Below are positions 1 through 64,000 of a stretch of 64,000 nt of DNA, one piece after another; position 1 is the first letter of the stretch; the number at the start of each line of letters is the position of its first letter. The DNA is from Candidatus Undinarchaeales archaeon (GTDB lineage: Archaea; SpSt-1190; JASMDC01). Position numbers and translations under genes: made by a program. Location: positions 32,099 to 96,098 of the forward strand of contig JASMDC010000010.1 of NCBI GenBank assembly GCA_030753015.1, in the 5' to 3' direction. Below the pieces are notes generated by a model that did not search any database, had not been told where the DNA came from, and worked only from the letters and a program-made list of their open reading frames with translations.

Positions 1-3000
1 TCCCGTGGGTTCGGCGATGCGCTGGCCATCGGACATCAGGCACGGCCGGACATCTTCGCCCTGGACATACGCAAGCCACGACCGCTCTACGAGGACGTGG
101 TCGAGCTGGACGGGCGTATGGCCGCTGACGGTACGGAGCTCGCCCCCCTGGACCCCGAACAGGTCGAGCGGGAGCTGCGGGGTGTCCTCGACCGGGGTGT
201 CCGGTCCTTGGCGGTGGTCCTGCTCAACAGCTACCGCGACGACGCCCACGAACGGACGGTCGGCCAGGTGGCCCGCAGGCTCGGATTCGAGCAGGTGTCC
301 CTCTCCTCGGCCACAATGCGGGTCCAGAAGATGGTGGGCCGGGGCGATACCACCGTCGTCGACGCTTACCTCAATCCCGTGCTGCGTCGGTACGTAGAGC
401 GGGTGCGACGGGACACCGGTGACGTCCCGCTACGGTTCATGCGCTCCAGCGGGGGCCTGGTGGACGCCGGGAGCTTCACCGGCAAGGACGCGATCATCTC
501 GGGACCCGCAGGTGGTGTGATCGCAGCTTCCCAGGTCGCTGTGTCCTTGGGCATCGAGCGGGTCATCGGGTTCGACATGGGCGGTACTTCCACCGACGTC
601 TCCCGATACGAGGGGGGCCGGTGCGAGAAGGTGTACGAGACAGAGACCGCGGGGGTACGCATCCACGCGCCCATGGTGAACGTTGTGACAGTGGCGGCGG
701 GCGGCGGGTCCGTCCTGCACTTCGACGGTACGCGCCTGTCGGTGGGCCCCGATAGCGCCGGCGCCGATCCTGGACCGACCTGCTACCGCAACGGGGGGCC
801 ACTCACCGTGACGGACGCCAACCTCATGCTCGGCCGCATCCTCCCCCACCACTTCCCTATGGTGTTCGGCCCGGGGCACGACATGCCCCTCGATCCGGAC
901 ATCGTCCGCAAGCAGTTCGCCGAGCGCGCCGAGGAGGTCCATCGGGCCACGGGGCGTCGGATGAGCCCCGAGGAGGTGGCCGAGGGGTACCTACGCATCG
1001 CCAACGAGAACATGGTGCGACCCATCAAGTCCATCTCGGTGGCCAAGGGGTTCGATCCCCGTGACCACGTGCTCATGTGCTTCGGCGGCGCCGGGGCGCA
1101 GCACGCCTGTGCGATCGCCCGCGAGCTGGGGATGGACCGGATCGTGCTCCACCCGCTGGCGGGGGTACTCTCGGCCTACGGGATGCTCCTGGCGGACGTG
1201 CTCCACGAGGACGCGAGGGCCGTGCTCCTCCCCTTGGAGGACGCTTCGGCCCAGGCCATTGAGGAGGCCTTCGCGGACATGGAGCTGGTGCTCACCGAAC
1301 GCGTGGCGGCCGACGGCATCAGACCGGACTGGACCACGATCCGGCGGTTCGCCGACGTTCGTCCCCGGGGCGCCGACACCAGCGAGACCGTACCCTACGA
1401 CGGGATCGACGCGTGTCGGGATACCTTCTCCGCTGCCTATCGGCGCCACTACAGCTTCGAGCCACCGGTCGACCGGCTCGAGCTGGTCACCCTCCGGGTG
1501 GAAGCGGTGGGTGAGCGGCCCAAGCCCGCTGAGCCCGAGAGAGAACAGGTCCGCCGTGAGCTGGGACCGGACGACGCGCTTGAGGTCGCTCGCTCCTGCT
1601 TCCGGGGCATCTGGTATGACGCGCCCGTCTACCGGCGGGACGACCTGCGGCCCGGCGACACGCTCCACGGCCCGGCCATCATGGTGGAGGACACGTCGAC
1701 CATCGTCGTGGAACCCGACTTCGCGGCATCGGTGAACGCCCGGGGACACGTTGAGCTGTACCAGGTGGAACGCCCCCCGCGCGGAGAGGAGGGGACTGCG
1801 TGCGATCCGGTGCTCTTGGAGGTGTTCTCCAACCTGTTCGCCTCGGCAGCGGAGCAGATGGGGAGCGCGCTCCAGCGGACGGCCCACTCGGTGAACATCA
1901 AGGAGCGGCTAGACTTCTCCTGCGCGGTGTTCGACGCAGAGGGAGGGATGGTAGCCAGCGCCCACCACATCCCCGTCCACCTGGGGGCCATGGGCGCGTC
2001 CGTGCGTAACGTGCTGGCGGCCGTTGGCACCACTATGGGGCCGGGTGACGTGTACGTCACCAACGATCCCTTCCACGGTGGCTCGCACCTCCCGGACGTC
2101 ACGGTGGTCACGCCCGTGTTCGCCGGGAACGGGCAGCTACTCTTCCTCGTGGCCAGCCGGGGACATCACGCGGACATCGGAGGGACGACTCCCGGATCCA
2201 TGCCGCCGGACGCTACCTGCCTGGAGCACGAGGGCGTGGTCATCGAGTGCTTCCGACTCGTGGCCGAGGGACGGTTCGACGAGGAGGGCATCACCGGGCT
2301 CCTTTCGTCGGGGCCGTACCCTGCACGCAACCTCCGCGAGCGCCTGTCCGACCTCAGGGCACAGGTGGCGGCGAACGCAACGGGTGTACGTGAACTGCAG
2401 CGCCTGGTGGCCGACCACGGGCTGGGGACGGTCCAGGCCTACATGGGCCACGTGCTCGCCCACGCTGACCAGGTCATGCGACGCGCCATCGGCAGGCTCC
2501 CTGACGGCGCGCATACCGCTACGGACCGGCTCGATGATGGCACTGTGCTACACGTGACCGTCACAGTCGACGGTGACGAGGCGGTAGTGGACTTCGATGG
2601 GACCGGGCCACAGCATCCGGGTAACCTCAACGCACCGCCGGCAGTGGCGATGGCCGCGGTGCTCTACGTGTTCCGCACCCTGGTGGACGAGGATGTACCT
2701 CTCAACGAGGGATGCCTGCGCCCGCTGTCGGTCCGCATCCCCGAGGAGTGCGTGCTCAATCCCCGACCGGGGGCGGCGGTGGCCGGCGGGAACGTGGAGA
2801 CCTCCCAGCGCGTGGTGGACGTGCTCTATCGGGCGCTTGGGACCGTGGCGGCCAGCCAGGGCACCATGAACAACCTCACCTTCGGCCCCGAGGACGGTGA
2901 GTACGGCTACTACGAGACCATCGCCGGCGGAGCGGGGGCCGGACCCGGGTTCAACGGTGCCAGCGCGGTCCACACCCATATGACCAACACGCGCATCACT

Positions 3001-3339
3001 GATCCCGAGGTGCTGGAGCAGCGGTATCCCGAGGTACGTGTGGAGGCGTTCTCCATCCGCCGGGGATCGGGGGGCGGTGGGCGGTACCGGGGCGGCGACG
3101 GAGTCGTCCGAAGGCTGCGGTTCCTGGTGCCATGTCGTGTGTCCATCCTCTCCGAGCGTCGACAGGTCGCGCCCTACGGGCTCGCAGGCGGCGGGGACGG
3201 TGCCACCGGAGAGAACCTCCTGATCCGTGCGGACGGCACCGAGGAGCGGCTCGGCGGCCGGGCCAGCGTATCGGTCTCGCTCGGCGACCAACTGGTGGTA
3301 AGGACGCCGGGTGGCGGCGGTTGGGGCGTAACGATTTAA
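1..3339 (+). CDS. 5-oxoprolinase / fused hydantoinase A+B (ATP-hydrolysing), 5'-truncated by the window edge
   Basis: Frame is open from base 1 ([19 protein letters not shown]). Motifs [68 protein letters not shown]. Confidence 0.93.
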
Positions 3340-3362
3340 TCCTCATCCCCCTCCTGACGCCC

Positions 3363-3629
3363 GTGGTCATCGAGATCCGCAAACCGGGTGAGGGCGAGCT
3401 CAAAGAGCTAGGCATCGACGTCTGGGGCACCTGGGAGTGCGCCGTGTCCGAGTTCTCCTGGGAGTACACCGACCGCGAGACCTGCTACCTCTTCGAGGGC
3501 GAGGTCACCGTCACGTCCGACGATGGAGCGGTCACCTTCGGCGCTGGCGACATTGTGGTGTTCCCCAAGGGTCTGAAGTGCACGTGGAAGGTCACCAAGC
3601 CCGTGCGGAAGAAGTTCAGGTTCGGTTGA
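3363..3629 (+). CDS. Small cupin-domain protein (DUF861-like)
   Basis: GTG start chosen. WEC...FSWEYTDRETCYLFEGEV...GDIVVFPKGLKCTWKVTKPVRK is the typical small-cupin pattern. Confidence 0.85.
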   Translation: MVIEIRKPGEGELKELGIDVWGTWECAVSEFSWEYTDRETCYLFEGEVTVTSDDGAVTFGAGDIVVFPKGLKCTWKVTKPVRKKFRFG

Positions 3630-3689
3630 CGCTACCGCGCACGCGGCCCGTGAGGACATATAAAGCTTGGGCGCTCCCTGCGCCACGCC

Positions 3690-5270
3690 ATGCAGTCACT
3701 GGTGGCCTTAATCGCGCAGTTCAGGAGCAGTCATCTCGAGACCCTGCTGACCTCGGTCTGCCTCCTCCTTCTGCCTGTGCTGGTGCTCGCCGCCCGGCGC
3801 GAGCTAGCCACCTTGATCCCGCGTCGATCGAAACGCGAGATCGGGGCGCTCCTGCTCGTGCTGGCGGTGGCCCTGGCGCTGCGGGTCCATCCCATGGCCG
3901 ATCCCTTCCAACACCGTGTCTATTTCGATGAATGGGAATACATGGCCAACGCCCGGTCCATCCTCCTGGACGGACAGGCCTCGGTCTGTGTCCGGGGCAC
4001 CATCGAGCACTGTCTTCAGCCTGCCATATCGCCCAACAACAAGATAGGGTTCACGGTGCTCCAGGCGTTCGCGTTCTCGCTCGCGGGCATCTCCGAGCGC
4101 ACGGCCATGTATCTGACACTGGCCGCATCGGTCGCCTCGGTGGCCCTGGCCTGGCTCCTCGCCGCCACCCTGTTCCCTGGCGAACGGTGGTCGCCTCTAA
4201 CCGCCGCTGTGTTCCTGACGGTGCTCCCCCTACACATCAGGTACTCCACCTGCGCCGCCACGGAGTCTATGTCGCTCTTCTTCGGTGGCCTGGCCATGCT
4301 CGCGGGCCTGGCCGCCGCACATACACCTAGCAGGCGGACGCAGTACCTCGCCGCCGTGACCTTCATCCTCGCGGTGACCGTCCGGTACGAGAACGTGCTG
4401 CTCATCGTACCCCTCGCCCTGCTCCTCAGGAGGACGAGAGGAGCACGCGGACCGGCTGTGCTCACGGTGGTGCTTGTGTCGTCCTTCCTGCTCGCATACT
4501 TCTCATCGGTCAACGTGGACGACGCCACGCCCTTTACGACCTCGATCACCGTTCTTGCTCGGAGCGTGCGCGCCTCCGTCCCCCTGTGGCTCGGCAAGGA
4601 CCACCACCCCCTCCTCCTAACTGCGCTCGCGCTCATCGCCCTGTGGCAGGCGCCCCGAGACCGCTCACGCCTCCTTCTCCTGGCTTGGCTGGTGCCCTTC
4701 GTCATGCTCTATGCTCTCCACGACTGGCCCATGGATATCTGGGACCAGGACCGCCATATGCTCCAGGGGTACTTCCCCATCGTCCTGCTCGCGGCGGCCG
4801 GTGTGGACGCACTGAGGAAGTTCATGGGTGGGGGGAGCGACCGCTTCGTGGCCCTCGTGGCGCTTGTCATGGTGGCCAGCTCGCTCTCGCTCCTGACCTC
4901 CTGCCCCGGCCAGGGATGCAGGGACTACGTCGTTCGCGAGTTGGAGTTCGCCCTAGCGCATCGTGAGATCAGGCCGCAGTGCGTCATCGTTGCGCCGACA
5001 CCTGTGTTCATCAACTGGATATGGAAGCGCCGGGCCGTCTACTTCGAGCGCTTCGATGACGTGGACGACATCCTTGCAAGGGGCGAGTGCGCTATCCTCC
5101 ACGAGAACTTCTATTGTGATCCCGGAGAGCTTGGACCGGCAAAAGTGTACTGGCGGATCCCGGCGGTGTGCGATGCGTACCGTGAACGATACGACGTACG
5201 AACCATACTGGAGGACATCGACGGCCCCTATCCGATAAGGCTTTCGACCCTCTCGTCGAAGGGATCCTAA
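3690..5270 (+). CDS. Polytopic membrane glycosyltransferase, GT-C fold (ArnT/PMT-like)
   Basis: Many TM helices, YFDEWEY (DE) loop after the first helices, VRYEN motif. TATA-like TATAAA about 30 nt upstream. Confidence 0.7.
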   Translation: MQSLVALIAQFRSSHLETLLTSVCLLLLPVLVLAARRELATLIPRRSKREIGALLLVLAVALALRVHPMADPFQHRVYFDEWEYMANARSILLDGQASVCVRGTIEHCLQPAISPNNKIGFTVLQAFAFSLAGISERTAMYLTLAASVASVALAWLLAATLFPGERWSPLTAAVFLTVLPLHIRYSTCAATESMSLFFGGLAMLAGLAAAHTPSRRTQYLAAVTFILAVTVRYENVLLIVPLALLLRRTRGARGPAVLTVVLVSSFLLAYFSSVNVDDATPFTTSITVLARSVRASVPLWLGKDHHPLLLTALALIALWQAPRDRSRLLLLAWLVPFVMLYALHDWPMDIWDQDRHMLQGYFPIVLLAAAGVDALRKFMGGGSDRFVALVALVMVASSLSLLTSCPGQGCRDYVVRELEFALAHREIRPQCVIVAPTPVFINWIWKRRAVYFERFDDVDDILARGECAILHENFYCDPGELGPAKVYWRIPAVCDAYRERYDVRTILEDIDGPYPIRLSTLSSKGS

Positions 5271-6199
5271 ACGCCCGCTGCCTCGATGAGGCGGACTATC
5301 ATATCCTCGTAACCGACGGCCATGATGTGGGCACCAGCTGCCTTGGTCTTGCGGATGTCGGCCAGCAGGTCGCCGAAGAACTCGAGGTTGATCGCATCGT
5401 AGGCCTGATGTTGCTGGTCACGGGTGAGGTTGCGGGCTGTGCGCAGCCGGTCCATGAGCTCCTCGGGGATGGACACGCCCGGTACGCAGGCATCGAACCC
5501 CTCAGCAGCGGCGAAGGAGCGCAGGGGGAGCAGGCCGATGAGGATTGGGATGGTGACACCCTTGTCGCGTGCCATATCCAGGAACCGGTCGACGGTCTCC
5601 ATGTCGAACACCGCCTGTGTCTGGGCGAACCGTGCGCCCGCAATCTGCTTGCGCACCAGCTTGAGGACCTCGGGCTCAAGGGGATCGGCGTTTGGATTGG
5701 CAGCAACGCCCACGAAGAGCCGGGGCGGCCCCTCGATGGGATTTCCCTCCAGATCGCACCCTTCCTCATCCATGCGGGAAATCATGTCCACGAGCTGGGT
5801 CGAGTCCAGGTCGTATACCGGCATGGTGCCCGGGAGGTCGCCCAGGGACGTGTGGTCGCCGGTGATGGCCAGGACGTTGCGCAGTCCCAGGGCCCATGCG
5901 CCCAGGAGGTCCGACTGGAGCGCCAGCCGGTTGCGGTCCGAGCACCGGAGGTGACATACCGTCTCGACCCCGGTCTCGCGTTCGATGATGTGGGACGCTG
6001 CGATGCTGCTCAGGCGCCCCATGGACTGGCAGTTGTCGGGGACGTTGCACGCCACAACCGAGCCTTTGACCTTCCTGGCCGCCTTGATGAGCCGGGCGAC
6101 GTCGGTGGAGCGAGCGGGCTCCAGCTCCCCTGTGAACGTGAACGTACCCTCGGCAAGGGCGACGGAGAGGGCGCTGTCCAGGGATTTCTCAGCGCTCAT
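5267..6199 (-). CDS. metF: Methylenetetrahydrofolate reductase
   Basis: ELEP, CSDRNRLALQSDLLGA, LAITGDH, FAQTQAVFD motifs. ATG at 6199 overlaps the upstream stop (ATGA). Confidence 0.9.
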   Translation of the reverse strand: MSAEKSLDSALSVALAEGTFTFTGELEPARSTDVARLIKAARKVKGSVVACNVPDNCQSMGRLSSIAASHIIERETGVETVCHLRCSDRNRLALQSDLLGAWALGLRNVLAITGDHTSLGDLPGTMPVYDLDSTQLVDMISRMDEEGCDLEGNPIEGPPRLFVGVAANPNADPLEPEVLKLVRKQIAGARFAQTQAVFDMETVDRFLDMARDKGVTIPILIGLLPLRSFAAAEGFDACVPGVSIPEELMDRLRTARNLTRDQQHQAYDAINLEFFGDLLADIRKTKAAGAHIMAVGYEDMIVRLIEAAGV

Positions 6200-6840
6200 A
6201 TGCCCTCGACCCCCGTGCGCGGGTGACGTTCGGACCGCCAATCCCGTGGTGGCTCCACACGCAACAGCTGTCCTGCACGTCCGAGCGCTGACAGCCGGCG
6301 CCAGATGAGCACCCAGACACAAGGAATTGCCTGTACATCGACCTCGCACATGCCGTCGACCTGGCCGCCGCAGGGGCCATTGAGCAAGCCCTTGGGACAC
6401 CGGGCCAGTGGGCAAAGCCCGGCCGTGCGGTCCACGAAGCAGTCACCGCAGGCATGACAGCCCTCGAGCACCGTATCCTCCTCCTCGCCCTTGTACCCGA
6501 TGAGCATGGTGTCCGCTGCCGGCAGGACTATGTGGTCGGGGAAAGCGGTCGCCAGTGCCTGGAGGCCTGCCCCACAGGCCGTCGAGAGGATGAGCTGGTG
6601 CTTGCCAGGCTCGAGGCGGTCCCCAACGAGAGCGAGATCGCACTGCCGGGGAACGGCGGTGACATCGATGGTGAGCTTGTCCTCGTCGGTGGTCAGTGAC
6701 TCGGCGAGGGCCTCGGCCTCCTTTGTGCCTCCGGTGCGGTGCACGGCGGTGCACGCGTTGCACGCGACGACAAGGACGGACGTGGCGTCACCAAGCATGT
6801 CCTTGAGCCTACGCTGTTCCTTGAGCCTGGTAAGGATCAT
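6196..6840 (-). CDS. metV: MetV-like Cys-rich MTHFR partner subunit
   Basis: CNAC...GG, RQCD, CGAGLQ, CHACGDC, CPLARCPKGLLNGPCGG, CVW motifs; translationally coupled to metF. Confidence 0.85.
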   Translation of the reverse strand: MILTRLKEQRRLKDMLGDATSVLVVACNACTAVHRTGGTKEAEALAESLTTDEDKLTIDVTAVPRQCDLALVGDRLEPGKHQLILSTACGAGLQALATAFPDHIVLPAADTMLIGYKGEEEDTVLEGCHACGDCFVDRTAGLCPLARCPKGLLNGPCGGQVDGMCEVDVQAIPCVWVLIWRRLSALGRAGQLLRVEPPRDWRSERHPRTGVEGI

Positions 6841-6958
6841 GGCCGCTATCCCGGAAGTCGTTGCAGGTATTTAAAGGTGTGGTCGCCGCAGGCCTGGCGC
6901 ACCCAAACCAATATAATCACTGACGTCCTCTAATTATCCACACCTGGTGATACCTCCC

Positions 6959-7687
6959 ATGCACACGGAGCCCATCGTTGTGGAAGGCAGGACCTACGCG
7001 GTCCGCATCCATCTTGAGAGCCGCCGCAACTGCCGTGTGTCCGTGGGGAAGCAGGGGGTGAGCATCCGGATGCCGCGGTGGATGCCCCGGGCAGACAAGG
7101 AGTGGCATCTAGTGGAGCTCCGGGCTTGGGCCGTCGAACGCATCACCAGGGAGCCCGAGCGGTTCGCCCCACGGCGCGGACGAGAGTACCACGACGGCCA
7201 CGTGCTGCGTGCGGCCGGTGAGGAGTACGTTGTCCGCCTCAACCTCGAGGAGCGGCGTACGTCCTCAGGCCGGATACGCGGGAACGAGCTACATCTACAC
7301 CACCCCTGGCGTCTCCCGACGGACGAGCTCAGAACGCGAAGCGCCACGGTGGTAAGCCGCCTGCTGGCGGACCGGCACCTACCCCGGGTGAGGGACCTCG
7401 TCGACCGGCTCAATCGGGAGCACTTCCAGGCGAAAGTGAACCAGGTCCGCCTCAAGCACCAGCGCTCCCGATGGGGCTCGTGTTCCTCACGTGGGAACAT
7501 CAACCTCTCCACCCGGCTCCTCATGGCGCCCCCGGACGTGCTGGAGTACGTCATAGTCCATGAGCTCGCCCATCTGAAGGTACGCAAGCACGATCGGAAG
7601 TTCTGGCAGCTCGTGGAGCGGGTGGTGCCCGACTACAAGGAGAAGGTCGCCTGGCTGCGCGAGCACGGACGCGAGTGCGACCTCTAA
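6959..7687 (+). CDS. YgjP/DUF45 (M48/SprT-like) zinc metallohydrolase
   Basis: RSRWGSCS, INLSTRL, YVIVHELAHL...HDRKFW motifs. Confidence 0.88.
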   Translation: MHTEPIVVEGRTYAVRIHLESRRNCRVSVGKQGVSIRMPRWMPRADKEWHLVELRAWAVERITREPERFAPRRGREYHDGHVLRAAGEEYVVRLNLEERRTSSGRIRGNELHLHHPWRLPTDELRTRSATVVSRLLADRHLPRVRDLVDRLNREHFQAKVNQVRLKHQRSRWGSCSSRGNINLSTRLLMAPPDVLEYVIVHELAHLKVRKHDRKFWQLVERVVPDYKEKVAWLREHGRECDL

Positions 7688-7693
7688 AGGGAC

Positions 7694-9598
7694 TTAGAGC
7701 ATAGCAATGCGGTCGGGGGACGGGCGGTACACCATCCCCTCGACAGACAGTCGCTCCACGGCCTTTGATAGCACGCCCTCGGGGATGCCCTTGCCCTCGG
7801 CGGCCGCGATGAGTTCGTCGAGCCCCACTTCACCACCATTTCGGTGGAGATGGATCATCACCCAATGAACAACACGGTTCATGGCGGGGCCCACCTGCTC
7901 GGGCTCCTCGCGCAAAGCGTCTGCAGGTCCCGATGGTGCGTCCCGTGCGGAGGGCCGTGTACCGCTCTTCAGCCGGAACCGTGCATCCCGCTCCCGCACG
8001 GTCCACCCAGGTGGCTCGGAGATGGGCGACCGCTCGAGCTTGAGGTCCAGTTCACCATACAGCCGGGAGACGATGCCCTTCATCCGGCGCTCCCGTCCCT
8101 GGCTGGCCCAGGCATACGCGACGTCCACCGTCCCTCGGCTGAGTAGGATGTCCACCGCGCCCGAGTGCTTCCGGCCGGTGCGGCCCCTTCGCTGGATGAG
8201 CCTGATCTCCGAGGGGATGGGCTCGTAGAACACCACCCGGTTCACAGCTGGGATGTCCAGTCCTTCCTCCGCGATGGACGTTGCGACCAGCACGTTGTGC
8301 TCGCCGGCAGCGAACTGTTGGATCCGCTCGGCCTGCTCGTTCTGAGATAGACCGGCGGAGCCCTCGCGGCTCGCCTGGCCAACGAAACGGATGGCGCGTG
8401 CACCGGGCACGTCTGCCAGGGCCTCGACGATGCGATCGACCGTGTCCCTGAACTGGGCGAACACGATGATGCGAGAGGCCGGTTCGTTTGCCAGCTCCTG
8501 CTCCACGAGACCTGCCAGCGCACCGAGCTTGGGATGGGGGATGTGCTCCCACCGCTTGGCCAGGGCCACGAGCTCCTTGAAGCGGGGGTCCTGGCAGAGG
8601 CGCTGTGCCGTCTTGGAGGTCTTGCGCCCCACCTCCCCAAGGAAGCGTACGAGCACCGTGATGTCCTGTGTGGTGAGCACCTCGAGTGCATGCATGAGCG
8701 ACATGGCCGTGGCCTGGAGCCCAAGCTGCCAGTACACGGGACCCGTCTCCCCCGCGGCCAGCCGCGCTTGGAGCTTGCGTCCCAGCTCCAGGATCTCGCC
8801 TTTGGTGACGCGGCCGTCCTTGCCGCGGGGCGGTCCGAGCACATCCAGCCGGCGAAGACGTACGATCACGTCATCCAGCAGTGAACGGATGAGGTCCGCC
8901 AAGTGCTCGTAGTGGCGAGGGAGGTCGACATGATGGTACCGTTTCTCAATAGACTGGATGTAGGGGGCCACGTCCTCGTCCTCGTCGGAGCGGAACTCTA
9001 TGGTCTCGATGGAAAGTGCGTCACACAGGTCCTGGATACGCTCACGGGTGCTGCCGGGGGATGCCGTCAGGCCCAGGACGCGAGGATCGGAGCAGGTCTC
9101 TATGTAGCGTCGGGCGATCTCGGTGTAGGCATAGCTGGCCCGGGCACGATGTGCCTCGTCGAACACGACCAGTACACAGTTGGAAAGGTCGTACCGACCG
9201 GTCCGTAGGTCATTGCGCACCGTCTGCGGTGTGGCGAAGACCACCCTGGACGCGTCCCACACGATACGACGGACCGCCTGGGGAACCCTGCCGGTGAGCA
9301 TACCAACGGCCTCCACGGGGACGTCACTGTTCAGGAACTGGGTGAAGGAGCGCCGGTGCTGGTCGACCAGGGGCACGGTGGGAGCGAGCACGAGCACTTT
9401 ACCCCATGGGTATTGATCGAGACGCTCCACGGCGACCATGAGGCTGATGACCGTTTTCCCAAGGGCGGTCGGGAGGATGACCAGCGTGTTGCCGTGCTTG
9501 CAGCTGGCCGTGATGCTGCGCTGGTAGAGCCGGTCCTCGATGGTGCCCCGCTTCAGCAGGCGGTGGTCAACGTATGCGGGCACCTCCTCGGCCTCCAT
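7694..9598 (-). CDS. Hef/FANCM-like SF2 helicase with C-terminal winged helix and no ERCC4 nuclease domain
   Basis: IEDRLYQ, LPTALGKT, DEAH, GLTASPG, ATSIAEEGLDIP, QRRGRTGR motifs. The 634-aa protein ends in a ~60-aa wHTH-like segment. Confidence 0.88.
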   Translation of the reverse strand: MEAEEVPAYVDHRLLKRGTIEDRLYQRSITASCKHGNTLVILPTALGKTVISLMVAVERLDQYPWGKVLVLAPTVPLVDQHRRSFTQFLNSDVPVEAVGMLTGRVPQAVRRIVWDASRVVFATPQTVRNDLRTGRYDLSNCVLVVFDEAHRARASYAYTEIARRYIETCSDPRVLGLTASPGSTRERIQDLCDALSIETIEFRSDEDEDVAPYIQSIEKRYHHVDLPRHYEHLADLIRSLLDDVIVRLRRLDVLGPPRGKDGRVTKGEILELGRKLQARLAAGETGPVYWQLGLQATAMSLMHALEVLTTQDITVLVRFLGEVGRKTSKTAQRLCQDPRFKELVALAKRWEHIPHPKLGALAGLVEQELANEPASRIIVFAQFRDTVDRIVEALADVPGARAIRFVGQASREGSAGLSQNEQAERIQQFAAGEHNVLVATSIAEEGLDIPAVNRVVFYEPIPSEIRLIQRRGRTGRKHSGAVDILLSRGTVDVAYAWASQGRERRMKGIVSRLYGELDLKLERSPISEPPGWTVRERDARFRLKSGTRPSARDAPSGPADALREEPEQVGPAMNRVVHWVMIHLHRNGGEVGLDELIAAAEGKGIPEGVLSKAVERLSVEGMVYRPSPDRIAML

Positions 9599-9668
9599 GG
9601 TTGACGGATGGTCATGTATGTATTAAGGTGTTATGGTGGGGCCGTGCCGCTATTCTGAGAAAGTAGTC

Positions 9669-9697
9669 ATAGCGGGGTCGTCCTGCGACCCCGCTAT
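9669..9697. terminator. Perfect 12-bp stem hairpin downstream of the histone gene
   Basis: ATAGCGGGGTCG-TCCTG-CGACCCCGCTAT lies 26 nt past the histone stop; the function is inferred. Confidence 0.45.
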
Positions 9698-9723
9698 CGA
9701 TACACCTGGTCCTATCGGGATTA

Positions 9724-9927
9724 TCAGGTCCGGAGGGCCAGCTTGATGTCCTTGGCCATAACGGTCTTGCGGCCGCTGTGCCGGGCGATCTGGTTCGCCT
9801 GGTCGGCGACCTCCATGGCATACTCCTCGAGGATCTCTTGCAGGGCCTGAACGCCGCTAACAGCGACGCGCTTGGCGCCAGCGTTCTTCATAAGGCGCGC
9901 AACGGCAGCGAAAGGCAGTTCTGACAT
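9724..9927 (-). CDS. Archaeal histone (HMf family), 67 aa
   Basis: MSELPFAAVARLMKNAGAKRVA...ARHSGRKTVMAKDIKLA. An A-tract followed by TTATAAAT lies upstream on the minus strand. Confidence 0.95.
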   Translation of the reverse strand: MSELPFAAVARLMKNAGAKRVAVSGVQALQEILEEYAMEVADQANQIARHSGRKTVMAKDIKLALRT

Positions 9928-10042
9928 AATCTCACCGGCTTTCACAAACAGATTCCAATTTATAAGAATTTCCTTTTTTTCGCAAAAAAAGGCCGAATCG
10001 TGCCTCTTTCTCCAGAATACCCGCACAGAACGTCCCCGGGGC

Positions 10043-13000
10043 TCACTGCTGGGGATAACGTCGCCTCTGTTGCTGACCCGGCTGTTGTTGCTGTTGGCCC
10101 ATGCCAGCTTGTTGTTGCTGCTGACCCGGTTGTTGTTGCTGCTGACCCGGTTGTTGTTGCTGCTGACCCGGTTGTTGTTGCTGTTGGCCCATGCCAGCTT
10201 GCTGCTGTTGTTGGGGATAGCGCTGGCCGTACTGCTGCTGCTGGTAGCCTCGCTGGTAGTAGCCGGTCTGGGGGCGTCCCTGCATCCCTGGTTGCTGCTG
10301 CTGCATCCCCGGTTGTTGCTGCATCCCCGGCTTCGGCGCAGCTCCTGCTTGCCCCCCTCCTCCAGCCTGGGCGAGCTTGGCCTGGAACGCGTTAGCCACT
10401 CCCGCCTCGCGCATGTAAGCCATATAGCCGACCACACCAAGTAAGGATCCGAGGAGTACGAACACGACGGAGAACCTGACGACCTTCTGGAGCGTGGAGA
10501 GCTCTACCGTGGCCGGCTTGATGGTGTTAGCGACGATGAAGTCGTTCTGCCGCGCAATCACCTTGTTGATGGTGGCGAGGGCCGTATCGTACTCGCCTTC
10601 GAAGTACTGCTCTTCGGCCTCGTTGATCATCTTCTGGATCTCGAGACGGCCGTCCTCGTCCTCCACCTTCCCGATCCGGCTCTTGGCCTCAGAGAGCTTG
10701 TACTCAACCTCCTCGACCATTGTCTCGTTCACATCACCTGATGGCTTCTTCGTGGGCTCCGGTGTGGTACTGGCGCCGGGTGAGGCGGACGGGTCCACGC
10801 TCGTATCAGGGGTGGGACTCGGTCCGGATGTGGGTGTGGTGCTGGGCTTGACCGTGGGCTTCGGTGTCGTCGAGGCCGATGGTGTGACGGTGGCATTGGG
10901 CTTGGTCGTTGGTGTTGCGGTCGCATTGGGGGCGACCGTTGCATTGGGCGAGATTGTGGCATTGGGGGCGACCGTTGCATTGGGCGTGAGAGTAGCGTTG
11001 GGCGTGACGGTGGCGTTTGGAACAGGAGTTGGCGTCGCCGATACATCGGGGGCCTCGATCAGTGCCGTGGTGTTGACGCACCCTTCGTTCTCCAGGGTAT
11101 CGCGACAGCACACCTTGATCGTCTGGTTGCCTGGTGGGAGGTTCAGGATCCAGGAAACCGATGCGTTGGGCGACTCGATGGACGCGTTGCCCTCGAGCAT
11201 GGACGAGAGGGGCGTAGAGCTGTTGATGGTCACGGCGCACCGCTCCACGGGGAGGTAGGCGTCGGCGACGGACGTAGCGTTGACAGTGAGATTGCCGGAC
11301 ACGGCAAGATCAAACGTCGGCGGATCCTGGTCCCGCACGAACACCGTCGTATTGGTGACCGAGTCGTAATCGCTGGAGCAGTTGACCTTCGCGGTGATAT
11401 TGCCCGTGTCGGTGATGCTGAAGGAAAGGTAGGCCGAGCCCTGCTTCTTGCCGCTTTCGAGCATGTCCAGCACGGGACCCTTGGTACCGTTCTCGTACAC
11501 CAGTCGGCCGGAGCATGATGCTATGTGCTTGCTTTTGTAATCGGCATAGATCATCGCAGTACGGTCGGTGATCGGCTCGATCGGGCGCACGGTGACGTTG
11601 ATGGTACCATTGAGGCCGAGCGCCTGGAACGTGCTGTTGTCGGTGACGTTCCAGCGGCCGCCCTCGTTGATGACCCATGCCCGTGCCGTGATATAGGTCC
11701 CTGCCGTGAGATTGGCCTGGGCGATGGTGAACGTGATGTCGACGAGCCCGCTCTTCCCCGATAGGTCCTCGGTGACGTTCTTGAACTCACCAGTCGCGTT
11801 GTGTTCGAACACGGCGCTCGTAAGAGCGAGGGCGTCACCCGCCTTAACATCGATATCGACGTCCTGGTCGGCCGTGACACTGTCCGGGATGTCGCTGATA
11901 GTGATGTTGGGCGCTCCCGGGTAGCGGAGCAGGGAGATGGTGGAGTTGTTGTTCCCAAGGACGCCCACCAGGAGGTCGCCGTGGCTGCCAAGTGCGATGG
12001 AGGCGATCCGTTCGCCGGGCCACGTACGCGTCGCCAGCTCGTTGAGGTCCTTGTCGAGCAGCACGACCTTGCCACCTTCACCGGGCTTACCGCCACCTGC
12101 CACGAGCTCGATCTCATCGGAGGAGATCGCACCGGGGATGAGGTCGCCGAATGTGGCGATGGAGAGCGGAGCGATGTCGGTCACGGGGGTGAGAGGGGTA
12201 CCCGTGGCTGCGTACTTTGTGATGTCCGTGACGAGCACGTTCTGGTCCTGGATGCCCAGGATGATCTCCTTGAACCCGTAATCGGTCCCGATGGGGCCGT
12301 CATTGTCGATGATGTCGGCGGCGACGATCCTGCGGATATCGGTCCAACTGGGATCGGTGACCGATTTGATCTCGTCGAAGGCCTGAAGCCCGCGCTGGAG
12401 GATCACCAGCTTCGAGGTCACTCCGTTGCTCAGGGCCACGACGACCTCCTTGGTTCCGATGGCCTCCTCGTAGAGATTCTTGACATCGAGGTCCGAGACC
12501 GTGGTGTTCTCGTCCCAGGTCGTGACGGGAATGCTGCCGTCGAAGAGCTCGAGGTCCTTGGTGAGGATCTTGAGGAAAGGCCGCTTCTCATCGGCCGCCA
12601 CAGGGAGGTAGAATCCCCCGACCAGGATCTCAAGGGTTGTGCTCGAGATCTCGATGTCGGCGACATGGAGGGCGGTCGCGTAGGTCATGCGTCCGTCATG
12701 CGTCCAGTTCAGCTGCTTGACCATGTTGAGCTCACGGTTGAACACGATCACCTGGGATGTGACGTTCGTCGGATCGGTGGTGTTGTAGTTGAAGTTGGCC
12801 GTCACGACGATCTCCTTGAGGTCGTCGCCGTCGAGGTCCACGACCTCCATATCAGTGAACTGGTAGCCCCGTCCTAACAGGTCCCAGTTCATCAGCGACT
12901 TGACGGTCGTGGAGGGATCGGCCTCGTTAGCGAAGAAGATGAACGCCTTGTCCTTGGTCCCCGCGGGAGCTAATATGTGCCCGGCCATGACGATGGTGTC

Positions 13001-13159
13001 CGGCTCGCCGGGCCCCAGGGGCGTCTTGGCCACCTTGAGGATCTGGATATCGCCTGAGGACGTGTCGCTGGCGGTCTCGATGAGGGTGTAGGCGGCGAGG
13101 GCCGGTCGTAGGAGTAGAAGTATAAGAACTCCCAGTACCAAGAGGCGTCCCCTCTTCAT
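10043..13159 (-). CDS. Large cell-surface glycoprotein: signal peptide, FG-GAP/VCBS-like repeats, beta-rich domains, Pro/Thr linker, TM anchor, Gln-rich tail
   Basis: N-terminal hydrophobic signal; repeated DLDGDDLKEIVV-like motifs; many N-x-T sequons; one TM near the C-terminus followed by a poly-Q tail. Confidence 0.75.
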   Translation of the reverse strand: MKRGRLLVLGVLILLLLRPALAAYTLIETASDTSSGDIQILKVAKTPLGPGEPDTIVMAGHILAPAGTKDKAFIFFANEADPSTTVKSLMNWDLLGRGYQFTDMEVVDLDGDDLKEIVVTANFNYNTTDPTNVTSQVIVFNRELNMVKQLNWTHDGRMTYATALHVADIEISSTTLEILVGGFYLPVAADEKRPFLKILTKDLELFDGSIPVTTWDENTTVSDLDVKNLYEEAIGTKEVVVALSNGVTSKLVILQRGLQAFDEIKSVTDPSWTDIRRIVAADIIDNDGPIGTDYGFKEIILGIQDQNVLVTDITKYAATGTPLTPVTDIAPLSIATFGDLIPGAISSDEIELVAGGGKPGEGGKVVLLDKDLNELATRTWPGERIASIALGSHGDLLVGVLGNNNSTISLLRYPGAPNITISDIPDSVTADQDVDIDVKAGDALALTSAVFEHNATGEFKNVTEDLSGKSGLVDITFTIAQANLTAGTYITARAWVINEGGRWNVTDNSTFQALGLNGTINVTVRPIEPITDRTAMIYADYKSKHIASCSGRLVYENGTKGPVLDMLESGKKQGSAYLSFSITDTGNITAKVNCSSDYDSVTNTTVFVRDQDPPTFDLAVSGNLTVNATSVADAYLPVERCAVTINSSTPLSSMLEGNASIESPNASVSWILNLPPGNQTIKVCCRDTLENEGCVNTTALIEAPDVSATPTPVPNATVTPNATLTPNATVAPNATISPNATVAPNATATPTTKPNATVTPSASTTPKPTVKPSTTPTSGPSPTPDTSVDPSASPGASTTPEPTKKPSGDVNETMVEEVEYKLSEAKSRIGKVEDEDGRLEIQKMINEAEEQYFEGEYDTALATINKVIARQNDFIVANTIKPATVELSTLQKVVRFSVVFVLLGSLLGVVGYMAYMREAGVANAFQAKLAQAGGGGQAGAAPKPGMQQQPGMQQQQPGMQGRPQTGYYQRGYQQQQYGQRYPQQQQQAGMGQQQQQPGQQQQQPGQQQQQPGQQQQQAGMGQQQQQPGQQQRRRYPQQ
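10067..10330 (-). repeat. Coding low-complexity repeats (PGQQQQQ, AGMGQQQQQ, PGMQQQ)
   Basis: Tandem GTT/GCT-rich units seen directly in the sequence. Confidence 0.9.
10890..11025 (-). repeat. Coding 18-bp tandem repeats encoding PNAT-x-x
   Basis: PNATVT PNATLT PNATVA PNATIS PNATVA PNATAT ... PNATVT; boundaries approximate. Confidence 0.85.
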
Positions 13160-13292
13160 GTATACATTACCTCCTGCGTAGTATTTATCCTTTACAGTAC
13201 GACTACTTAAGTCTCAATGATTTATAAAGCAGCATTGGATCGTAGGGTTACGCACGGCACCCCCATCCTACGTACGGCCGCTCTACGGACCT

Positions 13293-16200
13293 CTATCCCG
13301 CAACGGTGACCTCACCGGCCGCACTTTCTGCCGTTATCGCCGGGTTGTAGTAGGCGTAGGCCTTGCTCACCGGGATCTTGGCCTTCACCGGAAAGAGCGA
13401 CATCATCTTGAAGGAGAGGGCGAGCTCCTTATCTCTGGGCAGGTCGTCGATGTACAGTACGATCTTGCGCCCGGCCGTCTCGAACCGCATGATGGTGCCA
13501 TCCTCCAAGAGCGTGTCGAGTGAACCGGGATTGGCAGCGAATCCCGTGGGCACAGCGACGTCCACAAGGAGCATACCTGTGGAGGAACCCGAGCCGCGGT
13601 ACGTCACCGACACGTCCACGTCGATGAGGGCGGAGACGGCCACATCGGCCGTGTCATAAGTGACCTGAAGGTCGAGGTCCGGCGTCGGTGCGGCCTCGAG
13701 CAGGGCGGGCTCATGCCAGATACTGACGACCTGGGTGGACACCTCGCCGGAACCGTCGCCCACGAGCGAGACCGTGGCCGTGCCGCTGGGGACCTCAACG
13801 GTCTGGAGCACGTCGAAGTTGTCCTGATTAACATCCAGAGCGGCCACCTCGGTCCCGTCCGCGAGCACCCTGACGCTGAGATCGACCTCCCGGGCTTGTG
13901 AGCGAGCGGCGAGCATGAGTGTCTTGAAGGCCATCACCGTGTCCTGGGTGGAGCCGTACCCGCCGCGGCTGTTGCGCTGCGAGTGTATCCACTTGACGAT
14001 GCCGGCGGCCTCGGGACGCTTGAGCTCCATGAGGAGGATGGCAGCGTACGAAGCGGTCTCCACGGCCACGGTCGCGGGCTGGACGTGCAGGTCCTTGCCC
14101 TCGGTCACGGGCGCACCGAACGACGTCCCCTTCTCCCCCACCTGGGAGAGGTCGAGGACCATGTCGGCTGCCCGCTCGGCATCGGGCGAGGCTAGCCTGT
14201 TGAGGGCGAGCCCGGCGATGGAAAGGGCGTACGCGTCGCTCTTCGCGCTGTCGAGTTCGGCCTCCAGATAGGAGCGCGCTTTGTCGAGCACACCAGAGGG
14301 TGCTCGGCCGTAGTCGGAGAGGGCGAGCACGGTGTAGGCCGTGAGGCCGAAGGTGCCGGAGAGGCCGCCGGAGAGGTCCTTATGACAGAGGAACCCGACA
14401 GGTGCCCATGAGCCATCGGCACCCTGGTGGCTCACGATCCAGTCGGCGGTGCGGTCCATCACGCCCTCGTCGATGGTCATGAGCTCGCGGGCACCGCTGA
14501 AGGTCATAAGGACGAAGGCGGTCAGCCACAGGCTCCCCTCGGGATCTGAGTTACCGAAGGCGGAGAATGAGCCGTCAGTTCGCTGGAAGGTCAGCTCCCG
14601 TTGGTACCCCGTCTGCATGAGGAACTCCGACTTGGCGCGGATCTCGGGAGTGAGCTGGTCGCTTTGCTTGAGGTAGCGGAGCATCTCCGTGTTAGGCGCC
14701 ATCCTGATCATGGTCTGCTCGCCGCATCCGGTGGGGAGGGTTAGGAGGTTCTCGACACCGGTGATCGCCTGGGCGGCCAGGCTAGGCGTTACGTGCACGA
14801 GCACCTTGTCCGAGTCTGGGACGAGATCGACGGGCATGGACACGTCAACGTCGGTGCGCTGGCCGGCCGAGAGCATCGCGTTCTCCACCGACTCGCGACG
14901 GGTGCCCTCGGGATCCACGATGAGGGTCTTTACGACCGCGTCGGCCTTGTTCGGGCCCCTGGCCGTGATGCGCACCTTCCTGGTGCCGACCTTCGTGGGC
15001 CGGATGACGTACGTGACGGACCGGACGCCACTGGGCTCGACCTCCACCTCGGCGTCCGCGCCGGACACCAGGTCGTACCAGTCGCCGCCCTCCAGCGTCA
15101 CCTGGACCTTCTGGGGCACACCCAGGTAGTTGTACACCTGGACCTTGACCGGGAACTCCTCGCCGCGGATGACCGCGTATGGGAGGTCGGGATCCGCAAA
15201 GAACTCCTGGAACACCTTCAGGCTCCCCTCTGCGATGCCGAGACCTGCTGACGACGAGGATACCGCGTGGAGCCTCCATGTGGTGATGGAGTCTGGTACC
15301 GAGAGCGACATGGTGGCCGTTCCGTCGTCTGCGGTCTCCAAGTCAGGCACCCACATCCACGTCTCCGGGAAGAACTGGCGCACTCGCTCGACCTCGGCGA
15401 GCTCCTGGCCGTCGCTATCGTCGGCTGCCTGCGTCTTCTTTTCCATGGGCGCTGCTGCCATCATCCTCTTTGGAACCGCCATGACCGCTTTTTCGACCAT
15501 GTCGAATTCCATCGCCTCCTCGAAGAGACCACCGGGCGCCATGCCCCCGCGCATACCGATATCGGCCTCCTGCGTGCGTGGCACCACGAGGTCGTCCGAG
15601 GCGAGAACTATCAGCCCTGCCTCCTCCAGCGTCTCCCACGCGCCCTGCGGGGGTTTGTACGATGGCCCCCACCGATTGATATCGGGCTTCGGATGTGCCT
15701 CGGCGGACGGCTCCATGAACCGCCGCTCCAGCTCGTCGAACACCTGGCGGAGATTGAGGCGACCCTCGCTGAGGGCGAACACCGATTCGTCCACGATGGC
15801 GAACCCTATCTCGGACCTGCGCTGGGCGTCGAAGGACACAGTGACCGTGTCCCCCGGTGCCGCCTCATCCTTGTCGAATTCAGCGGTGAGCTCTACCGGG
15901 AGCTTCAGCTCAACATCGAAGGGCAGTGTGTCTGCGGCCACTTCGCTATCGGGATTGATGCGATAGGCCACGATCTTGGCCGACGGTGCCATGGTGGGCG
16001 TGACGGCGAAGGAGATAGCGTTACCGTCGCTCGCACCCGAGAACACCGTGCGCCCTCCGGCTACGACGTCGTAGAATGTCGTGCCCGGGAAGGTGGCGTG
16101 GGCCTCGGCCTCGAACAGCGTTCCGATCCCGATAACGCCTCTGGTCTTCTGGGCAAGATGGATGAACGAGGAGCTTGGCGAGTAGGCCAGTGTGAGGTCG

Positions 16201-17945
16201 AGCGAGGCGGTGGTCCCCTGGGCCGCAGCGGATACCGATCCCTTCTGAGTAGTGTTGGGGGGCGTGTAGGTCACAAGGGCCATACCGTTCTTCGTCTCGA
16301 CCGTCCGATCCGTTGATGTCCCCTCGCTCCACATGTCGTCGCTGAAGGCGGTCGACAGGACAACTTCCGCATCCACGGGCACGCCATCGGGCGTTTTGGT
16401 GATGACCAGGAGGTCAAAGGGCAGCCCGGGCTTGATCGTCGGGCTCTCGGCGATGAGCTGGATGACCAGCGGCGACTCGACGACCTTCAGAAGACGGGAT
16501 TCCTTCTCCTCGTGGTCGCCCGTGTCGGTGACGGTGATGTTGAGCATCAGCGAGCCCGCCCCTCCGGCGCCCACGGTCCCTGCAGCGAAACCAGCGGCAG
16601 CGAGATCGAACTCGGTGTTCCCCTCATCATCGAGCTCGGCGGTGTATGTAGCGTACTCCTCCCACACCCCGCGGTACACCGACGCTACGATCTCGGCCGT
16701 CCCCTTCACGGGCTTGCCAAAGAAGTAATTTCCTGACACCGAGCCCTTAACCTTCTCGTCGACGAGCACCCATTCCTTCTCCATGTCGACCTCGATCTTG
16801 AACTTGGGGAGCACGTACTTCTCCACGCGCACGTCCACCGTCGCCTCGGCGTCGCCCGATGTCGCCGTGACCTTCCAGGTGCCAAGGTTGAGCTCGGTGG
16901 CCAGTGGGAGGTCGAAGGACAAAGAGCCCCAGCCGGAGGACGTGTCCACCTTCTTGAAGACCTTGATGCCCTTCGCGTCCTGGACGCTCACCTCGAGGGG
17001 TGCTGACACGGGGCGAAGCTCGGCATCGAGCACCAGCACGCGGCCGCGGATCGTCTGTCCCGGCTTGTAGATCGGCTTGTCCGTCTCGATGAACAGCAGG
17101 CGTCCGACCTTGATGGAAACGTCGCCGGTCAGGTGGTCCGGGCCGGACTCGATTATGAGTCGGTAACCGCCCTCGGGCACATCAGGGACGGTGAAGGGAG
17201 CGAGCACGTGGCCGTCGGTACCGGTCTTCCCCTCGTAGACCATGGAGGGGGGTTCGTCGTCCTTGTTGAGGAGGAGGAGGGTGATAGGGGTGTCCGGGAC
17301 AGGGCCCCCTTTCTCATCTGTGACGGTGACCGTAGCGGCCGCGCTCCCTCCAGCGTAGAGTGTATCAGTGGTGACGAGCATGACCCGGTGGTCGGTGGCA
17401 GGGATGAGCGTCGTGGCGGTCGTACCCTTGATGTCCACGGCATGGGCGGCCAGTTCCGTCGTGTGCTCCTTGAACCGGGCGAGCAGGTCGGTACAGAGCG
17501 CGGTCTGGTCCCGGCCCCAACCGGCCACGACGATCGCGTAACGATTATCGGAGAGCCTGTTCTTGTACGCGCGCACCACGGCCCGCGGCTCTGTACAAGG
17601 CCAGGTTCGACCTGCACAGAAGTCCCACTTGGTGAGCCTGAGCTCTCGGGCGAAGCTGTTGACGGCGGGCCCGCCCACTACGATGAGATGGGCCTCCTGC
17701 CGGCTCCATGGCGTCAACTGGTCATCAGCGGACGAGATGGCGTCGAAGCCTGCGGCACGCAAACCCTTCTCCAGGGCCTTTGCAGCGGTCTCGTCATCAG
17801 CGTGGGCGGATGCGCCCCAGACGACGATCACCGTGTCGTCACCTATTCCCGCGATGGCCTCGTTGACGGACACTGCGGCAAGTCCCTGGCTGCATATCAG
17901 TGCCAAGATCAATAGGAAATGGAACGGTCGTACTCGGGCTCCCAT
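13293..17945 (-). CDS. Alpha-2-macroglobulin / thioester-containing protein with N-terminal S-layer-like domain
   Basis: Signal peptide; ETDKPIYKPGQ, EKYVLPKF, RQFFPETWMW, PDSITTW, GCGEQ thioester, DGSFSAFG, WLTAFV, STQDT motifs. Confidence 0.93.
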   Translation of the reverse strand: MGARVRPFHFLLILALICSQGLAAVSVNEAIAGIGDDTVIVVWGASAHADDETAAKALEKGLRAAGFDAISSADDQLTPWSRQEAHLIVVGGPAVNSFARELRLTKWDFCAGRTWPCTEPRAVVRAYKNRLSDNRYAIVVAGWGRDQTALCTDLLARFKEHTTELAAHAVDIKGTTATTLIPATDHRVMLVTTDTLYAGGSAAATVTVTDEKGGPVPDTPITLLLLNKDDEPPSMVYEGKTGTDGHVLAPFTVPDVPEGGYRLIIESGPDHLTGDVSIKVGRLLFIETDKPIYKPGQTIRGRVLVLDAELRPVSAPLEVSVQDAKGIKVFKKVDTSSGWGSLSFDLPLATELNLGTWKVTATSGDAEATVDVRVEKYVLPKFKIEVDMEKEWVLVDEKVKGSVSGNYFFGKPVKGTAEIVASVYRGVWEEYATYTAELDDEGNTEFDLAAAGFAAGTVGAGGAGSLMLNITVTDTGDHEEKESRLLKVVESPLVIQLIAESPTIKPGLPFDLLVITKTPDGVPVDAEVVLSTAFSDDMWSEGTSTDRTVETKNGMALVTYTPPNTTQKGSVSAAAQGTTASLDLTLAYSPSSSFIHLAQKTRGVIGIGTLFEAEAHATFPGTTFYDVVAGGRTVFSGASDGNAISFAVTPTMAPSAKIVAYRINPDSEVAADTLPFDVELKLPVELTAEFDKDEAAPGDTVTVSFDAQRRSEIGFAIVDESVFALSEGRLNLRQVFDELERRFMEPSAEAHPKPDINRWGPSYKPPQGAWETLEEAGLIVLASDDLVVPRTQEADIGMRGGMAPGGLFEEAMEFDMVEKAVMAVPKRMMAAAPMEKKTQAADDSDGQELAEVERVRQFFPETWMWVPDLETADDGTATMSLSVPDSITTWRLHAVSSSSAGLGIAEGSLKVFQEFFADPDLPYAVIRGEEFPVKVQVYNYLGVPQKVQVTLEGGDWYDLVSGADAEVEVEPSGVRSVTYVIRPTKVGTRKVRITARGPNKADAVVKTLIVDPEGTRRESVENAMLSAGQRTDVDVSMPVDLVPDSDKVLVHVTPSLAAQAITGVENLLTLPTGCGEQTMIRMAPNTEMLRYLKQSDQLTPEIRAKSEFLMQTGYQRELTFQRTDGSFSAFGNSDPEGSLWLTAFVLMTFSGARELMTIDEGVMDRTADWIVSHQGADGSWAPVGFLCHKDLSGGLSGTFGLTAYTVLALSDYGRAPSGVLDKARSYLEAELDSAKSDAYALSIAGLALNRLASPDAERAADMVLDLSQVGEKGTSFGAPVTEGKDLHVQPATVAVETASYAAILLMELKRPEAAGIVKWIHSQRNSRGGYGSTQDTVMAFKTLMLAARSQAREVDLSVRVLADGTEVAALDVNQDNFDVLQTVEVPSGTATVSLVGDGSGEVSTQVVSIWHEPALLEAAPTPDLDLQVTYDTADVAVSALIDVDVSVTYRGSGSSTGMLLVDVAVPTGFAANPGSLDTLLEDGTIMRFETAGRKIVLYIDDLPRDKELALSFKMMSLFPVKAKIPVSKAYAYYNPAITAESAAGEVTVAG

Positions 17946-18064
17946 ACCAGATTGATAGGCTTGCAGGGCTTAAAAACCGGCGTGTTTTTCTAGGGTTGAC
18001 ACCACACGGTCGTTCATAACGGAAAGAAAACGTTTTTATAGAGCCTCTGGGGCTCGGCGTCCTC

Positions 18065-18811
18065 GTGGACGCCGGGTATGATATCGTGCTTAGTGACTTC
18101 GACGGCACGATATACCACGAGGGCAAGATAGATCCCGAGGTCGTCGAGGCCTTCCGCCGAGAGCACGAGGAAGGACGACGTGTAGGGATCGTCACCGGGG
18201 CAGGTGTTGACCACGTTCTTGACTGCCTCGAGGAGACCGGTGCCACTGAAATGCTCCAGTACGTCGACTTCATCGCCACCCAGTCGGCGGCCGAGTTCCA
18301 CACCCTTGAGAACGGTGAGGTGACCGAGAGCATCTACCTCGTGACCGATGAGGTCCGGGACCTCGTGGCCGAGCTCCACCCCCGGTTCGAGGAGATCTGC
18401 GGAGGGTCCACTTTCAACTGGGGCGGATCCCTCGGGTACATCACCGGCGACGATATCGAGCGACGCGACAGCATCGCCAAAGAGCTCAGGGAAGAGTTCT
18501 CACCTTACGGGCTCAAGGTGCAGACCTGGGCCACCGGTGTAGGCATCTCCCCGGTGACCAAGTACGACGGACTGGACCGGTACTTTACCGAGCATGAGGG
18601 TGAGATACCAGTTGCTCTCGCTCTCGGCGATAGCGAGAACGATGTCCCGCTATTCACCTTTGCCAAGGAGCACGGTGGGTACGCTGGTCAGGTGGGGAAC
18701 GGTCGAGACCTTGATTTCCCGGTCGACTACAAGGCGACGGCACACGCTGGTGCGGGCGTGGCCGAAATCATCGATCACTACCGCGATATGCCGGACGGGT
18801 ACGCTCTCTAA
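18065..18811 (+). CDS. HAD-superfamily hydrolase (Cof/IIB-like)
   Basis: DFDGT, VTG, K and GDSENDV motifs. Confidence 0.85.
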   Translation: MDAGYDIVLSDFDGTIYHEGKIDPEVVEAFRREHEEGRRVGIVTGAGVDHVLDCLEETGATEMLQYVDFIATQSAAEFHTLENGEVTESIYLVTDEVRDLVAELHPRFEEICGGSTFNWGGSLGYITGDDIERRDSIAKELREEFSPYGLKVQTWATGVGISPVTKYDGLDRYFTEHEGEIPVALALGDSENDVPLFTFAKEHGGYAGQVGNGRDLDFPVDYKATAHAGAGVAEIIDHYRDMPDGYAL

Positions 18812-18842
18812 ACCTAATCCTTCGTGTCCCGGGAAGGGCACC

Positions 18843-18961
18843 ATGTGTCGCACCATAGCGTGATACTGAGTGTCGCTGGATGCTGAAGGGGCATCACCAA
18901 TACGTTACGGTCGCTCCTAATGTGCCCATGGAAGTGCCAAGATGTGTCGCACTATAGCGTG
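18843..18961. repeat. Intergenic 20-bp direct repeat pair
   Basis: ATGTGTCGCACCATAGCGTG (18843-18862) and ATGTGTCGCACTATAGCGTG (18942-18961), one mismatch. Confidence 0.8.
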
Positions 18962-19044
18962 TCACGAGGATACGCCCACCAGTGATTAACTATTTATACC
19001 GCTTTACCTGCCGAATCCGGCTGTCAGTCAGACGGTGATATACC

Positions 19045-20280
19045 ATGCGCGACCTGATCGATCGGTTCCTGGATTATGTCAAGGTGGAGACTACCTCGGA
19101 CGAGGGGTCTGATACCTTCCCGAGCACCCCCGGGCAGAGGGTGCTGGGGCAGAAGCTGGTGGACGAACTGCATGGACTGGGCCTCACCGATGCCGCTATG
19201 GACGCGAACGGCTACGTGTTCGCCACGCTGTCGGGCAATCTCGCTGACAACTCCGCAGTCCCTGTCGTGGGATTGCTTGCTCACATGGATACATCCGACG
19301 GAGCATCAGGCAAGGACGTGAATCCCATCGTGCACCGCGATTATCAGGGTGGTGATATCGTGCTGCCCGGCGATCCGTCAGTGGTCATCACCGAGGCCGA
19401 CAACCCGGACCTCGCAAACTACGTTGGCCAGGACATAATAACCGCCGACGGTACCACGCTCCTAGGCGCAGACGACAAGGCCGGTATCGCCGAGACCATG
19501 ACCGCTGTGGAGTACCTGCTCGCCCACCCGGAGATCAAGCACGGGGACATCCGCATCGGGTTCACACCGGACGAGGAGATCGGCCAAGGGACCGACCACT
19601 TCGACGTGGCGGCCTTCGGAGCCGACGTGGCCTACACCATCGACGGCGGCCGCCTCGGCGAGCTGGAGAACGAGAACTTCAACGCCGCTACTGCCGTGTA
19701 CACCATCAATGGCGTGAACGTCCACCCTGGTGACGCCTACGGGAAGATGAAGAACGCCGCTCTCATCGCCGGTGAGCTCTCACAAATGCTGCCCGCTGAC
19801 GAGACGCCCGCAACCACCCGTGACAGGGAGGGCTTCTTCCACCTCTACGATATGAAGGCCGATGAATCCGAGGGGACGCTCAAGTACCTCGTCAGGGACC
19901 ATGACGCCGCGAAGTTCGAGGAACGGAAGGACCAGCTCCAGCTGTACGCCGACTTCCTCAACGTCGTGTACGGTGCCGGCACCATAGAGCTCACAATCAC
20001 CGACTCCTACAAGAACATGAAAGAGGTGCTTGACCAGCACCCCGAGGCCACCGAGAACGCAGCAGTGGCCTACCGACGGGCCGGTGTGGATCCCGAGATC
20101 GTTCCGATCCGAGGCGGGACCGATGGCGCTCGCCTCTCGTTCATGGGGCTGCCCTGTCCGAACGTGTTCACCGGTGGCCACAACTACCACGGGAAGCTCG
20201 AGTACATCCCGGTCCGGTCCATGGAGAAGGCTGTCGAGGTCATCGTCAACATCGCCGAGGTCTACGCCGAGGGCGTATAG
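19045..20280 (+). CDS. pepT: Peptidase T (M20B tripeptidase)
   Basis: AHMDT, TTLLGADDKAG, FTPDEEIG, ENFNAA, PIRGGTDGARLSFMGLPCPN motifs. Confidence 0.95.
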   Translation: MRDLIDRFLDYVKVETTSDEGSDTFPSTPGQRVLGQKLVDELHGLGLTDAAMDANGYVFATLSGNLADNSAVPVVGLLAHMDTSDGASGKDVNPIVHRDYQGGDIVLPGDPSVVITEADNPDLANYVGQDIITADGTTLLGADDKAGIAETMTAVEYLLAHPEIKHGDIRIGFTPDEEIGQGTDHFDVAAFGADVAYTIDGGRLGELENENFNAATAVYTINGVNVHPGDAYGKMKNAALIAGELSQMLPADETPATTRDREGFFHLYDMKADESEGTLKYLVRDHDAAKFEERKDQLQLYADFLNVVYGAGTIELTITDSYKNMKEVLDQHPEATENAAVAYRRAGVDPEIVPIRGGTDGARLSFMGLPCPNVFTGGHNYHGKLEYIPVRSMEKAVEVIVNIAEVYAEGV

Positions 20281-20363
20281 GCCGCCTTCCGAAGAAGTAA
20301 TCCCTCCGACAGTTGTCAGGATTCCTATGACCGTGGGTTCTCGGGGACCGAGTGGGCTAGCTG

Positions 20364-21410
20364 CTAACCTTTGGTGAGGATACCGCCAGCTACGAGGCGC
20401 TGCTTCGGATCATTGAGCTGTGCTATGAGGAACCTGTCGTCAGCACGATAGGCGAGCTCTCTTGCGGTCGTCAGCGTGACCGTGCACGTGCTGCCAGGAG
20501 GCGCCTTGTCCGTCTCCTTCCCATCGACCACGATACGTGCCACGGTGGCAGGCGAGGACTGGAGACCGACGAACAGGTGGACCGTATCGCGTAGAGCGAG
20601 CCTGGATGTGAAGGGTGAGAGCCGTGTTTCAATCTCGAACTTGTTACCGATGCTCTCCTGCGCCGAGATGAGATACCCCCGGTCGAAGTCCTTGGCCCGG
20701 CCGCCCTTGAGGCATAGGCCCACACGCGTCCCGGCAGGGGCCTTGTCCACATCCTCGTCATTGCATTGGATGGAGCGTATCTCGACACCGAACTCCGGGG
20801 GGTAGACCGTCATCGCGTCACGCTTGGCGACCACACCACGGTCCACGTGACCGAGGATGACGCACCCGACGCCTTTTACCGTGAAGAAGTGGTCCACAAT
20901 GACCCGTGCGGGGCCATCGATGAGCTTGGCACGGTCCTCCTTGGCCACGACAGTCAGCTCGGCAAGGCGCTCGTGGAGCAGGTCCATCCCGGAGAAGGTT
21001 GTGGATGAGACCGGGACGATTCCCCAATCCTCCATGGACGTCCCCTTAACGACCGTGGAGACATTGTCGGCCAGCTCCGTCAGGGCCACGGGGAAGGACT
21101 CGTCCGCACGGGTGAGGACGATCAGACCGCGCTGCTTCTCGAGCAGGTCCATCGCTACGATGCACTCGCCGGTCCGGGCCGTGAGGCCGGAGGATGGGAC
21201 GCATACGATGACGATATCGGCCATGTTCACCGCCTGGACCAGACTCTTGATCGATTCCGGGTACTTCTTCACGTCAACGAAGGTGAACACACTATCGCCC
21301 TTTACGAGGTTGTAGAAGGTGATGTCCGAGTCGGTCCCCTTCTTTCCGAGCCTCCCAGCGAGTGTTGATACGCCCACGCCTTCGTCGCCCACAATGGCCA
21401 CTGTCGTCAT
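20364..21410 (-). CDS. Archaeal SelB-like (SelBL) EF-Tu-fold protein
   Basis: LGKKGTDSDITFYN, DHFFTVKGVGCVILG, EIRSIQ, GTRVGLCLKG motifs; degenerate P-loop. Confidence 0.8.
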   Translation of the reverse strand: MTTVAIVGDEGVGVSTLAGRLGKKGTDSDITFYNLVKGDSVFTFVDVKKYPESIKSLVQAVNMADIVIVCVPSSGLTARTGECIVAMDLLEKQRGLIVLTRADESFPVALTELADNVSTVVKGTSMEDWGIVPVSSTTFSGMDLLHERLAELTVVAKEDRAKLIDGPARVIVDHFFTVKGVGCVILGHVDRGVVAKRDAMTVYPPEFGVEIRSIQCNDEDVDKAPAGTRVGLCLKGGRAKDFDRGYLISAQESIGNKFEIETRLSPFTSRLALRDTVHLFVGLQSSPATVARIVVDGKETDKAPPGSTCTVTLTTARELAYRADDRFLIAQLNDPKQRLVAGGILTKG

Positions 21411-21476
21411 CGATACGAGCACACGCCCAAAGAGGTAAAAACCTATTGCCAGCGACAGTCCGCGACGCACGGACAA

Positions 21477-22391
21477 CTAGAAGATTATATGGAAGATGTA
21501 CTCCGTGGCCTCGACCTCGACGATGGCGGCCGTGAAGAGAATCACGAAAGCGCAGAGATAGGCGGGGGCGAGGCGGGCCGCGACGTCACGGGGACCCTCT
21601 GTAGCGTCCTTATCGACCAGCAGCCAGAATAGTGTACGCCACAAGGTCACGAACACGGCGGCAATCAGGAATATACCGGGGAGCTCGAGCACGCCGTGTG
21701 GTACGAGCAGGGGGATGGTCATGGGGAAAGGAAGGTCCTCGTCCCCAGCAACGACAGAACCGACGACATATCCGTTGACCACCATCGACATCAGGGGCAT
21801 GAAGCAGGCGGCAGCGGCCATCAGGGCGACAGCGACATAAGCGAGCCACCCACGCTCTGACATGGGACGAAGCCAATGAAAGAAACGGGCGACAAGGTAG
21901 AGCATCAGGCCCGGGAGCGTGAACGAGAAGGAGGACATCCCGAAGTTGTTGAGGAACAGGAAGATGTACGAGAGCGTGAACCCGCCATCCTCGGTCTCCT
22001 CGATGACCTTGTCGGCCAGGGGCGAGGCCTCCAGCAATGAGCGGATGATTTCGAAGTCGATGGGCCAAATGACTCCCACAAGGGCCATCGCGATGAACAG
22101 GCTCGCAAGCGCGGTCCAGGTCCTTCGCAACCGTCGCACCGACCCGAGCATCCTTGCAGGGCCCGTACCGAGTGCTGCGGCCAGCCCCATGAACAGGGCA
22201 CCAGCTGAAAGGACCGCGGCCCCGAGGCCGTGGGCGACCTTTATCATTAGCAGGGATGTATCATCGGGACCGATGCGGCCGTCCCACACACGGGCGCCGA
22301 TGGAATGGTGGACGAGAAGGAGCGTGACCACTGCAACGATGGTCCTTATCTGCCTGTCCGTGGTCTCGTCCCCGCTGGTCGGCATTCCCAC
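21477..22391 (-). CDS. SpoIIM-like (DUF95) membrane protein
   Basis: IFLFLNN, VVNG, LVPHGVLELPG and AAIVE motifs; start uncertain. Confidence 0.8.
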   Translation of the reverse strand: MGMPTSGDETTDRQIRTIVAVVTLLLVHHSIGARVWDGRIGPDDTSLLMIKVAHGLGAAVLSAGALFMGLAAALGTGPARMLGSVRRLRRTWTALASLFIAMALVGVIWPIDFEIIRSLLEASPLADKVIEETEDGGFTLSYIFLFLNNFGMSSFSFTLPGLMLYLVARFFHWLRPMSERGWLAYVAVALMAAAACFMPLMSMVVNGYVVGSVVAGDEDLPFPMTIPLLVPHGVLELPGIFLIAAVFVTLWRTLFWLLVDKDATEGPRDVAARLAPAYLCAFVILFTAAIVEVEATEYIFHIIF

Positions 22392-22505
22392 ACCAACGGA
22401 GGGGAAGCAAACGGTTTAATCTGCTTTGGTCCGGCGCCCCAAAAAGTTATCACTTCCCCGTGATAAAATATATAACGGGCAGATGGCTGATCTCATTCAC
22501 TCGCC

Positions 22506-23117
22506 ATGGAGCTCGGGGATACGACGTTCGGCATCGGCCTCCATCATGACGAGTGCTACGTGGGCGCCGGGGCCGTGTACTCGGAAGCGTACCAGTTCTA
22601 CCAGGCCACACCGGTAAAAGACGGCGTACTCCTCTACCCTCACCATGATCCTAACCTCGAGGAGGCCTACGTTCACGGTCCTTACAAGTCCGAGTTCAAC
22701 ACCGGAAAGGTCGAATCGGAACGACAGCTCGCGAGCGTCTTTCCCAGCGCGTCGTACCGCAACGATATCCTCTCACGCTACTCTGACCTCGTCATCACCG
22801 GTGGCGACGCCCGTCACTGCATGGCGAACATGCTAGAAGAGCTCATCGAGAACAGCGACCGTGAAAGGGACATCTACCTCGTGTCCGATGCGATCTACGA
22901 CTCCTGCAAGACAATGGACCGGCAGCTCGAGAAGCAGAACGCAGCGGAGCGACTGTTCAACAACGGCTCCCACTACGGTGCTTTCGAGCAGCTGAAGGTG
23001 CGCACACCCATCGACGTGTACGAGATCGACGGAACGGTCACCCATATCGACGGTGAGCGGGGCAGGCCGACGGTCCGCGTGCACGTGACAAGCATCGAGG
23101 ACGTCATCGACAGATAA
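22506..23117 (+). CDS. Hypothetical protein
   Basis: 203-aa ORF with host-like codon usage and a TATA-like element upstream. Confidence 0.6.
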   Translation: MELGDTTFGIGLHHDECYVGAGAVYSEAYQFYQATPVKDGVLLYPHHDPNLEEAYVHGPYKSEFNTGKVESERQLASVFPSASYRNDILSRYSDLVITGGDARHCMANMLEELIENSDRERDIYLVSDAIYDSCKTMDRQLEKQNAAERLFNNGSHYGAFEQLKVRTPIDVYEIDGTVTHIDGERGRPTVRVHVTSIEDVIDR

Positions 23118-23194
23118 TGTCCGGACGGACCGGCGCGGAGCCGTAGCTTATTTAAGCCCAATCGCACTTCCTGCACTCACCTGGCGAGAGAGAG

Positions 23195-24001
23195 ATGGTG
23201 CGAGATCTCAAGGAGGACCGTGAGCGGTTACTACGATTCGGACAGGGGGACAGCCCCGTCATCCTAACTGTACCGCACGGCGGCACGACACCCATCCCCG
23301 GCATCGATGGACGGCGTGGGGACCCGAATATCCCTGGGGACTGGGAATACTTCACCGACATGGATGTGAACACGTTCCAGCTCGGGGAGCTGGTGAGGGC
23401 GCGGATGGCCAAGCATGAGGTGATCCCCTTCACGGTCATCACCATGGCGAGCAGGCGGGACCTGGACATCAACAGGAGCTGGGACCACAATCTCCGCGGA
23501 TACGAGGCCGCGGGCGTGCCGGAGGATGGGATACGACGAGCTAAACGCGTGTTCGACGGTTTCCATGACACGATAGCAGAGTACATCGGAGATATCCGGG
23601 AGCGGTTCGGGCCGAACCTCGTGGAGAACGCGTTCCTCATCGACCTTCACGGGACACATCTTGCCAGCGACGCCCAGATCGAGCTGGGAACCCTGCATGG
23701 CGTATCGGCCAAGCTCGAGCTCGTCTACCCTGTAGCGTACACCGTGCCCACGCTCTGGGATGCCTTCGCCAAAGCGGGCTTCAGGCTCTCCGGGGAGCCT
23801 GTCCCCGAGGGAGAGGACCTTGAGGGTTGCTTCGTGTCAGCACACCACGGGCGGAAGAATCCGGGCGGTCTCAATGCCGTGCTCGTCGAGGTTGACATAA
23901 GCCTCCGTCAGGAGGAGGAGCTCCCACGGACGGCAGCTCGCATCGGTGACGTCCTGGCAGGTTCCGTCCGCGCAGCGATATTGCGTGCGGACGACGTGTA
24001 A
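23195..24001 (+). CDS. N-formylglutamate amidohydrolase-like Zn hydrolase
   Basis: ILTVPHGG, DINR, FHDTI, LIDLHG and IELGT motifs. Confidence 0.72.
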   Translation: MVRDLKEDRERLLRFGQGDSPVILTVPHGGTTPIPGIDGRRGDPNIPGDWEYFTDMDVNTFQLGELVRARMAKHEVIPFTVITMASRRDLDINRSWDHNLRGYEAAGVPEDGIRRAKRVFDGFHDTIAEYIGDIRERFGPNLVENAFLIDLHGTHLASDAQIELGTLHGVSAKLELVYPVAYTVPTLWDAFAKAGFRLSGEPVPEGEDLEGCFVSAHHGRKNPGGLNAVLVEVDISLRQEEELPRTAARIGDVLAGSVRAAILRADDV

Positions 24002-24055
24002 AAGAAGGGTGACCGGGAGCGAAGGACACCCCCGACCTTTCCGGTGACGAGGTCG

Positions 24056-25411
24056 TTACTTCTCCTCGTCCTTCTTATCTTCTTCTTCCTTCTCAGGTTC
24101 CTCTTCCTTTTCCTTCTTCTCGGGCACCTTCTTGGCCGACTTCTCCTCTTCCTCTTCTTCTTCCTTCTCAGGCTCCTTGCCCGCAGGAGCATTGGTGATG
24201 AGGGCCAGGAGGGCCGCCACCACGCACAGACCGGCAGCGATGAGGAAGGCCTGGTCGTACACCTGAAGGGTGTCTTTTACATAGCCTCCGAGCATGGGGC
24301 CGAAGATGCCGGCCACACCGTAGGACGTGAACACCCAGCCGTAGTTGATGCCGATGTTCTTGGTGCCGAAGAAATCGGCGGTAGCGGACGGGAAGAGGGC
24401 GAAGTTGCCCCCGAAGTTGAAGCCCACGAGGCAGGCCACGCCCATGATGGCATAGTAACCGGTCACCTGGGTGAGGCCGAACATGGCCCCTGCCTGGAGC
24501 AGGAACATGATCATCATGGCCTTTGCGCGACCGATCTTGTCGGAGGCAGCGCCCCACACGATGCGGCCAAGTCCATTGAAGATGGAGAGCATCCCCACGA
24601 TGGTGATTGCCTTGCCACCGGCATCGGCGATGTTCCCTGCGGTGAGGATATCCTGAGAGAAGCCTTTGATGTGGCCGATGGTCATGAGGCCGGCGGTGGC
24701 CCCTATGATGAACATGAACCAGAGCAGCCAGAACTGCTTGGTGCCCAGCATCTCTCCCCACTCGTAGTTGTACGAGGAGGGGCCGCCCGCCTTGGCAGCA
24801 GGCGGCTCCCATCCCTCGGGCTTGTAGCCCTCGGGCGGGTTCTGGAGCATCTGTGCGGCCAGTGTGACCACCACAAGGAAGGTGATACCAAAGTAGAGGA
24901 ACACGTTGTACAGGCCCGGCTCGGGTGCAGTCGCGATCACGGGGATGAGCTTGGAAAAGATGTACGCGCCAGCACCGAAGCCCGCGACGGCAAGACCCGA
25001 GATGAGCCCCCGCTTGTCGGGGAACCACTTCACGAGGGCGGCGATTGGGCACACGTAGGCGAGGCCGATACCAGCGCCACCGATGATACCATAGGTGAGC
25101 ACGATCCAACCGGTCGTCGGGGGTACGCCCTGACTGGCGAGGATGTAACCGATACCGTACAGGATACCACCTACCGTGGCGACCTTGCGTGGTCCGGCCT
25201 TGTCCTGCCAGCGGCCTGCGAGCACCATGACCACCGCGAAGGTGGCAAGGCCCACGGAGAAGGGCAGCGATGCATCCTGGTGGCTCCATCCGAAACCCGT
25301 TGTGAGCAGGCTCTTGATGGGGCTCCAGGCGTAGATCACGCCCAGGCATAGCTGGATCGCGATAGCGGCTATGACTATGTTCCATCGGTTCGTAGTAGTC
25401 TCTCTTGACAT
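24056..25411 (-). CDS. OFA-family (OxlT-like) MFS transporter with charged C-terminal tail
   Basis: CLGVIYAWS, GRWQDKAGPR, KWFPDKRGLISGLAVAGFGAG, FFGTKNIGINYG motifs. Confidence 0.9.
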   Translation of the reverse strand: MSRETTTNRWNIVIAAIAIQLCLGVIYAWSPIKSLLTTGFGWSHQDASLPFSVGLATFAVVMVLAGRWQDKAGPRKVATVGGILYGIGYILASQGVPPTTGWIVLTYGIIGGAGIGLAYVCPIAALVKWFPDKRGLISGLAVAGFGAGAYIFSKLIPVIATAPEPGLYNVFLYFGITFLVVVTLAAQMLQNPPEGYKPEGWEPPAAKAGGPSSYNYEWGEMLGTKQFWLLWFMFIIGATAGLMTIGHIKGFSQDILTAGNIADAGGKAITIVGMLSIFNGLGRIVWGAASDKIGRAKAMMIMFLLQAGAMFGLTQVTGYYAIMGVACLVGFNFGGNFALFPSATADFFGTKNIGINYGWVFTSYGVAGIFGPMLGGYVKDTLQVYDQAFLIAAGLCVVAALLALITNAPAGKEPEKEEEEEEEKSAKKVPEKKEKEEEPEKEEEDKKDEEK

Positions 25412-25528
25412 GGGATCAGCTACAGCACGAAACCGCCCTGTCACCTTTAAAAATGTTGATTTGGGGGGCGATGAATCTTTGGAGAATGCCTAATCCATAT
25501 TACTTGGAATTCGAAGTGCTAACCTATT

Positions 25529-26797
25529 CTAATCCGGACCTTCCGATGTTACCTCGCTGACATGGCTCGGAACGGCCTGCGCCAGGACGGATCCCATCAC
25601 GCACAGTCCGCCGGCCGCCAAGAACGCCCTGTCGTAGACGAGCAAGGTGTCTTTGACCCAGCCGCCGAGCATAGGGCCCGCGACCCCCGCCATCCCGTAG
25701 GCGGTGATCACCCAGCCGTAGTTCACGCCTAGGTTCTTGGTCCCGAATAGGTCTGCTGTGGCGGAGGGGAAGAGAGCGAAGTTACCTCCGAAGTTGAAGC
25801 CCACCAGGCAGGCGGCCGCAAGGACGGTATAGTAGGACGAGGTCAGGGTGAGGGCGACCATGGCCCCTGCCTGGAGCAGGAACATGAGGCCCATGGCAGA
25901 GGGCCTTCCGAGCCTGTCGGAAGCGGCGCCCCACACGATTCGGCCAAGGGCATTGAACACGGAGAGCATCCCCACGATGGTGAGGGCCTTGCCCGCTGCG
26001 TCCGTGACACCCTGTGCCTCCAGGACCTCCTGGGAGAAGCCCTTGATGTGGCCGATCGTCATGAGGCCTGCAGTGGCCCCGATGAAGAACATCGCCCAGA
26101 GCAGCCAGAACAGCCGTGTGCGGAGCATCTGGCGCCAGGGGACGTCCGGAGCGGCGTGTGCCGCGGCCTCGCGCGGCGTCGGCACCCATCCCTCGGGACG
26201 GTAGCCCTCGGGGGGATTGCGGAGGAACTGGGCGCCCAAGGTCACGACCACCAGAAAGATCGCACCGAACCAGAGGAACACTGTGTATAGCCCCGGGTCC
26301 GGCGATGTCGCGAGCATGGGGATGAGCTTGGAGAAGATGAACGCGCCAGCACCGAATCCCGCGACGGCAAGACCCGAGATGAGCCCCCGCTTGTCCGGGA
26401 ACCATTTCACCAGGGCGGCGATCGGGCAAACATAAGCGAGCCCGATACCTGCACCGCCGATGATACCGTAGGTGGTCACGAGCCAGGCGAGAGTGGGGGG
26501 ATGACCCAGGCTGGCGAGGAGGTAGCCGAGGCCGTAGAGGATACCGCCCGCAGTGGCCACGCGCCGTGGTCCGACCTTGTCCTGCCACCTGCCGGCGTAC
26601 ACCATGACCGCTGCATTGACCGCGAGGGCGACCGAGAATGGCAGGGATGCCGCGGTATGGCCCCAGCCGAATCCCGTGGTGAGCATGCTCTTGATAGGGC
26701 TCCAGGCATAGACGACACCGAGACAGAGCTGTATGGCGATGGCGGCGATCACTATGGTCCAGCGTTCGGGGATGTGACTGTGCGGCTTCGGGGCCAC
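25529..26797 (-). CDS. OFA-family MFS transporter (tandem paralog)
   Basis: Same motifs as the neighbour, with long identical stretches. Confidence 0.9.
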   Translation of the reverse strand: MAPKPHSHIPERWTIVIAAIAIQLCLGVVYAWSPIKSMLTTGFGWGHTAASLPFSVALAVNAAVMVYAGRWQDKVGPRRVATAGGILYGLGYLLASLGHPPTLAWLVTTYGIIGGAGIGLAYVCPIAALVKWFPDKRGLISGLAVAGFGAGAFIFSKLIPMLATSPDPGLYTVFLWFGAIFLVVVTLGAQFLRNPPEGYRPEGWVPTPREAAAHAAPDVPWRQMLRTRLFWLLWAMFFIGATAGLMTIGHIKGFSQEVLEAQGVTDAAGKALTIVGMLSVFNALGRIVWGAASDRLGRPSAMGLMFLLQAGAMVALTLTSSYYTVLAAACLVGFNFGGNFALFPSATADLFGTKNLGVNYGWVITAYGMAGVAGPMLGGWVKDTLLVYDRAFLAAGGLCVMGSVLAQAVPSHVSEVTSEGPD

Positions 26798-26890
26798 GGA
26801 AGCTTGCCTGGGTAGCCCTCCTTATGAACCTTCCCCGGGGGTCAATGGGTGAAGCTTGAAAAAGCAAGAAGTACTCCGGAGTCAGTGCAC

Positions 26891-27454
26891 ATGGACCTAC
26901 AGCTCACTCAAGAGCAACGACGTCTGCTGATACTCATCCATACATACACGGCTCCACGGGACGATGGTTCCCAGGTATGGCTCAAGGACCTGCCGCTGCG
27001 TGCGCTGATGTACGACGGTATCGTCAAGAAGGTGTTCGACTGGGACTACTCGCCCACATCTGTGTTCGTCCATGGGATTAGGCGTTTCATCAATATCAGC
27101 CAGGAGGGGGAGCACGACCTCATCGAGCTGCGGGAGGCGGGCCTGGTCGACAAGCTCCGCATAACCGCCACAGAGCACGTCCCTTCGAAAGCTTACCGTT
27201 CCAGTGTCGAGGGGGCCGCCGTCGTGGCCGACTTCCCCGAAGAGGACCGGAAGACCATCATAGACCTCATCTCGTGCCTGCGTTGCGAGAGCGCCCGGGA
27301 GGTGCGGGTGACGTCCAGTGAAGCGTTCTACTTCTGCAAGGACTGCGAGAGCACGGAGCACATCGGTCTGTTCAATATCGAGGACGTAGCGTACGTCGCA
27401 CGGCCCTATTTACCTCGAGTGCTGGGTGTGGGATCGACGGGGGGTGAGAGCTGA
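26891..27454 (+). CDS. Uncharacterised protein: wHTH-like region plus C-terminal Zn ribbon
   Basis: FDWDYSP, NISQEGEHDLIELREAGLV, CLRC...CKDC; ends 2 nt before the next gene. Confidence 0.75.
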   Translation: MDLQLTQEQRRLLILIHTYTAPRDDGSQVWLKDLPLRALMYDGIVKKVFDWDYSPTSVFVHGIRRFINISQEGEHDLIELREAGLVDKLRITATEHVPSKAYRSSVEGAAVVADFPEEDRKTIIDLISCLRCESAREVRVTSSEAFYFCKDCESTEHIGLFNIEDVAYVARPYLPRVLGVGSTGGES

Positions 27455-27456
27455 GC

Positions 27457-29247
27457 ATGGAGATCATCGATGAGCTCGAAGAGCTCGTGTTCCTCGAGAA
27501 CCCACGTATCCTGGTGACCGAGTGGATCCCGTGCGGGAGGAACCAGATCCTATCGCTCACGGACGGGCTCGAAGCTGTGAAGGAGGTCAATGATTCCCTC
27601 TACACGACGACGATGGACGTCCCCAACAGGCTCCACACACTGGTGACGGGGCCTGTCCTCACCAAGCTCCAGATGCAGGACCACGATCCTGCGAGCTACA
27701 TACGCTTCCATGCCAAGGTGTTCTACCCCGAGACCGTGCACCAGGTGGAGGAGTTCGGAGTGCACGTGGACTGGACCGGGCGCATCATCTACGGTCTGAT
27801 CCTGGAGCAGGTCGAGAAGCGCAAGAAGCGACAATCACTGGACCACATGTCTCGGGTCGTGGCCGACATCGTGCTCGACACGTCAACGATGATCGAGACC
27901 ATGCTCTCGGTGTTCCAGCGGGACGTCCTTGATACGGTGTTCTTCGAGAACCCCAACGAACGGAACAAGTTCGTGACAATCATCGCGGAGCGGATGACGC
28001 CCAAACGCAAGTCCCCCGCGGACTACCTGACCGAACGGCGCCTCAAGGGCGAGATCAACCAGGTCATCGAGAACGTGCACAAGGCAGAATCCCTGAGCGA
28101 TGGCGAAGCCGTCTTCCTGGGGACCAAGGGCATAATCCTGGTGTCCCCGGAACCGACGAGGTACGAGGAGGTGCTCTCGCTGTTCAACGGCCTCCAGGCC
28201 CTCGACATATTCCAGCGTAACATCCACGCACGGGTGGGTGCGCTCTGGGACGAGATGCGCGAGACGCGTCGTCTCACGGAGGATGTCTCCGAGCTCGACA
28301 TCCAGCGTGTGTCGGAGGCACAGCACTCGCTCTCCCAGATGACCGACCAGCTCCTGGCCATCGGGGAATGTCTGCGGTACATGGAGGACGCGTTGGAGGC
28401 GCTCAGTAGCGAGTGGAGGGAGCTGCGGGAGCGACGGGCCGCAGAGATAGTCCACCCGGGCGTCTCGCGTCTGCTTAGCCTGCTCGACATCGGCAATACG
28501 CTCGATCTCACCGGACACCGGACACGTGGTATCGGCCGCACCCTCGTGGGTCTCCAGAAGGAGGTGAGCGGCGTGAAGGAGCTGGCCTCAACCATCGGCG
28601 AGCGTCAGATGCGCCACCTTAACGAGAACCTCCAGGAGAACATCGTCCAGATGGAGACTATGAGCCGCTCGTCCCAGCGCACCAGCGTGGCCATCAACAT
28701 GCTCCAGCTCATCCTCGCGGGCTCACTGGCCTTCGACATACTCAAGACGCTCTCGGGCGATTACGAGAACACGGTGTTCAGCTCCGTCGCCAGTGAGAAC
28801 CCGGTGGCATGGCTCGGGCTCACGGTGCTGGTGTGGGTCGGTCTGGCATCCATCTTCTTCAACATCATCCGACCCATCGAGAAACGACGGGAGAAAGGGC
28901 TGCATGCTCGCGTGAAGCTCAACGCACCATATGACAATGATGCGCTCAAGTCGTTCCTCAGCACCCGGGAGATGCTCGTTCAGGAGTCGACATGGGACCT
29001 CCATCACCACGTGTTCAGACGATCGTGGAGCGAGCGGGGCGAGGGTTGGCGGAACAACGAGGTGACCATCCAGATCGATTACGACGAGCTCACAGGGCTC
29101 TTCCGGGACCTCGTCGTGAGCATACCCGCGCCCCAGTACATCGATGAGAACGACGCGATCCAGATAGCACTGCTGGACCTGGTCACTGCCGATGTGCTGG
29201 AGCACAGGACGCTGGACGCCTTCCGGGAATTATCGGGTCACGAATGA
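27457..29247 (+). CDS. Uncharacterised membrane protein with CorA-like topology (large soluble domain, long helices, 2 TM, C-terminal domain)
   Basis: GGTGA RBS; 596 aa; coiled-coil stalk followed by two hydrophobic helices; no GMN motif. Confidence 0.7.
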   Translation: MEIIDELEELVFLENPRILVTEWIPCGRNQILSLTDGLEAVKEVNDSLYTTTMDVPNRLHTLVTGPVLTKLQMQDHDPASYIRFHAKVFYPETVHQVEEFGVHVDWTGRIIYGLILEQVEKRKKRQSLDHMSRVVADIVLDTSTMIETMLSVFQRDVLDTVFFENPNERNKFVTIIAERMTPKRKSPADYLTERRLKGEINQVIENVHKAESLSDGEAVFLGTKGIILVSPEPTRYEEVLSLFNGLQALDIFQRNIHARVGALWDEMRETRRLTEDVSELDIQRVSEAQHSLSQMTDQLLAIGECLRYMEDALEALSSEWRELRERRAAEIVHPGVSRLLSLLDIGNTLDLTGHRTRGIGRTLVGLQKEVSGVKELASTIGERQMRHLNENLQENIVQMETMSRSSQRTSVAINMLQLILAGSLAFDILKTLSGDYENTVFSSVASENPVAWLGLTVLVWVGLASIFFNIIRPIEKRREKGLHARVKLNAPYDNDALKSFLSTREMLVQESTWDLHHHVFRRSWSERGEGWRNNEVTIQIDYDELTGLFRDLVVSIPAPQYIDENDAIQIALLDLVTADVLEHRTLDAFRELSGHE

Positions 29248-29520
29248 TCGTGAGCTCGACCGGCGGTCCTTTTCTCCGGACGCAGCGTGCTTGCCGCTTC
29301 CTCTGCGGTCATCTCGTGGCGCCAGACGGCGGCGAGCAGTTCTTGGACGCTAATGTCCGCGGTCTTCGACTGATGCGCCCCTTCGCGCTTTCGGGGCGTT
29401 CGCTCCTGTGACCTTCTCTTCTCCGGGTCCTTGCTGAGGTAAACGGCCGACCACCGTGAGCCCTTTCGATGAAGCCTTCCCTGTTCTATCAGCGTGGTGA
29501 GGGTGGTGCTGGCGCGGAGG
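29238..29520 (-). pseudogene. Remnant of an orfA-like gene
   Basis: LTTLIEQGRLHRKGSRWSAVYLSKDPEKRRSQ aligns by eye with OrfA LSSCVGKGRLYREGARKSAVYYSMNSRKRRVQ; no intact N-terminus. Confidence 0.65.
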
Positions 29521-29602
29521 CAGGAGAGGATGGGTCCCCTGGTTATGCGCTCGGGTCTTATTATGATATAGTAAGCAGTTAAAATAATAATACGCCATAG
29601 CG

Positions 29603-31531
29603 TCAAGAATCGGTTGGGGCCAGAGCCATCTGGCCTGCCAATAGCGGTCGATTGAGATGTGAAATAATTATGTGTGATTCAACATCCTTGAGCACCCTTC
29701 TACAGACTTCCTTGAACGTCTCGAACTCACCCTCCCCCCTAGCCCTCGTGACGTCGTATCTGCACCGTGCATCCTTGAACTCTGCTGTCAGCCTGTCCAC
29801 TTCGTCCTTCGGGATGGTACCGAGCTCCTCGGGCATGCGATCGATCGAGCCGAACATAGTCTTCACGTACTCGTCGGAGTGGAGGTTCTGGACGAGGCAC
29901 AGGAGCACCCCGTATCTGTTCAACTCGTAACCGGTGTCCTTCCTTCCCGTCCGCTTCCTGATGCCGGTCTTGACCCGTCCGAACCTGGTATCGAGAAGGC
30001 TTACAGCCCGCGGCACGGCAATGTTCTTCGTCTTCCCGTCCACGTTCACGGTGATGTTCGGCACCACGAGACCTTTCCAGTGCTTCTTGATGTGATAAAG
30101 AACGACCTCTTCCTCGGGAGTGATGGTACGCTCCTTCCTGACTTTCTCGAGCCTGTCCCTGAGCGCCGCCAGCTCACGTTCCATCACCGTCGCCTCCTCG
30201 TCCGACACGAGGAGCTGGTCCCGGGGTATGTCGCCCTTGTCCTCGCTCATCCTGAGGACCCCTCTCAGCTCAGAGAAGAGCTCGTAGGCGTCCGCAAGCC
30301 GTCGTCCTAGTGTGTCAGCCGACCTGCTCTCCCTGCTGTTGAATGGGCGCTCGACGATCCTGCGCACCGTCTCGATGTCCCCCGTGTCGAGTCCTGCCCG
30401 CTCCGCCGTCCGTGCGATCATCGATGCGGCCCCCTGCGCCTGCCGGCATCTTCGGTAGAGGTCCGCCCAGGGAATGCTGTAGGGGAACCGGAGCCCGTGC
30501 GCGTCCTCACGGTAGTTGAGGATCCACGACACGAGGTGATAGGTCTCTGCCAGGACGACCGTCCCGTCGTCCTCCACAGGCGCACCCCCCTTGAGGGCGC
30601 ACATGGTGGCCCTCAGGTCGACGTCCCGCTCCGCGGCCTCGGCGCCGATCTCCTTGCGCCGCCTGTCGAGGTCGGGTCTGATCCTGAGGTCGATCATGGC
30701 CTTTCTGAGCTTCATGTAGGTGTCCTCCATCACATCCTCGCCGACATCACGGAGGAAGTGATAGTTGCACTCCCGGGTCGGAAGATCCGGGAACACGCGT
30801 TCGCCCGCCTTGCGCAGTCCGAGCCCCATGTCCCTGACGAAGGCGAGCGGCGTGCCCGCCCGCTCCTTGATGTCCTCGAAGTACGGACCGATGTGCTTAC
30901 TGCTCTCCGACGGTATCGGGCCGCAGGAGAGCGCCCAGCCCGTGAGGAGGTCCATCAGCAGTAGGATGCGGTCACTGCCACCGTCGCCCGTCCCGTCCGC
31001 GCCAAGCACGTAGCCACCGTTCTTGTCCATGGCCTCCACCAGCCGGCCGAAGTGCCGGCGGTGGTACAGCTCGAACCTGGCGAGGAACTCGAGTGCGTGG
31101 TTGCTGACGGTGCCCGCCGACAACGGCACCCCATGCCGCCACCGCATCTCACCACAGGTGTCCTCCCGCGACCGATTCTCCAAATATCGCATCATACCGA
31201 CGGCGCACACCACGTCCATCGTGAACCGCGCCTTGCCGCGCGTCAGGCGACGGAGTTCGCAGGAGGTGTACTCCAGCACATGCCCGCGCTCCAGCTTGTA
31301 CTTCGGGTCGTAAAGATGGACGATCCGGGCGACGAAGCTCCCGTACCGGACCGTGTGCATCGTGCGCGTCGTGGTCTTGAGCACGCAAAGCTCCCAGAAG
31401 CGGTCGTCATCGACGAGCTCGGGCTCAGGGTAGAAGTCGATGACGGGAGGCTCGTCGCCCAGCAGCTGCGCCCGGTCGATCAGCTCGGATTCGGCAGCAC
31501 GGACCTCGGCTAGGACCCGGAGCGAAAGCCC
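29603..31531 (-). CDS. DDE transposase catalytic ORF (orfB), probably expressed by -1 frameshift from orfA
   Basis: VLGADGT, FVRDMG and CNYHFLRD (CxxH) motifs. The frame is open back to the A8G run at 31531-31539; the stop lies inside the TIR. Confidence 0.85.
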   Translation of the reverse strand, partial: GLSLRVLAEVRAAESELIDRAQLLGDEPPVIDFYPEPELVDDDRFWELCVLKTTTRTMHTVRYGSFVARIVHLYDPKYKLERGHVLEYTSCELRRLTRGKARFTMDVVCAVGMMRYLENRSREDTCGEMRWRHGVPLSAGTVSNHALEFLARFELYHRRHFGRLVEAMDKNGGYVLGADGTGDGGSDRILLLMDLLTGWALSCGPIPSESSKHIGPYFEDIKERAGTPLAFVRDMGLGLRKAGERVFPDLPTRECNYHFLRDVGEDVMEDTYMKLRKAMIDLRIRPDLDRRRKEIGAEAAERDVDLRATMCALKGGAPVEDDGTVVLAETYHLVSWILNYREDAHGLRFPYSIPWADLYRRCRQAQGAASMIARTAERAGLDTGDIETVRRIVERPFNSRESRSADTLGRRLADAYELFSELRGVLRMSEDKGDIPRDQLLVSDEEATVMERELAALRDRLEKVRKERTITPEEEVVLYHIKKHWKGLVVPNITVNVDGKTKNIAVPRAVSLLDTRFGRVKTGIRKRTGRKDTGYELNRYGVLLCLVQNLHSDEYVKTMFGSIDRMPEELGTIPKDEVDRLTAEFKDARCRYDVTRARGEGEFETFKEVCRRVLKDVESHIIISHLNRPLLAGQMALAPTDS

Positions 31532-32178
31532 TTTTTTTTGATATCGTACTCATGGATGATCCAGCGAACTCCACGCTCGTTCACATTCATTCCCTTGGAA
31601 CGCACGAGGGGCATGAGCTCCTCCACCGAGGTCGCCCGGTGCTTGATAGCGAGCGCAAGCACATCGATGATCTTCCCCTTCGTCAGGCCCGGCGGACGGC
31701 CAACCCGCGTCCTGAGTTCGGAGCCGCGTCTCTTCATCTGCACACGCCGTTTCCGGCTATTCATGCTGTAGTAGACGGCCGACTTACGGGCGCCCTCGCG
31801 ATAGAGCCGCCCTTTTCCCACACACGAGGACAGGTGGTGATGGATGTTGTCGTGGAGGCGCTGTTTGAGCTCCTTCGCTGTGACTCCTGCGTCGCTGTTC
31901 TCGATGAAGTGGACGATGGTCTCGGAGAGGTTGCCCCAGCGGGAAAAGCGAACTCCCTGGTACTCCCAGAGGTCATGCTCGTCCCATTCAGGGATGTCCG
32001 GCAGCGTGAGCACGCTGCCGTTCCGGTTGAAGCTCGTCAGATAACCTGTGCCCTCGAGCTTCCTCCAGATCGTGCCTTTCGAGCAGTCGAAATGCTCAGC
32101 CAGCTGTGACGCCAGGAGCACCTTGTGATCCCGTAAAAAGGCGATGACATCGTCAGCGGAGATCCGCTCTTTAATCAT
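31510..32178 (-). CDS. IS orfA, multi-HTH DNA-binding protein
   Basis: N-terminal HTH (ASQLAEHFDCSKGTIWRKL), basic composition, ends IKKKG at the slippery site. Confidence 0.8.
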   Translation of the reverse strand: MIKERISADDVIAFLRDHKVLLASQLAEHFDCSKGTIWRKLEGTGYLTSFNRNGSVLTLPDIPEWDEHDLWEYQGVRFSRWGNLSETIVHFIENSDAGVTAKELKQRLHDNIHHHLSSCVGKGRLYREGARKSAVYYSMNSRKRRVQMKRRGSELRTRVGRPPGLTKGKIIDVLALAIKHRATSVEELMPLVRSKGMNVNERGVRWIIHEYDIKKKGFRSGS

Positions 32179-32184
32179 ACTTTT

Positions 32185-32229
32185 AAGTAAGCATATATCC
32201 TTAAATATATTTTCTTTTTATGCTTACTT
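32185..32229. promoter_or_regulatory. Putative orfA operator: 11-bp inverted repeat around an AT-rich promoter
   Basis: AAGTAAGCATA (32185-32195) and TATGCTTACTT (32219-32229), starting 6 nt upstream of the orfA ATG. Confidence 0.6.
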
Positions 32230-32387
32230 TTATGTATCTAGTGCGGCATTTGCCAACAACGTATCAATCTCAGAATTAGTCCGATTACTTCACTACCGTC
32301 AACCGATTCTTGACGCTATGGATAATACGTTTCCAAACTGATTACTATATCATTATAAATCAATCAACACCCTGGACGCCCGAAATG

Positions 32388-32415
32388 ACGCCGTATAATA
32401 TGCATTATTGCGGCG
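32388..32415. other. dif-like 11-6-11 dyad
   Basis: ACGCCGTATAA-TATGCA-TTATTGCGGCG has the ATAA-N6-TTAT core of Xer-type sites. Confidence 0.4.
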
Positions 32416-32556
32416 TGGGCCGATCGGGGTAATTCGGACTCACAAATGGAGGTCATCTGGGGCTATAGGGGCGATAACTTATGTGTGCCTCTTACATTTA
32501 TTTGGAGGAAAAAGCGACGTCGCATAACCCCCTGTTATCAGAAGGCGGCTCGTCGT

Positions 32557-32808
32557 TTATTTATAGACCTTCTCTCGATGTCTGATCTTGAGTATGAGTA
32601 CTCCGTCATTGGTCTTCGTGTAGATCACACGATACTTGCCGACGACAAACTTGAACAAGCCTTTGAATTGGCCATGAAGGGGCTTGCCGCTGTTGGGGTC
32701 TTCGCTCAACGCTTTCTCAAGTGAATCAAGGACTCTCTTGGCAGCTTTCTTATCGATGTGTTTCAGGTCCTTGAAGACCGATGCCTTATACTCGATCTTA
32801 GAGGCCAA
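32557..32808 (-). CDS. RelE/ParE-family toxin
   Basis: 83 aa, basic; GKPLHGQFKGLFKFVVGKYRVIY...IRHREKVYK. Confidence 0.9.
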   Translation of the reverse strand: MASKIEYKASVFKDLKHIDKKAAKRVLDSLEKALSEDPNSGKPLHGQFKGLFKFVVGKYRVIYTKTNDGVLILKIRHREKVYK

Positions 32809-33016
32809 GCCTTTCCCTCATCTCATCACTTGAAATGATCTCATCATCCTTGTCGCGAAGCCTATCGAGAGCGATAAGATAATCGACATATTCCTGGAGA
32901 TAGGATTCGATAGCCTTGCGTATGATAAAGGTCTTCGAGCGCTCGAGGGAGGAGGCCATGCTATCTAATTCCTCGACGATTTCATCAGGAAGTCGTATTG
33001 AAACCGTTGTGGTCAT
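32798..33016 (-). CDS. Ribbon-helix-helix antitoxin (RelB/CopG-like)
   Basis: TVSIRLPDEIVEELDSMASSLERSKTFIIRKAIESYL with acidic C-terminus; overlaps the toxin start. Confidence 0.9.
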   Translation of the reverse strand: MTTTVSIRLPDEIVEELDSMASSLERSKTFIIRKAIESYLQEYVDYLIALDRLRDKDDEIISSDEMRERLGL

Positions 33017-33027
33017 GACACTCACTA

Positions 33028-33048
33028 TGTATTACAATGCATTACAAG
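33028..33048. promoter_or_regulatory. Putative TA operator
   Basis: TGTATTACA near-palindrome with a tandem ATTACAA repeat directly upstream of the antitoxin. Confidence 0.5.
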
Positions 33049-33304
33049 TATATCAATGTATCGCAATTAATCCTCATCACGCCAGTATACCGCTTTCTGA
33101 TAACTAATGCATATGCGAACCCCGGGTGCGCATAATCTCCTGCTGGGGGAGGGTATATGACATATGGCGCATATCCCTCACTCTATCTGCATTCTTCTTT
33201 CGGTAGTTATGTTCGCAGATGGATCTTTGATATCGCCCCTAAAGCCTCAGGATGGGCGAAATGGAGGTCATGGAATGAATCGGGTCACGAATGATCGTGA
33301 GGAC

Positions 33305-35323
33305 CTAGCGTTTATTGCGCTCTTGGCGCATATCCCGAAGTTCCTTGTGGAGCATGTCGATGGCCTCGCGCAGGTCGCCGATCTCTGACTTGAGCTCCTT
33401 CTCCTCGGCCGAGATCAACCGCACCTCGCGGTTGAGCTCCCGTTCTCCCTTGATGAGCTCTGCGGCCTCATGCTCCAGGATGACCTCTTCCTCGGCGATG
33501 CGCTCGACATCGTGCTTGAGCGATTGCTCGACGACAAGAAGGTTCTTGAGCTCGTTCACCGTCTCTTTCAACTCGGTTATCTCCTCGTGGAGCATGTTCT
33601 CCTCGTCCTTGAGGAAGATGACCTCCTTCTCCAGTATCTTCTCTTCCTGGACGTACTGCTCCTCGATCTTCTCGAATATCAGCTCGAGCTCCATGAAACG
33701 CTCCTTGATGCGCTTGAACTCCGTCAGTTCGAGCTCGTAGACGAAGTAGAACAGCAGGAGCACAAGGGGGATGATGGCCGCGACCTCGACGATACCCACG
33801 ATGACCTGGAGCCCCATGTTCGAATCACTGGACGCGAACATGAACCCGATGGCGAGGCCGATGCCCAATATAGCTCCCACGCCGAGCACCAGAAAGAGCC
33901 AGAACGAGGTGCTACCGTCTCCGAAACCACCGCTCTTTTCCTCTTTAGGCGGCTCCTTTGGCGTATCTCTCTTTGTCACAGTTGCCGGTGCTGCAGCACC
34001 TTCGTCTCGCATGTCTTCTTCCATGGTCTCACCACTGATATAAAGATACCCTCGCCGGCCTGCAAAGAGGGCGACGCCCGAAAGGATTACGCCCGCAGCC
34101 ATCACCAGCTCGGGGACGTGCACCAGGGTCAGCGCACCCAGGGAAAGGGCAGCGCACACGATCGACACCACTATCGGGATGGCCGGACGGTAGCCCGGAA
34201 CGCGTCCGAACCGTCGGACTATGACGGGGTGGGCCGCGGTCACCGATAGGTAGAGGATGAGCGCCAGAGGGACAAGGAGGTGGAGCAACGCCTCGTACTT
34301 GCCCCAGGCAAGGAACACCGAGGAGATGATGAACTGGAGGTAGATGGCAGCGTAGGGGACGTCCGCATCGTTCAGCTCGGCGAGCAGGGAGGGGAAGTGG
34401 CCCCGCCGCGCCATGGAGTACGGAAGGCGCGAGGATGATAGCACCCATGAGTTGGCCGTGCCCACCATGATGAGGAAGGCGGCGAGGGCCATGAAGTTTG
34501 ATCCAAGGCTGCCTATGGTGGGTCCGAGGATCTCTTTAGCCATGAGCGAGAGGGGAGCGTGACTTTCACCGAGCTCAGCTGAGGGGACCACTCCGAGAGC
34601 GGTGAAGGACACAAGAAAATACACGATGGTGACGCCCACGGTGGTGATGATGATCGCTTTTGGCATCATCGTCGGATCTGCCGCCTCCTCGCCCAGGAAG
34701 GTGACCGCTTCCCACCCGATGAACGGCTCGATGATGATGAGGATGGTGGCGATGATCGTGGCAGAGGTGAGGTCGGGGATTGCCACGAGGTTGGTGACCT
34801 CAACTTGACTGGCCCCGACAGCCGCGAGCCCCGCGAGCACAAGGAGCGCGAATCCGGACAGGAAGCTCTGGAGCAATGCTCCCGAGCGGACACCTGCAGT
34901 GTTCACCTTCACGAGCACGGCCAGCAGCACGATATTGAACACCACCTTGGACAGATCGTTGAAGGGGAGCACGAAGCTCAGGTACTCCGTTGCCGCCGAC
35001 ACGAGCATGGAGATCGTGATCCAGGAGATGATGCACGAGAGCCAGGCGACCACGAATCCGGGAAGGTTCCCAAAGGCGTTGCGCACGTATGTATAGGGGC
35101 CTCCCGCGTCCTGGAAGAACGCCGCCAGTTCGGCGATGACGAGGGACATGATGATGGCTCCACCACCGACGAGAACCCAGATGAAGAGCGAGGCGGGTCC
35201 CGCTGAACGAGCAGCGATGCCCGGGATCATAAAGATACCCGAGCCGATGATGGCCCCCATGCCGAGGAACACGAGATCGAGGAGCGATAGTTCCCGCTTC
35301 AGCTCGCCCCCTTCCGTGCTCAC
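33305..35323 (-). CDS. APC-family amino-acid permease fused in frame to a 2-TM plus coiled-coil domain
   Basis: LKRELSL, GAIIGSGIF, AELAA, GGPYTYV, GWEAVT...EE motifs; the frame continues ~240 aa into an acidic coiled coil. Confidence 0.85.
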   Translation of the reverse strand: MSTEGGELKRELSLLDLVFLGMGAIIGSGIFMIPGIAARSAGPASLFIWVLVGGGAIIMSLVIAELAAFFQDAGGPYTYVRNAFGNLPGFVVAWLSCIISWITISMLVSAATEYLSFVLPFNDLSKVVFNIVLLAVLVKVNTAGVRSGALLQSFLSGFALLVLAGLAAVGASQVEVTNLVAIPDLTSATIIATILIIIEPFIGWEAVTFLGEEAADPTMMPKAIIITTVGVTIVYFLVSFTALGVVPSAELGESHAPLSLMAKEILGPTIGSLGSNFMALAAFLIMVGTANSWVLSSSRLPYSMARRGHFPSLLAELNDADVPYAAIYLQFIISSVFLAWGKYEALLHLLVPLALILYLSVTAAHPVIVRRFGRVPGYRPAIPIVVSIVCAALSLGALTLVHVPELVMAAGVILSGVALFAGRRGYLYISGETMEEDMRDEGAAAPATVTKRDTPKEPPKEEKSGGFGDGSTSFWLFLVLGVGAILGIGLAIGFMFASSDSNMGLQVIVGIVEVAAIIPLVLLLFYFVYELELTEFKRIKERFMELELIFEKIEEQYVQEEKILEKEVIFLKDEENMLHEEITELKETVNELKNLLVVEQSLKHDVERIAEEEVILEHEAAELIKGERELNREVRLISAEEKELKSEIGDLREAIDMLHKELRDMRQERNKR

Positions 35324-35360
35324 GAGGTTAGAGCAGGAGCGAAAAGAATAAAACGGTTTT

Positions 35361-35687
35361 TCACTCGGCGCGGCTGATCCTCTTCTTGGTCTTCCTCTCG
35401 ACCCGTTCGTTCTTGCGTGCCAGGCGCTCCAGATCGGGATTGACGCCGTGGAAATAGTACTTGAGCACGAGGAACGCCAGGATGAGGAAGGGCGAGAGCA
35501 CGGCGAGCACGATGGTGGCATACTCGCACTGTGGGCCCGGATCACGCCATGAGCAGTAGAGGGAGCCCGCGGTCCCGGTGAACACGATGGGGAGGAAGAG
35601 ATAGAGGAGGAAAAGCCATATGATGACGATATCGGTCGCTAGGAGCACGACCTCCCGTGGGATCCCCGAGCCCTGGTCCACGAGCAT
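35361..35687 (-). CDS. Small 2-TM membrane protein
   Basis: Two hydrophobic helices with a Cys pair in the loop and a basic tail. Confidence 0.65.
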   Translation of the reverse strand: MLVDQGSGIPREVVLLATDIVIIWLFLLYLFLPIVFTGTAGSLYCSWRDPGPQCEYATIVLAVLSPFLILAFLVLKYYFHGVNPDLERLARKNERVERKTKKRISRAE

Positions 35688-35822
35688 GGGTGATGCGGCG
35701 CATCCATAAAAAGGCTTCGCCCCCCGACCGTGCGAAAGTGACTCACAGATTCAAAATGTATATATACAGCCTTACCCGCTGGACCCCGGCATCGGGTATG
35801 AAGCCCGAACGGGGTGTGCGAG

Positions 35823-37007
35823 ATGGATATACGGGACGGGAACCTTGGAGCGTATCACACGTACGAGGAGGCGATGGAGGAGATCGAGCGGGTCGCCGCC
35901 GAGAATCCTGACATCGCCAGGGTGGAGACCATCGGTTATTCCACCTACGGCAGACCGATAAAGGCCATCAAGATATCCAAGGACGTGGACGTGGAGGATC
36001 CGGACAAGCCCGAAGTGCTCTACATGGGCCAGACCCACGCTCGTGAGGTCATCTCGGCCGAGGCCAGCCTCGGTGTAGTCGACCGACTCATCGACGGATA
36101 CGGGACCGACGACTACGTCACCGGTCTCGTTGACTCCCGCCAGATCTGGGTCGTGCCCGTGGTCAATCCGGACGGTTCCATGAAGGTCGCAGAGGACGTC
36201 ACCGCGAGGGGCGACTCGTCCTGGCGCGGTAATTGTCGTGACAACAACGGCAACGGGAAGGTCGATGACGGCGACGGTGTCGACCTCAACCGCAACTGGG
36301 CTCGCAACTGGGGCGGCCAGGGTTCCAGCGGGACACCCGGCAGCCAGACCTACCGCGGCCCGGCACCATTCAGCGAGCCCGAGACGGCCGCCATCAAGAA
36401 GCTTGCCGAGGAGCACGACTTCGTCACCTCGGTCTCGTTCCACTCATACTCGGGGCTCATCCTCTATCCACTTGGGTACACGACGACCCCGGCCAAGGAC
36501 GAGGACCTCCTGAGATCGATCGCCGAGAACATGCGCGACCATCAGCCTTACGAGAAATACATAGCCGAGAAGTCCTCGGACCTCTACGTGGCGTCCGGCG
36601 ACTCGGACGACTGGCTCTACGAGGACATGGGCGTGCTCGCATTCACCTTCGAGGTCTACAAGGGGGGTAACAGCTGGTGGAACACATTCAAGCAGTTCAA
36701 TCCACCCGAGGACCGCATCCAGTACCACGTGGACAACGTCGTCCCCGCGGCCCTCTACGCGGCAGAGATCGCTGACGATCCGTCCCAGGCGCTCATCGAG
36801 CGGGAAGAGCGGGACGCCCAGGGGCCGCCCGCGCCCGAGGGTCCCCGCGATCCGGCCGACTACTGGCCTGAGGACGACAACCCATACTTCGGCGGCTTAC
36901 CGGGCGACTTCATGCTCAATGAGCTCACCCCCGGGTACCGCGGGACCGACGAGGACCCGGCCGAGGCCTACCGCCGCGCCGAGTGCGAGCCCGACTGCGA
37001 AGGATAG
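35823..37007 (+). CDS. M14 zinc carboxypeptidase (carboxypeptidase T-like)
   Basis: THAREV, VVNPDG, GVDLNRN, YRGPAPFSEPET, SFHSYS, FTFE motifs. Confidence 0.92.
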   Translation: MDIRDGNLGAYHTYEEAMEEIERVAAENPDIARVETIGYSTYGRPIKAIKISKDVDVEDPDKPEVLYMGQTHAREVISAEASLGVVDRLIDGYGTDDYVTGLVDSRQIWVVPVVNPDGSMKVAEDVTARGDSSWRGNCRDNNGNGKVDDGDGVDLNRNWARNWGGQGSSGTPGSQTYRGPAPFSEPETAAIKKLAEEHDFVTSVSFHSYSGLILYPLGYTTTPAKDEDLLRSIAENMRDHQPYEKYIAEKSSDLYVASGDSDDWLYEDMGVLAFTFEVYKGGNSWWNTFKQFNPPEDRIQYHVDNVVPAALYAAEIADDPSQALIEREERDAQGPPAPEGPRDPADYWPEDDNPYFGGLPGDFMLNELTPGYRGTDEDPAEAYRRAECEPDCEG

Positions 37008-37171
37008 TCGCTTCGAAGGACTAGAGGAGCCCACCTCGCAAGTCGTACCGCTGTCGATGGGCCCCTGCCCTACGTCCATCGACGTGCAAATGTATATAAA
37101 CCGGCTAAGGTGCTAGAATTCTCACCGGGACAGGGGTCGGTGGACCTCTCGACCGACAGGGGTACAGAGAG

Positions 37172-38260
37172 ATGGACATTCGGGACGGTAACCTTGGAGC
37201 GTATCATACGTATGAAGAGGCCATGGAGGAGATCGAGCGGGTAGCTGCAGAGCACCCGGACATCGCCAGGATCGAGACCATCGGTTATTCCACCTACGGT
37301 CGACCGATCAAGGCTATCAAGATCTCCAAGGACGTGGACGTAGAGGATCCTGACAAACCTGAAGTGCTGTACATGGGCCAGACCCACGCCCGCGAGGTCA
37401 TCTCGGCCGAGGTGAGCCTGGGTGTCATCGACCGTCTCGTCGACGGTTACGGGACCGACGACTACGTAACCGGTCTTGTGGACTCACGCCAGATCTGGGT
37501 GGTGCCCGTGGTCAACCCCGACGGCGCCGTGCAGGTAGCAAAAGAGGTCACCGAGACGGGCGACTCGTCCTGGCGCGGTAACTGCCGTGACAACAACGGC
37601 AGCGGCACGGTCGACTCCGGCGACGGCGTGGACCTCAATCGCAACTTCGGGCGAGGTTGGGGCGGTTCCGGCTCCAGCGGCAGCCCCGGCAGCCAGACCT
37701 ACCGCGGCCCAGCACCCTTCAGTGAGCCGGAGACGGCGGCCATCAAGGACCTTGTGGACAAGCATGACTTCGTCACCAGCGTGTCGTTCCACTCATACTC
37801 GGGACTCATCCTCTACCCCACCGCGTACACCAATGATCCGGCCGAGGACCACGACCTGCTGAAGTCCATCGCCGAGAACATGCGGGACCGCCAGCCCCAC
37901 GAGAAGTACGTGGCTCAGAAGTGCACTGACCTCTACGTGGCATCGGGCATCTCCGACGATTGGCTCTACGAGGACAAAGGCGTCATGGCCTTCACCTTCG
38001 AGATCTACAAGGGCGGCAGTGGTTGGTGGAACACCTTCAAGCGGTTCAATCCGCCCGAGGAGGATATCCAGTACCACGTGGACAACAACGTTGGTGCGGC
38101 CCTCTACGCGGCTGAGATCGCCGACGATCCGAGCCAGGCACTGACCGAGCGTGCCGAGCGCGACGCCAAGGGCGGACCCTTCGACCGCTCGGTGTCGACG
38201 TACGAGGACTTCGCCGAATATATCGGCCACGAGACGGAAGGGTACGACGTCCCTGCCTAG
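37172..38260 (+). CDS. M14 zinc carboxypeptidase (tandem paralog)
   Basis: Near-identical N-terminal half and the same catalytic motifs as the neighbour. Confidence 0.92.
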   Translation: MDIRDGNLGAYHTYEEAMEEIERVAAEHPDIARIETIGYSTYGRPIKAIKISKDVDVEDPDKPEVLYMGQTHAREVISAEVSLGVIDRLVDGYGTDDYVTGLVDSRQIWVVPVVNPDGAVQVAKEVTETGDSSWRGNCRDNNGSGTVDSGDGVDLNRNFGRGWGGSGSSGSPGSQTYRGPAPFSEPETAAIKDLVDKHDFVTSVSFHSYSGLILYPTAYTNDPAEDHDLLKSIAENMRDRQPHEKYVAQKCTDLYVASGISDDWLYEDKGVMAFTFEIYKGGSGWWNTFKRFNPPEEDIQYHVDNNVGAALYAAEIADDPSQALTERAERDAKGGPFDRSVSTYEDFAEYIGHETEGYDVPA

Positions 38261-38278
38261 GTCAACGTCTCAGGTGTA

Positions 38279-38872
38279 TCATCTATCAAAAGGAGCGAGC
38301 AGTCGGTCGAGCGCCTCGGGGGCGGTCGCCCCGTGGAGCTGGTAGCTGTACTCGAAGCTCTTCTGGCCCATACGGTCGTCCAGGCGGATCACGAGCGTGT
38401 CGTCCACCCGGTCGATGTCGATGACTGCGTAGTTGGACGCATCATCACCGTTCGGTGTGAAGCCGTCCACGGACACGTCGAGCGTGTCGGGCGCTATTGC
38501 TGCGTGGAGGCACGCCCCGGCGTTCTCGAGGTAGACGTCCATCCCGGCGAACGAGCCGTCGGGTGCGTAGATCCCGAACACCCGGGCCTCGAAGTGGGAT
38601 CCCTCAACCTTGTGCTCCAGTGTTGCATAGCCCGTGTCGGAGCGGATGTCGTTCCGCACCTCTTCTTTGAGACCGTCCGCCTCGGTGCACGAAGTACGGA
38701 TGACACCGTAGAAATCAGTGCCCGGGGAGACGTACCTTCCCTCCTCGTCAGCGTGCCGCTTGATGACCAGGCGATGGTTCCCCGCTGAAAGGCTCACTTC
38801 GTCGAGACCTAGGGAAGCGTGCTCGTCGAGGTACCCTTCGACCGTGAGGGACAGATGGTCGCCGTACTCCAT
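38279..38872 (-). CDS. Hypothetical acidic protein
   Basis: Host-like codon usage; TTTATAT box upstream. Confidence 0.6.
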   Translation of the reverse strand: MEYGDHLSLTVEGYLDEHASLGLDEVSLSAGNHRLVIKRHADEEGRYVSPGTDFYGVIRTSCTEADGLKEEVRNDIRSDTGYATLEHKVEGSHFEARVFGIYAPDGSFAGMDVYLENAGACLHAAIAPDTLDVSVDGFTPNGDDASNYAVIDIDRVDDTLVIRLDDRMGQKSFEYSYQLHGATAPEALDRLLAPFDR

Positions 38873-39002
38873 GGTCAACGGATACCGCGCCGGAACGACC
38901 GCCATATAAACCTTCTCTTTCGGGCGCCGTTCCCTCTGTTGCGGAGATCTGCACCCCATCCACATTTAAATCCGACCCGGCCCAACCTTCATCGGTATCG
39001 AC

Positions 39003-39824
39003 ATGACCGTTTCCGTTGCCTTCCAGGGCGAGCGCGGCGCCTTCAGCGAGGCGGCAGCTATCAAGTACTTCGGTAACGGAGTGAAGCCCGTGCCGCTGCC
39101 ATCCTTCGAGGAGGTGTTCGCAGCGGTCCACGACGGGCAGTGCGTGTACGGGATCGTCCCCATCGAGAACTCCCTTGCCGGCTCGATCCACCGTAACTAC
39201 GACCTGCTGGTGCGTCACAACCTCCACATAGTGGGCGAGGTGAACCTGCGGATCATCCACTGTCTCATCGTCAATCCCGGCGTCACACTCAAGGAAATCA
39301 AGCGGGTGTATTCCCATCCCCAGGCGCTGGCCCAGTGCGAGGGTTCCATCACCCAGATCGGAGCCGAGCCATTCCCGACCTACGACACCGCGGGCGCGGT
39401 CCGTTTCATCAAGGAGCAGGCCGTCACGGACGGTGCTGCCATCGCCAGCCGACAGGCTGCCGTGGACTGGGAGATGGATGTGCTCCAGGAGGGGATGGAG
39501 GACTGGGGAGAGAACCTCACCCGGTTCCTGGTCCTTTCACCGAAGGAAGAGGTGCCCGAGAGCGATGCAAAGACGTCCATCGTGTTCGCCATGAAGGACG
39601 TGCCTGGGGCCCTGTTCAAGGCACTCTCGGTGTTCGCCCTGCGCGACATCAACCTCACCAAGATCGAATCACGTCCCCTACGAGGACAACCCTGGCAGTA
39701 CCTGTTCTACCTGGACTTCGAGGGGACGATGGCAGAGGAGCGCTGCCAGCGCGCCATCGGCCACCTCGGCGAGATCACAAGCTACTTCCGACTACTGGGA
39801 TCGTACTCTGCGGCGACGGAGTGA
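39003..39824 (+). CDS. pheA: Prephenate dehydratase
   Basis: FQGERGAFSE, VPIENS, SHPQALAQC, NLTRF and NLTKIESRP (ACT domain) motifs. Confidence 0.95.
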   Translation: MTVSVAFQGERGAFSEAAAIKYFGNGVKPVPLPSFEEVFAAVHDGQCVYGIVPIENSLAGSIHRNYDLLVRHNLHIVGEVNLRIIHCLIVNPGVTLKEIKRVYSHPQALAQCEGSITQIGAEPFPTYDTAGAVRFIKEQAVTDGAAIASRQAAVDWEMDVLQEGMEDWGENLTRFLVLSPKEEVPESDAKTSIVFAMKDVPGALFKALSVFALRDINLTKIESRPLRGQPWQYLFYLDFEGTMAEERCQRAIGHLGEITSYFRLLGSYSAATE

Positions 39825-39840
39825 GGTCTAGTCCGCTGCA

Positions 39841-39990
39841 TCAAGGCATTCGTTCTTGAGCCTGGCGAAGGCGAGAGCACGTGCTCGGTTCCCGTTCGGC
39901 TCCGCGCAACGACATGTCGAGCGTATAGGCAAGACCTGCCACGCCGACGACCAGGAGCAGCACCATCGCCGCTACCTGTTTGGGCTCCAT
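39841..39990 (-). CDS. Possible small single-TM protein
   Basis: MEPKQVAAMVLLLVVGVAGLAY with a TATAAAAT box ~25 nt upstream. Confidence 0.35.
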   Translation of the reverse strand: MEPKQVAAMVLLLVVGVAGLAYTLDMSLRGAEREPSTCSRLRQAQERMP

Positions 39991-40093
39991 ACGGTGTCTG
40001 GGAGCGTTCACCATTTTATATTCATCATCGTGCCGCTCCGGATTGGCCGCCTCGCCAAAACGCCTATAAATGTATCCCCACATCCCGCCCCCG

Positions 40094-40771
40094 ATGGTGG
40101 ACCCGCCTGACGGCAAGGACGGATCGGAGGACCTCTACCTCAACGACCTCGCCCAGCCCGCATGCCGTCACGGAACGCCCATGACACGGCCCCAGCTGGC
40201 ACACCGTATCGGCGTGTTCTTCCAGGAAGAGAAGTGGGAGGTGCGCCAGGAAGGGGGCACCACAGGTCCGGAGCACGGGTTCGATCTGCTCCTCAGGAAG
40301 GGACGGCGGGGGGCTGCCGTCACCGTCCTCACCAGTAACTCCCTAAGAGACGTGGACGAGGCCGCACGCCACATCCGAGCGCTCCAGGAACAGCGCCCCC
40401 AGGTGAAGCCGTACCTCGGGATCGACTGCACCCAGTTGACCTCGCTCTTGCGGGGGGACGTCGGAGCGGCCACCCTTGCGTGTGTCGAGGAACTGGGCGC
40501 GGGCATTGTGGCCGTGTCCCCTGATGCCGTGCTCCTTCTGGAGAACGTGGACGACGTTGACTGGCACGACAAGGACTTCTCACATTGCTTTGGATGCCCC
40601 GCATGCGAGGGGTTCGTCATCGATCCATTCGGCTATCTCTTGTTCAGGTTCGGACTGGCCCACGCCATCAAGGCAGTGGGGGCCGAGGAGTTCCAGGCCA
40701 TGACCGGTGTCGACCTCAACATCTCGGTGGAGGACGCCGAGCGGGACCTGGTGGGCGAGCCGGAGGAATAA
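40094..40771 (+). CDS. Restriction-endonuclease-fold (Mrr/PD-(D/E)XK-like) protein with C-terminal Cys cluster
   Basis: FFQEEKWEV...GFDLLLRKG pattern with degenerate ExK; CFGCPAC near the C-terminus. Confidence 0.5.
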   Translation: MVDPPDGKDGSEDLYLNDLAQPACRHGTPMTRPQLAHRIGVFFQEEKWEVRQEGGTTGPEHGFDLLLRKGRRGAAVTVLTSNSLRDVDEAARHIRALQEQRPQVKPYLGIDCTQLTSLLRGDVGAATLACVEELGAGIVAVSPDAVLLLENVDDVDWHDKDFSHCFGCPACEGFVIDPFGYLLFRFGLAHAIKAVGAEEFQAMTGVDLNISVEDAERDLVGEPEE

Positions 40772-40803
40772 CCCTCTTAAGCCTTCACCCGCTATCCTGT
40801 CCC

Positions 40804-42033
40804 ATGGCCGCGGACACCGACATGATCATCCCATCGTACATCGAACGCACCGGTGGCGTGCTGCGGATGGTACCCAACTTCCAGGCCCGGTTCTACCGGG
40901 ACGGTGGCAGGTTCCCGGGCGTGAACCGTGGTGACGGCAGGCCCGTGGACGAGCTGGGGAACTTCGTCGACGAGCGTTGGCTGTTCTCCATCACGCGCAT
41001 CGAGCAGGAGGGAGCTTCTGGCGAGGACGGGCTCAGCACCGTGGCCGATGAGGACGGCAGCCCGCTCTGCACGCTCGACGCTCTCGTACGCGCACACGCC
41101 GACATCATGCTAGGCGCCGACTACGTGGCGGCCCACGGTGGGCCGGGCGTGGCCATCTTCGAGCTGCTGGCAAAGATCCTCGACATAGGTTCACGGCCCG
41201 ACGACCGTATCAACTGTCACATCCATCCGCGAAAGGACGAGGCCTACTACTACCCGCCCATCCGCGGACAGGACGACGTCTATCTGGCCATGGGTTTCTT
41301 CGGGGGCACTCGCGACCGCGTACGGCAGTGCCTCGAGCAGGCCGTGAGCGGAGAGCGGGCGGACAGCATTCTTCATCTCCAGCCCCACTTCCGGCTCAAG
41401 GTGGGGAGCGGATGGCACGTGTACGCCGGGATGCCCCACTCGCCCGTAGGCTACGTGTTCGAGCTCCAGCGGCCTCGCGACGACTTCAGGCTCCTCCAGC
41501 TCTACCACAGGGGCCAGGACAAGCTGTTCGAGCCCGACCTCCTGCTCCGGGGGGACGATGCCGTGGAGGCTGCGATGGCGGACATCGACTGGGCGATGGC
41601 CGAGAGCCCCTACATCTGGCACCTCTTCCACGTCGAGCCCGAGCGCATCGAGGAAACGTCGGTCGCGGGCGTCGTGGAGGAACGATGGGTGTTCAATCCC
41701 GACCGAACACGGCTGTGGAGCGGCAAGGAGGTCGTGCTGGAGCCGGGGAAGACCTACACGTCCCGCGAACAGGGTGCCTACGGCCTCTTCGTGTTCACGG
41801 GGAAGGGCACCGTGGCAGGGCTCGACGTCGCTGCCGGTGATCCGGAGCGGGACGAGCTCTTCGTCTCCCACCGTGCTGGGACGGCAGGGATCGAGGTAAC
41901 CAACACCGGCGACTGTCCGCTCGTGTTCTACACCTTCTTCCCGGCGGACGTGAACACCGCACCCCTGCTGTACGACGATCAGCGGTTCAGGGAATGGATG
42001 GCAGTCACGAGCATCGAGCCCAGAGGCTACTGA
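40804..42033 (+). CDS. Phosphomannose-isomerase-like (class I) cupin protein
   Basis: DERW, LLAKILD, HIHP-KDEAYY, GMPHSP...ELQ metal-binding pattern. Confidence 0.7.
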   Translation: MAADTDMIIPSYIERTGGVLRMVPNFQARFYRDGGRFPGVNRGDGRPVDELGNFVDERWLFSITRIEQEGASGEDGLSTVADEDGSPLCTLDALVRAHADIMLGADYVAAHGGPGVAIFELLAKILDIGSRPDDRINCHIHPRKDEAYYYPPIRGQDDVYLAMGFFGGTRDRVRQCLEQAVSGERADSILHLQPHFRLKVGSGWHVYAGMPHSPVGYVFELQRPRDDFRLLQLYHRGQDKLFEPDLLLRGDDAVEAAMADIDWAMAESPYIWHLFHVEPERIEETSVAGVVEERWVFNPDRTRLWSGKEVVLEPGKTYTSREQGAYGLFVFTGKGTVAGLDVAAGDPERDELFVSHRAGTAGIEVTNTGDCPLVFYTFFPADVNTAPLLYDDQRFREWMAVTSIEPRGY

Positions 42034-42042
42034 CGGCCCGCC

Positions 42043-42321
42043 CTACTCCTCGAAAGAGAACCCAGGGCAGCCAGCATCTTCGAGATCGGTCCCGGTGATC
42101 GGGAAGGCGCGGCATTGGAGCGGTCTGTGCTCGTAGATGGAGCATCCGGTTCCCCCGTCCTCGAGCTCGACGAGGTAGGGGCAGTAGACACCGAGCTTGC
42201 AGCATCGTCCGCATCGCTGGCATGAACCCTTTCTTCTGGCGTGCTGGGACGCGATGAAATCCTTCTTTAGATGGGATTGGTAGAAGCGTCGCACCTTACC
42301 CACCCAGTGTCGAAAGGCCAT
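42043..42321 (-). CDS. YkgJ-family Cys-cluster (Zn/Fe-S) protein
   Basis: CQRCGRCC, CPYL, CSIYEHRPLQCRAFP motifs. Confidence 0.85.
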   Translation of the reverse strand: MAFRHWVGKVRRFYQSHLKKDFIASQHARRKGSCQRCGRCCKLGVYCPYLVELEDGGTGCSIYEHRPLQCRAFPITGTDLEDAGCPGFSFEE

Positions 42322-42346
42322 CCGGCACGCGGCCAACCGCCATCCT

Positions 42347-43636
42347 TTAAGTCGTTTTGCCGGTGCGCTCGCGACACACCCTCTGGAGGTCGGCGTCCTC
42401 GATGTCCTTGCAATTCCCGTCACGATGGAGGCGCCGCGCCACCGCATAGAGGCAAGCATCGCGTCCTGCAGGCGTGGTCGTGAGATCGCACGCCTCGGCC
42501 ATGACGTCGGGGGCCGGGGAGTACACTCGTGCTGCGCGGGATGCCAGGCAGCGCTCGAGCTGGTCACCACGGGCGGAGAGGTCGCAGGTGCGCAGGTACG
42601 TCTCCAGGTCGGACGATGCCCAGGCGCGGTCTATCGCGGTCTCCCGCTCCTCGGGATCGGAGAGGGACCATGCACCGGCCAGGATGGGGGCGGGATCACG
42701 TGGCGGCATCCGTGTGATGGTCTCGAGCACGCAGGCGTCGCGCGACTCGATCAGGTCGAGCATAGCGCACACGTCCAGTGCGCCCTGGGGATCATGGTCG
42801 GCTTGTGCCTTCGCTACCGTCCTGAGACACGTATCCTCATCGTCCAGCTGAAGGCAGACATCGACAGCGCCGCCGGGATCAGCAAGGACGCTGCCCCGGG
42901 CCACGGCCATGAGGCACCGGGCGTCCCCCGAGCACAGACCGATCGTTGCGTTGGGTCCCGCGAACCGGGCCACGACGGGAGCGATACGGAGACGACATGT
43001 CCGTCTGCGTGTGGCGTTGGTGATGGTGTCGCACGCCTCGATTGAGAGCTGGAGGTGGCCCTCCGCGAGCCTGAAGGCGACCGTCTCAAGGCAGGTATCT
43101 GCTTTCGGACCTGCCCGCGTGCACACATCGATTGCCTGGCCGGGGTGAGCATGCTCGAGCACTGCACGCGAGGCGCACTCCATGCACCGGTCCCTGGCCT
43201 CTCCCAGTGGTTCGCACGCGGATGTCGCCTCGGCGGACGGTCGGTCCGCCACGTCCCACACCATGCACGCACACTCTCCACGAGGGACATCGTCGCTGGC
43301 AGTTTCAGTGCAAGCGGTGATACCTTCCTCGATGTTCCATAGTCCTGCTGCCACCCTCCCGGCGGCTTCATGGGAGAACCGGTCCACGCAGATGGGACGC
43401 AGCCCTGCGTGGTCCAGCACCTGGCATGTACGGCCCCACGCGGTCGGGGCCTCTCCGACCAGAGGACGGAGGACATGGTCAAGACACGCGATCGGGTCCG
43501 GATCCAAGGCGCACCGGGACGCGAGCACCCCGAGGGCCGCGGGCGGGCTGATGGAAGCGAACAAACCTGCGACCGCCATCACAAGGGCGAGTAAGCCCAT
43601 CGCTCGTCGTTCACGAGATGACCTGCCCACGGTCAT
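42347..43636 (-). CDS. Secreted or anchored Cys-rich helical repeat protein
   Basis: Hydrophobic N-terminus; recurring paired-Cys units such as ACDTITNATRRRTC and VCAMLDLIESRDAC. Confidence 0.65.
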   Translation of the reverse strand: MTVGRSSRERRAMGLLALVMAVAGLFASISPPAALGVLASRCALDPDPIACLDHVLRPLVGEAPTAWGRTCQVLDHAGLRPICVDRFSHEAAGRVAAGLWNIEEGITACTETASDDVPRGECACMVWDVADRPSAEATSACEPLGEARDRCMECASRAVLEHAHPGQAIDVCTRAGPKADTCLETVAFRLAEGHLQLSIEACDTITNATRRRTCRLRIAPVVARFAGPNATIGLCSGDARCLMAVARGSVLADPGGAVDVCLQLDDEDTCLRTVAKAQADHDPQGALDVCAMLDLIESRDACVLETITRMPPRDPAPILAGAWSLSDPEERETAIDRAWASSDLETYLRTCDLSARGDQLERCLASRAARVYSPAPDVMAEACDLTTTPAGRDACLYAVARRLHRDGNCKDIEDADLQRVCRERTGKTT

Positions 43637-43682
43637 TGGGATGGACGGTAACCTTTTTGAGGTTGGTGGAGGCGGACCGGCC

Positions 43683-44669
43683 TCACGCTCGTTCCGGCAG
43701 AGTGAGCAGGTCGTTGAGCATGGCGGCGGCCGTTTCGTCCCCGCCCGCTCCCCTCCCGATGAGCACCAGTTCCTTGGCCCGTTCCATTCGGAACCTCACG
43801 GCGTTGAGCACACCGGGCACCGCAAGGGCCGAGCCGCGGGGCACGAGCTGCGGGCGCACCTCGAGGCCCTCGGGAGATGCGGAAGCGAGGAGCTTGATGG
43901 TGAAACCCTCGTCCCGCGCGAGCTCCAGTGCCTCGGGAGTGACAGCCGAGATACCGACCCGTGCTACGTCCTCATAGCTCCAGCGTCCGCCGAAGAACGT
44001 GTTGGCCAGGATGACGAGCTTGGCGGCGGCGTCGCCGCCCTCCACGTCGGCGGTGGGATCCGCCTCGGCGTAACCGAGCTCCTGTGCTTTGGCGAGGATG
44101 AGGTCGAAGGAGGCGCCTGTCTCCTCCATCTTGGAGAGGATGTAGTTCGACGTCCCGTTGAGGATGCCGTCCACAGAGAGCACCCGGTCGCCACGCATGC
44201 AGGAGCGAGCCATGGAGAACACGGGCACGGCACCAGCCACCGTTGCCTCGTACCGCACCTCGACACCCTTCTCCCGGGCTGCTTCCATGACACGGGTAAA
44301 GGCAGCGACGAACGGACCTTTTGTGGCGGCCACCACGTCCATACCCAATCCGATGCCGTGGAGGATGTTGGTGAGCCCGGGCTCACCGGTCGTTATGTCG
44401 GTAGGGGTGGCGTCCATGAGAACCGACGCTCTCGCCTCGTCCAGGAGGTGTGGAACGTCCCATTCGCACCAGACAGGTGCTTCCTGCAGGGTGCCCGCCT
44501 CGTGGCGGGCAAGGAGGTCGCTCACGTCGAGTCCCGAAGCGTCGAATAGGCACCCCGTGCTCTTGGCCACACCGACGATGCGCACCTTGTCCGGAGCGCT
44601 TACCGAGATCGCCCGGGCCACGGCACGGCCCACGGTCCCGAACCCTGCGATGACCACGTCCCTGCTCAT
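43683..44669 (-). CDS. hom: Homoserine dehydrogenase
   Basis: GFGTVG, YEATVAGAVP, GILNGTSNYIL, GYAEADPTADVEG, GRGAGG motifs. Confidence 0.95.
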   Translation of the reverse strand: MSRDVVIAGFGTVGRAVARAISVSAPDKVRIVGVAKSTGCLFDASGLDVSDLLARHEAGTLQEAPVWCEWDVPHLLDEARASVLMDATPTDITTGEPGLTNILHGIGLGMDVVAATKGPFVAAFTRVMEAAREKGVEVRYEATVAGAVPVFSMARSCMRGDRVLSVDGILNGTSNYILSKMEETGASFDLILAKAQELGYAEADPTADVEGGDAAAKLVILANTFFGGRWSYEDVARVGISAVTPEALELARDEGFTIKLLASASPEGLEVRPQLVPRGSALAVPGVLNAVRFRMERAKELVLIGRGAGGDETAAAMLNDLLTLPERA

Positions 44670-45154
44670 TGGGCCTCACCTACCAGAAGGAGCTCCTTGC
44701 GCTCGCACACCTGCGCGAGAAGGTCCAGAGAAGCTTCTAGCTGCTCAGGTGATCCCTGGAGAACGAACTTGACGGTGGACACCGACCGCTCGTCGGTGAG
44801 CCGGGAGTCCACCCCCCGGATGAGGGTACCGGGCTCGCGAACGATGTCCATGGTGTTCTTGATGTCCGTGCGGAACACGTGGCCCACGATGATGACGACA
44901 TGTTTCCCGTGGTCGCGGCCCAGCTCGATACCACGCACCGTGATGCCCTGCTCTTCCAGACGCTCGCCGATGGCGGCCAGGCGGCCGGGCTCGACCTGGA
45001 TCTGGAGGCGCACCGGTACCCTGCCCCGCACCATGTGTGCACGGTCATGCACCACGGTCACGACGTTCCCATGTTCAGCGGCCACCGCCTCCAGGATGCG
45101 CACGAGCTCTCCGGGACTGTCCCTAAGCTCGACCTCGATCTCAGCTTCGTTCAT
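44666..45154 (-). CDS. ACT-domain regulatory subunit associated with homoserine dehydrogenase
   Basis: ELRDSPGEL...GNVVTVVHDR and IIVGHV motifs; coupled to hom. Confidence 0.8.
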   Translation of the reverse strand: MNEAEIEVELRDSPGELVRILEAVAAEHGNVVTVVHDRAHMVRGRVPVRLQIQVEPGRLAAIGERLEEQGITVRGIELGRDHGKHVVIIVGHVFRTDIKNTMDIVREPGTLIRGVDSRLTDERSVSTVKFVLQGSPEQLEASLDLLAQVCERKELLLVGEAQ

Positions 45155-46355
45155 GAGCGATCACCTTCCCGATCTCCTCGATATCTGCATCGATCCGCAC
45201 GATGGGGTCAGGATAGCGATCTATGACGATGTTGGGGTCCTTGAGCCCAGTTCCTGTCGTCACGCACACCACCCGCTCGTCAGCACCGATCGTACCCTCC
45301 TCGAGTAGCGCTTCCAGCCCGGCGATGGGCGAGGCTGAAGCGGGCTCCACGAACAGGCCCTCCTGGCGGGCCAACCGTCGCTGTGCCGAGAGGATGGACT
45401 CGTCCGACACCGCAAGAGCCGTGCCGTTAGATTCCTTGATAGCGCGAATGGCCTTTGGCCAGTTCACAGGATTGCCGATGCGGATGGCAGTGGCCAGGGT
45501 CTCGGGTGCGAGAACGGGCGCGAAATCGTCCCGGCCCTCGCGGACCATGGCTGCGATGGGGGCGGCGCCTGCGGCCTGCACCCCGGCCATGCGGGGCAAG
45601 CGGTCGATGATCCCCAGCTCCCTCAGCTCCTTGAGCCCCTTCCAGATGGCCGATATGTTCCCCGCGTTCCCCACGGGCAGCACGATCCAGTCGGGCACTT
45701 CCCATCCAAGCGCCTCGACGACCTCGAACCCGAGCGTCTTCTGACCTTCCAGTCGGTAGGGATTGAGAGAGTTGAGGAGGTAGATGTCGTAGCGGTCGCA
45801 GGCCTCCTTGATCAGTCGCATGGCCACGTCGAACCCGCCCTCGATACCGATGATCTCGGCACCGTGGGCGATGGCCTGTGAGAGCTTACCCTTCGCGATC
45901 TTCTCCACGGGGAGGATGACCAGGCAACGCATCCCGCTGCGAGCGGCGTACGCGGACAGCGACGCCGATGTGTTCCCGGTTGACGCGCACCCCACGAACG
46001 ACGCCCCCAGTTCCCGGGCGACCGTGACCCCCACGGTCATGCCCCGGTCCTTGAAGCTCCCGGTGGGGTTCTCTCCCTCGTTCTTCATCCAGAGGGGGCC
46101 CGAACCCAGCTCCGAGGCCAGACGCTTGCACCGGTGGAGGCCGGTGTTCCCCTCCTCGAGGGAGACGGGCGTGACATCGGGAGCGACGGGGAGCAGTTCA
46201 CGGTACCGCCATACGCCGGGGGGACGGGAGGCGAAGGCCTCTTTCGAGGCGCCGGTGGCCGCCAGGTCGTACCGCACCTCCAGCAGTCCGCCGCAGTCGC
46301 AGGTGTACCGGATACCGTCCGGGATTTCCCTGTCACAGGCGATGCACCTCAGCAT
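45141..46355 (-). CDS. thrC: Threonine synthase
   Basis: N-terminal Cys motif; NPTGSFKDRG, CASTGNTSAS, PVGNAGN, AIRIGNP motifs. Confidence 0.95.
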   Translation of the reverse strand: MLRCIACDREIPDGIRYTCDCGGLLEVRYDLAATGASKEAFASRPPGVWRYRELLPVAPDVTPVSLEEGNTGLHRCKRLASELGSGPLWMKNEGENPTGSFKDRGMTVGVTVARELGASFVGCASTGNTSASLSAYAARSGMRCLVILPVEKIAKGKLSQAIAHGAEIIGIEGGFDVAMRLIKEACDRYDIYLLNSLNPYRLEGQKTLGFEVVEALGWEVPDWIVLPVGNAGNISAIWKGLKELRELGIIDRLPRMAGVQAAGAAPIAAMVREGRDDFAPVLAPETLATAIRIGNPVNWPKAIRAIKESNGTALAVSDESILSAQRRLARQEGLFVEPASASPIAGLEALLEEGTIGADERVVCVTTGTGLKDPNIVIDRYPDPIVRIDADIEEIGKVIAHERS

Positions 46356-47251
46356 GGTTCCACCGATCCCAGCGCGCCCGTGTTCGCGACCTTGGTGCGC
46401 ACGACCTCTGCCTCCATGAGCCGGGCCGCGAGCTCCTCTAGCTCGTTCGGCAGTGGTGGGAAGGGGACGAACACAGATGGTCCCGCGCCGCTGATGGCGA
46501 CGGGGACACCGCGTTCAGCGAGCTCCCTTTTCAGCTCCTCATATCCCGGAATGAGGGTGGTCCGGTAGGGTTCTGCGAGCCGGTCCACCAGAGCCTCCTT
46601 GAACAGCTCGTTGTCCCCCTCCTTGAGCGCCAACACGATGAGCGCAGCGTTGCCGATGTTGGCCACCGCGTCACCGCGGTCGACGCTGTTGGGCACGACC
46701 TTCCGCGCCTCGGCGGTCAGTACCTCGCAGGGTGGGACGAGGAGGGCGAGGGGGAGGTCCACGTCGAACCGTCGCACACGGATAGGCTCGTACCGGACGA
46801 TACAGAACCCGCCCAGCACGCTGGCAGCGACATTGTCGGCGTGGAATCCGGCCACCGCTGCCTCTCCATAGGTAGCTGCCTCCACTACCTGGTCGGGGGA
46901 GAGGATCCCGCCGAGGAGGGCGTTGGCACCCGCAGCAGCAGCCGCTGCACTGGCGGCGCTGGAGCCCATCCCACCGCAGGACCGGATGCCCTTTGTCACC
47001 CGGATGGAGAAACCGGTGGTGGCGTCGCAGAACTCGGCGACCTTTGCGGCAGCGACCGAGGCCGTATTGCGCGCCGGATCGACGGGCAGTGAGGGATCAT
47101 TGGTGACGGCGACGGTCGTGGAGTCGGTGAGCTCCATCTCGACGATATCACCCATTCCCTCGATGGCCAGGGAGAACACGTCGAACCCGGGCCCGACGTT
47201 GGCGACGCTGGCAGGGGCGAACACGCGTACCCGTTCCGGTGTCTCACCCAT
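46349..47251 (-). CDS. thrB: Homoserine kinase
   Basis: PASVANVGPGFDV, GMGSSAAS, HADNVA, ISGAGPS motifs. Confidence 0.95.
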   Translation of the reverse strand: MGETPERVRVFAPASVANVGPGFDVFSLAIEGMGDIVEMELTDSTTVAVTNDPSLPVDPARNTASVAAAKVAEFCDATTGFSIRVTKGIRSCGGMGSSAASAAAAAAGANALLGGILSPDQVVEAATYGEAAVAGFHADNVAASVLGGFCIVRYEPIRVRRFDVDLPLALLVPPCEVLTAEARKVVPNSVDRGDAVANIGNAALIVLALKEGDNELFKEALVDRLAEPYRTTLIPGYEELKRELAERGVPVAISGAGPSVFVPFPPLPNELEELAARLMEAEVVRTKVANTGALGSVEPC

Positions 47252-47264
47252 TCATGCACCCTCC

Positions 47265-47417
47265 CTAGATCTGGTCGTAGTACGTCGCAAGCTCCCAGGG
47301 CGTGACCTGGATGCGGTACTCGTCCCACTGGCGCTGCTGGGCGGCAAGGAGCTTGGTATGGGTGAGCTCGCCCAGCTGCTCCTTGAGCTTCTTGCGGTCC
47401 TTGGTTCCCGTCGCCAT
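47265..47417 (-). CDS. 50-aa protein resembling the C-terminal helices of glutamine synthetase I
   Basis: MATGTKDRKKLKEQLGELTHTKLLAAQQRQWDEYRIQVTPWELATYYDQI; TTTAATAA box ~30 nt upstream; not in the ORF track. Confidence 0.65.
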   Translation of the reverse strand: MATGTKDRKKLKEQLGELTHTKLLAAQQRQWDEYRIQVTPWELATYYDQI

Positions 47418-47524
47418 GATCGGTCGGCAAGGGGGGTCGCATTAACGTTATTAAAGCTATGGCCCGCCGGGTTGGCCGCCCTCCCCCCCCAACGCATTTA
47501 AACCATCGTTGTACATTTGTACAC

Positions 47525-48661
47525 GTGCGCATCGACCGCCTCACCGTGCTCACCTTCGTGATCATACCTCTCGTCTTTGCACTCCTCCTCTTCCGAATCA
47601 TCACCTCCGGTGACGCCGAGGTCACCGCGCACACCGTAAATACCTTCCAGACCTTCCTCCTGCGGAACCTGAGCATCCTCTTCATCGGAGTGTTCCTGCT
47701 CCTCCTGCTCCTCCTGCTCGAGGACCGTCTCGAGTACGGCGTCATCATGACGCTCCACCGGTTCCATCTCATCCCCCGTGTGGTGCCTCCAGAGGCATAC
47801 ACGGCCATCCGCGACGAAGCGCTCGACCGCATCGAGGCCACACGCGTGCTCTCCCACCACCTCCGCCTCTCTGCGCTGGGACCCACGGACCATCCGCTCC
47901 GGGCGCTGGAGTTCTGGCTGGCACGCCTTTTCTCCCATGATCCCTTCATCAAGATCCCCGAGCGGTTCGTCGAGGTGTCCGAGCATTTCCGGCTACTGGA
48001 GGAGGACGAGGTCAACGACTGGGAGCTGCGGGAGACCTACGCGGACATCTCGCTGTCGGTGCTGGGCCGCACCCTCTCCATCATGGGACGTCAGCTGGCC
48101 GCGGACGTGGCTTACGAGGGCATGATGTTAGCCATCATCCTGGGGGCGCTGTTCATGGGCTACTCCGTCCTGGTGAACGAACCGCTCTTCTGCTTGGGCT
48201 GCACAGAGGCCGAGGCCCAAGCGGCCGCTGCTCTCAATCTGGGCGGACTGGTCCCCATTCTCAACGTCGGCATCCTCATGCTCATCATGGGGCTCGTCTA
48301 CCAGTTCTACGCCATCGTCAACGGTGTGGAGATCCCCCTGCTCCGGCTGCGGATCCTGGACGCGTTCCACGACCATGCCGAGGTGCTGGCCGAGGTGGAA
48401 CGCCGTATAGTGGAGGGCGAGGCCCATGGCGAGCGTGGCTGGGTGCTGCGCGAGTACCTCAAGCTCGCATACCAGTTCCTGTACGAGGCGCTCATCGCCT
48501 GGTGGGAGGGGAAGGAGAACGAGGCAGCAGCGTACGCCTACGCATGCGACGAGCTGTGCAAGGAGATCAAGGCCATGCACGCGGACTTCGAGTCCCACGC
48601 CGAGCTGCTCACGCGCGAGCATCGTGTAGTGCACTACGGCGAGGAGAGCGAATGGTTCTAG
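47525..48661 (+). CDS. Hypothetical membrane protein (two pairs of TM helices)
   Basis: Four hydrophobic segments separated by soluble helical domains; start uncertain. Confidence 0.7.
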   Translation: MRIDRLTVLTFVIIPLVFALLLFRIITSGDAEVTAHTVNTFQTFLLRNLSILFIGVFLLLLLLLLEDRLEYGVIMTLHRFHLIPRVVPPEAYTAIRDEALDRIEATRVLSHHLRLSALGPTDHPLRALEFWLARLFSHDPFIKIPERFVEVSEHFRLLEEDEVNDWELRETYADISLSVLGRTLSIMGRQLAADVAYEGMMLAIILGALFMGYSVLVNEPLFCLGCTEAEAQAAAALNLGGLVPILNVGILMLIMGLVYQFYAIVNGVEIPLLRLRILDAFHDHAEVLAEVERRIVEGEAHGERGWVLREYLKLAYQFLYEALIAWWEGKENEAAAYAYACDELCKEIKAMHADFESHAELLTREHRVVHYGEESEWF

Positions 48662-49416
48662 CCCGGGGCGGCCTTGACCAACCGCTCATCGGGACGCGCG
48701 TCGTGCGTGCCCAGGAGCCTTTCCAGAATGCCCGGGGCGGAAGGATGCACGCCGTCCTGTGCAATGGTCGCCTCCACTGACCGTCCCTCGGCGATGCACG
48801 GATGCTTGCGCACGACCAGACGCCGACGGGCCGTCCCGACACCGCTGCAGCGCATGTCCACTATGCAACCGGACCGGTAGGCGAGTATATCACCGGCCAC
48901 GGGCTGGAGCTCTCCGGTCTCACGGTCCCGCCACACTTGGTTGGTGACGACCACGGGCACACCCGATTCGGCGGCCTGTCGCCTCAGTTGTGACATGTGC
49001 TCGGCCAGACGGGCGTTCGCCTCGTCCCGGTCGCGGAGGGCGAGCGTTCGGTAGTGGCATACCGCCGAGTCCACGACGATGAGGGCGAGGTCCCCGATGT
49101 CCCCGGCCTCCTGGACCATGGATCCCTGCTCGATGAGGTCACGAGGCCTGCCGATGAGGATGCGGTCGAGCTCACGCGTTCCTGCGCCCAACTGTGAGGC
49201 ACGCTCGTTAGAGAACGCCATGTCGGCGTCCACGTAGGCCACAGTGCCCTCTTTTGCTGCCGCGACGGCCAGCAGCGTGCACACGGCGGTCTTTCCCGAG
49301 CCTGACGGACCGCGGAGCTGGGTGATCGCACCACGCGGCAATCCTCCGAGGAGCGAGTCGATTACCGTGATGCCCGTGCTCCAGGGCGGGACTGACAATC
49401 GAGAGGCGGTGTCCAT
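48658..49416 (-). CDS. radB: DNA repair protein RadB
   Basis: STG..DSLLGG, GPSGSGKT, LIVVDS, VVVTNQV and KHP motifs; no RadA N-terminal domain. Confidence 0.85.
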   Translation of the reverse strand: MDTASRLSVPPWSTGITVIDSLLGGLPRGAITQLRGPSGSGKTAVCTLLAVAAAKEGTVAYVDADMAFSNERASQLGAGTRELDRILIGRPRDLIEQGSMVQEAGDIGDLALIVVDSAVCHYRTLALRDRDEANARLAEHMSQLRRQAAESGVPVVVTNQVWRDRETGELQPVAGDILAYRSGCIVDMRCSGVGTARRRLVVRKHPCIAEGRSVEATIAQDGVHPSAPGILERLLGTHDARPDERLVKAAPG

Positions 49417-49472
49417 GGACAGTACTAATCGAACTTACGATAAGACCGTTTGCCCCTCCCCGCAGGGGGGAA

Positions 49473-49497
49473 GCGGCCCCTGGGTGACAGGGGCCGC
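49473..49497. terminator. Perfect 10-bp stem hairpin
   Basis: GCGGCCCCTG-GGTGA-CAGGGGCCGC downstream of the small minus-strand ORF; the function is inferred. Confidence 0.4.
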
Positions 49498-49522
49498 GAA
49501 CGAGATGGTGTTACAGGACAGC

Positions 49523-49678
49523 TCAGCGAAGGACCGCGTCGAAGGTCCTCATCTGGCGGAGCCGCCGCTCCATCACGAAGGCATCGTCGCGGATGTCCTC
49601 GTTGAGGGATATCATCTTGTCGAAAAGGCGCTGCTTCTGGTCCAGGAGCATGATGAGCTCTTCAAGGTGTTCGGACAT
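49523..49678 (-). CDS. Small coiled-coil protein
   Basis: MSEHLEELIMLLDQKQRLFDKM...; GGTGA RBS and TTTTATATA box upstream. Confidence 0.55.
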   Translation of the reverse strand: MSEHLEELIMLLDQKQRLFDKMISLNEDIRDDAFVMERRLRQMRTFDAVLR

Positions 49679-49742
49679 GTGCATCACCCGGGGGGGTAAA
49701 ATGAAGAAGGTCCCTTCATCGTATATAAAACTCCGGCCGCGC

Positions 49743-49889
49743 TCAGAACGCCTTCTTGATCTTGGCGGTGCCGTCGTCCTCCTCCTTGGGCTTGGCTCCG
49801 AACACGAAGAACTTCTTCTTCTCCTTCTCGTCCTCCTCCGGAACCCGCGATCGCAGGCGACGGGCGATCTCACAGACTGGATCTAGCAT
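49743..49889 (-). CDS. Small charged protein (48 aa)
   Basis: MLDPVCEIARRLRSRVPEEDEKEKKKFFVFGAKPKEEDDGTAKIKKAF; host-like codons. Confidence 0.5.
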   Translation of the reverse strand: MLDPVCEIARRLRSRVPEEDEKEKKKFFVFGAKPKEEDDGTAKIKKAF

Positions 49890-49902
49890 GACGAAACGCT
49901 CC

Positions 49903-50319
49903 CTACGGGGGTATCATGTACTTGATCTTGGCACGGCCTGATGTGACATCGCCCTCGAAACCGATGAGGCTGTCGACCATGTTGGCAGGGCCGAAGACCG
50001 CACCGCACTCGGTGCACGAGTAGAAGTTCGTGCCGTCCTTGATGAAGAAGGGGAGTAGGTATCCCTTGTGGCATCTGCCGCACGGCGGGTACATGCATCC
50101 GCTGCCCTGGGGGACGGACGCCTGGGGCGGTGACGTGGCGGGGCTATCAGTACCGGCACGTCGAGAGGCCGCAGGGGGCGAACCGTTCCGCAAGGCGGTC
50201 TTAACGGCACCCTCGTCGAGCCCCTGATCGACCAGCTCCCGGAGGATACGCTCGTCGTCGTACCCTGCTCTGCGGTAGCGCTCCACGTATCGTTGCGCCC
50301 TGTCCTCGCCTTGCGCCAT
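49903..50319 (-). CDS. Zn-ribbon-containing hypothetical protein
   Basis: CGRC...CTECG motif after a short helical N-terminal domain. Confidence 0.65.
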   Translation of the reverse strand: MAQGEDRAQRYVERYRRAGYDDERILRELVDQGLDEGAVKTALRNGSPPAASRRAGTDSPATSPPQASVPQGSGCMYPPCGRCHKGYLLPFFIKDGTNFYSCTECGAVFGPANMVDSLIGFEGDVTSGRAKIKYMIPP

Positions 50320-50371
50320 GGCCGCATCGCCGTGCCGAAGACTTATATCCTTTAACGGCGCGAGGCCCGTC

Positions 50372-51004
50372 ATGGTCCTCCAGTCCGAGCTTCGGGATGA
50401 AGACATCCAGGTGATGAGCGTCGTGGCCGACCGGGCGCCCAACACGGTCGATCCCGCCCTTCTCCTCTCTTGCGTCGTGAGCAATGTCTCCGGCTGGGAC
50501 CTCTTCCTCCAGCGTTCCATCATCCGCCTCTCTGTCGGGGGTACCGTCCTGGGCTCGTACCAGTGGCATGGCGAGGGCTTCACCCTCAAGAAGAAGATCC
50601 CCTCCAACCACGTCGAGTTCGTGTATACCCTCACCCCGGCCCAGCGTGCCTTCCTGGAGCGTGTGCGCCAGAAGGAGGGCGGGATAGTCCTTGAGCTCTA
50701 CTTCCTCGTGTACATCAAGGAGATGGAAAGGCCCGTCCCCGCGAGCCTCCGGACCGAGGTGCAGGGGCTGCAATGGGACGATTGGAACCGCGCCTGGGGC
50801 GGGACCGGTGGCGACCTGGCCCAGCGGACCGAGGAACTAGAGCGTCAGGTGGAGCTCATCAAGAGCTTTATCACGGACACGGACAAGACGTTCAACGAGC
50901 TACTTACAGAGTTCAAGCGTTCCGAGCTGACCGAGAAAACGCTCGAGTCCATGCTCCGCTCCACGAAGGCGATCGAGGCATGGGTGGCGCGTCAGTCCCG
51001 CTGA
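50372..51004 (+). CDS. Hypothetical protein with C-terminal coiled coil
   Basis: Host-like codons; TTATAT box upstream. Confidence 0.65.
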   Translation: MVLQSELRDEDIQVMSVVADRAPNTVDPALLLSCVVSNVSGWDLFLQRSIIRLSVGGTVLGSYQWHGEGFTLKKKIPSNHVEFVYTLTPAQRAFLERVRQKEGGIVLELYFLVYIKEMERPVPASLRTEVQGLQWDDWNRAWGGTGGDLAQRTEELERQVELIKSFITDTDKTFNELLTEFKRSELTEKTLESMLRSTKAIEAWVARQSR

Positions 51005-51005
51005 A

Positions 51006-51443
51006 TCAGGCAAGCCGCCCGGACTTGATATCGTCCAGCACACCGGACACTATCACCTCGAGCTCGCGACAGCATGCATCATAATGGTCCTGTCCTCGGC
51101 CGATAGGGTCCTCGATGTAGAGCGGGAGCACGTTGCTCGACGGAAAGCGTTCCTCGCAGTGGATGAGAGCGTCGGGGGCGTGGACAACAACGACCTCGGG
51201 CGAGCCCTCGACATCGTGGATGCTCCGTGGTGCCCGTCCATCGATGACCTCCTCCCAGCCGGGATGGCATGTCGCCACGGCGCGCACGGCCTCGGGCGAG
51301 GTGTACGCCGCGGGATGTACCCCTGCCGCCGAGTCCACCTCGACATCCAGACCACGCTCACGTACCAGACCCGTCGCAAGGGCGTGGGACATCGGGCTCC
51401 GGCAGGCGTTGGCCCAGCATACGAAGAGCACGCGCAAGGTCAT
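51006..51443 (-). CDS. Low-molecular-weight protein-tyrosine phosphatase / ArsC-family protein
   Basis: VLFVCWANACRS, VDSAAG and IEDP motifs. Confidence 0.85.
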   Translation of the reverse strand: MTLRVLFVCWANACRSPMSHALATGLVRERGLDVEVDSAAGVHPAAYTSPEAVRAVATCHPGWEEVIDGRAPRSIHDVEGSPEVVVVHAPDALIHCEERFPSSNVLPLYIEDPIGRGQDHYDACCRELEVIVSGVLDDIKSGRLA

Positions 51444-51478
51444 GAAGCTACACGGCACCCCAAGATTCTTATAGTTCA

Positions 51479-52432
51479 ATGGCCCGTGCTCCTGCCGTGA
51501 TCACGTCCGTCGTGGGTAGCTTCCCGGTCGAGGAAGGGCTCGACCGCACCGAGGCGCTGGCAGGGTTCTATGCAGGACGCCCCGTGGACCCCTTCGAGGG
51601 TGCCCTCCGCGAAGCCGTGGAGAGCCAGGTGGCCGCAGGTATCGACTGGGTCTCTGATGGCCAGGTCCGCGCCGACATGATCACCCTCTTCTCCGCCCAC
51701 ATCCCCGGGATGAAGGTGGCCGACGGGAGGACCACGGTGGTGGGCGCCATTGAACCACCCGCCCGGTCGATCACGCGCGGGGACATGCTCATGGCCAAGA
51801 GGTTCGCCGGGGACCAGGCCCGGGTCAAGGGCATCCTGACAGGACCGTCCACGATCGCCCTCTCCTGTGCTGTGGCCGACGGCTACCGGGACGAGCGGGA
51901 CCTTCAGCTCGTGCACGATATCGCCCGGGTGCTCCGTCGTGAGGCCGAGGAGCTGATCGCCAACGGTGCTGTCGCCGTCCAGATCGACGAGCCTTTCTTC
52001 TCCACCGGCGTGGACGAGCTCACCGCACGCCTGGCCGCGGTCGATTCGATCGCCAAGGGGCTTGCGGTGCCCGTTGCCATGCACGTGTGCGGGGACGTCA
52101 GCGACCTCATGGGCGATTTCCTCGCGCTCGAGCACGTCAATATCCTCGACCACGAGTTCGCTGCCTCGCCGCAGGTGCTGGATGCCATTAGCCGGGACGA
52201 TCTCGAAGGCTCGGGGAAGCGTGTCGGATACGGGTGCATCCGCTCGGACGATGCTACCGTGGAGGATGTGCCCACCATCGTCACGCGCATCCGGGCAGCG
52301 GTCTCCAAGCTCGGCGCAGAGAACCTCATCATCGATCCCGATTGCGGGCTGCGTGTGTTCCCTCGCGAAGTGGCCAGGGCGAAGCTCGAGAACATGGTGA
52401 AGGCCACCCGAGAGGTCGGTGGTAGTGAATGA
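51479..52432 (+). CDS. metE: Single-domain (core) cobalamin-independent-type methionine synthase
   Basis: VVGSFP, SDGQ, TGPSTI, QIDEP, HVC, PDCGLR motifs; only 317 aa. Confidence 0.88.
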   Translation: MARAPAVITSVVGSFPVEEGLDRTEALAGFYAGRPVDPFEGALREAVESQVAAGIDWVSDGQVRADMITLFSAHIPGMKVADGRTTVVGAIEPPARSITRGDMLMAKRFAGDQARVKGILTGPSTIALSCAVADGYRDERDLQLVHDIARVLRREAEELIANGAVAVQIDEPFFSTGVDELTARLAAVDSIAKGLAVPVAMHVCGDVSDLMGDFLALEHVNILDHEFAASPQVLDAISRDDLEGSGKRVGYGCIRSDDATVEDVPTIVTRIRAAVSKLGAENLIIDPDCGLRVFPREVARAKLENMVKATREVGGSE

Positions 52433-52557
52433 GCAACGACGAACGCCCCTGGTCCGAGCGCAAGACCGGGTGGTGGGGCGGATTCTGGCTGCGCCAGGCA
52501 CTTCTCCCAGGGTGGCTGCGGGTCCTCTTGGATCAGTGGCGCTTCCGGGACAAGTAA
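52429..52557 (+). CDS. Possible 42-aa Trp-rich microprotein
   Basis: ATGA overlap with the metE stop; MSNDERPWSERKTGWWGGFWLRQALLPGWLRVLLDQWRFRDK. Confidence 0.45.
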   Translation: MSNDERPWSERKTGWWGGFWLRQALLPGWLRVLLDQWRFRDK

Positions 52558-52579
52558 TCCACCGTTCGTCCGCTCCCGG

Positions 52580-55339
52580 TTACTTCCCGTAGGACGGCCC
52601 GATGTCAACACGCCGGAGCAGGTTCGCGTTGGTGACCACCGTGATGGAGCTTGTGGCCATGGCCACCTCGGCCAGTGCGGGGTGCATCAGTCCCCCGATG
52701 GCCAGAGGGATCATCACCACGTTGTAGAAGAACGCCCAGAAGAGGTTCTGTCGGATCTTGGTGAACGTGGCCCTGCTGAGCTTGACGGCCGTGACAACGC
52801 CGGAGAGGTCTCCACGCACCAGCGTCACGTCCGACGCCTCGATGGCAATGTCCGTCCCGGTCCCGATGGCGATCCCGACGTTGGCCTGGGTGAGCGCGGG
52901 GGCGTCATTGATCCCATCCCCCACCATTGCCACCTGGCCGACCTCCTCCTGCAGCCGTCGTATCTCGTCCACCTTCCCGTCGGGCAGCACCTCTGAGAGC
53001 ACCCTGCTGATGCCCACCTTCCGAGCGATGGCGGCGGCGGTGCGCTTGTTGTCGCCCGTGATCATCGCTGTCTCGAGCCCGAGCTCCTCGAGCTCGCGGA
53101 TGGCATTGATGGAGTCCTCCTTCAGGGTGTCGGCCACGGCCACTACCCCTTTGAGCTTCCCCTCGTCGGCCACGAGCATGGCGGTCCTCCCCTCGCCCTC
53201 CAGCCGCGCCATCTCCTCCTCGAGCGGGTTCGGATCGATGCCGTTCTCGCGCATCAGGAGCCTGCTCCCCACGAGCACCCGGCGGCCCTCCAGGGTCGCC
53301 TGCACCCCTTTCCCGCGGATGGCCGTGAAGTCGGCAGGCTGTGCGAGCTCAAGCTCCCTGTCCTCGGCACCGGTGACGACGGACCTGCCTAGCGGGTGCT
53401 CACTGCCCTGCTCGACGGATGCGGACAGCCTCAGCACCTCGTCCTCGGACACCTGGTCATCTACCGGGACGACATCGGTCAGCTCCGGCCTGCCCTTCGT
53501 GATGGTGCCTGTCTTGTCGAACACGACGGTGTGCACGTCCTTGAGGGTCTGGATCGCTTCGCCCTGGCGGATGAGGACGCCGTTCTCGGCGCCGATCCCT
53601 GTACCGACCATCAGAACAGTTGGCGTCGCCAATCCCAATGCGCATGGGCAGGCGATGACAAGGACGGACACAGTAGCGATGATGGCCAGGGTCGTGGTCT
53701 CCAGCTCAGGATTCACCCACGGGAGGAACTCCTGTGCTTGGACGAGCAGGGGCCTGAAGAGGTTGGGGACGGTGAGCCATGCGACGAAAGTAAGGACGGC
53801 CATCACGATCACGATGGGCACGAACACTCCCGTGACCCTGTCCGCGAACTCCTGGATGGGTACCTTGGAGCCCTGGGCCTCCTCGACCATCCTGATCACC
53901 TGGGATAGGAACGTGTCACGTCCGATCTTCGTGGCCCTGACCTTGAGGAGTCCCTCCTGGTTGACCGTCGCACCGATCAACTCGCTGCCCTCCCGCTTGT
54001 TCACGGGCATGGATTCGCCCGTGGCCATGGACTCGTCCACGGCGCTCTCGCCTTCGATGACGATGCCGTCGGTGGGGATCTTCTCTCCCGGTCGCACCAC
54101 CATGACGTCGCCCACGGACACCTGCTCCATGGGGACCTCTACCTCCTTACCGTCCACGAGCACGCGGGCGGTCTTTGCACCCAGCTCCAGAAGCTTGCGG
54201 ATGGCCTGGGATGCGCGCCCCTTGGCAGAGGTCTCGATGTACCGGCCCGTGAGGTGGATGGCCATGATCATGGCCGACACGCCCGCATAGCTTGCCACGG
54301 GGATGAAGTACTTGATGGGACCTGTGATGAACGAGGCTCCCGTGCCCATCGCGATGAGGACGTCCATGTTGGCGCTCCCGTGGATCACCGAGGCGAATGC
54401 CGAGCGGTATGTGTCCCTACCCACCCAGAAGAGGACCGGGATGGCCAGGACGATCATCCCCAGCTCGAACACAGCCATGGACGGCCAGGCGATCCCCCAC
54501 ACCATCTCGGGGACCATCCAGGCCATTATGGGGCCGGTGAAGGCCCAGGCGATCACCATCTTGCGGTAGGCGTCGGCCATCTTCCGCTCCTCGCGCTCGA
54601 CAGCGTCGTCCTTCTGTGTGGCCTCGTCCGCAACACTCAGGGCCTCGTAGCCCGCGTGGGAGATGGCCTTGGCGAAATCGGCATACCCCGTGGTCGAGGA
54701 ATCGTACGTTATGGTCGCCTTCTCGGATGCAAGGTTGACGTTGGCCTCGCTGACACCGTCCACCTTGTTCAATGACTTCTCGATGGCAGCTGAGCAGGCG
54801 GCGCATGTCATGCCTCCGACGTTGACGATGATCTTTGATTCATTATGCTCGACGCCGTATCCGGTGTCGGTGACCGCCTCCTCCAGGTCCTCCACCGTGA
54901 CAACGTCAGGATCATACTCCACTGTGGCCTTCTCGGTCGCGATATTGACGCTGGCAATGCGGACCCCGTCGACCTTGTTCAGCGCCTTCTCCACGGCGGA
55001 AGAGCAGGACGCGCACGTCATGCCCGTGATGGGCAGGATGACCTTCAGCCCTTCGCCTTCACTCTCCTTCTTTTCCTCGGGCTCAGGTCGTGGCTCCGGC
55101 TCGACCTTTCGATCTCCCTTGACCGTGTATCCGGCCTCCTCAACGGTCTCGCGCATTGTATCGAGCGATGCATTTGCAGGATCGTACTCCACGGTGGCCT
55201 GCTGTTTCTCAAGGTCGACCTCGACCTCGCCCACGCCCTCCAGCTCCGAGAGCGCTTTGTGGACGCGCTTCTGGCAGTGCTCGCAGGTCATGCCCTCGAT
55301 ATCGAGTGCAGTACGTTCCATGTCGGTCCCCTCTTCCAT
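52580..55339 (-). CDS. copA: Cu(I)-translocating P1B-ATPase with three HMA domains
   Basis: Three GMTCxxC motifs, [26 protein letters not shown] and YN motifs. Confidence 0.95.
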
Positions 55340-55447
55340 GCTCTACTGATTTTATATTCTATTGGCATTTGGCCGGAGGTTCGCTCCACCCCAAGACCAG
55401 ATATATAACCGGAACCCCGGCGCTGCCCTCACTGGAAGGAGATACCC

Positions 55448-56176
55448 ATGGAGATAGATTTCTACGAAGTACCCGGCACGGGGAACTATGTCTGCACGAG
55501 CGAGAGGGTCCACACGACCGGCCTCGGACGCTTCGTCGGCATTAACCAGACCTATGACCTGTTCACCAAACTCAACGACGATATAGCGGGCGAGGAAGGA
55601 TACGGCATCACCCTCCACACGTCCGATGCCCAGACCGAGAGCTTCGAGAGCTACAAGGAGGATCTCGCATCACTGCAGTCGACCTACGAGGGCAAGCGGA
55701 ACTCCGACGGTTTCATCGCTGGGATGTTCGGTCTCCTCCAGGCATCGGGAGGTGCCACTGGTATCGGCGTTGCGATCACGGCGTGGATGGGAACCAGCGC
55801 CTACTTCGAGCATCAGACAGCGAGCAAGATCAAGTCGTTCAAGGAGCACGTGCCCGAGACGAAGGTCGAGACCAATGATGCCCTGGCCGAGCTGCGCTCG
55901 CTCTACACCGAGCTGGACATCGAGGGCAAGCGCGACGAGATAAACGACCGGTTCACCGAGCTGAGCGGCTGGCGCAAGCTCTTCCCCGACAAGGAGTTCA
56001 AGGAGTTCCAGGCACAGAAGCTCGACGAGATCACCGCAGCCTACTCGCAGCTCACGGATCGCTCCTTCGAGCTGGCCCGAGAGACGGGCAACGACGACCT
56101 CAAGCTCGTTGCCTCCACCTATAGCAACCTCGCTAAGGGCCATTCGATCCCGCTCATCTTCGGATTCGCCGAGTGA
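55448..56176 (+). CDS. Hypothetical protein with central Gly-rich hydrophobic hairpin
   Basis: Own TATA-like box and GGAG RBS; paralog of the next gene. Confidence 0.75.
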   Translation: MEIDFYEVPGTGNYVCTSERVHTTGLGRFVGINQTYDLFTKLNDDIAGEEGYGITLHTSDAQTESFESYKEDLASLQSTYEGKRNSDGFIAGMFGLLQASGGATGIGVAITAWMGTSAYFEHQTASKIKSFKEHVPETKVETNDALAELRSLYTELDIEGKRDEINDRFTELSGWRKLFPDKEFKEFQAQKLDEITAAYSQLTDRSFELARETGNDDLKLVASTYSNLAKGHSIPLIFGFAE

Positions 56177-56247
56177 GCGGGGGATTGACCCGCTGGAGAA
56201 AAGTATAAATAGCGGCAAGGGGCGCAGAGGCGGTCTGGTAGGAAACT

Positions 56248-56985
56248 ATGGACATCGAGTTCTATGAGGTCCCGGGAACGAATCGGTACGTATGTACCAC
56301 CGAGACCGCGAGCACCTCGTTCCTCGAACGGCTGGTGGGCAAGAACGACACCTACGTCCTGCTCGACAAGCTCAACGACGCCATCGACGACGCGGATGAC
56401 TATCATGTCGGTGTACACACCGCGGGCGGAACGTATGTGGCCAACGAGCAGTTCAACGACGTCCTCGACGATTTTGCTAAGCAGCACGGCTTCAAGCGGA
56501 ACATGGACGCCCTCTTCACCGGCGTGTGGACGTACGCCGGGCTGGCGGGCGGACTGAGCCCCTTCTACCTCGGCCTGGCCGCATGGATGGCGGCCGATAC
56601 CTACTACCATCACGCGACCGCGAGCGAGGCCAAGGCGTTCAAGGAGAATCTGGACGACCACTACGGTGTCGAACGGGACGATGCCCTCCAGGAACTGCAC
56701 AATCTCGCCCACGAACTCGACGTCGCCGGCACCCGGCGAGAGCTTGTGCAGAAGCATGGCGAGCAGTCACTCTTCCGAAAGGTGCTGCCGAGCAAGGAGG
56801 TCAAGGCCTTCTACGATGAGAAGAACGCCGAGCTCTCGTCCAAGTTCACGACGTTGAAGGAGCGTGCCTACGAGCTCGCCGAGGAGCGAGGTGACCCGAA
56901 CCTGCGTGTCGTGGGCGACGTGTACACGCTCATGGCCGAGGACAAGCTCAAGGGCCCGGACTTCATCTTCGCGCTCCCCGAATAG
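56248..56985 (+). CDS. Hypothetical protein (tandem paralog)
   Basis: MDIEFYEVPGTNRYVCT versus MEIDFYEVPGTGNYVCT; same architecture. Confidence 0.75.
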   Translation: MDIEFYEVPGTNRYVCTTETASTSFLERLVGKNDTYVLLDKLNDAIDDADDYHVGVHTAGGTYVANEQFNDVLDDFAKQHGFKRNMDALFTGVWTYAGLAGGLSPFYLGLAAWMAADTYYHHATASEAKAFKENLDDHYGVERDDALQELHNLAHELDVAGTRRELVQKHGEQSLFRKVLPSKEVKAFYDEKNAELSSKFTTLKERAYELAEERGDPNLRVVGDVYTLMAEDKLKGPDFIFALPE

Positions 56986-57134
56986 GGTCCGTACGCCCGA
57001 TACGATCCGGCGTGAGCGTCAGCATTTTCATCGAGGAGCGGGTTTGTGTCGCCCCAGAGCCCATGTGGAGGCCGCTCGAGGCCGGGAGGGAGATAATAAA
57101 AAGACTATGATACTCGTGGTGGCAGGTGCATCAC

Positions 57135-58358
57135 ATGGTCGAGACGGTATTTGAGCTTCGCGGGCATATCATTGACTCTCTCATCCTTTCCCGGGTGTTC
57201 GGGGCTATCATGGACCTGGGCGGCGAGTTCGAGATCCTCGAGTTCAAGATAGGACGTTCCAAGACCGAGCACAGCTACACCCGGATGCGGCTGATAGCAG
57301 AGGACGACCACAAGCTCCATGCCATCATGGAGGAGCTCCAGAAGCTGGGCGCCACAGAGACCACCGTTAAGGATGCATCGATGGTCGAGGTGACGATGGC
57401 GGGTGTTGCTCCAGAGCACTTCTACTCCACGACCAATCACCAGACCTGGGTGCATCTGGGGGACGACTGGGTTCATGTCGAGGGCACCGAGATGGACTGC
57501 ATCATAGTCGTCGACGACGGGAAGGCGCGGACCGTACCCATGGGAAAGCTCCAGGTCGGTGACCGAGTGGTCGTCAGTTCCAATGGCATCAAGATCCACC
57601 TCCCGGAGCGGTCACGATCGGCGGATGTATTCGAGTTCATGTCGTCGATAGCCAGCTCCGAGAAGCCCACCGAGACATTGGTGGGGAAGGTGGCCCAGGC
57701 GATCCGGGACGTCAAGGACCGGGACCAGAAGCTGGTCGTTGTCGCAGGCCCTGCCGTAGTGCACACCGGTGGTCGCGAGGCACTTGCCGCTCTCGTGCGC
57801 GAGGGCTATGTGGACGTCCTCTTTGCGGGGAACGCGCTGGCGGTGCACGACATCGAGGTCGCTCTCATGGGAACGTCCCTGGGAGTGGACCTCAAGGGTG
57901 CATTCTGCCACGAGGGTGGACATCGTCATCACCTTATCGCCATCAACACGGTCCGCCGCGAAGGCTCGATCGCCGCTGCGGTGGAGCATGGGCTCGTCAA
58001 GGACGGCGTGATGCATGCTTGTATAACCTCCGGTGTCCCCTTCGTGCTCGCGGGCTCCATCAGGGACGACGGACCTCTCCCAGAGGTCATCACCGACGTA
58101 ATGGAGGCCCAGGACGCCATGCGCAAGGCGCTGGAAGGATGCGGGCTGGTGCTGATGCTCTCGACGCTCCTCCACAGCGTCGCCGTGGGCAACATGATCC
58201 CCTCCCACGTCAAGACCATCTGCGTGGACATCAACCCGGCTTCTGTCACCAAGCTTCTGGACCGGGGCAGTGCCCAGGCCATCGGCATCACCACGGACGT
58301 GGGCCTCTTCCTACCAAAGCTGAGGGACGAGCTCCTGGGAGCCAAGGGCGGGGCGTAG
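57135..58358 (+). CDS. TIGR00300-family (LOR/SDH-domain) ornithine cyclodeaminase-like protein
   Basis: LRGHIIDSLIL, FYSTTNH, FEFMSS..SSEKP, GNALAVHDIE, AGSIRDDGPLP, CVDINP motifs. Confidence 0.88.
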   Translation: MVETVFELRGHIIDSLILSRVFGAIMDLGGEFEILEFKIGRSKTEHSYTRMRLIAEDDHKLHAIMEELQKLGATETTVKDASMVEVTMAGVAPEHFYSTTNHQTWVHLGDDWVHVEGTEMDCIIVVDDGKARTVPMGKLQVGDRVVVSSNGIKIHLPERSRSADVFEFMSSIASSEKPTETLVGKVAQAIRDVKDRDQKLVVVAGPAVVHTGGREALAALVREGYVDVLFAGNALAVHDIEVALMGTSLGVDLKGAFCHEGGHRHHLIAINTVRREGSIAAAVEHGLVKDGVMHACITSGVPFVLAGSIRDDGPLPEVITDVMEAQDAMRKALEGCGLVLMLSTLLHSVAVGNMIPSHVKTICVDINPASVTKLLDRGSAQAIGITTDVGLFLPKLRDELLGAKGGA

Positions 58359-58419
58359 CTGGTCCGGGTGCCGACCTGCCCGGAATACACACTTAAGCTT
58401 CAGCGCCGTTCCTCGGAGC

Positions 58420-59163
58420 ATGAACGTCCTCGTACTCGGCGAGCCCGAATCGGCCTTCAGATACATCCACGCCGTCATTGATGCCCGCGGGTTCTTTTTC
58501 ATGCACATCCCCGTGAACGGGCTCGGGACGATGCCAGCAAAGTCCACATGGCTCGATTCGTTCGACGCTGTCCTGCTCAGCGACGTCCCCGCCGTCGAGC
58601 TCGGCGTGGAGCGGATGAAAGCGCTCAAGGACTTCGTGGAACGTGGCGGCGGCCTAGGGATGGTCGGCGGGTGGTGGTCCTTCACCGGTACCAAGGGAGA
58701 GTACCGAGGGACGCCCGTCGAGGACGTGATGCCCGTGCGCTGCTCCCCCGTAGATGACCGGGTCAATGATCCCAACGGGTACAAGATGGTCAGGACGCAG
58801 GACCATTTCCTCATCGAGGGATTGCCGTGGCATGATGCACCCACCATCTGTGGATTCAACAGAATCGAACCCAAGGCCGGCGCCCAGGTCCTGCTGACGG
58901 CCCGGCGAATCGAGCCCGTGGGAAAGGACCGGGTGGAGGGAGTGCGCCTGGCGGAGCAGGAACATCCACTATTGGTGGTCGGCGACCACGGACGAGGGAG
59001 GACACTCGCCTTGGCCACGGACCTCGCGCCCCACTGGGTGGGCGGGCTGGTGGACTGGGGCGCCGAGCGCGTCGAGCTGGACGGGACCGAGGTGGGCGAC
59101 CTGTACATCACGTTCGTGGGCCGGATGCTCGAATGGCTTGGTGGAGATGGGCATCAGAGATAA
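58420..59163 (+). CDS. Class I glutamine-amidotransferase-like protein (DUF1355)
   Basis: VLLSDVP, FVERGGGLGMVGGWWSF, GRGRTLALATDLAPHW motifs. Confidence 0.85.
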   Translation: MNVLVLGEPESAFRYIHAVIDARGFFFMHIPVNGLGTMPAKSTWLDSFDAVLLSDVPAVELGVERMKALKDFVERGGGLGMVGGWWSFTGTKGEYRGTPVEDVMPVRCSPVDDRVNDPNGYKMVRTQDHFLIEGLPWHDAPTICGFNRIEPKAGAQVLLTARRIEPVGKDRVEGVRLAEQEHPLLVVGDHGRGRTLALATDLAPHWVGGLVDWGAERVELDGTEVGDLYITFVGRMLEWLGGDGHQR

Positions 59164-59280
59164 GCTGGATCGCCGGTCGGGATCTGAGCGCACATTAGGG
59201 GACAAATGAAGGGGGCACGTCAGCAATGATGGTTCGATCCTCACCAACCTTAATATTGGTTTGGGACCTGCAATAATGCA

Positions 59281-60213
59281 ATGAATAATCTTCAGGACAC
59301 ATCTCAAACCGTAATAACATGCTACGACCTATTGGACGCTGCCTTGGCAGGAGGAGTAGAGGATTTTACGGATGGGAAGTATTCTGGAAATCCCTCATGT
59401 TCATACGAGGATGCGCAACGGAACCAGGCAGAATGGCTGTTGGATCAGATCAAATGCAGGAAAGGAAGCCATATCCTGGATATAGGTTGCGGAAACGGAA
59501 GGATATTGAAAGCTGCAAGGGACCGTGGAGCTCATGCGGTGGGCATCACCATTTCCAAGCAGCAAATCAAGAGGAACAAGGATAAGGGTCTGGACGCACA
59601 TTTGATGAATTATCGGAACATCCCACAGGATTGGGACCATGCATTTGACGGAGTGATCGCGAACGGATCTGTAGAGCATTTTGTTCAGGTGCAGGATGCG
59701 ATCGATGGGAAACAGGATCGGATCTACGAAGAGATGTTCGGGATCTGTCATCGGATCCTCAGACATGGAGGCTACCTAGCAACAACGATGATTCATTTCA
59801 ATCAACCTGTCGATCCACATGAGATCTGTAAGGGATCAAGAGCACATTCCAGAGGCTCCGATGATTTCCATTTTGCAAAAGTACTCCAGGAGGATTTCGG
59901 AGGATGGTATCCGGTAGAAGGGCAGCTCAAGAAATGTGGAAGCGACTACTTTGATCTTGAATATCATGAAGATGGTACACAGGATTATCATTGGACCTCT
60001 GAATTCTGGTTGTCCGAGATGAAAAGGCAAACACTAGTGAATCCGAAGGTGTGGACCGCGCTTCTAAGTAAATTAAGGCATAAACAAAGGGGAACTATCG
60101 GTATGTTGGATAATCTGATAATCGCTCAGTCATGGATGTGGCAATTCAGAGAGCGAGAGAATAATGGAACCCCAACGAAGCTGTTCCGGGACGTTTGGAA
60201 ACGAAAAGACTGA
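59281..60213 (+). CDS. Class I SAM methyltransferase, cyclopropane-fatty-acid-synthase-like
   Basis: YEDAQRNQ, ILDIGCGNG, GITISKQQ, GSVEHF motifs; visibly lower GC than the flanks. Confidence 0.85.
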   Translation: MNNLQDTSQTVITCYDLLDAALAGGVEDFTDGKYSGNPSCSYEDAQRNQAEWLLDQIKCRKGSHILDIGCGNGRILKAARDRGAHAVGITISKQQIKRNKDKGLDAHLMNYRNIPQDWDHAFDGVIANGSVEHFVQVQDAIDGKQDRIYEEMFGICHRILRHGGYLATTMIHFNQPVDPHEICKGSRAHSRGSDDFHFAKVLQEDFGGWYPVEGQLKKCGSDYFDLEYHEDGTQDYHWTSEFWLSEMKRQTLVNPKVWTALLSKLRHKQRGTIGMLDNLIIAQSWMWQFRERENNGTPTKLFRDVWKRKD

Positions 60214-60324
60214 TCGATCACGTTGCTCTTTCCACATAGGATCCCACTATCCGACCGTAGGAGTAATTGAACCAGAGCCTCACAAGGCTGTTCCTCGATA
60301 GAGCCGTCGTGGAGGTCCAGTGCC

Positions 60325-60650
60325 TCATCGATGACCCGTTACATTTCCATTGGCTCGCCGATGGTCCCGTAAGGGCCCAGGTCCGTGGGCGTGTAGGTAG
60401 CGTTGGTGGGGGGGGGTTGGGATGAACTTGTCCCCGTATGACACTTGGTGCTCATGGGTCTGGTTGAAGCTCTCCAGACGAGGATTGATGCGGTCAATGA
60501 CCTCCATGGCGACATCGTACTGCCATTGCTTGTGGCACTCGCCGCTGACGGCAACATACTTGTTCTCCCGGCCGCCCTCGCCATTGGTGGCATCTATCGT
60601 GTGATCGTTCTTATTCGTAGTGTCGATCCGGAATCTGCAGTCCGGTAGAA
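60325..60650 (-). pseudogene. Probable gene fragment at an att junction
   Basis: Coding-like frame with no good start inside the cassette and a homopolymer run near 60408-60416 where the frame appears to shift. Confidence 0.3.
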
Positions 60651-60921
60651 AGAATGGTGCGCCGGTCGGGAACAAAGCCCACATTTACGGGCAAATGAGA
60701 GGGGAGACGGGAGCGGGGATCGCTATCCGTCTGATTGTATCGAGACGGAATCCATGAAATGGTGGATGGCGGGATCGCTGTCGGGAAAAAGAAGGCATGA
60801 CATCCACGTATCCGGCCTGAATCTGAACATGTACCGGCAGGATTCGTCCGAGGAAAGGTTTATATCAGCCAAGCGGTATCTATCCAATAGAGGGAATCCA
60901 ATACAGTCAGGAGTGAGGGAA

Positions 60922-61140
60922 ATGAACTTCAAGGTCATGATAGAGCGGGACGAGGACGGGGCGTTCGTCGCGACGGTCCCGACCCTTCCCGGCTGCATCT
61001 CCCAGGGCGACACCGAGGAGGAGGCGCTCGAGAACGTCAAGGAGGCCATCGAACTGCACCTGGAGAGTCTCGCTGCGGACGGCCTGCCGATCCGCAGGGA
61101 GGCTAGTGTGCTGGAGAGGCAGGTGTCGGTCACCATATGA
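60922..61140 (+). CDS. hicB: HicB-family antitoxin (short form)
   Basis: IERDEDGAFVATVPTLPGCISQGDTEEEALENVKEAIELHLE. Confidence 0.92.
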   Translation: MNFKVMIERDEDGAFVATVPTLPGCISQGDTEEEALENVKEAIELHLESLAADGLPIRREASVLERQVSVTI

Positions 61141-61355
61141 CCAAGCTGCCCGTCCTCTCGGGACGTGATGTCATACGGGCCCTCGGGAAGCTTGGGTACT
61201 ACGTCCGCGACCAGAAGGGGAGCCATGTCCACCTCCGCCACTCCATCAGGCCACCGCTCACCGTCCCGAACCACCCGGAGGTCGCGCGCGGAACGCTGCG
61301 GGCCATCATCCGGGCAGCGGGATTGTCCGTGGCGGAGTTCGTCAAGCTCCTCTAG
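61137..61355 (+). CDS. hicA: HicA-family toxin
   Basis: LSGRDVIRAL...QKGSHV...LTVPNH...GTLRAII; ATGA overlap with hicB. Confidence 0.92.
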   Translation: MTKLPVLSGRDVIRALGKLGYYVRDQKGSHVHLRHSIRPPLTVPNHPEVARGTLRAIIRAAGLSVAEFVKLL

Positions 61356-61507
61356 ATGCCCACGGTGACATAAACGGGAACTCGGCTTGGTCTCTCGCGA
61401 TTTGAACACGCATTAGGGGACAAAAGCACTGCTCTCGTCGTATCAATTAGATTCTCCCGGAACCGAATGACGGAGACGCTCTAATGATATTTTTATATGT
61501 AAATAAA

Positions 61508-61585
61508 TGGTGCGCCGGTCGGGATTTGAACCCGAGTCATTGGCTTGGAAGGCCAATGTCCTGGACCAGACTGGACTACCGGCGC
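61508..61585 (-). tRNA. tRNA-Gly(TCC) with encoded CCA
   Basis: GCGCCGG acceptor stem, TTGGC-CTTCCAA-GCCAA anticodon arm, GGTTCAAATCC T-arm, ACCA end. Confidence 0.96.
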
Positions 61586-61649
61586 ACGCGCGAGCACAAC
61601 TCCGGTGGATAACATTTAAAGCTATTCATACCAGCCCAAGAATCCCCGT

Positions 61650-61734
61650 GCCGGGGTAGCGGAGCCAGGCTAACGCGCCAGACTCGAGATCTGGTGGTGC
61701 TTGCACCACAAGGGTTCAAATCCCTTCCCCGGCG
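61650..61734 (+). tRNA. tRNA-Ser(CGA)
   Basis: GCCGGGG/CCCCGGC acceptor stem, CCAGA-CTCGAGA-TCTGG anticodon arm, long variable arm, G discriminator; divergent from tRNA-Gly across TTTAAA. Confidence 0.95.
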
Positions 61735-61830
61735 CTTTAACATTATTTCAGAAATTGGATAATTATTACACCCTACAATGACCAGAATGCTGTATGGCGA
61801 TACGAAAAGCCCGTGATGGATTGGACGCGC

Positions 61831-62727
61831 TCAGGCGTCGACACAGCAACGGAATCCGAAGCTAGGGTATGTGTCCGACGGCACACCGTACAGGCCCAGG
61901 TAAAAGCACCCGAACCCTGGAGAGCCGCCCGCGTAGTTGTACCAGTCGCCGCCGCGCAGGAACACGTTGCCTTCCTTCATATACGAAGAATCATGGTATA
62001 CCCAGTCGCCGCCGTACTTGGATCCGTCCTCGCCAAGTGCAGTGCCAACCGGTTCACTGCTGCCTCCCCACGTATCGCTGGGGACCTGCGCGTCCGTCCA
62101 CTCGAACACGTTACCGATCATGTCGAAGACGCCCTCGGCGGACCTGCAGTTCGCGCGGAAACCAGTCTCGTCTGAGCCGATCGAGCCCTTCGTGTGGCAT
62201 CCGTACGTCTCGTTCTCTTCCTCCTCGGTCAGGAAGTACTTATCCCCGTCGAGGTTGCACGCCGCCATCCACTCGAAATCCTTGCACAGCCTCTTGCCAA
62301 CGGCCTCGCACGCTGCCTTTGCATCGTGCCAGTTGATGTCAACCCACGGCCGCGTCCCCGGTGCGGAGCCCGCCACTCCGCCCCCGGCATCGTGGGCCTC
62401 ATACTTGTCGATACAGAACCCGCCGCACTGATCGATGAACGCCATTCCCTCAGGGCATTCCATCTCGGGTACGGGAGGTTCGGCGCAAACAGGGTCAAGG
62501 GCGGTCTTCAAGTCCGGGTACGGATCGAGCTGCTCCCGCAAAAGGGGCTTGTTCGGTGACTTTGGTATCTCAGTGACCACCGGTGAGGACCCGTTCGCTT
62601 CAGGAGACACTTCGGGAGGAGCGACGGACACGGATGGTGTTCCCTTTCCAGCATCCTCTCCACCCATGCACCCCGAGTAGAGCACCAACAACCCGATGAG
62701 AAGAAGGGGCAACAGTCGCCGGGTCAC
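61831..62727 (-). CDS. Lipoprotein with FGE-sulfatase (SUMF1-like) domain
   Basis: Lipobox-like YSGC; FCIDKYE, GKRLC..EW, DMIGNVFEW, RGG, GFRCC motifs. Confidence 0.85.
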   Translation of the reverse strand: MTRRLLPLLLIGLLVLYSGCMGGEDAGKGTPSVSVAPPEVSPEANGSSPVVTEIPKSPNKPLLREQLDPYPDLKTALDPVCAEPPVPEMECPEGMAFIDQCGGFCIDKYEAHDAGGGVAGSAPGTRPWVDINWHDAKAACEAVGKRLCKDFEWMAACNLDGDKYFLTEEEENETYGCHTKGSIGSDETGFRANCRSAEGVFDMIGNVFEWTDAQVPSDTWGGSSEPVGTALGEDGSKYGGDWVYHDSSYMKEGNVFLRGGDWYNYAGGSPGFGCFYLGLYGVPSDTYPSFGFRCCVDA

Positions 62728-62917
62728 GGAGCCGGGGAGGGCGTGAATCTTTATCTAGATTGCGATGGAGCGCTGGCCGGGATTTGGGCACGGATCTGAA
62801 TGTAAAACCCAAGAACCGTCCCCGGTGCCTTTTCCCCTCAGGAAGAGCTGGAGCACCTCGTGCACAACGACAGCGCCACGTCCCTTCCGAAACAAGGGAT
62901 GCTGATCCTCACGGGTA

Positions 62918-63856
62918 TCAGTAATCAGGTGACGGGGCCTCATCGCCCTCGCGGTAGCCCTCGGGCAGCACGTCCTCGAGCTTCTTGAGGGTCAGGACGT
63001 TGTTGCGGAGGACCAGGACGTCGGTGGCGCCGTTCACCTGGGAGCCTGTATTGGCGATCCACTTGTCCTTGGACACATCGATGGGCACGTTGTAATCCTT
63101 GATCTCCTCGAGCAGCTTCTCGCCCTTGGCGTCGTAGTGGAGGATGCGGGGATTGTGGGTGTGGCCGTAGATTACCACGTCCTCACCGTACCGCTGCACC
63201 CAGTCCAGGGCGCCATCGATGTACTCCTGGTAGTCGCCCACGTACTCGGAGCCGCCGGGTGTGGGTTTGTTACCCCATTTCTTGAGGAACCGCTGCACTT
63301 TCCCGAAATATTTCTCCACGTCGTACCAGCCGGCCTTCTCCACTAGACCACCGATGTAGGCGATCCCACGACCGACCCACTCCAGGGGTCCATGGTTCCA
63401 CTTGTCCCAGATGTCGCCGTGGACGACCTCGATCTGACGGGCCCCTAGCGACTCGAACCCGTACCCGTCGTGGTACTCGTCCTTGAGCAGCCCGGTGATC
63501 TTCTGGATGTCGGCTGGACCGTCGTAATAGAGGAGCATATCGGTGGCGATCTCGCCGTCATGGTTGCCGATCGTGTACACGACCTTCTCCTTCTCGACGA
63601 GATCGAGCAGGTCCTCCACGAGGTCGTGGTGGGCGGAGTATATCTTCTTGAAGTTGGCCTGCCAGAGCTCGAACGCGTCCCCGGCGATGACGCACTTGGT
63701 GTCGGGCGTGTCCCTGATATAATGGAGGAATCGATGCAGCTGATCGGGGTCCGTCGTGTTCTCGTGGTTGGGATCGCCGTCAGCCAGATGGATGTCGGAG
63801 AGGAAGTAGAAAGTAACGTCACGTGACTCCTCACCGTCGTTACCGGGCTCTTCCAC
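62918..63856 (-). CDS. Calcineurin-like metallophosphoesterase (LpxH-like)
   Basis: SDIH, GDAFE, GNHD, HGD, GHTH and NTGS motifs. Confidence 0.88.
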   Translation of the reverse strand: MEEPGNDGEESRDVTFYFLSDIHLADGDPNHENTTDPDQLHRFLHYIRDTPDTKCVIAGDAFELWQANFKKIYSAHHDLVEDLLDLVEKEKVVYTIGNHDGEIATDMLLYYDGPADIQKITGLLKDEYHDGYGFESLGARQIEVVHGDIWDKWNHGPLEWVGRGIAYIGGLVEKAGWYDVEKYFGKVQRFLKKWGNKPTPGGSEYVGDYQEYIDGALDWVQRYGEDVVIYGHTHNPRILHYDAKGEKLLEEIKDYNVPIDVSKDKWIANTGSQVNGATDVLVLRNNVLTLKKLEDVLPEGYREGDEAPSPDY

Positions 63857-64000
63857 CTCAAGGTCCCCCTACACGAGTGTTAGCGCCCCAGGGAGTATAT
63901 TAAGGTTTTGAATCCCCCGGGCGGTGTAGAGTCCTGAAATTATTTCGTCGGGGCGCTTCGCCTCGGGATTGTGCTGTGACGAAGCTCAACGACAAGAAGA

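What the first reader, a model, noticed from the sequence alone, without database searches (positions are those of the whole stretch)
29559..32357. IS inserted at the exact centre of a dyad that mirrors its own putative operator: possible protein-guided target selection
Seen: removing the IS and one TSD copy rebuilds an empty site TATTATGATATAGTAAGCAGTT-AAAATA-[ATAATACG]-TTTCCA-AACTGATTACTATATCATTATA. Its 22-bp arms are inverted repeats (20/22), and the 8-bp TSD is perfectly centred. The arm core (AGTAAGCA...TGATTACT, 26 nt apart) recurs inside the element just upstream of orfA (AGTAAGCA...TGCTTACT, 27 nt apart). Inference: the OrfA HTH domains, fused to the transposase by frameshift, bind this dyad both to autoregulate and to direct insertion. 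That would make this a sequence-specific DDE transposon with a long protein-read target.
Basis: partly seen in the sequence, partly recalled or inferred. Interest (0 to 1): 0.9.

Follow-up and report, generated by a model that had tools for sequence, protein, structure and literature searches.

The report
Archaeal IS landing beside kin operator sites
A 2.7-kb jumping gene in a marine archaeon sits inside a repeated palindromic control site that belongs to stray relatives of its own regulator gene, and its other visible copies sit at almost the same distance from such sites, which suggests that it chooses where to land.

Summary
An IS (window 29595-32321, perfect 22-bp IRs, 8-bp TSD) splits a dyad with 20/22 matching arms, and the 8-nt arm core recurs as a dyad upstream of orfA.

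The dyad is not a one-off. It is the promoter-proximal palindrome of a family of orfA paralogs. About 10 copies exist in this genome, and more exist in a sister species where the transposase was not found. The resemblance to the IS's own operator is therefore homology, and the dyads are pre-existing targets.

All four visible IS-flank junctions lie 14, 14, 14 and 13 nt from the end of an 18-nt half-site. They come from three loci, both orientations and two IS variants. An AT-richness null gives about 3e-6. One insertion is off-centre in a 9-bp-spacer dyad, so the rule is a fixed distance from one half-site, not the exact centre.

The orfA/orfB slip site (A6-9G) is conserved in 19 of 19 informative loci. 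OrfB is a distant IS256/MULE-like DDE enzyme. OrfA has tandem winged helices.

Distant homologous ISs show no flanking dyads (0 of 23 flanks). Protein guidance remains an inference. Verdict: real and non-random targeting, with IS30, IS911 and REP-targeting ISs as precedents. Interest is moderate.

The parts
29238..29561 (-). Truncated paralog of orfA (pseudogene-like). Its start-codon position is ATA. The N-terminal winged helix is deleted, and homology to OrfA residues about 84-147 is kept.
   Evidence: ORF list; blast of the rebuilt site against the IS; tblastn paralogs; family alignment.
29559..29580 (.). Proximal (left) arm of the target dyad. The core AGTAAGCA is at 29570-29577. In intact paralogs the start codon lies at the outer edge of this arm.
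29587..29594 (.). Target-site duplication ATAATACG, left copy.
29595..32321 (-). Insertion sequence, 2727 bp, with genes on the minus strand.
   Evidence: The metagenome contig L011 carries the same end and the same flank.
29595..29616 (.). Terminal inverted repeat at the orfB end.
   Evidence: The IR consensus is shared with the homologous elements L012-L028.
29603..31549 (-). orfB reading frame. It is listed from GTG 31384 (593 aa) and is open for 55 further codons upstream to 31549. It is a DDE-type transposase, distantly IS256/MULE-like, with invariant D130, D185, C206 and H209.
   Evidence: (open frame of 648 aa).
31531..31539 (-). A8G slippery run (ATC AAA AAA AAG in the orfA frame). A -1 shift fuses OrfA residues 1-216 to the orfB frame, giving an OrfAB of about 858 aa.
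   Evidence: conserved in 19 of 19 informative loci. In one search no indel was reported here in X1, X4 or X19; the X10 contig ends at 31539.
31510..32178 (-). orfA, 222 aa: two tandem winged-helix domains plus a C-terminal three-helix HTH.
   Evidence: (HTH_11, E 3.8e-7).
32185..32229 (.). Internal dyad (putative operator): perfect 11-nt arms AAGTAAGCATA / TATGCTTACTT around an AT-rich, TATA-like spacer. The proximal core ends 8 nt before the orfA ATG.
   Evidence: The arms are unchanged in the 83%-identical C70 copy although its spacer differs.
32300..32321 (.). Terminal inverted repeat at the orfA end.
32322..32329 (.). Target-site duplication ATAATACG, right copy.
32336..32357 (.). Distal (right) arm of the target dyad. 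The core TGATTACT is at 32339-32346.
32354..32545 (.). Conserved non-coding element of about 215 nt that accompanies the dyad in 8 copies in this genome. It is part of the repeated target unit, and its function is unknown.
   Evidence: There was no Rfam match. It is also present in the sister species.

Best explanation
An insertion sequence of an undescribed group has inserted into the spacer of the promoter-proximal dyad of a decayed orfA paralog. Its features are orfA (tandem winged-helix/HTH), a -1 slip site, orfB (a distant IS256/MULE-like DDE transposase), 22-bp IRs and an 8-bp TSD.

Such dyads form a repeat family of about 10 copies. Each has 18-nt half-sites ATGATAnAGTAAkCAGTT with spacers of 9-10 or 20-23 bp. 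The half-site core AGTAAGCA is the same as in the IS's own operator-like dyad, because orfA and the paralogs share ancestry.

The IS and a diverged sibling land preferentially beside these half-sites. The IS tip lies 13-14 nt from the end of the arm, which is 16-17 nt from the core, and either orientation occurs.

The most likely mechanism is inferred, not shown. The OrfA-derived N-terminal DNA-binding module of the OrfAB fusion (or OrfA in the transpososome) binds the AGTAAkCA half-site. It does so on the IS for autoregulation and on the target. It thereby places the DDE active sites about one and a half helical turns away. Centring in the window copy follows from its 20-bp spacer, which puts both half-sites in register.
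For: Shown:
- IS anatomy and TSD.
- The flanks belong to a repeat family. C62 holds an uninterrupted copy, and further copies lie in C73 (two), C29 (two), C95, C44 and C11:25491.
- The left flank encodes an orfA paralog whose start lies in the arm.
- Dyads also occur in the sister species G001, where OrfB was not found with this query.
- All 4 IS-flank junctions available in the assembly lie 14, 14, 14 and 13 nt from an arm. These are window left, window right, C70 and C44. They show opposite IS orientations, different 13-14-nt joining sequences, and 83% versus 100% identical IS ends, so they are independent events.
- An AT-rich null is far exceeded. The genome has 34,955 positions with at least 65% AT in 40 bp, against roughly 500 bp of dyads. 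That gives about 3e-6 for 3 of 3 loci (my arithmetic).
- The slip site is conserved in 19 of 19 informative loci.
- Every family member carries its own dyad or repeat upstream of orfA.
- The operator arms are unchanged between the window copy and the 83%-identical C70 copy.
- The OrfA model has pLDDT 88, with two winged helices and a further HTH.
- For OrfB, the top Foldseek hits are the ISCth4 (IS256 family) and Hermes transposases at E about 7e-5. NCBIfam IS256 gives E 1.4e-5. The Atlas neighbours carry Transposase_mut/MULE.
- The stand-alone paralogs group next to the window OrfA inside the IS-OrfA tree.
Against: - No binding or transposition data exist.
- There are only three loci, all from one metagenome-assembled genome (5% contamination).
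- The second ends of the C70 and C44 copies are not assembled, so their TSDs are unverified.
- Operator and target arms share only the 8-nt core, not the remaining 10 positions of the 18-nt arm.
- 0 of 23 flanks of 15 distant homologous elements carry the core or a match to their own operator above shuffle level. 0 of 8 rebuilt sites are more symmetric than shuffles. The two homologs with clear TSDs sit in plain AT-rich DNA.
- No empty-site allele was found in four metagenome runs.
- The tree support for paralogs being sister to the window OrfA is only 85/77.
Confidence: 0.55

Rival explanations
1. The IS is tethered by a resident protein and does not read the DNA directly. A host-encoded OrfA paralog, such as the intact C11:24911-25489 gene product, occupies the dyads. 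OrfA or OrfAB is recruited by forming mixed oligomers with it, and this sets the insertion distance.
For: - The paralogs are 38-49% identical to OrfA over most of its length, so mixed oligomers are conceivable.
- The full 18-nt arms are conserved across 18 half-sites, yet only 8 nt match the IS operator. A paralog protein would read the whole arm more naturally.
- The dyads exist in a sister species where OrfB was not found.
Against: - Most dyad-linked paralogs are truncated.
- The one intact dyad-linked gene (C11b) has the most divergent arms of the family.
- No interaction was tested.
- The IS operator core is identical to the proximal target core in most copies.
Confidence: 0.15
2. There is no sequence reading. 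The transposase prefers AT-rich, bent or cruciform-prone DNA, and insertions survive only in neutral places such as promoters of dead genes. The dyads are simply the best such sites in a 60% GC genome.
For: - The dyads are 63-81% AT in a 60% GC genome.
- The TSDs of distant homologs are AT-rich (TTTTTATT in L013, TAAAAAAG in L025).
- Long inverted repeats can extrude.
- The dyad-linked paralogs are mostly decayed, so insertions there cost little.
Against: - About 35,000 positions are equally AT-rich, yet 3 of 3 loci are dyads.
- The constant 13-14 nt offset from a half-site holds in dyads with both 9-bp and 20-bp spacers. That fits a ruler from a bound half-site better than a loop or bend.
- The inferred C44 and C70 duplications (CTACACGG, CCAAACTG) are not AT-rich.
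Confidence: 0.15
3. The association comes from history, not choice. One ancestral insertion was copied along with the repeat unit or spread among units by homologous recombination, or the contig-end junctions are assembly artefacts.
For: - The units are repeats 70-85% alike, so recombination among them is possible.
- Two of the three loci are contig ends.
- Runs X4 and X10 hold an IS-left-end junction whose first 55 nt resemble the window's right flank and then continue into a different outer flank.
Against: - The junctions differ in IS orientation, in the 13-14 nt next to the tip, and in spacer class.
- The C70 flank is letter for letter the C62-type uninterrupted dyad up to the tip.
- All junctions fall exactly at the IR tip.
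- The window copy has a clean 8-bp TSD.
Confidence: 0.05

Closest known systems
IS30 (dual target specificity: nearly palindromic hot spots and its own IRs)
   Same: IS30 is a DDE IS with preferred, nearly palindromic non-IR targets, and it also inserts next to sequences its transposase binds (passages read in PMC9333248). Recognition by an N-terminal HTH is recalled from the IS30 literature and was not read here.
   Different: IS30 belongs to a different transposase family, makes a 2-bp staggered attack, and has a single ORF. Here the TSD is 8 bp, there are two ORFs with a slip site, and the target is the operator of paralogous genes, with insertion about 14 nt from a half-site rather than at a consensus centre. 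No experiments exist for this element.
IS911 targeted insertion next to IR-like sequences, modulated by OrfA
   Same: It has an OrfA/OrfAB pair made by -1 frameshifting on an A-run, and target choice is tied to the DNA-binding N-terminus shared by OrfA and OrfAB. I saw only titles in reference lists. The papers PMC126149 and PMC2546779 were not held, so the content is recalled.
   Different: IS911 is an IS3-family rve-type enzyme with 3-4 bp duplications, and its targets resemble its IRs. Here the target resembles the internal operator, not the IRs.
REP-targeting ISs (ISPpu9, ISPpu10, ISPsy8, ISPa11, ISRm19/22)
   Same: These ISs are found specifically inside a multicopy palindromic repeat family of the host genome (abstract of PMC1525189; abstract listing of PMC12288879).
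   Different: REPs are short extragenic hairpins unrelated to the IS's own genes, and several of those ISs are IS110-type (non-DDE). Here the palindrome is the promoter dyad of relatives of the IS's own regulator, in an archaeon.
IS256 family / MULE (ISCth4, Hermes-like architecture)
   Same: It shares an RNase-H-like DDE core with a large all-alpha insertion, an 8-bp TSD, and invariant D, D and CxxH positions. The CxxH signature is recalled.
   Different: It scores below the family HMM thresholds. It is about 200 aa longer and has a separate orfA with a slip site. IS256 is not known to me to have strong target specificity (recalled).

Membership tests
IS256 family (Pfam Transposase_mut PF00872; NCBIfam NF033543) | The transposase scores above the curated HMM cut-off. 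| tested here: not met
   Pfam gave no transposase family at E <= 0.1. NCBIfam NF033543 scored 24.2 bits against a cut-off of 150, matching only residues 158-245.
IS256 family (Pfam Transposase_mut PF00872; NCBIfam NF033543) | A DDE RNase-H-like fold with an alpha-helical insertion domain, as in ISCth4. | tested here: inconclusive
   The AF2 model has pLDDT 77. The top Foldseek hits are ISCth4 6xgx and Hermes 4d1q at E 6.9e-5, but TM is only 0.23-0.33. The nearest Atlas clusters carry PF00872 in 15-16% of members, with scores of 0.94-0.95.
IS256 family (Pfam Transposase_mut PF00872; NCBIfam NF033543) | 8-9 bp target duplication (figure recalled from ISfinder descriptions). | tested here: met
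   8 bp in the window, 8 bp in L013, and 8-10 bp in L025.
IS256 family (Pfam Transposase_mut PF00872; NCBIfam NF033543) | A single transposase ORF (recalled). | tested here: not met
   There are two ORFs with a conserved A-run overlap.
IS3-type organisation (orfA/orfB, programmed -1 frameshift) | An A-rich slippery motif in the orfA/orfB overlap, with orfB in the -1 frame. | tested here: met
   A run of at least 6 A (A6G to A9G, once A9) occurs in 19 of 20 rows. The 20th row (L016) lacks the region. Some rows are the same element seen twice (L011 is the window; L012/L013; L014/L026).
IS3-type organisation (orfA/orfB, programmed -1 frameshift) | An rve-type (PF00665) catalytic domain. | tested here: not met
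   No Pfam hit. The fold neighbours are IS256/hAT-like, and retroviral integrase cores appear only at E of about 0.07 or worse.
Target-specific IS (works like the IS30 hot-spot / REP-targeting class) | Independent insertions recur in one sequence family at a fixed position. | tested here: met
   4 of 4 junctions at 3 loci lie 13-14 nt from an 18-nt arm. The arm family is listed. The sample is small.
Target-specific IS (works like the IS30 hot-spot / REP-targeting class) | The transposase or an accessory protein binds the target sequence. | not testable with these tools
   No protein-DNA tool was available. This would need EMSA, footprinting or protein-DNA modelling.
Target-specific IS (works like the IS30 hot-spot / REP-targeting class) | The property holds across the IS family. 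| tested here: not met
   0 of 23 flanks of 15 distant homologous elements carry the core. 0 of 8 rebuilt sites exceed shuffles in symmetry.

The most novel reading that the evidence does not exclude
A DDE transposon of an undescribed IS256/MULE-related group uses its frameshift-fused tandem winged-helix module as a true sequence-specific targeting device. The module reads an AGTAAkCA half-site and integrates exactly about 14 bp away. The sites it reads are operators of orphaned or domesticated copies of its own regulator gene. The repeat units (dyad plus a 215-nt conserved element) therefore act as self-made safe-harbour landing pads that persist even in genomes without the IS.
Probability: 0.3. 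Interest if true: 0.75.

Novelty: new variant of a known kind. Interest (0 to 1): 0.55.

Why it matters
Target choice by simple DDE insertion sequences is usually loose. The few well-studied exceptions (IS30, IS911, REP-targeting ISs, Tn7) are bacterial.

This case is an archaeal IS group absent from Pfam and below NCBIfam thresholds. In it, the regulator's operator, the fused DNA-binding module and the chosen targets can all be read from sequence, and an apparent 14-bp ruler links a half-site to the integration point.

If binding is confirmed, it gives a compact natural example of HTH-directed DDE integration that could be dissected in vitro. It also shows how orphaned IS regulator genes and their operators can become landing pads that concentrate later insertions in harmless places.

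The evidence is three loci in one metagenome-assembled genome, so the case is suggestive rather than established.

Tried and rejected
- Relatives' genomes: OrfB was searched in 40 other genomes and none was found. The orthologous locus in sister species G001 holds unrelated DNA between the conserved flanks, so no natural empty site could be read. Two more loci (C62, C73) gave no clean presence/absence boundary either.
- Public collections: the genome-contig scan gave one short contig without ends (L010). The metagenome scan gave 19 loci. All those with ends were examined.
- The OrfA word search found only 3 close relatives.
- Laying contigs of 4 runs (X1, X4, X10, X19) showed no joint skipping the IS. 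The only IS-spanning 'joint' is an opposite-strand join through the 22-bp IRs in X19, which I read as a repeat artefact. Parts without cover are not used as evidence. An extra junction in X4 and X10 could not be read in full.
- Rfam on 29000-33200 gave no match at E <= 1.
- RNAalifold on the 215-nt element was weak on both strands. A conserved small ORF there was considered and dropped, because two copies carry a 1-nt deletion (judged by eye).
- I considered that the arms might be the true outer ends of a larger element. I rejected this because arms occur uninterrupted without the IS in 7 places here and in G001.
- IR-targeting, meaning arms that resemble the IRs, was rejected. Only ATAG...GTT is shared, judged by eye.
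- A recognition-helix versus half-site code across OrfA homologs showed no clear pattern.
- A profile search of PDB sequences with OrfB gave nothing meaningful (best E 0.12).
- Complex prediction was not used, because a homolog heterodimer would pass by likeness.
- Literature: three full-text searches found no report of an IS inserting into operators of paralogs of its own orfA, and none of this IS group. ISfinder could not be consulted, and supplementary files were not opened.
Full report
**1. What is at the coordinates**

- A 2727-bp element (29595-32321) is bounded by perfect 22-bp inverted repeats and by an 8-bp direct repeat, ATAATACG.
- Removing the element and one repeat copy rebuilds arm(22)-6-TSD(8)-6-arm(22). 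The arms match at 20 of 22 positions.
- The cores AGTAAGCA and TGATTACT lie 26 nt apart in the rebuilt site.
- On the minus strand the element carries orfA (32178-31510, 222 aa) and orfB (listed from 31384, 593 aa).
- A second dyad with perfect 11-nt arms (AAGTAAGCATA / TATGCTTACTT, cores 27 nt apart) lies at 32185-32229. Its proximal core ends 8 nt before the orfA ATG.

**2. The element is a real IS of a small, unnamed group**

Homologs and transposase family:
- OrfB has 15 homologs with E <= 0.001 in the 5.8-billion-protein collection, none named and none with a Pfam domain.
- Pfam gives nothing for OrfB. NCBIfam gives a sub-threshold IS256 match of 24 bits against a cut-off of 150.
- An AlphaFold model (pLDDT 77) finds the ISCth4 (IS256 family) and Hermes transposases as its best PDB neighbours, at E about 7e-5 with low TM.
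- The ESM Atlas neighbours are clusters partly annotated Transposase_mut/MULE.
- Invariant D130, D185, C206 and H209 fit the D, D, CxxH pattern that I recall for that superfamily.
- I therefore call OrfB a distant IS256/MULE-like DDE transposase, not a member of the family.

Shared features of the group:
- Nineteen metagenome loci and one genome contig encode relatives.
- Those with ends share the IR consensus xTATAGCGTCAAGAATCCGTTG.
- Where both flanks are clean they have 8-bp duplications (L013 TTTTTATT; L025).

The slip site:
- At the orfA/orfB overlap, 19 of 20 rows have a run of 6-9 A, mostly followed by G, with orfB open in the -1 frame from that point. The 20th row lacks the region.
- In the window the run is A8G (31531-31539). 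No indel was reported there in the three runs from separate studies whose contigs span it.
- A -1 shift would give an OrfAB of about 858 aa.

OrfA:
- OrfA matches HTH_11.
- It models with pLDDT 88 as two tandem winged helices plus a C-terminal three-helix unit.
- Its fold neighbours are tandem winged-helix proteins and MarR/ArsR regulators, with weak E-values.

**3. What the target dyad really is**

The flanks are a repeat family:
- A blast of the IS with 100-bp flanks, and then of the rebuilt site, against the whole genome shows that the flanks are not unique.
- C62:12635-13206 holds an uninterrupted copy spanning the insertion point. Further copies lie in C73 (two), C29 (two), C95, C44, C87, C78 and C11:24936-25548.

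The dyad is a promoter element of orfA paralogs:
- On the minus strand, the left flank encodes a truncated paralog of orfA.
- In the aligned family, the proximal arm ends one or two bases before the paralog's ATG (...CTATATCATAATG...).
- Stand-alone full-length paralogs (38-49% identical, with no transposase beside them) lie at C11:24911-25489, C22 and C57.
- The dyad is therefore the promoter-proximal palindrome of orfA-like genes. Its proximal core sits at the same distance from the start codon as in the IS.
- The shared 8-nt core is thus explained by common descent of gene plus operator, not by mimicry.

Origin of the paralogs:
- A maximum-likelihood tree of 15 OrfA-type proteins places the three stand-alone paralogs together (90/89) and next to the window OrfA (85/77), inside the IS-borne OrfAs (midpoint root; C70 and L015 left out as fragments).
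- This suggests orphaned or domesticated IS regulator genes, but the support is modest.

The dyad family:
- Eighteen half-sites give the consensus ATGATAnAGTAAkCAGTT.
- Spacers vary in sequence and fall into two length classes: 9-10 bp (four copies) and 20-23 bp (four copies, counting the rebuilt window site).
- The two classes differ by about one helical turn.
- Eight copies also carry a conserved non-coding element of about 215 nt outside the distal arm.

The dyads predate the IS:
- The organism is an archaeon; four TBP genes were found.
- The AT-rich spacers of the IS operator and of the intact C11 paralog look TATA-like about 30 nt before the ATG. This is my reading.
- Sister species G001 has such dyads too, with spacers of 20 and 10 bp, whereas OrfB was not found there with this query.
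- The dyads are therefore pre-existing targets and not part of the IS.

**4. Do other insertions sit in such dyads?**

Within this genome the assembly shows three further IS pieces at contig ends.
- C70 ends in an 83%-identical sibling. Its orfA-end tip abuts ...ATGACATAGTAAGCAGTT-AGTTTTCCAAACTG. That is letter for letter the C62-type dyad with a 9-bp spacer, running 5 nt into the distal arm.
- C44 begins with the orfB-end tip (100% identical over 75 nt) followed by 13 nt and then a distal arm and the 215-nt element.
- C78 ends in IS positions 57-137 joined to a paralog truncated at residue 57. It overlaps the start of C44 by 19 nt, so C78 and C44 are probably one locus with an IS remnant.

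Reading every flank toward the tip, the arm ends 14 nt (window left), 14 nt (window right), 14 nt (C70) and 13 nt (C44) from the tip.
- The IS orientation relative to the paralog is opposite in C70 and C44 compared with the window.
- The joining 13-14 nt are unrelated in sequence.
- These are therefore independent events.
- In C70 the insertion is not centred. The common feature is the distance from one half-site. The window's perfect centring follows from its 20-bp spacer (6 + 8 + 6).

As a null, 34,955 genome positions are at least 65% AT over 40 bp, while the dyads cover roughly 500 bp. Three of three loci by AT preference alone would be about 3e-6 (my arithmetic).

Contigs of two other metagenome runs (X4, X10) also hold an IS orfB-end tip followed by sequence at least 90% like the window's right flank, and then a different outer flank. 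I could not read that junction in full.

**5. Results against a general rule**
- For 15 distant homologous elements (33-58% OrfB identity), 0 of 23 flanks contain the AGTAAkCA core.
- 8-mers shared between a flank and that element's own IR-to-ATG region occur no more often than in shuffles.
- 0 of 8 rebuilt sites are more symmetric than their shuffles, whereas the window site exceeds all 200 of its shuffles.
- The two homologs with clear duplications sit in plain AT-rich DNA.
- Each homolog does have its own dyad or direct repeat upstream of orfA, which supports an operator role. Targeting of matching sites is seen only in this genome, where orphan operators exist.
- No empty-site allele was seen in the four runs laid, and the orthologous place in G001 holds other DNA.

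**6. Mechanism**

Shown:
- The IS, its TSD and the conserved slip site.
- The homology of the target dyad and the IS operator.
- The multicopy target family that predates the insertion.
- The constant offset at four junctions.

Inferred:
- OrfA represses its own promoter through the internal dyad.
- The same DNA-binding module, carried by OrfAB, docks on AGTAAkCA half-sites elsewhere and sets the cut about 14 bp from the arm.

Rivals:
- Tethering through a resident paralog protein.
- A structural or AT-rich preference combined with survival in neutral sites.
- Spread by recombination among units.

The offset that holds across both spacer classes, both orientations and unrelated joining sequences argues most strongly against the last two rivals. 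Nothing here separates direct reading from tethering.

**7. Comparison with known systems**
- In behaviour the closest are IS30 and the REP-targeting ISs. IS30 prefers nearly palindromic hot spots and also inserts next to its own IRs (passages of PMC9333248). The REP-targeting ISs are covered in the abstract of PMC1525189.
- IS911 targeted insertion governed by OrfA/OrfAB is also close. I know it from reference-list titles and from recall, because the papers were not held.
- In enzyme type the closest is IS256/MULE.
- The new elements are the archaeal host, the undescribed IS group, the target being operators of the IS regulator's own stray relatives, and the apparent ruler from a single half-site.
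- Three full-text searches turned up no description of this.

**8. Verdict**

- The target is homologous to the operator, not a mimic of it.
- The rule is a fixed distance from a half-site, not the centre of the dyad.
- The behaviour is not family-wide.

This is a new variant of a known kind (a target-selective IS), resting on few events in one metagenome-assembled genome. Interest is 0.55.

Noticed in passing
window 32354-32545; also G000 C29 (two), C62, C73 (two), C95, C44; G001 loci L033 and L035: A conserved non-coding element of about 215 nt always abuts the distal arm of the dyad (8 copies, roughly 70-85% alike). It contains an internal imperfect palindrome and a 12-nt direct repeat. It has no Rfam match and only weak consensus folding on either strand, so it could be a small RNA, a promoter module or the end of an unrecognised mobile unit.
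   Followed up: partly
window 29250-33089 versus G001:C17:86825-90125 (L036): The paralog remnant, dyad, IS, 215-nt element and the adjacent small gene pair form a variable island. The sister species has unrelated DNA of about 3.3 kb between the same conserved flanks.
   Followed up: partly
window 32557-32808 (-) and 32798-33025 (-): Two small overlapping ORFs look by eye like a RelE/ParE-type toxin and a ribbon-helix-helix antitoxin. In C62 the equivalent neighbour of the repeat unit is a different small gene pair. Neither pair was searched against any library.
   Followed up: no
G000 C22:74742-75419, C57:2902-3576, C11:24911-25489 (outside the window): These are stand-alone full-length orfA paralogs without a transposase. 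C22 and C57 carry a different, tight palindrome (TTACTAC..GTAGTAA) about 50 nt upstream, again with an AGTAA-type half-site.
   Followed up: partly
G000 C78:11503-12047 and C44:1-130: The end of C78 and the start of C44 overlap by 19 nt. Together they suggest a 137-bp IS left-end remnant joined to a paralog truncated at residue 57, as if a deletion had removed most of the IS, the proximal arm and the paralog's 5' end.
   Followed up: partly
G000 C44:108-947: One of the four TBP genes of the genome lies directly downstream of a 215-nt element copy.
   Followed up: no
loci L012 versus L013, and L022 versus L023: L012 and L013 share the same IS and left flank but have different right flanks. The left flank of L022 and the right flank of L023 share CATCCTTC. 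These point to IS-mediated rearrangements or chimeric metagenome contigs.
   Followed up: no
locus L024:180-250: A distant homolog of the IS lies about 25 nt downstream of what looks by eye like the 3' end of a tRNA gene. This was not checked with the tRNA tool.
   Followed up: no

Follow-up and report, generated by a model that had tools for sequence, protein, structure and literature searches.

Elements of the IS256 family measure 1.2-1.5 kb, carry a single ORF of about 400 aa and generate a target site duplication (TSD) of 8-9 bp, and an 8-bp TSD is likewise left by hAT and P elements. The IS3 and IS1 families (IS911, IS150, IS1) divide the work between an OrfA that binds DNA and a catalytic OrfB, the OrfAB product being made by programmed -1 ribosomal frameshifting. 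This orfA/orfB logic with its A_AAA_AAG heptamer is described in PMC5009743, according to which +1 ribosomal frameshifting is known in no insertion sequence (IS) and +1 cases rely on transcriptional realignment. IS1447 can slip in either direction on its A9 run, and a run of seven A's is enough (PMC6211511); 8A-9A runs in IS elements, those of Sulfolobus included, have been assigned to transcriptional slippage (PMC1088944). Archaeal recoding is thinly documented: -1 frameshifting on A-AAA-AAT was shown for fucA1 of S. solfataricus, the single proven archaeal case according to a 2021 review (PMC8211752). As to target choice, IS1397, ISKpn1 and ISPpu9 insert at a fixed place in REP/BIME palindromes (PMC1525189, PMC12288879). 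No description of an IS256-like element with orfA, orfB and a slippery site was found in the open-access literature searched.

Within a stretch of 64,000 nucleotides of contig JASMDC010000010.1 from a Candidatus Undinarchaeales archaeon (the window), a first-pass annotation made from the sequence alone had proposed an intact two-ORF IS with a programmed -1 frameshift. The element is indeed complete: it occupies 2727 bp on the minus strand, and both ORFs, both terminal inverted repeats (TIRs) and the TSD are intact (Table 1). The TIRs are perfect 22-bp inverted repeats, CCATAGCGTCAAGAATCGGTTG, and the chance of an 8-bp flanking repeat, given the 8-mer, is about 1.5e-5. Among 12 related loci examined, ends were found in 7, and these share a TIR core, ATAGCGTCAAGAATC(C/G)GTTGG; the C-terminal TDS of orfB is kept in 8/15 aligned proteins. 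An 8-bp TSD was present in one (L010, TTTTTATT) of the seven related loci with recognisable ends, a count to be read with the caveat that multicopy elements may give rise to chimeric contigs in metagenomes. Elsewhere in the same genome, contig C44 carries the end of a second copy, 100% identical over 76 bp, and contig C70 a relative that is 83% identical. Very probably, this is an intact and recently active IS of a marine archaeon, belonging to an uncurated clade of IS256/MULE-like DDE transposases. The archaeal domain was settled by an archaeal RNase P RNA (146 bits) and a Hef-like helicase, no SSU rRNA having been found in the draft. The element was found neither in 60 related genomes nor in the 16 other genomes of the phylum searched, same-genus G001 included; the GTDB representative genomes contained only one close locus, on a 1.7-kb contig of a MAG, and a tblastn search of 72,556 plasmids gave two weak partial matches (23-28% identity), of which the one in Nostoc is annotated only as 'transposase'.

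Table 1. Features of the element and its insertion site, in window coordinates (residues of OrfB in the 645-codon numbering)
Feature	Position	Strand	Remarks
Whole insertion sequence	29595..32321	-	delimited by TIRs and TSD
TSD copy 1	29587..29594	+	ATAATACG, 8 bp, direct repeat
TSD copy 2	32322..32329	+	ATAATACG, 8 bp, direct repeat
TIR, orfB end	29595..29616		also encodes the last residues of orfB, PTDS, and the stop
TIR, orfA end	32300..32321		from inverted-repeat search and direct reading
orfA, 222 aa	31510..32178	-	two winged-helix domains and a C-terminal three-helix HTH
A8G run, probable recoding site	31531..31539	-	A8 at 31539-31532, G at 31531
orfB frame, 645 codons	29603..31540	-	-1 relative to orfA; opens at the A8G run
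Catalytic Asp 1, D182	30995..30997	-	motif DGTGDG; invariant in 15/15 aligned relatives
Catalytic Asp 2, D237	30830..30832	-	invariant in 15/15 aligned relatives
C258-x-x-H261	30767-30769 and 30758-30760	-	both invariant in 15/15 aligned relatives
Third acidic residue, D517	29990..29992	-	motif PRA.SL.D.RFG..K..IRKRTG
Target palindrome arm	29563..29580		ATGATATAGTAAGCAGTT; 14 nt from the orfB-end tip
Target palindrome, other arm	32336..32353		AACTGATTACTATATCAT; 14 nt from the orfA-end tip
Remnant of stand-alone orfA-like gene	29238..29575	-	ATA replaces the ATG start; promoter palindrome split by the IS
Internal palindrome (putative operator/promoter)	32177..32237		arms of 19 nt around a spacer of 23 nt; half-site GCTTACT; immediately 5' of the start of orfA
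Conserved 'leader', about 210 bp	32330..32537		accompanies the palindrome at 6 other genome sites

Towards its end orfA reads ...GAT ATC AAA AAA AAG GGC..., as the first-pass annotation had stated, with a TAG stop six codons past the AAG; positions 31537-31531 form the A_AAA_AAG heptamer in the reading frame of orfA. Starting at 31540, the -1 frame meets no stop before the TGA at 29603-29605 (GLSLRVLAEVRAAESELIDR...); its first ATG, GTG or TTG is the GTG at 31384, which opens the 593-aa ORF noted earlier, and 52 orfB-frame codons, the conserved PVIDFYP motif included, precede any such start in this copy. A fusion made at the run would comprise 216 + 642 = 858 aa, against an earlier estimate of roughly 860 aa. 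The possibility, raised at the time, that the genome carries nine A's was checked on assembled contigs, not raw reads: contigs of three runs from three studies align over 31026-31807 without a gap and with no indel listed, and strain variants that alter the two codons immediately preceding the run (ATC>ATT, GAT>GAG) leave the run unchanged. Since A8 is reproduced in the contigs of three studies, its length is not an assembly error. The only RNA-library match (run X20) was one 235-nt contig, 30944-31178, which lies inside orfB and was not counted as transcription.

The same arrangement recurs among relatives. Seventeen of the 20 related loci fetched have orfA followed by orfB, and orfA is kept in 12 related loci. 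After exclusion of L012, L018 and L026, which lack a junction or orfA, an A-run (A6-A9) lies exactly at the orfA/orfB junction in all 17 loci with a visible junction, orfB being offset by -1 in 13, by +1 in four and by 0 in none. Once identical sequences are merged, 15 different junctions remain, of which 12 have orfB at -1, 3 have it at +1 and none has it in frame; their runs are A9 (four), A8 (four), A7 (five) and A6 (two). The three +1 relatives, otherwise intact, could be fresh one-A deletion mutants instead of working elements. We are highly confident that the A-run would act as a conserved recoding site joining orfA to the DDE ORF, and an OrfA-OrfB fusion is presumably made.

The catalytic half of that fusion can be placed by fold. 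OrfB consists of a degenerate zinc-ribbon-like beta hairpin, an RNase-H-fold catalytic core and a large all-helical insertion; about 280 mostly helical residues separate the second Asp from the third acid. The D..D..CxxH pattern pointed out in the first reading extends unchanged through all 15 aligned relatives, and the D517 position is Asp in 12 and Glu in three of them. The surroundings of D517 resemble the IS256 'TN..E..N...K.R' box; this likeness, together with a fold match spanning residues 105-560, suggests that D517 is the catalytic third acid. OrfB is a DDE (here D-D-D) enzyme. The best structural match of its model is ISCth4 (IS256 family, PDB 6xgx/6xg8) with a VIA-align Z of 14.7 over 264 aligned residues at an rmsd of 5.7 (model 105-560) and a Foldseek E of 8e-5, followed by Hermes (Z 14.2) and the P element (Z 11.6).

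The IS256 model NF033543 of NCBIfam matches OrfB across the second Asp and the C-x-x-H box with 24 bits (E 1.7e-5), below its curated equivalog cut-off of 150; weak IS256 matches occur in 14/15 close relatives (best E 3.2e-9), and among 24 wider relatives the best reaches at most 37.7 bits. Pfam gave no match to this OrfB at E<=1; within the MULE superfamily models (PF10551, PF00872), the MULE model reached 30.1 bits on the fused relative P0068 (threshold 27.6) but stayed below threshold on P0094, and Transposase_mut or MULE was found in 10-20% of the members of the ESM Atlas neighbours. No match to IS3 or rve was found at E<=1 with Pfam and NCBIfam. The suggested likeness to IS256 and Mutator-like enzymes is supported by fold and weak profiles. 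ISL3 gave a sub-threshold match (E 0.007) in one of 15 close relatives; IS1249 was matched below threshold in 3/15, and in wider relatives the scores did not exceed 42.9 bits for IS66 (cut-off 180) and 20.9 bits for ISH6 (cut-off 240). None of the NCBIfam models for ISL3, IS66, IS1249, IS481, ISH6, ISKra4 and ISLre2 reaches its curated cut-off, with no match listed for ISKra4 and ISLre2, and a comparison of the OrfB profile with PDB chains gave no meaningful match (the best, at E 0.13, being to a de novo protein). As no curated IS family model passes, the designation 'unassigned, IS256/MULE-like' holds by the Pfam and NCBIfam models, as the first-pass annotation had it, and a named ISfinder relative may exist. 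These proteins are currently annotated as hypothetical or plain 'transposase', and no Pfam or NCBIfam family covers them, though the profile finds some 2100 relatives.

For OrfA, the Pfam model HTH_11 matched with an E of 3.8e-7, and the Foldseek matches of its AlphaFold model (pLDDT 88.7) are tandem winged-helix proteins. OrfA is most likely a DNA-binding and regulatory module.

As the explanation that we hold probable as a whole, the working transposase would be an OrfA-OrfB fusion of about 858 aa, which requires a -1 change of frame on the A8 run. Standard decoding would yield OrfA alone, a tandem winged-helix/HTH protein serving as regulator and DNA-binding module, and the slip would keep transposase low, at a fixed ratio to OrfA. 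Integration would produce the 8-bp duplication; in this genome its target would be the dyad of an operator-like palindrome that precedes stand-alone orfA-like genes.

A purely ribosomal programmed -1 frameshift at A_AAA_AAG in the style of IS3 and IS1, with tRNA-Lys slipping back one base, differs from this explanation only in the level of the slip, and we consider it unlikely. The canonical heptamer stands in the orfA frame of this copy, 10 of the 12 distinct relatives at -1 have the X_XXY_YYZ pattern, the orfA stop follows the site closely and fucA1 of S. solfataricus offers an archaeal -1 precedent (PMC8211752). With ARAGORN only tRNA-Lys(UUU) and no tRNA-Lys(CUU) was found in the draft, which, if true, would favour ribosomal slipping, but the census is incomplete (35-36 tRNAs found). 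Against it, a -1 slip would give a dead-end product in the three distinct relatives with orfB at +1, and two -1 relatives, L021 and L023 (A6G5), lack the heptamer. Moreover, no conserved stimulatory structure was found 5-9 nt downstream of the run: over 60 nt at 15 loci the MFE z ranged from -2.4 to +1.3, falling below -2 only in L019 and reaching +1.3 in this copy, and no Rfam frameshift element matched. Structure-independent frameshift sites exist, so that the lack of downstream structure does not exclude frameshifting.

Together the +1 relatives, the -1 relatives without heptamer and the missing conserved structure make transcriptional slippage fit at least as well. Polymerase slippage has its own difficulty in the A6 and A7 runs of 7/15 distinct relatives, which are short for it. 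Given recoding at the run, the case for RNA polymerase stuttering, with one extra A in part of the mRNAs, is evenly balanced, ribosomal -1 frameshifting at the heptamer would be a weaker possibility, and the rest falls to both; the +1-configured relatives and the lack of downstream structure incline us slightly towards the polymerase. The claimed programmed -1 frameshift thus stands as far as the A-run is a conserved recoding site, but a ribosomal shift of the IS3 kind was not established.

That there is no recoding at all, with OrfA and OrfB made separately, OrfB starting from the GTG at 31384 or an ATG eight codons on and the A-run merely encoding Lys-Lys-Lys, is improbable. Gene callers do predict separate proteins, 585-664 aa in length, in all 15 close relatives, among which no in-frame fusion was seen (5.8 billion proteins searched, covering 326-1038 aa), and several relatives (P0003, P0005, P0006) have an in-frame ATG about 20 codons past the run, at which OrfB alone could be made. 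In this copy, however, the 52 conserved orfB-frame codons have no preceding start, and in 15/15 distinct junctions conservation of the orfB frame begins at the run itself, with the peptide [GRK]-[VLIF]-S-[LIV]-x-[VIL]-[LI] directly past it. Across elements that are only 33-58% identical in protein the Lys codons remain an unbroken A-run and not a mixture of AAG and AAA. The same two modules are, furthermore, fused in frame in distant relatives: a profile search of 1.84 billion representatives gave 2144 relatives at E<=1e-3, and of 164 proteins examined 19 are at least 740 aa long, 13 of which have a homologue of OrfA at the N-terminus (E 1e-13 to 5e-26). These natural fusions, of about 800-870 aa, keep a KKK motif at the junction. 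Single in-frame homologues, which the earlier note counted against a frameshift, are thus restricted to distant relatives, where they support the fusion and do not refute it; in-frame fusion is an alternative state in relatives of the element.

A dead element, in which a one-base homopolymer indel broke a single-ORF transposase, or an assembly miscall is very improbable and largely refuted: homopolymers are prone to indels and distant relatives are single ORFs, but the same split occurs in 15 distinct elements from many samples with none in frame, A8 recurs without gaps in three studies, all parts are intact and the second copy end is identical.

The IS sits in the dyad of a repeated, AT-rich palindrome of about 56 bp, a feature that the first-pass annotation had missed; this palindrome resembles the one preceding the element's own orfA, and the C70 relative has the same internal-palindrome layout upstream of orfA. 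In this genome all three insertion junctions are separated by 13-14 nt from an arm of an operator-like palindrome that precedes stand-alone orfA-like genes, and this suggests targeted insertion into the palindrome. No flanking palindromes were found around 7 metagenomic relatives, so that targeting is not family-wide on this evidence. A lone palindrome arm on contig C20 adjoins no IS. Among the contigs of 4 runs, none connects the two flanks without the element, and in G001 the conserved flanks enclose a different 3.3-kb island, so that this genome offers no orthologous empty site; a paralogous uninterrupted palindrome exists, e.g. on C62. Contigs of other samples diverge at 32534/32538. For the leader no Rfam match was found and the RNAalifold consensus was weak, with no covariation support on either strand. 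A bolder and doubtful reading would make this a site-specific 'homing' IS, in which the winged-helix OrfA module within OrfAB recognises the GCTTACT arms of the operator-like palindrome guarding the promoters of stand-alone orfA-like genes and of its own orfA, an 8-bp staggered cut is made at the dyad, 13-14 nt from an arm, and the transposase is the first IS256/MULE-like enzyme with conserved recoding by archaeal RNA-polymerase slippage. If the targeting is true, the IS would be directed to the operator of genes paralogous to its own regulator.

Compared with described systems, the element shares with IS256, Mutator and MULE the ISCth4-like RNase-H DDE fold, weak IS256 profile matches and the 8-bp TSD; it differs in being about twice as long as IS256 elements, in having a 222-aa orfA and a 645-codon orfB with a recoding site in place of one ORF, and in its helical stretch of about 280 residues, its predominantly Asp third acid and its tandem winged-helix N-terminal module. 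The transposases of hAT (Hermes) and P elements likewise have a large all-helical domain inserted into the RNase-H core, but these elements are eukaryotic, 9-11% identical and without match at sequence level. A constant insertion point inside a repeated extragenic palindrome recalls the REP/BIME-targeting IS, whereas here the palindrome is AT-rich, about 56 bp long and placed on the promoter of stand-alone orfA homologues in an archaeal host. S. solfataricus (Saccharolobus solfataricus) fucA1 is likewise an archaeal gene split with a -1 offset at an A-rich heptamer, A-AAA-AAT, but it is a single cellular glycosidase locus (PMC8211752), whereas here recoding would be a conserved feature of a mobile-element family. 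The 15 distinct natural variants of one site, from A6 to A9 and with both offsets, make up a ready-made series for distinguishing ribosome from RNA polymerase slipping in archaea. The transcriptional-slippage IS, namely IS1447 (IS3 family, A9), Roseiflexus IS630 and the 8A-10A IS of Deinococcus, Nostoc and Sulfolobus (PMC6211511, PMC1088944, PMC5009743), also have a conserved A-run at the orfA/orfB overlap, run lengths varying among homologues and both frame configurations, but belong to another transposase superfamily; the present family includes runs as short as A6-A7. With IS3 and IS1 it has the gene layout, the logic and the A_AAA_AAG heptamer in common, combined with an unrelated catalytic domain, a TSD of 8 bp and not 3-5 bp, no conserved downstream stem-loop or pseudoknot found, and some +1 relatives. 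The orfA/orfB design with a slippery run of IS1, IS3, IS5 and IS630 would also have arisen on an IS256/MULE-like core.

The insertion sequence (IS) proved to be organised as the first-pass annotation had described it: an intact two-ORF element with perfect inverted repeats and a perfect flanking duplication, whose orfA ends in ATC AAA AAA AAG GGC (A8G at 31539-31531) and whose -1 frame is open from there into a 593-aa ORF. Every item of that observation was confirmed by reading the sequence at the coordinates listed in the table. The 593 residues are counted from the GTG codon at 31384. The stop codon of orfA lies six codons past the AAG of the run, and the -1 frame reads GLSLRVLAEV... from the run into orfB, which gives a predicted OrfA-OrfB fusion (OrfAB) of 216 + 642 = 858 residues, matching the claimed length of roughly 860 aa. 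Inside the element the G+C content (~0.55-0.69) resembles that of the neighbouring genes. The end nearer orfA, like the flank it adjoins, is A+T-rich.

Features of the element, its surroundings and its relatives (window positions unless a contig or locus is named)
Feature	Position	Strand	Remark
Insertion sequence, 2727 bp	29595-32321	-	terminal inverted repeats (TIRs) and flanking direct repeat
Perfect 22-bp inverted repeats, CCATAGCGTCAAGAATCGGTTG	29595-29616 and 32300-32321		element ends
8-bp direct repeat, ATAATACG	29587-29594 and 32322-32329	+	flanks of element
orfA, 222 aa	32178..31510	-	
orfB frame	open 31540, stop at 29603	-	first ATG/GTG/TTG is GTG at 31384
A8 run	31539-31532	-	orfA reading ...GAT ATC AAA AAA AAG GGC...
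Third acid D517 (predicted), motif PRA.SL.[DE].RFG..K..IRKRTG	29990-29992	-	Asp in 12/15, Glu in 3/15
Internal palindrome before orfA	32177-32237		half-site GCTTACT
Palindrome arm, 18 nt, ATGATATAGTAAGCAGTT	29563-29580		14 nt from element tip
Palindrome arm, 18 nt, AACTGATTACTATATCAT	32336-32353		14 nt from element tip
orfA-like gene beside element	29238-29575		ATA in place of ATG
Conserved ~210-bp 'leader'	32330-32537		other side of element
Occupied palindrome 1	window copy		tip to arm 14 nt
Occupied palindrome 2	second copy, start of contig C44		tip to arm 13 nt; opposite orientation
Occupied palindrome 3	83%-identical relative, end of contig C70		tip to arm 14 nt
Repeated-module sites (host contigs)	C11:25508, C29:62927, C29:178904, C62:12835, C73:53298, C73:98971, C95:116444, and window		
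A9 run at junction	L007, L013, L019, L024		related loci
A8 run at junction	L008, L009, L010, L011, L022, L014		related loci
A7 run at junction	L015, L016, L017, L020, L025		related loci
A6 then G5 at junction	L021, L023		related loci

The run length was checked in assembled contigs rather than raw reads, from three runs of three studies, in which 31026-31807 was recovered as one uninterrupted stretch of 782 nt for which no indel is listed. Two of these contigs are strain variants in which the two codons immediately 5' of the run are changed (ATC to ATT and GAT to GAG) and which carry four further differences within 45 nt, none of them inside the run. These three independent assemblies and the metagenome contig L008 all have eight and not nine As.

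Conservation of the A-run and of the frame offset, for which the first-pass annotation had looked to homologues, was examined in 20 related loci (1 from GTDB genomes, 19 from metagenomes), whose OrfB is 33-58% identical to that of the window copy except in L007 (74%) and L008 (100%). The orfA and orfB homologues are adjacent and in the same order in 17 of the 20; L012 (which starts just past the junction), L026 (a 96-nt fragment) and L018 (orfA lost) were left out of the junction count. An A-run sits precisely at the orfA/orfB junction in 17/17 loci, with orfB offset by -1 in 13 and by +1 in four (L011, identical to L022, L013 and L014), and in frame in none. Counting the identical pairs L009/L010 and L011/L022 once leaves 15 distinct junctions, 12 at -1, three at +1 and none in frame. 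Directly after the run the orfB-frame peptide [GRK]-[VLIF]-S-[LIV]-x-[VIL]-[LI] is present at all 15, and the next conserved block, PVIDFYP, lies in the window copy upstream of every possible orfB start codon. Between the window copy and L007, five of the ten differences in the first 80 nt past the run are silent when read in the orfB frame, as judged from the alignment. Two of the loci deserve separate mention. L018 (37-1730) keeps the A8 run and orfB and has a second, diverged orfB-like frame upstream on the opposite strand; it is a nested element or else the product of recombination. The left flank of L023 (190-250) resembles by eye the 3' end of a tRNA gene (a …GGTTCGAATC-like stretch, then …GCGCC), and this element may have inserted next to a tRNA.

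A word-indexed search of 5.8 billion proteins (lengths 326-1038 aa) returned only 15 close relatives, all of 585-664 aa, and no in-frame fusion in this close clade. When a profile built from these 15 was searched against 1.84 billion representatives, it matched 2144 proteins with E<=1e-3, of which 495 reached E<=1e-30. Among 164 relatives examined, 19 measure at least 740 aa, and 13 of these begin with an OrfA-homologous domain (phmmer E 1e-13 to 5e-26) that continues in frame into the OrfB-like part. Six of the fusions (P0029, P0068, P0070, P0081, P0094, P0127) visibly keep the junction motif ...[YF]x[IL]xKKK[G]... and have CxxC...CxxC where the window copy has a cysteine-free beta hairpin. 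Homologues that are single in-frame ORFs, a pattern the first-pass annotation had set against its own reading, thus occur only in distant relatives (13) and not in the close clade (0 fusions). The fusions indicate that the OrfA and OrfB modules belong to one protein, which in the close clade the slippery run appears, from the sequences compared, to keep apart.

We consider it very probable that the A-run is a recoding site. Whether RNA polymerase or the ribosome slips, the predicted protein is the same (...DIKKKGLSL...). Given recoding, there is about an even chance that RNA polymerase slips on the run: three distinct and otherwise intact relatives need a +1 shift, and a review knows of no IS with +1 ribosomal frameshifting and assigns such cases to transcriptional realignment (PMC5009743). 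IS1447 is reported to slip in both directions on A9, with seven As being enough (PMC6211511), and a further paper assigns IS elements with 8-10 As, one Sulfolobus set included, to slippage (PMC1088944). Moreover, no conserved structure follows the run (60-nt z-scores -2.4 to +1.3 in 15 loci, window copy +1.3), nor was an Rfam element found there. Against polymerase slippage, 7/15 relatives have only A6-A7, which is short for it. A ribosomal -1 frameshift on A_AAA_AAG is a somewhat less probable explanation. The heptamer is in frame in the window copy and in 10/12 distinct -1 relatives, tRNA-Lys(UUU) is the sole tRNA-Lys that ARAGORN found in an incomplete tRNA set, and a -1 shift on A-AAA-AAT has been proven in an archaeon for fucA1 (PMC8211752); in the three distinct +1 relatives, however, a -1 slip would lead to a dead end. 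That both mechanisms operate is rather unlikely. A broken gene or an assembly error does not account for the conserved junction pattern and the in-frame fusions elsewhere. Of the programmed -1 frameshift originally proposed, the recoding site is upheld by the 15 distinct junctions, whereas its assignment to the ribosome is slightly weakened by the +1 relatives and the lack of a conserved structure.

OrfA matches Pfam HTH_11 (E 3.8e-7), and AlphaFold models it (pLDDT 88.7) as a pair of winged-helix domains with a long helix and, at the C-terminus, a bundle of three helices. Foldseek matched the model to tandem winged-helix proteins such as TFIIIC tauB, the SelB C-terminus, ScpB and MarR/SlyA, a generic DNA-binding signal. 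OrfB of the window copy has no Pfam match, and in NCBIfam it matches IS256 alone, scoring 24 bits where the cut-off is 150; weak IS256 matches of that kind occur in 14/15 close relatives, and none of 24 wider relatives reaches a curated IS cut-off. Its model (pLDDT 75.7) contains an RNase-H core with ~280 mostly helical residues between the second Asp and the last acid. The best Foldseek matches are Hermes (6e-5), ISCth4 (8e-5) and the P element (2e-3), and VIA-align gives Z 14.7 for ISCth4, 14.2 for Hermes and 11.6 for the P element, with retroviral integrase cores near Z 10. Invariant residues in 15 aligned relatives include D182 (DGTGDG), D237, C258 and H261, and the predicted catalytic acids of the clade would be mostly D-D-D and not D-D-E. 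Pfam MULE scores above threshold on the fused relative P0068, and ESM Atlas neighbours fall in clusters with Transposase_mut, MULE, IS66 or ISL3 domains, one of them named 'ISNCY family transposase'. By weak profile matches and model fold, OrfB represents a deep branch within the IS256/MULE group that no curated model covers, in line with the first-pass remark that the motif and duplication recall IS256/ISL3/Mutator-like enzymes but could not be placed in a named family.

The inverted repeat at the insertion site extends past the TIRs into two palindrome arms, each 14 nt from its element tip (13 nt on the second copy), so the pre-insertion spacer would have been 6 + 8 (the duplicated octamer) + 6 nt, cut on the dyad. 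Searching the whole draft with up to four mismatches gave 22 hits: seven uninterrupted palindromes with spacers of 9-10 nt (four sites) or 21-23 nt (three sites), the three occupied ones, and lone arms with 3-4 mismatches. Since the chance per insertion is of the order of 1e-4 (ten sites of ~56 bp in 3.85 Mb), three of three at palindromes is far beyond chance. A contig in the public runs X4 and X5 carries the orfB end and the same octamer, spacer and arm followed by a different flank, a mere hint of a fourth junction. The palindrome lies directly upstream of stand-alone orfA-like genes, which lack the KKK tail; the genome has eight orfA-like matches, which are 28-49% identical once the orfA of the IS itself and the fragment on C70 are set aside. 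An analogous palindrome precedes the element's own orfA, and the GCTTACT half-site has the same distance from the start codon at the internal and the genomic palindromes. We infer that OrfA-type proteins use the palindromes as putative operators and that OrfAB may be guided to them for insertion by its OrfA module. No such palindromes flank seven metagenomic relatives, so this targeting is at most a property of this lineage.

The surroundings hold further repeats and remnants. At ~10 genome sites the ~210-bp leader, an 18-nt/18-nt palindrome (spacer 9-10 or 20-23 nt) and the start of a small orfA-like gene recur as one module. It matches nothing in Rfam, and covariation lends no support to an RNA structure; it may serve as a promoter/operator cassette or mark where a different mobile unit ends. 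Directly beside the leader (32557-33025, minus), two genes that overlap by 11 nt encode a ParE-family toxin (Pfam E 2.2e-13) and an antitoxin of the CopG-type ribbon-helix-helix class (E 2.6e-8). The same-genus genome has other genes in place of all of 29250-33089, so the region is a variable island. At C78:11503-12047 (L003/L034), where the contig ends, 81 bp from the 3' end of the element's orfB (98% identity) lie against an orfA-like gene that is truncated, diverged and oppositely oriented; this is a remnant of rearrangement or else a join made in assembly. At C40:4940-4959 a TIR-like 20-mer with three mismatches to the IS end stands alone, away from any match to orfA or orfB, and may have been left by a related element.

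The host draft (117 contigs, 3.85 Mb) contains an RNase P RNA of archaeal type (146 bits; the four archaea were the sole members of the control set to pass the cut-off), and the window encodes a Hef-like helicase. Public runs with the labels marine, seawater or hydrothermal vent contain a near-identical element: 19 runs have half or more of its sampled words, and the 20 matching rows come from 12 studies. It was not found in the single same-genus genome (99% complete) or in 15 other genomes of the phylum searched. Host and congener have genomes of 3.6-3.8 Mb against 0.6-1.2 Mb for those 15 (completeness 72-94%), a striking difference in size for a single phylum. The host may also use selenocysteine: a SelB-like elongation factor lies at 20364-21476 (minus; TIGR00475, E 9e-33, under cut-off), and the first ARAGORN run reported a tRNA-Sec (anticodon TCA) that did not reappear when introns were allowed for.

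No description of such an element was found in the open-access literature searched. The element's design of regulator ORF, slippery run and catalytic ORF is that known from IS1, IS3, IS5 and IS630 (PMC5009743); with IS3 it shares the gene layout and nothing else. The IS256/MULE group resembles it in predicted way of working and in the 8-bp duplication, but the curated definition of the IS256 family does not include it. Its apparent targeting of repeated palindromes is paralleled by bacterial REP-seeking IS, as reported in two papers (PMC1525189, PMC12288879). Three features are new as far as the literature searched shows. The catalytic part is IS256/MULE-like, includes a hAT-like insertion domain and belongs to no curated family; the host is an archaeon, and natural variants of the site offer a series of run lengths as well as both frame offsets; and the element is apparently aimed at the putative operator of its own regulator family.
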